Assembly: GCF_001194135.2 (NCBI RefSeq) | Contig: NC_069009.1 | Span: forward strand, 11,553,319-11,586,857 | Source of the DNA: Octopus bimaculoides | Lineage: Eukaryota | Reading direction: 5' to 3' | DNA length: 33,539 nt | Shown: positions 1 through 33,539 of the stretch, piece after piece | Layout: the number at the start of each line of letters is the position of its first letter | Numbering within the stretch: the first letter of the stretch is position 1 | Notes under the pieces: model-generated | What the model saw: the letters and a program-made list of their open reading frames with translations, nothing else | Databases searched by the model: none | Told to the model about the DNA's origin: nothing | Program-made: the position numbers and the translations under genes

Positions 1-240
1 TTGACTCCTCTTCGCCAGACGAAGATACATTATTGGGCATCTTGCCAGAAATTACTGTTTCCTCCATAGGAGAAACACACGATAGTTTTCAAACGAAGAC
101 TATCACACAATAGTTATGACAAGAACACACAAAAACAGTCAATGGAAACTTGCACTTACTGTATAGACGCACTCAAATAACTAGTAACAATCCAATCTCA
201 CGGAGTCGCTACACCGCTAAGCATTTCAACCGGTGTCACA

Positions 241-300
241 CAGACGAAATACCGTTAAGCATTTCGCCCGGCGTGCTAACGATTCTGCCAGCTCGCCGCC
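241..300 (-). mobile_element. 5' (tRNA-like head) fragment of a SINE, same family as 20106-20301
   Basis: CAGACGAAATACCG..CATTTCGCCCGGCGTGCTAACG.TTCTGCCAGCT is near-identical to 20248-20301. Confidence 0.75.
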
Positions 301-597
301 ATATTAAACACAAATATTACAACTTACGCCAAACTTTTCGAACAACGCACAAACATACACGAACAAGTCGAGATGATTGTAACATGTTTCTTTATTACCT
401 ATAAAAGGTATACATAGACGGGACGAACAAGGACACTTACAACATATAATTGGTGTTACAATCAGATACTTTTAAAATAATCTTATAATAACATAATGAG
501 ATCGGATCATTAAATCGAATGGCGTTAAAAATTAAATGATTATAAATAGTTATGTATGAAAAATAGATTTTGGGGGTTTTATTTAACCCGCCAGTGT

Positions 598-712
598 ATT
601 TTCTTTTTCAATAATTTTGTTTTTCTTTTTTTTTCAATAATTTTTTGTTTTTTTTTTCAATAATTTTGTTTTTCTTTTTTTCAATAATCTTGTTTTTCTT
701 TTTTTTTTCTCT
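598..712 (-). repeat. Four tandem ~25-bp A-rich units at the LINE 3' end
   Basis: Plus strand (T)nCAATAATTTTGTTTTTC(T)n repeated four times. Confidence 0.8.
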
Positions 713-3300
713 TCTATTCGCTTTTAACCGGCTATACTAGCTCGGTCCCATTTGTTCGCAGCATCCTTACTATAGGCATCTATCTTTTCCTAAATACATT
801 TTGAGACAGGGACTTTCTCCCTAGAGGGTTCTTGCTTAGCAAGTGATAGTTGAAATAACTAACCAGCCCGCGTCCAGAGATAAGGTTGCCTGTCTCAGTT
901 CCTTTTCTACGCGTCATCCACAATGTATGTTTCAGTATGGCTACTACACAGAAAAAAGGCGCTTCCGTTTCCTTGTTAAAGGAGGAAGACGCTACGATCT
1001 TGATGATGGACTCAGCCGATAGCTGTACTCTTTCTGTCTCCAGCGTCAGCTGTTCCACATCAACCCCCTCAGTTCTACACATTGCACGAAGGCGTGCGTA
1101 ACAGTTTCACTGTCCCACCCGCATCTCGAGCAGATGGAGGGGGACGCCAAACCCATGCCTTGACAGCCTCTCGAACAGATAAAGCCGATCAGTAGCCCAA
1201 CCAAGCTAGGGATTTCTGGAAGTTATCCAGATACTCCGGCCCGAATGTCTCTATCGAACCCTAGAGCCACTCCCAGGACGTCGTCAGACTTGTGCTCTAC
1301 CAACCCACTATAAAAATCCACAGTGGTAGCCCCGCTGCCGGTATTACTCGCCCAGGAGAGCAGAATGAGTGCTTGTCTGCACTCATCTGCCATTCGCCCG
1401 TTCTAGGTCTACGCCTGATCCATGGGCCTAAGTCCCGTAGGGATGTTAATTGCGAGAAAAGGAACTTAATGTGCGGTGACCACAGCCTCAGCCTCGGTGC
1501 AAATTTGCGTATCATCAGCCACAGCATCCCTAATCCACCCTTTAACGATTTTTGGCAGCAGATGGAGCACCTCACAAGCGGTGATTTCCCTTCCGCAAAA
1601 AGCGGAATAGGAGCCGTTCCAACTTGTTTAGCCACAGCTTGGAGCAACGCACGACGGTTAGGCGGTAGATTATCACAGATGCTATAAATACATGTGCAAC
1701 CTTCACCCTCCGTAGCAAGGTTAACATTCTCCCAGACCAGGTGTGGGTTAGGGCAGTCACCTTACTTGTGACCTCGCTTTAGTTTTTCTCCATCTGGAGA
1801 TCTGGCCCAAACCAGACTCCGAGGAGTTTAACCAAGCCCTCCGTCCAACGTCCTACGACGCTGTTAGGAGGCATCGACTTGCCTCTCCAGGTGCCGAGTT
1901 GAAAGTCGACTGATTTTTCCTGGTTAACTTTTGCCCCTACCACCGCTTCGTATCTTTTGATAGTGTCTTCTACACGAGGTAGCTGCCCTTCATCAGACAT
2001 GATGATGGTGACATCATCCGCGGACGCCATCGCTCCTCTACCGTATCACAGATCACGTGGATCGCCCCCCGAAGCCTCAACCTCCGCAGCTGTAGCTCAA
2101 GAGCCAATATATACAAAAGCGGGGACGGGGCAACCCTGGCAAACTGAACGGTCAATCGCGTATGACTTCGAGAGGAAACCGTTCACCCGTTCGATTGACT
2201 CGATGTCGCTATACATAGCATTGATCCAGGCACGGAAAGTCGGGCCCAGTCCGACCGCCGCCAGATACCGATGGTCAACCCTATCGAATGCCTTAGACCA
2301 GTCCAAAGTCACTAGTGCCCCACTCTTGCAAGGAACTTTACTAACCCACTCTATGGTGTAGCGGATGAGGTGAAGGTTGTCCTATATCGTCCTTCCTGGG
2401 ATGGCGCATGTTTGCGCCTCTCCCACCAGGTCGCCTACGACAAACCTCATTCTCTTGGCTAACACCTTGGCCAAAATCTTTAACTCTGTGCTTAGCAGAG
2501 TTATGGGCCTGAAATTATTAATGATATCCTCTTTACTAGGGTCCTTCCGGCTCTCCCGAACAACGCGGCGAAGTGCTCGTAAAAGGCCTTACACATCTCT
2601 TCCTGTCCTTGGATCACACGTCCATGCTCATCCACCAAAGACATTATCGTAGCTTCAATGCCACGTTGAGTTTCTACCGAGTGAGCCCACCCGGCCTCGT
2701 TGATACCCTCGTGGCCCAGTGCACGTACTTTTGCCCGAAGCCTGCACCCTTCGTGTTTGGCATTGAGGCCCAAGACCGATTTCACCACCAAAACTCGGGG
2801 TGCAGAGCCCACTCTCAGCGCCTCTTCTAATACCTTAACTAATTTCCATTCTACTCTAGCCTGTTCTAGATTCAACTGCTTGCTGAATCTAATCGACTCA
2901 AGTCGAATGGCTCGTTTGAGGGCACACCACCACCGGTTATTTAACACAGTGCCGGTTAATGCCCTCATTACTGACTTCCTAATCTGACTACGGTAAGCTT
3001 CCAGTATCCAGACCCTGTCTATGTCTTTTATCTGTATGCATCTTAATCGGCACTAATTTGTGATCTGTATAGGAGACATAGATAAATTGTGGACAGCTAA
3101 AACTAGACTTATCTCCAGAATTAACTATAATCCTATCTATGTAAGACCTGATTGATCTGTTGTTGTCACTCGAAGTCTACATTGGAACGCTAGGATAATC
3201 AAGTCTCTATCGATCTGCCAGTCTAAATCACTTCAGCGGATCGACGAGGTGTGAGTTACTTTCACTATTGTTTGAGCACACGCTATCCTGGCTTGCATCT
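598..3300 (-). mobile_element. 5'-truncated, decayed L1/Tx1-clade LINE: end of APE endonuclease, RT, C-terminus and A-rich 3' region
   Basis: Minus-strand translation across stops and frameshifts: RSYIDRII and SYTDHKLV (APE), GYWKL, LDWSKAFDRVDH, QGCP and SPLLYILALE, SADD (decayed YADD, 2013-2024), AKVNQEKS, C-terminal LKHTLWMTR..KSLSQNVFRKR ending at 780. Confidence 0.9.
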
Positions 3301-3304
3301 TTTC

Positions 3305-3411
3305 TCATTAGGAAAGAAAGATGGTTTAACGTTTCGAGCAGACGCTCTTCTTCGGAAACAGAGGAAAGTCCAATAGAAGGGCACACGGAAGAAGAAAATC
3401 ACTAACCATTT

Positions 3412-3412
<1 letters not shown>
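3305..3412 (-). mobile_element. Short dispersed repeat with a degenerate minimal hammerhead motif (Penelope pLTR/retrozyme-like); same family as 18985-19160 and 22385-22590
   Basis: Reverse complement aligns with 18985-19080; motif GUUU-CCGAAGA-A-GAGC gucu GCUC-GAAA-CGUU-AAAC at 3359-3324. Confidence 0.7.
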
Positions 3413-3414
<2 letters not shown>

Positions 3415-3455
<41 letters not shown>

Positions 3456-3509
3456 NNNNNNNNNNNNNNNNNNNNNNNNNNNNNNNNNNNNNNNNNNNNN
3501 TATATATAT
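3415..3509. repeat. (TA)n microsatellite spanning an N-gap
   Basis: Direct reading. Confidence 0.95.
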
Positions 3510-3510
3510 T

Positions 3511-3910
3511 TGATGGCCGTCCACTCGTGACCGAGGAAGACCATTGATGACCTTTAGGAACATTGTGTGCTCTAGAACTAACTTATATTTTGCATTTGTA
3601 GCTCCGACAACCATACATGACAGCAAACATTGCAAACCAAACTTTCCCCATGCACTTTCGAGCTGCACTCTTAAGTCCTTCGTGCAGAATACGTGTTCTC
3701 CAAAAGGTGTCGACCCCTCCTTAACCTGCTTCCTCCGTCTTTGGTGATGACAGACATTGCTCTCCCAGTCGGGCTCCTGCATATCACAGGCCTTTAATGA
3801 GGACTTCACGCAGTCCTTAAATCGCAGCCTTGGTTTCTACTGGGGTCTCTTTCAGGCTGTAGAGAGCAACTGATTCCTTCCGGTCTCTTGAGTCTCATAT
3901 CTAGTCCCAG
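3511..3910 (-). mobile_element. RTE-clade LINE 3' end with tail
   Basis: KPRLRFKDCVKSSLKACDMQEPDWES; tail ATGGTCTTCCTCGGTCACGAGTGGACGGCCATCA resembles the tails at 17341-17374 and 33399-33432. Confidence 0.8.
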
Positions 3911-3924
3911 CATGGCATCACAAG

Positions 3925-4250
3925 GCAAACAAAAAGTGCTGGGTACCGTATATGTGCACTGATATCACTCCATTACTCATGATGTGTGACATGGACCCTT
4001 TGCAAACGTCATGTAAAGACCCTTGAACGCTTCCACCAGAGATGTCTGTGACACATTCTGAATGTTGGCTAGAATTTAAACACTCCAGACACACGTCTTG
4101 AGGAGAGCTGATATCTGGAGTATTGAGGCAATGGTGCACAAGCACCGTGTTACGTTGGACTGGACATCTTATTAGAATGAAGGATAGCAGGATCCCTAAA
4201 CATATGCTATATAGGTAACTTGTTAGTAGAAAGAATCTAAGGCTCCGATA
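3925..4250 (+). mobile_element. RTE-clade LINE RT C-terminal fragment
   Basis: TWTLCKRHVKTLERFHQRCL*HIL ... RWTGHLIRMKDSRIPKHMLY, typical of RTE/BovB-like RT. Confidence 0.85.
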
Positions 4251-4322
4251 TATATATATATATGTATATGCATGCATACATACGTGCATACATACGTACA
4301 TACATACATACATGCATACCTA
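4250..4322. repeat. (TA)n/(TACA)n microsatellite
   Basis: Direct reading. Confidence 0.9.
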
Positions 4323-5119
4323 CAAACAGCTCAAAGATTGTCAAAGTAATTTTCATATTTTAATAGCATCGAAGACAAAATATGTTGACCATGGGTAGGT
4401 AGTCAAATCTATCAAAGAATAAAACTACAGAAAAATAATGATGATATAGCTGAGGAGAGTTCTAGACTTGAAGGAGTAACATGAAGTCACAAATAATTAA
4501 TCCTTTCAGAATGACACAAGATAAAAAGAAAAGAAATATAATGGGTTTACTTCTACTTTGAAGAATATTGAAAGAATACCTTTCCGCTTAATTTGTGAGG
4601 ATCGTTTGGGATTTGAAAATATATAGCCATCAAAAATTCGAAACATTTTGATTCAAGGCATTCCTTTTATAGCAGTAAACCTATTGAATTGTTTTGAAAG
4701 GCTTTTGGAATGTTTCAAGACACAGAAGCAATCTCTTGAGAATCCTATTCACTCTATCGACACGGTGAATTACTTAATGGAATCACATGAAACTGCTCAC
4801 TTTGTTTCAAGACATAACGCAAATATTAAACAGAATCAGTGAAGAACAATTCAAACAATTGAAATTATTCAAGAAAAAATATGCAGATGAATCAAAGAAA
4901 GATCGTCTGTCAAATAATACTTTTAATGGTGGTTAATTGGAGCAAATTATTGGAAGATTTTTTAAATAGTCTCCAAATATTTTTAAGAAATAGTCTCCAA
5001 AGATTTTTAAAATAGCCTCCAAATATGCAATTCAATTAGATGAAATAAGTAAAAATACAGAGTATAGCAACATAGAATAGGGTCCAGAAACACTTTTATT
5101 GTCGATCGCTAGAAGGAAA

Positions 5120-5300
5120 TTATTTTTCAGAAGATATCTTGATCCCCGAGAGAGCAGCCAAAGCATAACTGGTAGACCTTCTTGATTTCACTTGTGATGA
5201 CACGTTGCTGAGCTTTGGTGGTAAATGAACCACAGACATGATAAAATATATCAGAGAAAGAAACCTTGGCTGATATAGCATTTCTGCAGTGTTATGAGGT
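5120..5300 (-). mobile_element. N-terminal fragment of a DNA transposase, Chapaev3-like (family name tentative)
   Basis: DIFYHVCGSFTTKAQQRVITSEIKKVYQLCFGCSLGDQD resembles the FCYxCG..YFGxKLGDQDK motif; family assignment is from recalled motif only. Confidence 0.6.
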
Positions 5301-5369
5301 TCAATTATAATTATTATCATTATTAAGATTCAGTAGTTGCTTTTTCTGTGACAAAATGACATCTAATTT

Positions 5370-5610
5370 CAGCAAACTTTTATTGAGAACAGAAGTGTGA
5401 TGAATCTCAAATGGGGGAGTTTCGAACCAATTGCTAGAACTTTAACAAAATGAAGTCAAAATATTCCTGTTGGGATAAAATTCAGATTTATTTCACAATG
5501 AAGAATCGTTATACAAATGATTCTATTTGTTAGACATTGTTGGACAACTTAATAAACTTAATATGTCTGTACAAGGGGAAAACAGTGAAATTTCTTATTT
5601 AAATAAAAGA
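5370..5610 (+). mobile_element. hAT (Buster/SPIN-like) transposase fragment
   Basis: LLLRTEV**ISNGGV..LLEL*QNEVKIFL (decayed LLxHTEVRWLSxG) and YLLDIVGQLNKLNMSVQGEN. Confidence 0.8.
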
Positions 5611-7300
5611 CCTTCATTTAGGGAAAATGAAACACATGGTGAATCGCAAAGACAGGTGCCACTTCCTCGCAGCTGAATTTCATCGAAATACCTGCGCATC
5701 TGTCTCAATCTTCCACCAAGGTGCCGAGGCTTAAAGTACATGTCAGTTGTGGGTGGAAATTCACTGTGATTGTCTCTCTTCGGTGAGGATGGTTCTGAGG
5801 TTTGGGTAGGGCTGCAACGTAACCCTCTGCCCTGGTTAGGTCAATCGCCAGTTGCGCGCTCTTGTTTGTATCTGTCATACAGTTACTCTTTCAGCCGATC
5901 TTACTTTAGTCGTCGGACGAAGAGAGAAATGCAGACGTTTGTCACGTCCCATCAGACAGGATGCTTCGTCCTGGGATCGACTGACGAATACGTGATTAAG
6001 GACCCTTCTCCAGCGGCTGACCAGTCAAGGTTGTGTGGCCTACTGTTTGGGTTGGTAGCATTGGGACAGCTATGAACAGGCTGGTCGCAATATATTGGAT
6101 GAATTTCGACGATTATGAAGAGGATGCACACGAAGTCAGGTCGGATCACCGTGTACGTACGCGTGTGTATGTGCGTGCGCGCGCACGGTTACATGTCACT
6201 AGCTTGCTCACTTGATTGAGTAATGTGGACGGTGAGCGGCGGGTGGGAGGACCTCTCTCTGTCTGCCAAAAATTACTCTTTTCCTCGTTCTCCTACCAAT
6301 GGCGGTGTGCCAGCGCTGGAATGCCAGTCCGTCTGTCCTTTCCAAAGAAGCAGCGACCCTCTGTCGATTCGCATACCGCCGTTACTCGCCAAATAAAAGG
6401 AATCTTTAGTCATTTGGACGACTATTTTTTCAAACAATTCCAGACTAAAATGGTCGCTTGCTTACGATTTGCCTTGCCATTTGAAGTGACGTGCATAGAA
6501 CAGCTATCATACTTCCATCTCTGAAGTCACTTTTCGGGAACACAACAGTCTGTACAAATAAACGCGGTGTGGTGCCCTCCTGCAACCCGGCTACTCTTTC
6601 TACAGTCCTCGCTTTCGCTAGCGATGAGACACTGATTTATGTCGATCAAGTGACGACAATCTTGGCATCTTTCATGCTTGCTTACAATCCGGAGGTTCGA
6701 GAGTGATGGCACCCATCGTATGATTCTCCGTCAAGCTACATTCCATTTAGATTCCCTCGGAAAGTAGAATAAGAAGCGTACGTGTGAAAATAAATCAAAA
6801 TTGTTTGATGTCGAAGGTAAAGTAAATCCGTTGAGGTTTGAAAGTGTGCAAGCTCCAACCGTTTATGATAGGTACCTATCTTAAACTTGTAGAGATTTTG
6901 TCGTATCATCATTTTGTTGTATCACTGTGCCCCAGAAAAATGGGTACATTTTTAAGGAAATTTTCCAGCTCGTACCTTTCGTACGGTGTAGGGTTACAGT
7001 GGAATTTGTTGTGATAAAATATAAAAAAGAAGATTAGTGGATGTGCACACACATGTTGGATGTTGTCCAACGATACCAGTTAATCGTTCATAGACGTCGA
7101 GATGCGGTGCCAAACCGAAAGAAAACGGCACCATCGGCCACCGCTCGGCTTTCCATGTGTCGAAGTAACACCACTGGCCCAAATTCTGAAGCAAATAACT
7201 TCAGAGGATTACTTCATTTCATAATTTTATTTTCAGTCGGGATGTTTACACACAAGATGCTGATGTTATTAAAAATGCAGAAAACCTCTTTGAACAAAAT

Positions 7301-7668
7301 AGGTGCAGGAGTGGCTGTGTGGTAAGTAGCTTGCTTACCAACCACATGGTTCTGGGTTCAGTCCCACTGCGTGACACCTTGGGTAAGTGTCTTCTACTAT
7401 AGCCTCGAGCCGACCAAAGCCTTGTAAGTGGATTTGGTAGACGCAAACTGAAAGAAGCCAGTCGTATATATGTATGTATGTATGTGTGTGTGTGTGTGAG
7501 TGTGTGTCTGTATGTCTGTGTTTGTCCACCCAACATCGCTTGACAACCGATGCTGGTGTGTTTAGTTCCCCGTAACTTAGCGGTTCGGCAAAGACAACCG
7601 ATAGAATAAGTACTAGGCTTACAAAGAATAAGTCCAGGGGGCGATTTGCTAGACTAAACGCGGTGCTC
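7301..7668 (+). mobile_element. tRNA-derived CORE-type SINE (octopus OR-like), 3'-truncated
   Basis: tRNA-like head GGAGTGGCTGTGTGGTAAG..GGGTTCAGTCCC, CORE-like CACCTTGGGTAAGTG, internal TG tract; same family as 24827-25270 and 31093-31483. Confidence 0.9.
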
Positions 7669-8191
7669 TTTTGTAATGGAAACAAAATAATAGTTATATA
7701 ATTAGAAGCTCCCTCAAGTGGACTAAATCGTTCCAGAATTGCGGGGAACAAATTATAGTCGAAGGGGGATAATCCGAATTTGCTCCCTGATTCCAATCAA
7801 GGGAAATCACTCATCTTAAGTTACGATTCTTGTTTTTTGCGTCATTGCTACACATACATACTGACACACATAACATATACATCAACAAAATGTAACGTGG
7901 AGTTTCGAGCAACAATGTGATGTGAATCAATGTATATGTGTATATTAAATTCCGATTTCAAAAATGAGTGTAGAAAATGTTCATTAAACAAAACTCATTT
8001 TCTTGAAAATGATGAGAGAACTAAGTCGGGGAGGGAAACGCTTGTATAATTATATCTCTTTTACATTATGTTATATTTAGTTTCTGTTGTAAAACAGATT
8101 CTGGTTAGCAAAATACAAAATATTGAAACGACAACGTTTAAAGAATAAAGGAATTTTATAAGAGTAACTGTCCGTTGTGTCTTATTACTAA

Positions 8192-8201
8192 CGCATGCGC
8201 A
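8192..8201. promoter_or_regulatory. NRF1/Ewg-like motif CGCATGCGCA
   Basis: Match to the GCGCATGCGC consensus in TE-free DNA ~830 bp downstream of the predicted TSS. Confidence 0.35.
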
Positions 8202-8225
8202 CTAGCTATGTTTACAGTGTCTTAC

Positions 8226-8288
8226 ATTTCGAAGACTTTCGTCGTTATTTTACTTCTTCAACAACGAAAAACACATTTACAATAATAT
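8226..8288 (-). other. Candidate 63-nt non-coding (5' UTR) exon
   Basis: Acceptor TCCTTACAG|A and donor AT|GTAAGA; stops in all three frames. Confidence 0.3.
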
Positions 8289-8701
8289 CTGTAAGGACGA
8301 TCGTGCGAACTTAAAAAGGAGAAATGGTGACGAATGGAAAAAACAGAGGACTCCTTTTATTTAAACGTGTCACACGGTCGAACACAAAATATTATATCAA
8401 AGATGATATACATGATGTTATACGACGATAACATAGATGACCAGTAATGAAAGACCACAACCGTATTAGATGAATAACAGAGATATTTATTATGGCGTTA
8501 AAGATGTATGTCTGTGTGTGAGTGTGAATGCGACATATAAGAACATAATCAAAGAAAAGTATGTATGTGAGTGATACATGTGTGTGTATGTGAGTTATTA
8601 CAGCAGATGGAAAGAGAGTCAATAACACGTGAGCAATTATACCAGNNNNNNNNNNNNNNNNNNNNNNNNNNNNNNNNNNNNNNNNNNNNNNNNNNNNNNN
8701 N

Positions 8702-9035
8702 GTGATGTCGTGGCATCGATGCCGGGCCGTGATTCTTGTTATACAGATGTTCGTCGCTGGCTGAGATCTCTTGTCTGTTTATTTATCGTGGTGAAGCTGA
8801 GTCACCTAACAGAATCGAAGAGAGAGATGTGCCGCGGTGGTTTGGTTTGGTGTACATAGAAAGTCGTGTAGACGCTGGTGGAGATTGATGCTGGTTAGTA
8901 GTAATCGTAGAATCGTGTTGCTGATATGGCGACGGCGGTGGTCATCGTTGGCTGGACGAAGCTGTTGAAGTGGTCGCTGGCTGATTGTTGCTGCTGCTGT
9001 CGTGTGGTACACGGAACAGTATCTATAGAGAAATT
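8702..9035 (-). other. Probable first exon/5' leader of an unidentified Pol II gene, with two short uORFs (8945-8895, 16 aa; 8857-8783, 24 aa) and a third ATG at 8716 running into the N-gap
   Basis: Begins at the predicted Inr; CpG- and CAG/CAA-rich, TE-free; uORFs MTTAVAISATRFYDYY* and MYTKPNHRGTSLSSILLGDSASPR*; AP-1-like TGAGTCA at 8798-8804. Confidence 0.55.
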
Positions 9036-9202
9036 GGACCGAGACCAATTTGTTGATCTATTTATAGCGAATTATCGGCTCACAAGAGATCAGAAATATA
9101 CTCTATCACGTGACCTTATTAAGGGCTGTGATTGGTCAGTTTGCGTTCTGGCGGGAACGGTTCGAAGAAGTTGTCGCTTCGAATATCAATCAGTCACGTG
9201 AT
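9031..9202 (-). promoter_or_regulatory. Pol II promoter: TATA box, Inr, CCAAT box and two E-boxes
   Basis: TATAAATA at 9066-9059; Inr CCA(+1)ATTT with +1 at 9035, 31 nt from the TATA T; GACCAATCAC with CCAAT at 9135-9131; GTCACGTGAT at 9114-9105 (minus) and 9193-9202 (plus). Confidence 0.7.
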
Positions 9203-9546
9203 GACAAGGAATGGGTTCTCTGCTACGCTCGCGTTTGTTTATATTTAAATGAGAAGAATGGCGATAGCAGTTTTGTATCTAGTGACGATAGGTAGTTTCA
9301 CTACATTACAATAATATCCTTTATAGAATCTCGGCAGTCTGTTAGTTTAGGGCACGAATTAATCGGAACTAACATTTCCGAGGTATACTTCTCTTTTATA
9401 AATATGCTGCTAATGTCAATGAACCAAAACTGAAAACAACAGCCATATCTTAGAGATATTTTCTGATTTTCCTTAACAGGATTCTGTATATGTTGACTAG
9501 AAACTAATTAACATATTAAACTAATTAATAATCAATCACATAATTA

Positions 9547-10758
9547 TTGGGCCAACCCATAAATAATGTTGTTTTTATACTTCTTTTATCCTCAAAAATA
9601 AGATAAACAAAGTTCTTTTTAAATCTAAAATATACTCTTTTATAATGCTCTTCCATCTATCAGATAGACTTCCAAGGCTCCTCTTCCAAAGTTCACTTGT
9701 GCGTGACAAAATATATTCCTCCAGGAATGTTCTGACCTCGTCTACAGAAGTCATATTTTTTTCCATCCAAAAGATTCTGAAGATTGCAGAATAAATAATA
9801 ATCAGATGAGCAATGTCCGGTGAATAAGGTGGATGGGGCAGCGTTTCCTATTCAAACTGCCCCAGCCTTTATAATGTCATCCCCACTGTATGGGACCGAG
9901 CATTATCCTGATGGGAGAACACCTTTCGTCTTGAAACCAAAGATGGTCGTTTTTATTCTAGAAGTAGATCTCCTTTGTTATCGTTTGGTTTGGGTTTAAA
10001 AGTGGAATATCCCACCAAACAAACAACAACACCTTACGTGTGTGAAGACCTTCTTTAGCCTGGGATGCCGATGTTTCTCCTTTCCCTACCTGCTGTCTTC
10101 CTCGCTCGACATTTTATAGAGAACCCATTTCTTGTCATCAATCACTATTTGGTCCATAAAAGTTCATTCCTGGGACGTGACAGCAAAGAAGAGCATACAT
10201 TCACTTTCACTTTCTGCGTGCGATTAGACTCGGGAAGTTTGTGAGGAACATATTGACCCAATGGTACGCATTGACCGATGGTACGAAGGCGGCGATGAAT
10301 GGTTGAATGACCAGATCTAAGCTTCTCTGCTAATTCCTCAATAGTTACGATGGGAATTTCTTCCACTGGACGTCCTCACCGAGTTCTACAGGTCTTCCAG
10401 GACGAGGCTTGTCTTCTAGGATGTAGTTTCCGACTCGGAATTTCTGGAACTACCATTGCTTATTGCTCGATCCCCATATACTGCATTAATATTCCTCACA
10501 CTTTCCTTTGCAGTGTTGTCTTTATTGAACTTATAAAGCAAAATATGCCGCATATACTCCTTTGTCATTTCCGATATAATTTTGAAAAGAATAACTGTTA
10601 AAATCGAACTGCACTCTTCAACACTTGCACTAAGAATAAGCACAAGGTACAATTACTAGCTGCTTTTATAGCAAGTTCATGCAGGTAGTTTATCCCGCCT
10701 CCTTCCAACTCTTAGTTCATGCAACTGACAAAACCGCATTATTTATAGGTGGACCCAA
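9547..10758 (-). mobile_element. Full-length but decayed mariner element (~1.2 kb) with both TIRs
   Basis: TIRs TTGGGCCAACCCATAAATAATGTTGTTTT and reverse complement TTGGGTCCACCTATAAATAATGCGGTTTT; left TA at 9545-46; MRHILLYKFNK, YVPHKL (WVPHEL), IDDKKWVLY (GDEKW), HPPYSPDIA..DYYL. Confidence 0.92.
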
Positions 10759-11092
10759 CGCACACGCAATCNNNNNNNNNNNNNNNNNNNNNNNNNNNNN
10801 NNNNNNNNNNNNNNNNNNNNNNNNNNNNNNNNNNNNNNNNNNNNNNNNNNNNNNNNNNNNNNNNNNNNNNNNNNNNNNNNNNNNNNNNNNNNNNNNNNNN
10901 NNNNNNNNNNNNNNNNNNNNNNNNNNNNNNNNNNNNNNNNNNNNNNATATATATATATATAAACAAGTAGGATACATTACACCAAAATGTGTATATATCA
11001 ATTAGAAACATAAAAACGGAAGATTACATAGAATCGGTTTAATATTCATTCATGTAATTAATTACTTGGGTGGTTTCTTTAAAGACTGCTTA

Positions 11093-11825
11093 AGGCATTT
11101 ACTTACGGAATAACTGGAAAGATATACATGCTATCTATTAATTTTAAGCTATAAATCAGAAAAGTTGGAAAATGCATACAGATACACACACACATTATAT
11201 ATGTGCATATATGCATATATACACATACAAAAATATTTGTGTTTACATGGATATAGAGTAAAAAATATCGCTTATAACTGAAAAATATTTATTTAAGAAC
11301 ATTAAACATAAAAATTTATAAGGGATAAAAGGTTAATAATTAAGGATATCAAAATAAGAAAACAAAATGATAAGAATTTATAGAAAATAATATGAAATAC
11401 ATATAACCTACATATAAAGAGACGGGGGTTAAAATTAAAGGTAGGGAAGAGGTAAAAGTAATCCGACAAGAGTGGGATAATGGATGTAGTGAGGGCACTT
11501 AAAGGTATTCAGACCGAAGAGATTTTATGAGTTGTAATATTCCAGGTGTTATTGAAGGTATGACTTTATAGTTTCTAGGGGGTATATGATTTAGTGAAAA
11601 GGAGACTTACATAAAATCACTAGGAATATACATAATATAATCAGTAGGGTAAAACATCATAGAAAGGAAAATAGTGTGATCACCAAAATAGGATGAAGTC
11701 AGACTAACTAGGCATTTACTTACGGAATAACTGGAAAGGTGTACGTGCTATCTGTTAATTTTAAGCGATAAGTCAGAAAAGTGTAAAAATCCAGACAGAT
11801 ACACACACACACACACACACACATG
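11093..11825 (+). repeat. Pair of diverged ~100-115-bp direct repeats (11093-11195 and 11710-11825), 617 bp apart
   Basis: AGGCATTTACTTACGGAATAACTGGAAAG..GCTATCT.TTAATTTTAAGC.ATAA.TCAGAAAAG..ACAGATACACACAC occurs twice. Confidence 0.85.
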
Positions 11826-12270
11826 CATATAATCCCATACACAAATATTTATACGTTGTGGGATGTTACAGGTTTATAACATCGACTCCGAAGTTAAGCT
11901 GGATCTTATTTTTCCGAGCCTTAAAGAATAAAAGCCAAAGTTGTCATTGGCGAAATTCGAACTTACAATGTAAATTACCAGTAAATAGATATAAATATTT
12001 GTGACAAGATATTGGGTAGATCTCTTGCAGTAATTAATAGTAGCTGAGTCACTTGTGTGTGTGTGCTTTTGTGAGGAATGCAAACGTTAAATCTATCAAA
12101 CAAAAGTTGTTTGTGCGATTGAGTTCATAGTTTGTGAATAGTTATTTCAGTGCTGTTACACTTGACTGAACATTAGCGATAAAAGGCTTTTCAGAAAAAG
12201 AAATGCGCAGATATTTTTTTAACATTCCAATAAACGACTAAAATCATCATCATTTTTATCAAGAATATAT

Positions 12271-12404
12271 TCACACACACATATGTGCTTGTATTTCTAT
12301 GTATAGATGTATACGAATGTGTGTGCGTGTGTATATATATTTATATGTATGTATGTATATGTATGTGTGTATGTAACTATACATATGTATATATATATAT
12401 ATAT
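12271..12404. repeat. Compound (TATG)/(TA)/(TG) microsatellite
   Basis: Direct reading. Confidence 0.9.
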
Positions 12405-12621
12405 NNNNNNNNNNNNNNNNNNNNNNNNNNNNNNNNNNNNNNNNNNNNNNNNNNNNNNNNNNNNNNNNNNNNNNNNNNNNNNNNNNNNNNNNNNNNNNNN
12501 NNNNNNNNNNNNNNNNNNNNNNNNNNNNNNNNNNNNNNNNNNNNNNNNNNNNNNNNNNNNNNNNNNNNNNNNNNNNNNNNNNNNNNNNNNNNNNNNNNNN
12601 NNNNNNNNNNNNNNNNNNNNN

Positions 12622-12875
12622 CAGGCACAAGTCCGGGAAAGGTTGTTTATGGAAGACCAGCAGTCGCCCATGCATACCAGCCTCCCCTCTCCACGCTACC
12701 AGTGTTATCCAAGGGAAAGACAAAGGGGCCGATACAGCTTGGTACCTGTGACGTCGCAACTCATTTCTACAGAGCAACGTGAAATAAAGTGTCTTGCTCA
12801 AGAACACAACACGCAGCCCGGTCCTGGATTCGAACTCACAACCTCATGATCGTAAGCTCGACGCTCTAACCACTG
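12622..12875 (-). mobile_element. tRNA-derived SINE (second family)
   Basis: A box TGGTTAGAGCG, B box GTTCGAATCC, CORE-like CTTGAGCAAGACACTTTA; 3' end lost in the N-gap. Confidence 0.85.
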
Positions 12876-13204
12876 TATATATATATATATATACATGAGT
12901 AGCAACGATAATCTCCTGAACAATACCAGTGACATACAGAGGCCAGTTCCACCATTAACTAAACCAAATTCCCACGATTGATATCTGTAAGATAATAAAG
13001 GACCACAGTCACAGCAATTTGCTGCTTCGACTACAACAAGTAAAACTCAAGTCCCTGCCAGCTCAATACATTAAAATAAATTTAACTCAAGCTGAAAGTA
13101 TTGAACCCTTTCATCACTGAATCCATGTTGAGTTTTGCAAGTTTATAGTATCATCACCCATCATTAACACAAGGAGCTGAAGGCCTCGGGTTTGAAGGAT
13201 AGAG

Positions 13205-13775
13205 GTCTCCCCATACAAAACAAAACATCTCGAGGATTGAATCACCCCAGAGGGCACTCACCAAACGAATTGAAGGCATGACTGATCTTGATAACTGGGA
13301 CCGCCTTAAAGCCTTGAAGCTCTACTCTCTCCAGCGCCGCCGCGAGCGGTACATCATTTGTACGATGTGGAAAATATACCGCCAGCATTGACCAAACGAC
13401 CTCAACATTAGCTTCAAGGTTCATCCAAGGCTGGGACCACGAGCCATACGCCCTCTGCTCAATTCAGGATTACAACATATAGGTACACTGCGGCATAATT
13501 TCTTTTCCTCAACAGGCCCTGCCCTGTTTAACATTGTCCCGAAACTGATTGAAGAGGAATAAGGATCCTATCAGTTTTAAACGGAATCTAGACAGATTTC
13601 TTCAAAGAATACCAGACAAGCCACCCATACCTGGATACAACTCACTCAATAAGAACTCACTACTTGAATGGACCGTAAACAAACCTTGACTCTAAAAAGG
13701 ATTTAGATAATCCCATCAGGTGGTGCTATTAAGTTAGAAATGGCCTGGACCAATCTTTGGTCGAAACCTATCTAA
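13205..13775 (+). mobile_element. CR1/L2-group LINE 3' end
   Basis: IESPQRALTKRIEGM..WDRLKALKLYSLQRRRERYII..FKRNLDRFLQRIPDKPPIPGY..NSLLEW. Confidence 0.85.
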
Positions 13776-13814
13776 GTTTTAGACAAGACATCGTGTTTGT
13801 TAACTACTTTTAAA

Positions 13815-14250
13815 AGGGACACGCCATCAATATAGAGGACTATGCGAATTTACCGGGGCAGTTGCAAAAGCCTATCATGTCGAAACACCGAGAAAAACTT
13901 ACGAAAGTGATCCTGGTTCATGAAGGCTGCTTTCCAGCGCAAATATCTGTTTCGATGGCTGTTGTGTTTCAGGGCGTCCTTCAACTGGTTGATCAGCCTT
14001 ACTATTTTCCTGATTTGGCCCCCATCTGACTATCATCTGTTCCCCCAATGCGAAAAAAGAAAAGAAACACTTGACTGGAAGCTATTATCACAGTGATGCT
14101 GAAGTCATATCTACTGTTTATGAATTGTTTAACCAACAAGATGAAATCTTCTTTATCGATGGGATCCAAGCACTTCAACAGAGATGGAAGAAATGTTTAG
14201 GCCAAAGCGGAAGGGAGACCATTTTCAAAAGTAAACCTCATTTGGTCATA
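13815..14250 (+). mobile_element. Mariner transposase C-terminal fragment
   Basis: PDLAPSDYHLFP-like motif; KHLTGSYYHSDAEVISTV..FFIDGIQALQQRWKKC. Confidence 0.85.
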
Positions 14251-14939
14251 TTCTATGAATCATCTGCTTAACGAATGGTGTTGGTTTGCTTATGTCCTCA
14301 TAGCTTCACAGTTTGGCTTAAGACACTTACCTTTTCTCTCTCTCCATCTTTCTCCTGCAAATAATAGCTGCAAATAATAGCACAAACAACCTAAAATGAG
14401 TAGGAAGAAGATTTCAATAAATAAAAGAAAAGCAAAGTATATACAGGTGTATGAATGTGTATAATGTGTTGTAGTGTTACAGTATGCTCCAGTTCAGGTG
14501 TGGTTGGAAAATGCAAACGAGCTCCACCCATACCTGTCATTCTATACAAATAGGATTTTTTTTTCTGTTCTGAATGCTTAATATGTAAAGCACAACATAA
14601 CTTGGAAAAGGAGAGGCACAGAGAGAGAGAGAGATCATAATGTATATAGAGAGGGAGAGAGATACAATGAGACACACAGAGAAGAAGAAAGAGAGTACAC
14701 TTTAGTCTATCTAATCCCCCTCTCTATAAGAGACATCCTTCTTTATTCTCACTCTCAATTTTTCACTCTTTCGCTCTCTTTGTCTGTCCCTCTCCCAACA
14801 AAGAAACGCTTTGTCGAAGACACTTCAAATGCTAGAAATAGCAACACAACAACTCCTGAATAATATACGACAATGATTTTAAGAAATAAAAGAAAAGAAA
14901 TAAAAGAAAAGAATACAAGAGTATGAGCGTATATAATGC

Positions 14940-15131
14940 ATATATACATACACACACTACACACGCACACACACACACAGAGGAAGCACATGCAAAAGAA
15001 TATATCTGAGTGTGTGTAATGATAAAATTGCGTGTATAGATATATATGTATATACGTATGTATGTATGTATGTATGTATGTATGTATGTATGTATGTATT
15101 ATATACGTATGTATGTATGCATATACGTATG

Positions 15132-15200
<69 letters not shown>

Positions 15201-15349
15201 TTATGTATATATGTATATACGTACGTATGTGTGTATGTATGCATGCATGTATATACGTATGTATGTATATACGTGTATATGTATGTATGTGTGTATGTAT
15301 ATACGTATGTATGTATATACGTATGTATGTATATACGTGTATATGTATG

Positions 15350-15383
<34 letters not shown>

Positions 15384-15387
15384 TATA
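14940..15387. repeat. Compound (TATG)/(TA)/(TACG) microsatellite, left part
   Basis: Direct reading. Confidence 0.95.
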
Positions 15388-15965
15388 CACAGACATGCAG
15401 GAAGTAAATAGACACCTTTAATTTTCAAAATCTTTTATTTGATATTAATTGGTTGAAGGAGAGGTTTTCTTCTAGCTGCTCGTCCATAATGCCCAAGCTT
15501 ATGCAGATATGTAACACGCGTTCTTGGACGAACTTCTAGCTGTTTTGTAAAGTCAGAAGCCTTCGAACGGGGTTCGTTTTCCACAATTCTCTTCAAATAG
15601 CGAAGCTTCCTTTTCGAGGGCCCAGGTCGGCCGGGACGAGAATCTGTTGATTTTTTTCCTTGGCTTTTGAATTGTACTATAATTCTATTAACAGTAGCAA
15701 GAGGAATTTGAAGATTTTAGACAATTTTTCGCTGGCTAACACCAGCCTCAGATTGCCCAACAATACGACCTCTTTGAAAATCTGACAGTTCTGCTGACTT
15801 TTTTGTGCGTGGCATGGTTACTCTTCGCAAATGTTTAATATAATGGCACGTGGGAGGAAAAAGAATAATTACATTGTAAATTCTACCCCGCTGAAAACAT
15901 ATTAACACGCTTAGATCAGAAATTTTGAAAATTAAAGGTGTCTATTTACTTCCTGCATGTCTGTG
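15388..15965 (-). mobile_element. Internally deleted Tc1-family element (578 bp) with perfect 44-bp TIRs, retaining only the DNA-binding region
   Basis: TIRs at 15388-15431 and 15922-15965 are exact reverse complements, with TA on both sides; reading frame 15815-15435 [35 protein letters not shown] has one internal TAA and no DDE domain. Confidence 0.93.
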
Positions 15966-16363
15966 TACGTACGTATGTATGTATGTATGTATATATGTAT
16001 GTATATACGTATGTATGTTTGTATATACGTATATATGTATGTATGCATGCATGTATATACGTATGTATGTATATACGTTTGTATGTATATACGTATATAT
16101 GTATGTATATGCGTATATATGTATATATGTATGTATGTACATATNNNNNNNNNNACGTTTGTATGTATATACGTATATATGTATGTATATGCGTATATAT
16201 GTATATATGTATGTATGTACATATATACGTATATACATACAAACGTATATATATGTATTTATATGTATGTATGTATATATATGTATATATGTATGTATAT
16301 ATTTGTATATATGTATGTATACGTATGTATATACGTATATATGTATGTATATGCGTATATATG

Positions 16364-16446
<83 letters not shown>

Positions 16447-16600
16447 GTATATATATGTATATATGTATGTATGTATATATTTGTATATATGTATGTATAT
16501 GTATGTATATGTATGTATATACGGATATATGTATGTATGTACGTTTTTATATATGTATGCATTATGTGTATATGCATATGCAGGTTTGTATGTATTTAAT
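15966..16600. repeat. Compound microsatellite, right part
   Basis: Direct reading. Confidence 0.95.
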
Positions 16601-16901
16601 ATTTATATCAAAATACTACACGAATCATACTTTTTAAGTTCAATAAGATATCTTTGAGAAATATTCTAAACATAAATACATTGCCTGCAGTTTTTCTGGA
16701 GAAAACATTCTCCCTGATGTTAAAAGGTGTAAAAGCAGCAAAGTTGCTCAATTCTTCCCCTAATGAACTCCCAAATAATGTATCTATATGTGTTTAAAAA
16801 GGATTAATGTATATACGTATATATCCATATATATGCGCATGCATGAATGTATGTATGTAGGTGCGTATATATGTATTTCTATGTGTGTGGGGGGGACTGA
16901 G

Positions 16902-16904
<3 letters not shown>

Positions 16905-16982
<78 letters not shown>

Positions 16983-16985
16983 GCG
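16905..16985. repeat. (GT)n microsatellite
   Basis: Direct reading. Confidence 0.95.
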
Positions 16986-17019
16986 TGTGAATGACACCGA
17001 AAATTTTGTGGTTGTGTTG

Positions 17020-17395
17020 CTTGAGTCTGGGATCAAATTATCCCCGCATTTGATCCCGAGCTTGCAAGCCATGTTGGCACCGGATACCTTCCCTTGGCTT
17101 GTCTCTGGACCATGCCAATAAGGAGGAGGGGGTCTGTGAGGTGTCATCCAAGCCTTGCTGGAATTAAAATGTTTAGATTGCACAATCGCTAGCGAGGAGG
17201 CTTTACGACACCCGGTCAAGTAGGAAATGACAGCGGCGAGTACGAAGGCCATAGTTTCGAACGTGGGTTTAGCCAACCGTGAATGCAATACTATTTAACA
17301 TGGGGCATTGCAGACATTTTGCATGGTGGGGTGGCCAGTGACGGTCTTTTTCGATCGTGAGTGGACAGCCATCATCATCATCGACGTCGTCGTCG
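17020..17395 (+). mobile_element. Decayed RTE-clade LINE 3' end with (ATC)n tail
   Basis: Tail ACGGTCTTTTTCGATCGTGAGTGGACAGCCATCA matches the tail at 3511-3545; coding similarity is weak. Confidence 0.55.
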
Positions 17396-18015
17396 TCACC
17401 ATATATACAGAAATATATAGGCTTATACACTTAACTACATACATACGTGCAAAATAGGTACTTACATATATACATAACTAGACAATCATATATACTCAAC
17501 AACATGCTTAAATACATACAGAACTATATACATATACATACATACATTCACATATACACACACACATGCATATATATCCATATACAGAGATTTAATGCTT
17601 ATGTCATATTTCTGACGCAATGAAAGATTCATTCAAATGCTGACTCACTATTTCTTTTCTTTCACAATTCTAAAGAAATCTTAAAATATCTCAATCTATA
17701 CTCATTTACATTTCTGCATCAATAAACATATTACTTTAAACAAATGTGTCTCTTTTCAAATCTCAGATCAACTTTTTGGATCATATTTAGAGAAATAGGG
17801 AAATCTGAAATATACACGCGCTCAAATTTATCCATCAAATAATCTATCTATACAAGTTTATTTGCCAACATAATATGGCAGCCGTAAACAAGGACGATGT
17901 TACTGTCTTTCAACCCTAGGAAAACATCTTTTTCAGTCGGCTGCCGACACAGAGTTTGTGCCCGTATAGTATATGCAAGGGAGGTCATCGCTCCCACCTC
18001 TAACCTTACGTGTTA

Positions 18016-18060
18016 CTCACAGACCTAGGTTACTCGGTAATTACCCGTCCTCGGTGTGAG
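18016..18060 (-). ncRNA. Minimal type I hammerhead ribozyme motif, core-mutated copy
   Basis: CUCACA-CCGAGGA-CGGGUAAUUACCGA-GUAA-CCUAGG-UC|UGUGAG: perfect 6-bp stem I and palindromic stem III, but U4>C and A13>U. Confidence 0.7.
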
Positions 18061-18397
18061 ACAATCACTGGCTAGTGATAGGGGCTTACTCCACTTGCAA
18101 ATACATGTATATTTTTTAAGCGATCACAGTCGCTGATCTCGCAAAGGGAAAAACAACTTGTTTTAATAGAAAAGTTTACTTGCCAATATACTGTGGCAGT
18201 CCTATACAAGGACGATGTATAGGTCTGCCACATTATGTGGATAAATAAACTTTACTATTCGGTTCTGTTACTGCATATCTCTCGCTCAGAGATTTCAAAC
18301 AAGTTGTTTTTCTCTTTACGAGATCAGCGACTGTGTGTCGCTTAAAAATATATAGTTATTGCAAGTGGAGTAAGCCCCTATCACTAGCCATGATTGT

Positions 18398-18442
18398 CTC
18401 ACACTGAAGACGAGTAGCTACCCAGAAACCTAGGTCGGTGAG
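18398..18442 (+). ncRNA. Minimal type I hammerhead ribozyme motif with intact core; predicted cut after C18436 (GUC)
   Basis: CUCACA-CUGAAGA-CGAGUAGCUACCCA-GAAA-CCUAGG-UC|GGUGAG: stem I 5/6 paired, stem II imperfect, palindromic ACCUAGGU stem III. Confidence 0.75.
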
Positions 18443-18699
18443 TATCAGGTAAGGCTAGAGATGGGAGTGATGACCTCTCTTGCATATATTATACGGGCAC
18501 AAAATGTATTCCGGTAGCCAATTGGAAAAGATGCTTTCCTAAGGCTAAATAACAGTAATATCATCTTTGTATAGAACCGCCACGTTCTTTTGGCAAATAA
18601 ACTTTTACTATTCGTATTGTTACTGCATATCTCCTCGCTCAGATATCTAAGACAAGTTGTTTTTCTTTTTTACGATATGCTACATGTATCTTATATCAT

Positions 18700-18945
18700 A
18701 CCTTGATTCTGTGTGGACTAAGTTCCTCGTTGACAGGCCGCTGGTATTTATAGAATCTTAAACACTTTCGGTGCGCAAATTAGGAACTCCTTCATAGAGT
18801 AACAGCTGCATTTGTTGAGTATATAAACAGTTTGGCTGCTTGTTTCTCTGGAAACGGTCAGAATGGTGTAGACGCCTCTGATGAAAACCCAATAAGGTTC
18901 GAAAATCGATTAAGGTTGTTTATCATTTTTTTTCAGTCTGCATAA
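18700..18945 (+). mobile_element. Penelope pLTR/retrozyme-like fragment hosting a hammerhead
   Basis: TATATAAA at ~18820 followed by the hammerhead at 18874-18916, a layout typical of PLE pLTRs; boundaries uncertain. Confidence 0.45.
18874..18916 (+). ncRNA. Minimal type I hammerhead ribozyme motif with intact core; predicted cut after A18912 (UUA)
   Basis: GCCU-CUGAUGA-A-AAACC caauaa GGUUC-GAAA-AUCGAU-UA|AGGU: stem I GCCU/AGGU, stem II AACC/GGUU, palindromic AAUCGAUU stem III. Confidence 0.8.
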
Positions 18946-18984
18946 AAATGGCAAAAATTTGTCCTGTTTATAATTATACCATAT

Positions 18985-19159
18985 GCTGGTGATTTTCTTC
19001 CTCCGTCTTCCCTTCTATTGGACTTACCTCTGTTTTCGAAGAAGAGCGTCTGCCCGAAACGTTAAACCATCTTTCTTTCCTTTCCTGAGCGTCTGCTAAT
19101 ACATTACATGCACCACGGGCTCGCGTTGTTGTGTTTTTGTGTTTGTTCTTTTGGGGATT

Positions 19160-19160
<1 letters not shown>
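18985..19160 (+). mobile_element. Short dispersed repeat with a degenerate hammerhead (19032-19067); family of 3305-3412
   Basis: GUUU-UCGAAGA-A-GAGC gucu GCCC-GAAA-CGUU|AAAC; aligns with the reverse complement of 3310-3410. Confidence 0.7.
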
Positions 19161-19209
<49 letters not shown>

Positions 19210-20035
19210 TATCTTATACTGGTGTTTTGTCCATGCTGGGGCACCACCATCGGTGTAATTTTTTGTTATATTTCAAACACATTTACAGTCCCTCTCTCAG
19301 GTTTTCTAGATTTTGTTCCCGTTGAAGCAGGGACTTGGATGAAGCTGTCCTTGTTTGTGTCTCTTACTGTCATGTCGGCTTCATCTGATGTTTCAGATAA
19401 AAAGCAAATTCTTTAAATATTATTTCAAGGCATCCACATTTACACCCTACAGATATTTTAAGATATTTTGACGACATATTGAAATGTCATGGGTCCATTG
19501 AACCCTAATCTATTACAGTATTAGGTCCTTACTGTAGATGAAGAAGGTGAGTTATTTAGTACAACGCACTGGCGTTCAGTGTGTGGGCTTGATAAAACGT
19601 TCAGTCCCAAAATATGTCATTGCAAAGTAATTTTAAACGCAGTCGTATAAATCAGGATTTATATCATATCTGTCTATAAGGAATCGCAATGAACTTCCAT
19701 TCACAACTTAATTTATATCATTCTATACTCACTTTTCTAAAGCTATATTAGAAACGATTGGCTACCTTCGCAACCAACAGACCATCTTATATTTTATTAT
19801 ACTTTCATTAACTCAGCGGATACATTACCTACAGTGAATTCTTATTTTCAGAGAATCCGTTCCCCTTCATTTCACGTTCAAGTTTAGGTTTTTAGTCTGC
19901 TTCCATCACCTATTTTCTGTATGTATTATACATTGTTTTGGTATCGTCTTACCTATTACACCTACGTACATGTATACACGTATACACACACACACACATA
20001 CACACATATATTTATGTGTATATATACATATATAC

Positions 20036-20036
20036 T

Positions 20037-20100
<64 letters not shown>
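20036..20100. repeat. (GATA)n microsatellite
   Basis: Direct reading. Confidence 0.95.
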
Positions 20101-20105
20101 CAACT

Positions 20106-20301
20106 CAAGGCACAAGGCCTAAAATTTTGGGGGAGGGGTCCAGTCGATTAGATCAACCCCAGTACGCAACTGGTACTTAATTTATCGACCCCGAAAGGAT
20201 GAAAGGCAAAGTCGACCTCAGTGGAATTTGAATGCAGACCGTAAAGACAGACGAAATACCGCTGAGACATTTCGCCCGGCGTGCTAACGTTTCTGCCAGC
20301 T
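20106..20301 (-). mobile_element. tRNA-derived SINE (third family) with central GTCGACTTTGCCTTTCATCCTTTCGGGGTCGATAAA domain
   Basis: tRNA-like head AGCTGGCAGAAACGTTAGCACGCCGGGCGAAATG; related fragments at 241-300 and ~11905-11975. Confidence 0.85.
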
Positions 20302-20424
20302 TTCCTTATTATATAATAATAAGGGTGAAAAATTGAATATTAATTTGATTAATATCAATTTAATACCAGTGGCCTAGCATATTGAAAAATCTGAAGATTC
20401 AGAAAAATTATATTACATATATAT

Positions 20425-20573
20425 AAGAGGGATGACCACTAAGTGGACATCCATTATGCTAGAAGAAGACCACCTATGGTCTGACCACTAACAAAAGAAC
20501 AATCTTTTCGTAGTGGTCAGACCATAGGTGGTTTTCTAGCATAATAGATGTCCACTTAGTGGTCATCCCTCTG
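20425..20573. mobile_element. ~150-bp hairpin MITE in a (TA)n context
   Basis: Arms AGAGGGATGACCACTAAGTGGACATC..TGGTCTGACCACTA and its near-perfect reverse complement; short loop. Confidence 0.85.
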
Positions 20574-20621
20574 ATATATATATATTTGTGCGTGTGTGTG
20601 TGGTGGGGTGAATATATATAT

Positions 20622-20661
<40 letters not shown>

Positions 20662-20759
20662 TACACCAAGAACCAGATGATCGGACGTAGTTATTCCCTG
20701 CTGATCACACAGTAGTTCCTCGTGCTGTTCTCAGGACTAAAGTGTCTAGATGACGGAGC

Positions 20760-20930
20760 TCATGACATTCCCCCTAAACAGAGCAGCCGTCCATCGCAGG
20801 GTTGTTTACTTATTTACTTATTTACAGCTAACTTGATTAGAACAACGTGAAATAAGGTATTTCACTCAAGAACCTTTAGACCCCTTCTTCAGGGGATCGA
20901 AAAATTCAACACATGATCAGGAGCATCACA
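20760..20930 (-). mobile_element. Decayed SINE related to 12622-12875
   Basis: AACAACGTGAAATAAGGTATTTCACTCAAGAAC vs AGCAACGTGAAATAAAGTGTCTTGCTCAAGAAC. Confidence 0.55.
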
Positions 20931-21093
20931 CCCAAATCTTTAGGCAGCACAAGTTGACAATGTGTGTGGCTGAGTGTATGATTATGTTTCTAGTTGGGCG
21001 TTGGCCAACAAAACCGACGATTAAAAATTTAACAAGAAAAGATTTAGGCTTTTATTTGTCACGTGGGCATCTGTGTGTGTTTGTGTGTGTATG

Positions 21094-21240
<147 letters not shown>

Positions 21241-21947
21241 ATAACAAATGAAAGACAGAAGATGGAATATACGAGAATTTATTATTAATCACAACAATTG
21301 CTCCGGCACATCGAGCATCGACTCCTCTTGTGAGACACACAAAAACTGGTTCAGGAGTATCCAGTGGTGCAGGCGTATCTCGTCGGGTGATAAATAAATA
21401 AAAAAAATCTAGTTAAAATGACTGTTCCATAATGCAACTTTCCGTTTTGTAGCGAGTAAAACAGCCAGACGGAGGAAAATTCTTTATGTATATAGAAGTT
21501 CCAAAAATAAAATTGCAGAAGACAAAAAGAGAAGCGAAAACTTAATCCAGCGAGAAAAGTATTGAAAATAACCGTTTACCGATTTGGATGTATAAACGCC
21601 CTCGAGCAAGCAGCATGGAACAAGTACACACGCTCATACAAGCAGCAGCAAAAATGTGAGCATATGCATATAGATATTCAAACAACAGTGAGAAGCTTAG
21701 ACCATACTGAATTATAGTTTGACAGGATAAATTGTAAACATAATTCAAATTTGAATGAATAAGTTTCATAAAGAAATCCGTGTCAACAAAGTAGCCTGTT
21801 ATTGAGAGAGAATAATAAAAGTGTTAATAAATAAATAAATAAATAAATAAATACAACACAGCAAAAAATACCATTGGCTGAGATTACTTACCTCCTGTTT
21901 ATTACAAATATATAATTAAGAAACTGAAAACGATTTCCTCATTCCAG

Positions 21948-22033
21948 CAAGCGTGAGCAATCTCGAAACTCAAAGTTTTCAACTGAAACGATCTAAACAC
22001 AAAATTTATTCAACTGAAGACGTCTTCCTTCAG
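21948..22033 (+). other. Candidate 86-nt internal exon (UTR or coding)
   Basis: Acceptor TTTCCTCATTCCAG| and donor CAG|GTAAGG; one open frame SVSNLETQSFQLKRSKHKIYSTEDVFLQ. Confidence 0.45.
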
Positions 22034-22384
22034 GTAAGGAAAACATTTTCTTGTCTTAAATTTTGCCTTGAGGTACACTTTCAATGTAAAACTGGAAATA
22101 GAGTTTACGTATATGTGCATGTATGTATATCAATATACAGGTGTGTGCATNNNNNNNNNNNNNNNNNNNNNNNNNNNNNNNNNNNNNNNNNNNNNNNNNN
22201 NNNNNNNNNNNNNNNNNNNNNNNNNNNNNNNNNNNNNNNNNNNNNGTAAATTTGCTTTAGAAGTGTTGCGATGTATTGAAAAATAATTTTTCTGCAAAAT
22301 TAGATAGTTTATCCTGTTCATGCTATATTATTAGCATTATCCTGCGTTTGAGAATAAAATTATTTCCTGGTATATATATAGTTG

Positions 22385-22590
22385 AAATTTACAGAAAAAC
22401 AAACGACGAAGAGAGGTGTATAAACAACAAGCAGGTGTATTAGTTTGACGCTCGGGAAGGTGAGAAAGTGTTTTACGTTTCGAGCCGACGCTCTTCAGCA
22501 GAAAGGAGCACAAGGAAATAGACATAGTTAGAATAAAAAGAGAGAATATAAAAAAACTTATTGAATTAGCGGTCAGCCATGGCGACTATA
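22385..22590 (-). mobile_element. Related short repeat with a degenerate hammerhead (22505-22470)
   Basis: CUUU-CUGCUGA-A-GAGC gucg GCUC-GAAA-CGUA|AAAC (A6>C); downstream TTCCCGAGCGTC..CTAATAC resembles 19080-19105. Confidence 0.65.
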
Positions 22591-22817
22591 TATATGCAGG
22601 TGTTAGAATATCGCAAGAATACAGGAGGAACGTGGCTGGAGACTGTCGAGGCTAACTATGTGTGGATGTCCTTTTGTTTGTAAGATTACGCTTCATCTGA
22701 TGATTACGATTTTTTGCGATGAAATAATCTTCTCATTCTTCTATTTAAAAATACGTATGATACAGCTGTAATGAGCTGACAACTATCCATCGTCTGTTAT
22801 TATCCATTTGATACATA

Positions 22818-22824
22818 CATGTGT

Positions 22825-22917
<93 letters not shown>
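22818..22917. repeat. (GT)n microsatellite
   Basis: Direct reading. Confidence 0.95.
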
Positions 22918-22918
<1 letters not shown>

Positions 22919-23064
22919 ATGTGTGAACGTGCGTATATACATATATATCTATACATATGGGTATAAAATCGTTAGGGATATCTGACTGTCTGTCTGCCTC
23001 ACTCTCTCTTTCTTCTTTCTCGATCTCTGTATGTATAATATATGTGCGCACGCGCGTGTGTGAT

Positions 23065-23505
23065 AGGACGTGCTTCGTATATGACAGTTTTCCATCCAGA
23101 TTTTGACACTTGATGGTACCGTCTTCCGCGGATACCATCCACTTTCATCGATCAGCACTTCTTTATGCAGCTGTCTTCATTCATACACATCAAATCTCTA
23201 AGCCAACGTAGTCTTCTCTCTTGCATGCATTTGATTCCTCTAATCCCCAACTTTTCTCTCAATACATTTGCATTTTGTCATAAATGCGCACTAATGTTGC
23301 ACATCCAACGGTGCATACTACCTTCGTTTCTCTCCAGTCTACGCATATCTTCTGCACATTCAGAACCCATGTCTCACTACCATGGAGTATAGCCGTTCGC
23401 GCACAAGCATCATACAGTCAACCTTTCCCTTTGAGAGAGAGTTCTTTTGTAGCCAACCGAAGTAATAGTTCTCTGAACTTCCTCCACCCAATTCTTATTC
23501 TAGAA
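23065..23505 (-). mobile_element. RTE-clade LINE RT C-terminal fragment
   Basis: RIRIGWRKFRELL..LYDACARTAILHGSETW..LREKLGIRGIKCMQERRLRW. Confidence 0.85.
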
Positions 23506-23525
23506 ACAAAACTGTCATTCTAGAA

Positions 23526-24047
23526 CAATGGTTCTCGACCATTTTCTTAACTTTGGACTCCTTTGATTCCAATTTCCCTCAGATTGACCTTCATAGCCAT
23601 TCAGTTTTTAAAACATCGTTTTATCATGACCGATATCCAAACTACAGTGGAAAAGGCTAGCCACTGGATCTGGTTTTAAAAAACAGACGACGAGCGATGG
23701 CTAGAAGAATATTGAACTTTATTTAATAACCAGTTTATCTAGCAAGCGGGGCCTCATATTAGTTAGGCGGAGGCGGTACGCATTGATGCCCCGAAATGGT
23801 GCGCATTCTCTCCTGACGACCCCATACACTTGATGGTTTCCGGCGTGCGGAGTTCTCAACTGGTAGCATATGTATGTGCAAGTTGTTTGCAAAACAACAT
23901 AGTTTTATAATTAAATAATACAAGAAATTGTATAAAAAACATTGTTAACACATTTTGTGTACAACCAATTTATAGCATATTTATTTTCACTAACAAAATC
24001 TTCTATAGATCCCCAAGGGTCATGTGAACCCTGGTTGAGAAGCCTTG
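23526..24047. mobile_element. hAT (Charlie/Buster-type) non-autonomous element with a GC-rich internal segment (~23640-23870) of unknown origin
   Basis: TIRs CAATGGTTCTCGACC and GGTTGAGAAGCCTTG; flanks TTCTAGAA and CTCTAAAT resemble a decayed nTCTAGAn 8-bp TSD. Confidence 0.7.
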
Positions 24048-24826
24048 CTCTAAATGAATATATGTTCGTATCATGAACCCTGCTTTTGCTAACTGATTAT
24101 GTACCTAATTGTTTCGGTACCTGATCGTTTACGATCTTCCATAATCACTAGAAGACATATATGCCTTCTCAATTCTCACATCCTTTGAGTCAATGGTACA
24201 TCGAGGATGGAGGGGTTATAGATCTGTAGAGGCTGGTAATACGTTTTCAGTAGACTGGAGCATCATGAAAAGAAGGGTCCAGAATGATGAGGGTCTACCA
24301 GCATTTATTTTGATTGTTTTTCAGCTCTCATAGCTCTGCCATTTGTGAGACTTTGACCCAGCCAACAGATAGGAAGACCAAAGCTGGGTAGAGCATTTAT
24401 ATACATACATACATATGTACATACATACATACATACATACATGCATATATGTGTGTGTATGTGTGCGTGAGTGAGTGAGTGAGTGAGAGAGAGAGAGAAA
24501 GAGAGAATGTTTGTGTATGTGCCTGCATGTTTGTGTATGTGTACACAAGAGTGTACGCATACATAGATACATACACACATTTGTGCATACACACTTGCAT
24601 ATACAAATATTCACGCAGACGCATACACAATCATATTCTCTCCCTCTTTCTTTCTATCTTTCTCTTTCTTTCTCTCTCCCACATACACGCACGTATAAAT
24701 ACATACACTTACGTGTGGATCAAATGTTGGGCGTAGCCGAGTTGATATTCGATAAAATCTACTATACAAAATGTAACAACAAAAGATATTATTTGTTCCC
24801 AATCACAAAATCATTTCCATAGGTAT

Positions 24827-25270
24827 AGGCGCAGGAGTGGCTGTGTGGTAAGTAGCTTGCTTACCAACCACATGGTTCTGGGTTCAGTCCCACTGCGTGA
24901 CACCTTGGGCAAGTGTCTTCTACTATAGCCTCGGTCCGACCAAAGCCTTGTGAGTGGATTTGGTAGACGGAAACTGAAAGAAGCCTGTCGTATATATATT
25001 TATATAGATGTATGTATGTATATGTTATATGTGTGTGTATATGATTGTATGTCGGTGTTTGTCCCCCACCATCGCTTGACAACCGATGCTAGTGTGTTTA
25101 CGTCCCCGTAACATAGCGGTTCGGCAAAAGAGAACGATAGAATAAGTATAGGCTTACAAAGAATTCGATTTTTTACTAAGAGGTCGATTTGTTCGGCTAA
25201 AAGGCGGTGTTCCCACATGGCCGCAGTCAAATGACTGAAACAAGTAAAAGAATAAAAGAATAATAAAGAA
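24827..25270 (+). mobile_element. CORE-type SINE (OR-like), near full length with (GAATAAAA)-type tail
   Basis: Aligns with 7301-7668 and the reverse complement of 31093-31483. Confidence 0.9.
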
Positions 25271-25429
25271 AGGTTTATATAAGGTACATGCATCGGTTAT
25301 GGTGCATGTGCACGTGTGTATGTATATATATATATATATATATACACATAAACACAAACACACACATGTACATATCTATATATCTATATATACATATATT
25401 TACATGTATATATCTATACCAATATATTT

Positions 25430-25805
25430 GGAGGCGCAATGGCCCAGTGTTTGGCCAGCAGACTCGGGGTCGTAGGATCGCTGTTTCGATTCCCAGACCG
25501 GGCGTGTGAGTGTTTATTGAGCGTAAACACCTAAAGCTCCACGAGGCTCCGGCAGGGGATGGTGGTGAACCCTGCTGTACTCTTTCACCACAACTTTCTC
25601 TCACTCTTACTTCCTGTTTCTGTTGTGCCTGTAATTCAAAGGGTCAGCCTTGTCACACTGTGTCACGCTGAATATCCCCAAGAACTACGTTAAGGGTACA
25701 CGTGTCTGTGGAGTGCTCAGCCACTTGCACGTTAATTTCACGAGCAGGCTGTTCCGTTGATCGGATCAACTGAAACCCTCATCGTCGTAACCGACGGGAG
25801 TGCCA
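25430..25805 (+). mobile_element. tRNA-derived SINE (fourth family), full length
   Basis: Head GGAGGCGCAATGGCCCAGTG..TTCGATTCCC; 3' end CGTCGTAACCGACGGGAGTGCCA. Confidence 0.8.
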
Positions 25806-25820
25806 TGATATATCTTTATA

Positions 25821-26277
25821 CCGTAAATCTTCGAGTATAGACCGCCCTTGAGTATAATACGCAGGGGATTTTTAGGGGGTTGTACCTCTGAAAAACCTAA
25901 ATCTTATGTATAATACGCACCCCTACTCTAACTTGAGTCAAGGAGGTTTATATAACGTCCTTGGTTTGTAAACATATATACGGTAACGTCCTTTATTATT
26001 ATTGTATATATAACATAATGCAAACGTGTAGCTTTTTGTGCTCTTTGTTTGCAGAAAATATAGAAATAACTAATAATGTCAGTGAAAAATAAATATAGCT
26101 TAAGGTATTACCTTAAGGTATTTTCGCGCCCGACCTCACAAAATGCGGACAGCAAATAGAGACTCGGACATTGCTTAGAAAATATTTTTCATTTCGAACC
26201 TCGTATATAGTACGCACTAGGGATTTTGACCTTTAAATTTTTGGAAAAAAATGCAGATTATACTCGAGGATTTACGG
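25821..26277. mobile_element. Tc2/pogo-type MITE (457 bp)
   Basis: 19-bp TIRs CCGTAAATCTTCGAGTATA and TATACTCGAGGATTTACGG, with TA on both sides. Confidence 0.85.
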
Positions 26278-26894
26278 TATATAAATATACACACACACAC
26301 ACANNNNNNNNNNNNNNNNNNNNNNNNNNNNNNNNNNNNNNNNNNNNNNNNNNNNNNNNNNNNNNNNNNNNNNNNNNNNNNNNNNNNNNNNNNNNNNNNN
26401 NNNNNNNNNNNNNNNNNNNNNNNNNNNNNNNNNNNNNNNNNNNNNNNNNNNNNNNNNNNNNNNNNNNNNNNNNNNNNNNNNNNNNNNNNNNNNNNNNNNN
26501 NNNNNNNNNNNNNNNNNNNNNNNNNNNNNNNNNNNNNNNNNNNNNNNNNNNNNNNNNNNNNNNNNNNNNNNNNNNNNNNNNNNNNNNNNNNNNNNNNNNN
26601 NNNNNNNNNNNNNNNNNNNNNNNNNNNNNNNNNNNNNNNNNNNNNNNNNNNNNNNNNNNNNNNNNNNNNNNNNNNNNNNNNNNNNNNNNNNNNNNNNNNN
26701 NNNNNNNNNNNNNNNNNNNNNNNNNNNNNNNNNNNNNNNNNNNNNNNNNNNNNNNNNNNNNNNNNNNNNNNNNNNNNNNNNNNNNNNNNNNNNNNNNNNN
26801 NNNNNNNNNNNNNGTGTGTGTGTGTGTGCTTATGTATTCATTTATATGTATTTGAGCCCAAACACGGAATTTGAGCCCAGAACACGAGGACAGA

Positions 26895-26980
26895 AGAAAT
26901 ATCCATTTTTTATCATATTGGTTAATAAGCTTTCGTCTTGAGCAGCTAATATGAAACCTTCACTCTCTGCTTTTAGCCCT
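26895..26980 (-). mobile_element. Small R4/Dong-like fragment
   Basis: GLKAESEGFILAAQDESLLTN resembles the LKxETEGxIxAAQDQ motif. Confidence 0.7.
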
Positions 26981-27005
26981 ATTATTATCATTATTATTAT
27001 TATTA

Positions 27006-27049
<44 letters not shown>

Positions 27050-27078
27050 ATCATCATCATCATCATCATCTTCATTAT
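26981..27078. repeat. (ATT)n/(ATC)n microsatellite
   Basis: Direct reading. Confidence 0.95.
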
Positions 27079-27084
27079 TACTAT

Positions 27085-28420
27085 AGTCTCGCTTTATCAT
27101 AGGTTTTGTTGGAGCTCCTGGAGTCTTGCAGGTGTAGCGGGCTTACTACCTACAACCTACGGTACCATGGTATCTGTTCTTTTCAGCTATCTAATACTTT
27201 CCTGGTTACCAAGGTGGTAAACCGTTTGTAACAGTTCTACTAAGCACTCTATTCCAATTTCCTTTATATTCCCCGTGATGCCTTCTGGTACTGTCCCCAA
27301 GGACCCAACAATAATTGGCACTATCTTCACCTTCTTCATTTTCCATAGCTGGGTTATTTCGTACTCAAGAGAGTTGTATCTGTCTATTCAACTTCCTTCT
27401 TGACTATTCGTGTCTCAAAAAGGCATGCAGCGTCAACTATACAGAATACGTGGTGCACCTTGTCCACCACCACTAGGCACCTGATTTGCTTGGATTGAGG
27501 AATCCCAGAGGATTTTGCAAGTCTCCTACTCCGCCACTCTCTGAGATTTGTACTCATACTCCGTCTTGCCTCTCTCTAACCTCCACTTTTCACACATTTT
27601 CCAATGTAACACATTCGCTACCTGATCGTCTCGCAAAATTTGTAGTGGATACACTTGCTCATTCCTAAGGTTGAACTTCCAGATTTCGTGGCCAAAGCTC
27701 GGTTTTGCGCTACCAGTATAATGCTTTCGGTCCCTTTTTTTAGGCTTCCTTTTCATCAGCCAATTCCACCCATTTTTTCCAGCAACTTCTCATGTAGCTA
27801 CATGGAATAGATTGTGTAGTTCCTTCTTGCGTAATTCTTCTTCACCTCGTCTTTGTATTCTTCCTTTGTTTTCCCTTTTTTCTCTGCTCTCAATACTCCC
27901 TCGTTCCTAACTGTCACTAGCAAGATTTCTTTACTTTGGGCTACGTATCTCAATAAGCTCTCGAATACGATACCCACGCAGTCTTCCACACTTATCAGTC
28001 TCCTTCCTCCATTTGCTCTCCTCCTGTATAGGCGATCAGTGTCTGCACATGGATTATGGGTTCCATGCCATGTTAGGAGCTTTCGTGTCTTCCTAACTAC
28101 CTTTTTAACTCTTCTGTCCACTTCAGGATTCCAGCGCCATAACAAGCTACTGCGACTGCGCGGGAGTATATTGCCGAAATTATATTACTAGCATTCAGCT
28201 TTGAAGCCAATATTTTTCTCACTTGCCTCAGATACTCTAATTTTGTCTTTTCCTTTGCGTCATGGCGTTTGATTCCATCCATATCCACAGGTATTTATAG
28301 CTGGACTGAGGTTGAATTTCCTTCATCATTTCATCACTTGGCAGCAATATGCCTTCTGTCCTGGCAAACTTTCCTCGTCTCATCACCATCGTAGCACATT
28401 TTGAGAGTCCAAACTCCATT
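27085..28420 (-). mobile_element. 5'-truncated R4/Dong-clade non-LTR retrotransposon (late RT and restriction-like endonuclease)
   Basis: MEFGLSKCA, YKYL, DTDRLY..GGRRL, DQVANVLHWKMC, KILWD, KIVPIIVGSLGTVP; ATT-type repeats on both flanks. Confidence 0.88.
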
Positions 28421-28489
28421 ATTATTGTTGTTGTTCTGGTTTTGGTGGGGGGGGGTGATCTTGATGCTGGTGGTGCAGGGTAGCAGCTG

Positions 28490-28713
28490 GGGACATTTAT
28501 GACTTTTCCCTTAAATGAAATACTGGTAGGTAGAATGACAAGAGGGTAGTCAATAGATGGCCACTGTCAGCAAGAATACAGGGCAGGGCTTCTCGAAGAG
28601 GTATGGGCTGTGGAAAATGTTATAAGGACCGTGGGCCAGTGAGACAATGATGGTATGAATATATGAAACACAAGGTGTACATGAGTTTGGCTTAAGCCAT
28701 GTGTTAATGGTTG
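28490..28713 (+). repeat. 224-bp direct duplicate of 29555-29778 (one mismatch)
   Basis: Base-by-base comparison gives a single difference, A28553 vs C29618; adjacent 14-bp tandem duplication GGTTGATATATCTG at 28709-28736. Confidence 0.92.
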
Positions 28714-28978
28714 ATATATCTGGGTTGATATATCTGGGTTATCCGGAAGGAAATTTATTAAGTGTTTAATAGTCTTAAGAATATTTGCAAACTTTTATAA
28801 AGCCACTTGTTGGTAATATCAAGAAAAACATTCAGCTATCAATAATGCTTTAGATAAACTAAAGTTTAGAATATTTATGTCATTTTATGGGAGTTTTGAA
28901 AAATATGGTCGTCTTTATTTTGTTGTTTAACTCATCTTTTAAGATTTTTAAAACTAATTTCTTTTTTAATCAAAAGAC

Positions 28979-29062
28979 ATGGATGTAAATAAGATTATAA
29001 AGAAAATTTTGGAAGGGAACTTTCAGGATATCAAACGACTTATTAAAAAATGTCCGGATAAG
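28979..29062 (+). CDS. Candidate coding exon MDVNKIIKKILEGNFQDIKRLIKKCPDK; resembles the helix leading into ankyrin repeats of MIB2-like proteins (tentative)
   Basis: Open 28-codon frame from ATG to a consensus donor AAG|GTAAGT; pyrimidine tract and AAG| acceptor 2 nt before the ATG; similarity is from recall only. Confidence 0.5.
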
Positions 29063-29224
29063 GTAAGTTATCCTTATATTGCATTTTCAATACTGAATGT
29101 TTATTATTTTATATCCATTATTAAATCTTCCTAAGTAACCACATATATTTGTCCATAACAATTCATTTCTTTCTTCAACTCTTCCCTCTAATCCTCATCA
29201 TTGCCACTTTTTATGAATATTTAG

Positions 29225-30330
29225 CTGAACCTTGAGGCATGTCAGAATTGATGGAATGGGAGTGAGAGAGAAACCCATCCTCACACACTGCACTGGAGTA
29301 TTCTGGCAGAAAATATTCAGTCCAAGAGATGAGGGACAGATGGAGTCCTTAGATGGGTGATAACTTAGTCAAGAAGTTCTCTTTCTACAAACAGTTGAAG
29401 GATTTCCTGATGTCATGGGCTACACCCTTTCTTTTGCAGAATTTGTCAAACATTTGAAAACACTTATGTGTCACATAGGAACCAAACCCCCACTTAATCT
29501 GGCTTTATAAAACTGTATTGCTGCTCATTGGATATATAAAGAAAGATATCCAAAGGGACATTTATGACTTTTCCCTTAAATGAAATACTGGTAGGTAGAA
29601 TGACAAGAGGGTAGTCACTAGATGGCCACTGTCAGCAAGAATACAGGGCAGGGCTTCTCGAAGAGGTATGGGCTGTGGAAAATGTTATAAGGACCGTGGG
29701 CCAGTGAGACAATGATGGTATGAATATATGAAACACAAGGTGTACATGAGTTTGGCTTAAGCCATGTGTTAATGGTTGGATCAGAAACTAAAGTGAAGTG
29801 GTGACGCATCACATCGCATATTCACTTATTGGGGGATGACGTTGTGGTAAGTAGTCATCCATGTGAATACTAGAAGCCAGAGGTAAATTAATCTGACCTG
29901 ATATTAATTGTGAGAATATTAAAAATGTGGGATATCGAATCATAACAAGAAAAGGGACATTAAAAAATGCTTGCTTAGTGAAACAAAAACACATTTAAAA
30001 AGTTTGAGAAGCACTGGCAGAGAACTGTCATGGTTGGGGCGCAACGAGTTGAATGATTCTGTAAAATGTATAGAGGTTCTCTTAGTAAGAGAGCAGAAGA
30101 TTCGAGAAGGAAGAGAGCTGACAGATGTTGAAATGCAGAAAAAAACATCCTTTATCTTCTTGATGACCATCATACATGTATTTAAATGGGGGACAAACGA
30201 CTGCCAGTTAGTGATGGTAGGTGTTTTCCTCCAGATGATGTCCATACCGTTGTTCGTCTGTACAGATGTAATACAGATGTGTATGAACCACTCACACATT
30301 CTTACATGCTGTATGGCTACAAACTAATGA
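29225..30330 (-). mobile_element. Old CR1/Jockey-group LINE fragment (EN-RT linker and RT)
   Basis: GVAHDIRKSFN (decayed LDxSKAFD), ISWTEYFL..SINSDMPQGS (decayed GVPQGS), QQYSF (decayed QYGF). Confidence 0.7.
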
Positions 30331-30769
30331 AAGCCCTTCTACTGCTGTCTTATTTAGGCTCAAACTATTCACTGATATTTTAATATTTCTTATTTTCTCC
30401 ACTGTTTCCTCTCATTTGTATCTACTTTTTCACACTTTGAACACATTTAACAGAGGTTGGTGTCATTCAGAAGTTCCCACAAATATCAAGTCACAAATAA
30501 TTACTATATCACAGCTCCAGTGACTAACATAAAGAGGTTTGTCAAGTAAATCTCAGGTTGCTGTCTCACCAGACATATAACATCTGAGAGGGGGCATGCT
30601 ACAACTCTCTCTCCTTCTCCTTCTCTTTCTTCCTCTCTCTCTCCTCGTCCACCTCTGTCAGTCCGTTTCTCTCCCCCCTCTCTCTTTCTTTCTTAAATCT
30701 ACTTCATATTTATAGCAGTTGATAAAAGTGTTGCTACGTATAATTAATACATGCAAGTCATTCTCTCTA

Positions 30770-30771
<2 letters not shown>

Positions 30772-30814
<43 letters not shown>

Positions 30815-30860
30815 GTTATATATGTGTGTGTATGTGTATATATATATGTGTGAATATATA
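30772..30860. repeat. (CA)n and (TG/TA) microsatellite
   Basis: Direct reading. Confidence 0.9.
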
Positions 30861-31092
30861 NNNNNNNNNNNNNNNNNNNNNNNNNNNNNNNNNNNNNNNN
30901 NNNNNNNNNNNNNNNNNNNNNNNNNNNNNNNNNNNNNNNNNNNNNNNNNNNNNNNNNNNNNNNNNNNNNNNNNTATGTATACACACACACATATATATAA
31001 ATATATATCAAATTATTATTGAAATACAAAAAAGTCAACAATTTGTTTCGACTTATATACATTATTTTATTCATAAACAATTCATATCTATT

Positions 31093-31483
31093 CTTTTACT
31101 CTTTTTTTTTTACTTGTTTCAGTCTTTTGACTGTGGCCATGCTGGAGCACCGCCTTTAGTCGAGCAAATCGACCCCAGGACTTATTCTCTGGATGCCTAG
31201 TACTTATGCTATCGGTTCTTTTGCCGAACCGCTAAGTTACGGGGACGTAAACACACCAGCATCGGTTGTCAAGCAATGTTGGGAGGACAAACACAGACAC
31301 ACACATACATATATATACATATATACGACGGGCTTCTTTCAGTTTCTGTGTACCAGATCCACTCACAAGGCTTTGGTCGGCCCGAGGTTTTATTAGAAGA
31401 CACTTGCCCAAGGTGCTACGCAGTGGGAATGAACCCGGAACAATGTGGTTGGTAAGCAAGCTACTTACCACACAGCCACTCCT
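31093..31483 (-). mobile_element. CORE-type SINE (OR-like), near full length
   Basis: Reverse complement of the family at 24827-25270. Confidence 0.9.
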
Positions 31484-31916
31484 CTCTTCAGGGTTTTCGT
31501 TCAAAAAGACAGACGAAATTCCATATAAAAGGACTTCCAGATTGCAAAATAGTGATTCAAAATACTTGTGTTTAGGAACGTGAGCATTAACTATTCAAAT
31601 ACAAAACAAGTACAATAAAAGAACAAAATTATAACAGACAAAATAACAAATTTAAAAAAATCAAAAGATGTTTGTATATATCTCAAATAATATTAATCCA
31701 AATGCATTTAAGTCGAAAACAACAACTGGCTATTTTAAAAATATATAATAACAATACATAGAGTATCAAAATTTTACTAAATTTAGAGACGGTAATAAAA
31801 CGTAAATCGCTATTCATTCTATAAATATGCCTATGCATGTTCGAAAAAACATATTTCTAGTATAACAATTATTTATTTATATGCAATACTTTTCATGTAT
31901 TTATAATTACTCAGAG

Positions 31917-31953
<37 letters not shown>

Positions 31954-32239
31954 AATATAGTATTATATTAATATCATGATAATATGTAATAAATCTCTTT
32001 TATTTACAGTTACTGATATAAGGATTATCCAAAACAACTAACAAAAGTTGGTCCTTGGTTATGTAGTGTATCGAAGGGAGAATTCCGTAAGAAAAAATCA
32101 ACAAAAACTTAGTTACAGCGTATATAATTAAATATCAAAATTTTATTAAGTCGTTCAAAAGTAACTAAATTAGAAGTTACTGAAATACGGATTATTCACA
32201 ATAATTAACAAGGAATTGTCCTTAATCTCCGTAATCTAC

Positions 32240-33353
32240 GGAGAAGCAAAGATTAAGAAGCAAAGAGGCAACGCGTTGCTGATTTGCTCCACGTAGGAAA
32301 TAGCATCAAGCGAATTTCCAAGTTGTTTAATGCGTCATTAAGCACAGTTTACAACGTCAAGAATCGTTTGGATAACATCAGAGGAATTCAGACGAAACGA
32401 GGCACTGGAGGAACCAATAATAAGCAAGATCCAGCGTTCCTGACTGCCCTCAAATCTAAAATTTTGAAAGATCCAACCACATCCAATGGGAAAGCTGGCA
32501 ACTGATATAAAATTTGCTGCCAAGAAATGCTGTTCACTGTGATTTAGGGCTGCAATCCTCTGCATAAACTCCACCCGACCTATTCAATAAATGTCAGGAG
32601 GCTTGAAAAGGTAACAAAAAAAAGGGTTGCTCTTCCTCAAGAGGTCTGGATCCAATTTTTAAAATATTTTGTGACGGAAAAATCCTCACTGTGGAAACTG
32701 TTGTGAACAGACGAAATGATTAATTTATTACTGAATCACCATCTCAAGTCAAGGGTGTCTTCAGAGCAAAGTATCCTGCTCAGGTGATTGTTTTGGGAAT
32801 TGTGGCATCAGATGGCAAAAAATGCCCCTGCATCTTTTCAAATCTGGTGAGAGAATTGCTGCTGATGTATATAACAAAGTGTTATGCTATCATGTCTTGT
32901 CTTGGTTTGAGGCTAATTACTCTGAAGGTAATTATGTGTGGGGTCAGGATGGAGCGTCTGCTCATATAGCGAAGAAAGTGCAAAAGTTTTGCAAAGACAG
33001 TCTTGCTGAGTCATGGCCTTCTGATTTCTGCGCCTCCTCCAGCCCAGATCTGAATGCACTTGACTATTCTATTTGGGGCTCCTTGATGTTCATCCTAGCA
33101 CAGAACACCTTAAGCAAGTTTTGAAGGAAGAATGGGCCAAATTGTCTCCACATTTTCTTATAAAGAGCTGTGGAGCTTTCAGACGCCGTATCCAATTGAT
33201 GACAGAAAGTAGTGGTGGACACATTGTGTAGAATCTCTGTTACGGACAGTAATAGTTTGTGTATAAATAATTTTGCTATACGTCGACTTTTCCATTTACA
33301 ATAAAACATTTTCAAATTCCGTTTGGCTTCCCCCAAGTTTTGCTTCTCTACCC

Positions 33354-33355
<2 letters not shown>
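32240..33355 (+). mobile_element. Decayed maT-family (DD37D) Tc1/mariner element with right TIR
   Basis: EAKRQRVADLL..SLSTVYNV (HTH); QDGA..SSPDLNALDY with 37 residues between the last two aspartates; right end reads CAGGGTAGAG on the minus strand; left TIR not found. Confidence 0.85.
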
Positions 33356-33398
<43 letters not shown>

Positions 33399-33400
<2 letters not shown>

Positions 33401-33539
33401 TGGTTGTCTACTCCTTAAACAGAGTTTGACCACCTCCTGCACCTACACCTTAGCCCTTTCATGGCGTCTGATGTGGCTTTTTAAACCAGACAGTGTTTTG
33501 AAAAAACACCCACACAGATTGCACCTCTGATTTGCACTA
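33399..33539 (-). mobile_element. RTE-clade LINE 3' end running off the window
   Basis: FKTLSGLKSHIRRHE (zinc-finger-like end) and tail GGAGTAGACAACCACCA resembling the other RTE tails. Confidence 0.65.

What the first reader, a model, noticed from the sequence alone, without database searches (positions are those of the whole stretch)
17854..18675. Retrozyme-like ~352-bp repeat folded into a 750-bp palindrome with a hammerhead ribozyme on each strand
Seen: a ~352-bp unit is tandemly repeated (18243 vs 18595) and mirrored about a small hairpin at ~18212. Each arm contains a complete minimal type I hammerhead topology: CUCACA stem I, CUGANGA core, GGGUA/UACCC-type stem II, GAAA, palindromic ACCUAGGU stem III and a GUC site. 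The plus copy (18398-18442) has an intact core; the minus copy (18060-18016) has U4C and A13U. Established: short non-coding tandem units of a few hundred nt with minimal type I hammerheads and palindromic stem III define non-LTR retrozymes and Penelope pLTRs; these cleave as dimers and retrozymes yield circular RNAs. Inference: this is a cephalopod retrozyme-like family, here inserted with a fold-back inversion. Read-through would give long dsRNA that masks the ribozyme and could be an ADAR or Dicer substrate.
Basis: partly seen in the sequence, partly recalled or inferred. Interest (0 to 1): 0.85.

Follow-up and report, generated by a model that had tools for sequence, protein, structure and literature searches.

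The report
Decayed hammerhead retroelement in head-to-head palindrome
This is an old, mutated insertion of a short non-coding mobile element that carries a minimal hammerhead self-cleaving RNA motif, laid down as two inverted arms; it belongs to an element type already known to be very common in invertebrate genomes, so it is real but fairly ordinary.

Summary
A 352-bp unit occurs as about 1.3 tandem copies on the + strand (18216-~18684). About 1.1 copies lie on the - strand (18216 down to 17854). The arms meet head-to-head at a hairpin centred on 18212.

Each arm carries a minimal type I hammerhead with an 8-nt palindromic helix III (ACCUAGGU). The + copy has an intact core.

A descriptor scan of the whole window, both strands, finds only these two sites plus a third, unrelated intact-core minimal hammerhead at 18874-18916 (+). 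Shuffled windows give 0.005-0.04 hits. Rfam's hammerhead models detect none of the three.

All copy pairs are equally diverged (about 84-86%). The hammerhead is no better conserved than the rest of the unit. There is no ORF, no nearby Penelope RT/endonuclease gene and no target-site duplication.

Best reading: a single old insertion of a short, non-autonomous, Penelope-type (non-LTR retrozyme-like) element, copied from a multimeric RNA and since decayed neutrally.

Not testable here: other genomic copies, covariation, cleavage, circular RNA and the organism. The dsRNA/ADAR/Dicer idea remains speculation.

Verdict: new member of a known kind; interest about 0.3.

The parts
17854..17890 (-). Distal partial unit of the - arm (unit positions 1-37)
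   Evidence: It aligns with the three other copies of unit positions 1-37 at 28-30 of 37 identical.
17891..18216 (-). - arm main unit. It is about 324 bp and lacks about 36 nt (unit positions ~45-80). It includes the last 8 nt of a preceding unit at 18209-18216.
   Evidence: blastn and global alignment to the + unit give 84-85.6% identity, with 30 transitions and 15 transversions.
18016..18060 (-). Degenerate minimal type I hammerhead (HHR1-). It carries U4C and A13U, and its helix I is 6 bp. The predicted former cleavage site is after C at 18022.
   Evidence: Direct reading. The relaxed descriptor finds it with 2 core mismatches. No Rfam hit.
18193..18231 (.). Central hairpin, which is the head-to-head junction of the two arms (stem 18201-18208 / 18216-18223, loop AGGACGA)
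   Evidence: Rfam gives only sub-threshold miRNA and CRISPR-repeat matches there, which reflect a generic hairpin.
18216..18567 (+). + arm complete 352-bp unit, 39.8% GC
   Evidence: the repeat finder families D2 and D5 are spaced 352-353 bp apart. Self-blastn. GC content.
18359..18390 (+). 32-bp block, 100% identical between the arms (partner at 18069-18100), lying just 5' of the hammerhead
   Evidence: Inverted repeat I4. A perfect run of this length has roughly a 0.2 probability at 85% identity (my estimate), so it may be chance.
18398..18442 (+). Intact-core minimal type I hammerhead (HHR1+). Helix I is 5 bp plus an A.G. Helix II has 4 positions with one A.C mismatch and loop AGCU. Helix III is the palindrome ACCUAGGU. 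Predicted cleavage is between 18436 and 18437 (GUC|G).
   Evidence: Direct reading. Descriptor hit against shuffles. No Rfam hit. The monomer MFE fold is not the hammerhead fold, as expected for dimer-dependent minimal hammerheads.
18568..18684 (+). + arm partial second unit (unit positions 1 to about 115). It ends before the hammerhead position.
   Evidence: 81-84% identity to unit 1.
18874..18916 (+). Neighbouring, unrelated intact-core minimal type I hammerhead (HHR2): GCCU CUGAUGA A AACC-CAAUAA-GGUU C GAAA AUCGAU UA AGGU. Predicted cleavage is between 18912 and 18913. It probably belongs to a separate, older element.
   Evidence: Found by the strict descriptor before any relaxation. The unconstrained RNAcofold homodimer is the double-hammerhead fold. 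Its flank has no homology to the 352-bp unit. No Rfam hit.

Best explanation
**What it is.** The locus is one old, now inactive insertion of a short (352-nt), non-coding retroelement. The element carries a minimal, dimer-dependent type I hammerhead ribozyme. This is the kind of element described as Penelope-like-element (PLE) hammerhead repeats, or animal non-LTR retrozymes.

**Inferred life cycle of the active family (from the literature).**
- Tandem copies are transcribed.
- Two hammerheads pair through the palindromic helix III (ACCUAGGU) to form a double hammerhead and cleave after GUC.
- This yields unit-length RNA that can be circularised.
- A PLE reverse transcriptase/GIY-YIG endonuclease supplied in trans copies a longer-than-unit (multimeric or circular) RNA into the genome.

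**What is shown for this locus.**
- The integration left about 1.3 units in direct orientation and about 1.1 units inverted, joined head-to-head.
- All copies then decayed neutrally.
- Only one hammerhead per strand remains, and the one on the - strand carries two core mutations. The locus therefore cannot release a unit RNA today.

**Shown versus inferred.** The anatomy, the motifs, the equal divergence and the lack of coding capacity are shown. The RNA intermediate, dependence on a PLE enzyme, dimer cleavage and circular RNA are inferred from the literature.
For: - The unit is circularly closed at 352 nt. The same end-to-start junction occurs three times: 18567|18568, and on the - strand 18209|18208 and 17891|17890. 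The element is therefore a small unit, not the end of a longer one.
- The hammerhead architecture matches published PLE minimal hammerheads in several respects. It is type I, has an extra nucleotide between A9 and helix II, has a G...C first pair in helix II, and has palindromic positions 15.2-16.2 with no real loop 3 (PMC4209133; reading).
- The motif is far above chance: 2 intact-core hits in the window against 0.005-0.04 in shuffles. Only the three sites appear even with 3 core mismatches allowed. There were no hits in 36 kb of unrelated loci.
- Where one arm has a helix I or helix II mismatch, the other arm has a Watson-Crick pair: G10.2/A, C11.1/G and U1.1/G. This points to a fully paired ancestor, GGGUA..UACCC.
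- All copy pairs are equally diverged: arms 85.6%, tandem units 84%, and the four copies of positions 1-37 at 76-81%. This is a star-like pattern expected from one event.
- GC is 40% and the unit is 352 bp with no ORF. ORFs are at most 53 aa and have no homologues. There are no Pfam hits and nothing recognisably RT- or GIY-YIG-like in my reading of the six-frame translations near the arms; these were not scanned against a profile library. These values match the ~170-400 nt, <45-50% GC non-LTR retrozymes (PMC7229834).
- Tandem plus inverted head-to-head insertions are typical of PLE integration (PMC8557442).
- Paired minimal hammerheads on opposite strands 100-700 bp apart are reported (PMC4209133).
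- PLEs tend to insert next to earlier PLE copies (PMC6765202). This fits the second hammerhead, HHR2, 476 bp downstream.
Against: - No second genomic copy could be found. The searches covered the window, viral contigs, metagenomes (only two chance 20-mers), prokaryote genomes and the protein database. None of these collections is expected to hold the source genome, so the test is weak. Family status is nevertheless unproven.
- Rfam hammerhead models do not score either copy, even at E<=10.
- The hammerhead is no better conserved than the rest of the unit.
- Helix II has a mismatch in each copy. An unpaired A lies between C11.1 and G12, which is not listed among the published minimal-hammerhead features.
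- The monomer, and for HHR1 also the homodimer, MFE fold is not the hammerhead fold.
- The arms share their central end (unit position 1 vs -8) but differ at their distal ends (position 37 vs ~115). The textbook PLE picture is the opposite: an inverted 5'-truncated copy sharing the 3' end.
- No target-site duplication was found.
Confidence: 0.6

Rival explanations
1. A short hammerhead-bearing tandem repeat was inserted or arose in one orientation only (the + arm). The - arm was made later by a DNA-level fold-back, that is a hairpin or replication template-switch inverted duplication of its first ~390 bp. The palindrome would then be a rearrangement, not an integration product.
For: - The two arms begin at almost the same unit position at the centre (position 1 vs -8).
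- They end at different unit positions distally (37 vs ~115).
- The centre is a perfect 8-bp hairpin with a 7-nt loop.
- This is the geometry expected of a fold-back duplication.
Against: - The arms are no more similar to each other (85.6%) than the tandem units within one arm (84%), so the inversion is as old as the tandem duplication.
- The same geometry is produced by twin-priming-like reverse transcription on a multimeric RNA of at least 2.3 units.
- Head-to-head inverted copies are routine for PLE-type insertions (PMC8557442).
Confidence: 0.15
2. The repeat is not a separate small element. It is the pseudo-LTR or 3'-terminal part of an autonomous Penelope-like element, left here as a heavily 5'-truncated insertion without its ORF.
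For: - PLE insertions are very often 5'-truncated.
- Their hammerheads sit in the pseudo-LTRs.
- Non-LTR retrozymes are sequence-related to PLE pseudo-LTRs (PMC8557442, PMC4209133, bioRxiv 10.64898/2026.07.22.740005).
Against: - The 352|1 junction is seen three times, and each time it continues into the same unit sequence. The repeating template was therefore 352 nt long, not ~3 kb.
- No recognisable RT or GIY-YIG remnant in the surrounding 7.7 kb. This rests on my reading of the six-frame translations, not on a profile search of them.
Confidence: 0.15
3. The arms are the terminal inverted repeats of a foldback or MITE-type DNA transposon, or a generic local palindrome. The hammerhead-like strings are then fortuitous.
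For: - The region is a long inverted repeat with a small central loop.
- Rfam hammerhead models are silent.
- The motif shows no extra conservation between the arms.
Against: - The outer ends are asymmetric (unit position 37 vs ~115).
- Each arm is internally a tandem repeat.
- No target-site duplication of 8 nt or more was found.
- Expected descriptor hits by chance are 0.005-0.04 per window, against 2 intact plus 1 degenerate observed.
- An independent second minimal hammerhead of identical architecture lies 476 bp away.
Confidence: 0.05

Closest known systems
Minimal hammerhead ribozymes (min-HHRs) of Penelope-like elements (Cervera & de la Pena 2014, PMC4209133; Lunse, Weinberg & Breaker 2017, cited in PMC6765202)
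   Same: - Type I topology with a full CUGANGA...GAAA core.
- A tiny palindromic helix III that can only form between two copies.
- An extra nucleotide between A9 and helix II.
- Short helix I.
- Occurrence as single or paired motifs on opposite strands a few hundred bp apart.
- Escape from standard hammerhead models.
   Different: - No PLE ORF is associated here.
- Helix II is 4-5 bp, against the 6-8 bp reported for Schistosoma and Drosophila families.
- There is an additional unpaired nucleotide 3' of helix II. It is seen in both HHR1 and HHR2, as C...A and A...C respectively.
Animal non-LTR retrozymes (Cervera & de la Pena 2020, PMC7229834; Li, Clavereau & Pollet 2026 preprint, 10.64898/2026.07.22.740005)
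   Same: - Non-coding unit of a few hundred nt (352), low GC (40%), head-to-tail repetition and a type I hammerhead.
- The presumed dependence on PLE enzymes.
- The preprint describes monomer derivatives as dead offspring.
   Different: - Published invertebrate retrozymes mostly carry canonical hammerheads that cleave efficiently as monomers and sit in arrays from dimers up to tens of units.
- Here the hammerhead is the minimal, dimer-dependent kind.
- The locus has only 1.1-1.3 units per strand, so there is one hammerhead per strand.
- The copies are inverted head-to-head.
PLE insertion architecture: pseudo-LTR partial tandems with an adjacent inverted 5'-truncated copy (Craig et al. 2021, PMC8557442)
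   Same: - A partial tandem plus an inverted copy joined head-to-head.
- No clear target-site duplication.
- A 37-bp terminal extension at one end, which recalls the 30-40-bp 'tail'.
   Different: The arms here share the central end rather than the distal (3') end. There is no ORF-bearing body between the repeats.
L1 5' inversions by twin priming (Ostertag & Kazazian 2001; from my own knowledge)
   Same: A single retrotransposition event yields an inverted 5' segment joined to a direct 3' segment. On a multimeric template this would give homologous inverted arms with a small overlap (here about 37 nt).
   Different: Twin priming is described for LINE-1. It has not been shown for PLE enzymes or for retrozyme templates.

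Membership tests
Hammerhead ribozyme, type I | Conserved core C3 U4 G5 A6 N7 G8 A9 ... G12 A13 A14, an A15.1-U16.1 pair, and H17 at the cleavage site | tested here: met
   The + copy 18398-18442 has all positions (CUGAAGA ... GAAA ... U C), by direct reading and the descriptor. The - copy fails two positions (U4C, A13U). HHR2 at 18874-18916 also meets the feature.
Hammerhead ribozyme, type I | Three helices around the core, with the open ends in helix I | tested here: met
   - Helix I is 5 bp in the + copy and 6 bp in the - copy.
- Helix II is G-C, A.C, G-C, U-A in the + copy. In the - copy it is G.G, G-C, G-C, U-A.
- Helix III is A-U, C-G, C-G with a 2-nt 'loop', so it is formable only as an intermolecular 8-bp palindrome.
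Hammerhead ribozyme, type I | Recognition by the curated Rfam covariance models (RF00163 and related) | tested here: not met
   There is no hammerhead family match at gathering score. There is none at E<=10 on 71-nt inputs for HHR1+, HHR1- or HHR2. The perfect-core HHR2 is also missed, so the models appear insensitive to this architecture.
Hammerhead ribozyme, type I | Site-specific self-cleavage | not testable with these tools
   This needs in vitro transcription of monomer and dimer constructs.
PLE-type minimal hammerhead (min-HHR) | Unpaired nucleotide between position 9 and 10.1 | tested here: met
   C follows CUGAAGA in both HHR1 copies, and A follows it in HHR2. The criterion is from PMC4209133.
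PLE-type minimal hammerhead (min-HHR) | Conserved G10.1-C11.1 pair closing helix II | tested here: inconclusive
   In HHR1+, G...C can be drawn as the first pair, but an extra A then lies between C11.1 and G12. In HHR1- that C is G. In HHR2 the pair is A-U with an extra C 3' of it.
PLE-type minimal hammerhead (min-HHR) | Palindromic positions 15.2-16.2 and loop 3, allowing a double hammerhead | tested here: met
   CCUAGG lies between A15.1 and U16.1 in both HHR1 copies, and AUCGAU in HHR2. The free homodimer fold of HHR2 is the double hammerhead. For HHR1 the palindromic helix II competes.
PLE-type minimal hammerhead (min-HHR) | Many genomic copies forming consensus families with compensatory changes | not testable with these tools
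   The source genome is not in any searchable collection. Searches returned nothing real.
Animal non-LTR retrozyme | Head-to-tail tandem array with at least two same-strand hammerheads, so that a unit RNA is released | tested here: not met
   The + arm is 1.3 units and the - arm 1.1 units. The second units stop before the hammerhead, leaving one HHR1 per strand.
Animal non-LTR retrozyme | Unit of about 150-450 bp, low GC, no ORF, no LTR/PBS/PPT | tested here: met
   The unit is 352 bp at 39.8% GC. ORFs are at most 53 aa and have no homologues. No tRNA-like sequence was found.
Animal non-LTR retrozyme | Expression as linear and circular RNA of unit length | not testable with these tools
   This needs RNA-seq back-junction reads, northern blots or RNase R.
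Penelope-like element insertion | Partial tandem plus an adjacent inverted copy (complex tandem/inverted structure) | tested here: met
   The criterion is from PMC8557442.
Penelope-like element insertion | RT plus GIY-YIG endonuclease ORF | tested here: not met
   No such coding remnant was recognised between or beside the arms. The RT at ~700-2970 (-) is LINE-like (PF00078 relatives, one neighbour locus with Exo_endo_phos). If the locus is PLE-dependent, the element is non-autonomous.

The most novel reading that the evidence does not exclude
The 352-nt unit is the dead copy of a still-active retrozyme family in a cephalopod-like genome. That family makes ~350-nt circular RNAs through dimer-dependent minimal hammerheads. 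Its frequent head-to-head insertions would be a systematic genomic source of long, perfectly paired dsRNA feeding ADAR editing or small-RNA pathways. Hammerhead retroelements would then be linked to the unusually heavy RNA editing of these animals.
Probability: 0.07. Interest if true: 0.6.

Novelty: new member of a known kind. Interest (0 to 1): 0.3.

Why it matters
If the family is confirmed genome-wide, it would extend minimal-hammerhead and non-LTR retrozyme elements to a lineage where the repeat literature I could read lists Penelope-like elements as abundant but never mentions ribozymes (PMC8967140, PMC13282606).

It would also supply a clean example of a very short element that shows the tandem/inverted integration signature. 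That could help work out how PLE enzymes build such structures.

As a single decayed locus it has no evident function. Its practical value is as a seed for a genome-wide search.

Tried and rejected
- **Rfam.** Gathering thresholds on the whole window gave nothing. E<=10 searches on the 921-nt region and on three 71-nt inputs gave only sub-threshold miRNA, CRISPR-repeat, IRE and snoRNA matches, which are generic hairpin noise.
- **Other copies through spurious ORFs.** A profile of the antisense frame that is open in both arms found no hits among 5.8 billion proteins.
- **DNA pattern scans.**
  - A 24-mer and a hammerhead pattern against viral contigs gave 0 hits.
  - A 20-mer against metagenome contigs gave two hits. 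Both were isolated 20-21-nt chance matches with no flanking homology.
  - The hammerhead pattern against prokaryote genomes gave 0 hits.
- **Organism identification.**
  - The ORF 2501-2968 (-) is not on record and has no homologues.
  - The LINE RT gave only 40-58% identical relatives. One is named (Acanthosepion pharaonis, 40%); the others are unnamed ENA/NCBI contigs only ~69% identical at the DNA level.
- **Flank homology.** Sensitive local alignment of both flanks to the unit is not above shuffles. HHR2 is therefore not a diverged third unit.
- **tRNA-derived SINE idea.** ARAGORN found nothing.
- **Target-site duplication.** None of 8 nt or more.
- **Joint alignment of the three hammerheads.** MAFFT misaligned HHR2, so I made no pair-count statistics.
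- **Six-frame Pfam scan by DNA reference.** I read the translations by eye instead.
- **Lunse et al. 2017.** The paper could not be opened.
Full report
**1. What is in the sequence**

- On the + strand a 352-bp unit (18216-18567) is followed by the first ~115 nt of a second unit (18568-~18684, 81-84% identical).
- On the - strand, reading leftwards from 18216, the layout is:
  - the last 8 nt of a unit;
  - one unit (to 17891), 85.6% identical to the + unit and lacking about 36 nt;
  - the first 37 nt of another unit (17890-17854).
- The arms abut head-to-head at a hairpin: stem 18201-18208 / 18216-18223, loop AGGACGA.
- The junction "end of unit | start of unit" is therefore seen three times, and each time it runs on into the same sequence. 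The repeating template was 352 nt long and circularly closed. This argues for a small element rather than the terminal part of a longer one.
- No other copy exists in the 33.5-kb window.
- As RNA, 17854-18607 would form one long imperfect hairpin: -460 kcal/mol against -187 +/- 7 for shuffles.

**2. The hammerheads**

- The + copy (18398-18442) reads CUCACA CUGAAGA C GAGUAGCUACCC A GAAA CCUAGG UC GGUGAG.
  - All 11 core nucleotides, the A15.1-U16.1 pair and C17 are present.
  - Predicted cleavage is between 18436 and 18437.
- The - copy (18060-18016) reads CUCACA CCGAGGA C GGGUAAUUACCG A GUAA CCUAGG UC UGUGAG.
- Helix III is the 8-nt palindrome ACCUAGGU with no usable loop, so it can form only between two molecules.
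  - each copy has one helix II mismatch, at different positions;
  - the + copy has A.G at 2.1-1.1;
  - there is one unpaired nucleotide on each side of helix II.
- At each mismatched position the other arm has a Watson-Crick pair. This suggests a fully paired ancestor, GGGUA..UACCC.

**3. Is it more than chance?**

- I wrote a type I descriptor: CUGANGA, helix II, GAAA, A15.1/U16.1, H17 and helix I of at least 4 bp.
- The strict version (no helix II mismatch) gave one hit in the whole window on both strands.
Dinucleotide-preserving shuffles of the window gave 0.005-0.04 hits.
- Allowing up to three core mismatches while requiring a 6-nt palindromic helix III added only the - copy.
- 36 kb of unrelated fetched loci gave none.
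- The relaxed descriptor was tuned after seeing the candidate, so its significance is somewhat inflated. The strict-descriptor hit was not tuned.
- Rfam's hammerhead models report none of the three sites, either at gathering score or at E<=10 on 71-nt inputs. The perfect-core HHR2 is also missed, so I read this as insensitivity to this minimal architecture. It still stands as a membership criterion that was tested and not met.

**4. The second hammerhead (outside the given coordinates)**

- HHR2 reads GCCU CUGAUGA A AACC-CAAUAA-GGUU C GAAA AUCGAU UA AGGU.
- Its design matches HHR1: one unpaired nucleotide on each side of helix II and a 6-nt palindrome between A15.1 and U16.1.
- Its unconstrained homodimer MFE structure is the textbook double hammerhead, with intermolecular helices I and III.
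- Its surroundings show no homology to the 352-bp unit.
- It is most simply the remnant of another, older hammerhead-bearing element. PLEs are reported to insert into or next to earlier PLE copies (PMC6765202).

**5. Age and mode of origin**

- Identity is 85.6% between the arms (30 transitions, 15 transversions), 84% between the tandem units, and 76-81% among all four copies of unit positions 1-37.
- This star-like pattern fits a single event that created all copies from identical templates, followed by neutral decay.
- The hammerhead (82%) is no better conserved than the rest (86%), so the locus itself has not been under selection.
- The Jukes-Cantor distance between the arms is about 0.16, or about 0.08 per arm. 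If the published Octopus vulgaris calibration applied (JC 0.09 is about 25 Myr, PMC13282606), the insertion would be roughly 20 Myr old. The organism is not established, so this is only illustrative.

**6. Coding capacity and neighbours**

- ORFs in the arms are at most 53 aa. The frame that is open in both arms has no homologues.
- In my reading of the six-frame translations of 16.6-24.3 kb, nothing looked like an RT or GIY-YIG sequence; they were not put through a profile search. Ten ORFs elsewhere in the window gave no Pfam hit.
- The window holds a LINE-type RT remnant (~700-2970, - strand), Tc1/mariner fragments, many microsatellites and assembly gaps.
- No target-site duplication flanks the palindrome.
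- ARAGORN finds no tRNA-like sequence.

**7. Comparison with what is known**

- Cervera & de la Pena 2014 (PMC4209133) defined minimal hammerheads in PLE pseudo-LTRs and listed these features:
  - an extra nucleotide between position 9 and 10.1;
  - a G10.1-C11.1 pair;
  - palindromic positions 15.2-16.2 and loop 3;
  - dimer-dependent, weak cleavage.
- The same paper reports [quoted passage not shown]. That is the arrangement seen here.
- Craig et al. 2021 (PMC8557442) describe PLE insertions as partial tandems, often with an inverted 5'-truncated copy abutting the 5' end and a 30-40-bp tail at one end.
- Cervera & de la Pena 2020 (PMC7229834) define animal non-LTR retrozymes as tandem units of about 170-400 nt, low GC and type I hammerheads. 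These are expressed as circular RNA, including in a mollusc.
- A 2026 preprint derives these retrozymes from PLE pseudo-LTRs and describes monomeric dead offspring.
- Against these definitions:
  - the locus meets the motif and unit criteria;
  - it fails the requirement for at least two same-strand hammerheads;
  - it lacks a PLE ORF;
  - it cannot be tested for copy number, covariation, cleavage or circles.
- One geometric detail departs from the textbook PLE picture. The arms share their central end (unit position 1 vs -8) and differ at their distal ends (position 37 vs ~115).
  - That is what twin-priming-like reverse transcription on a multimeric RNA of at least 2.3 units would give, with a ~37-nt overlap.
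  - A DNA fold-back would give the same geometry.
  - The equal divergence of all copies favours formation at, or very near, the time of insertion.

**8. Verdict**

This is most likely a decayed, non-autonomous, PLE-type hammerhead retroelement insertion.
- The inverted arrangement is a known integration pattern rather than a novelty.
- "Cephalopod", "family", circular RNA and the dsRNA/ADAR/Dicer suggestion remain untested.
- It is a new member of a known kind, of modest interest. Its main use is as a seed for a genome-wide search.

Noticed in passing
window 18874-18916 (+): A second, unrelated intact-core minimal type I hammerhead (CUGAUGA ... GAAA, helix III palindrome AAUCGAUU, cleavage predicted after UUA at 18912). 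It lies 476 nt downstream of the HHR1+ cleavage site, in sequence with no homology to the 352-bp unit. Its free homodimer fold is a double hammerhead.
   Followed up: partly
window 18989-19103 (+); 3310-3402 (-); 22436-22496 (-): A short dispersed repeat (93.5% and 80% identical copies) with core ...GAAGAGCGTCTGCYCGAAACGTTAAACC.... Two of the copies lie next to (TA)n/(AT)n microsatellites (19163-19206; 3415-3455). It is possibly a SINE-like element or the 3' part of the HHR2-bearing element.
   Followed up: partly
window ~700-2970 (-): A LINE-type reverse transcriptase remnant broken by stop codons. Its relatives carry PF00078, and one neighbour locus also carries Exo_endo_phos. The closest database proteins are only 40-58% identical, and the only named one is from the cuttlefish Acanthosepion pharaonis.
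   Followed up: partly
window 32822-33124 (+), and the - strand frame with ...NLQIPLATVNRIIVQFKSQGKK... (coordinates not determined): Tc1/mariner-like transposase fragments, judged from the translated sequence only. Pfam gave no hit at E<=0.01 for the 100-aa ORF.
   Followed up: no
window 18069-18100 and 18359-18390: A 32-bp block is perfectly identical between the two arms, which are otherwise ~85% identical. It lies immediately 5' of the hammerhead and begins with TTGCAAGTGG, which loosely resembles a pol III A box. It could be chance (about 0.2 by my estimate), local gene conversion or a constrained element.
   Followed up: no
window 15041-15384, 15964-16595 and many others: Very long (TATG)n/(TGTA)n and related microsatellites, plus eight assembly gaps (N runs of 10-510 bp). 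This is a draft, repeat-rich eukaryotic assembly.
   Followed up: no
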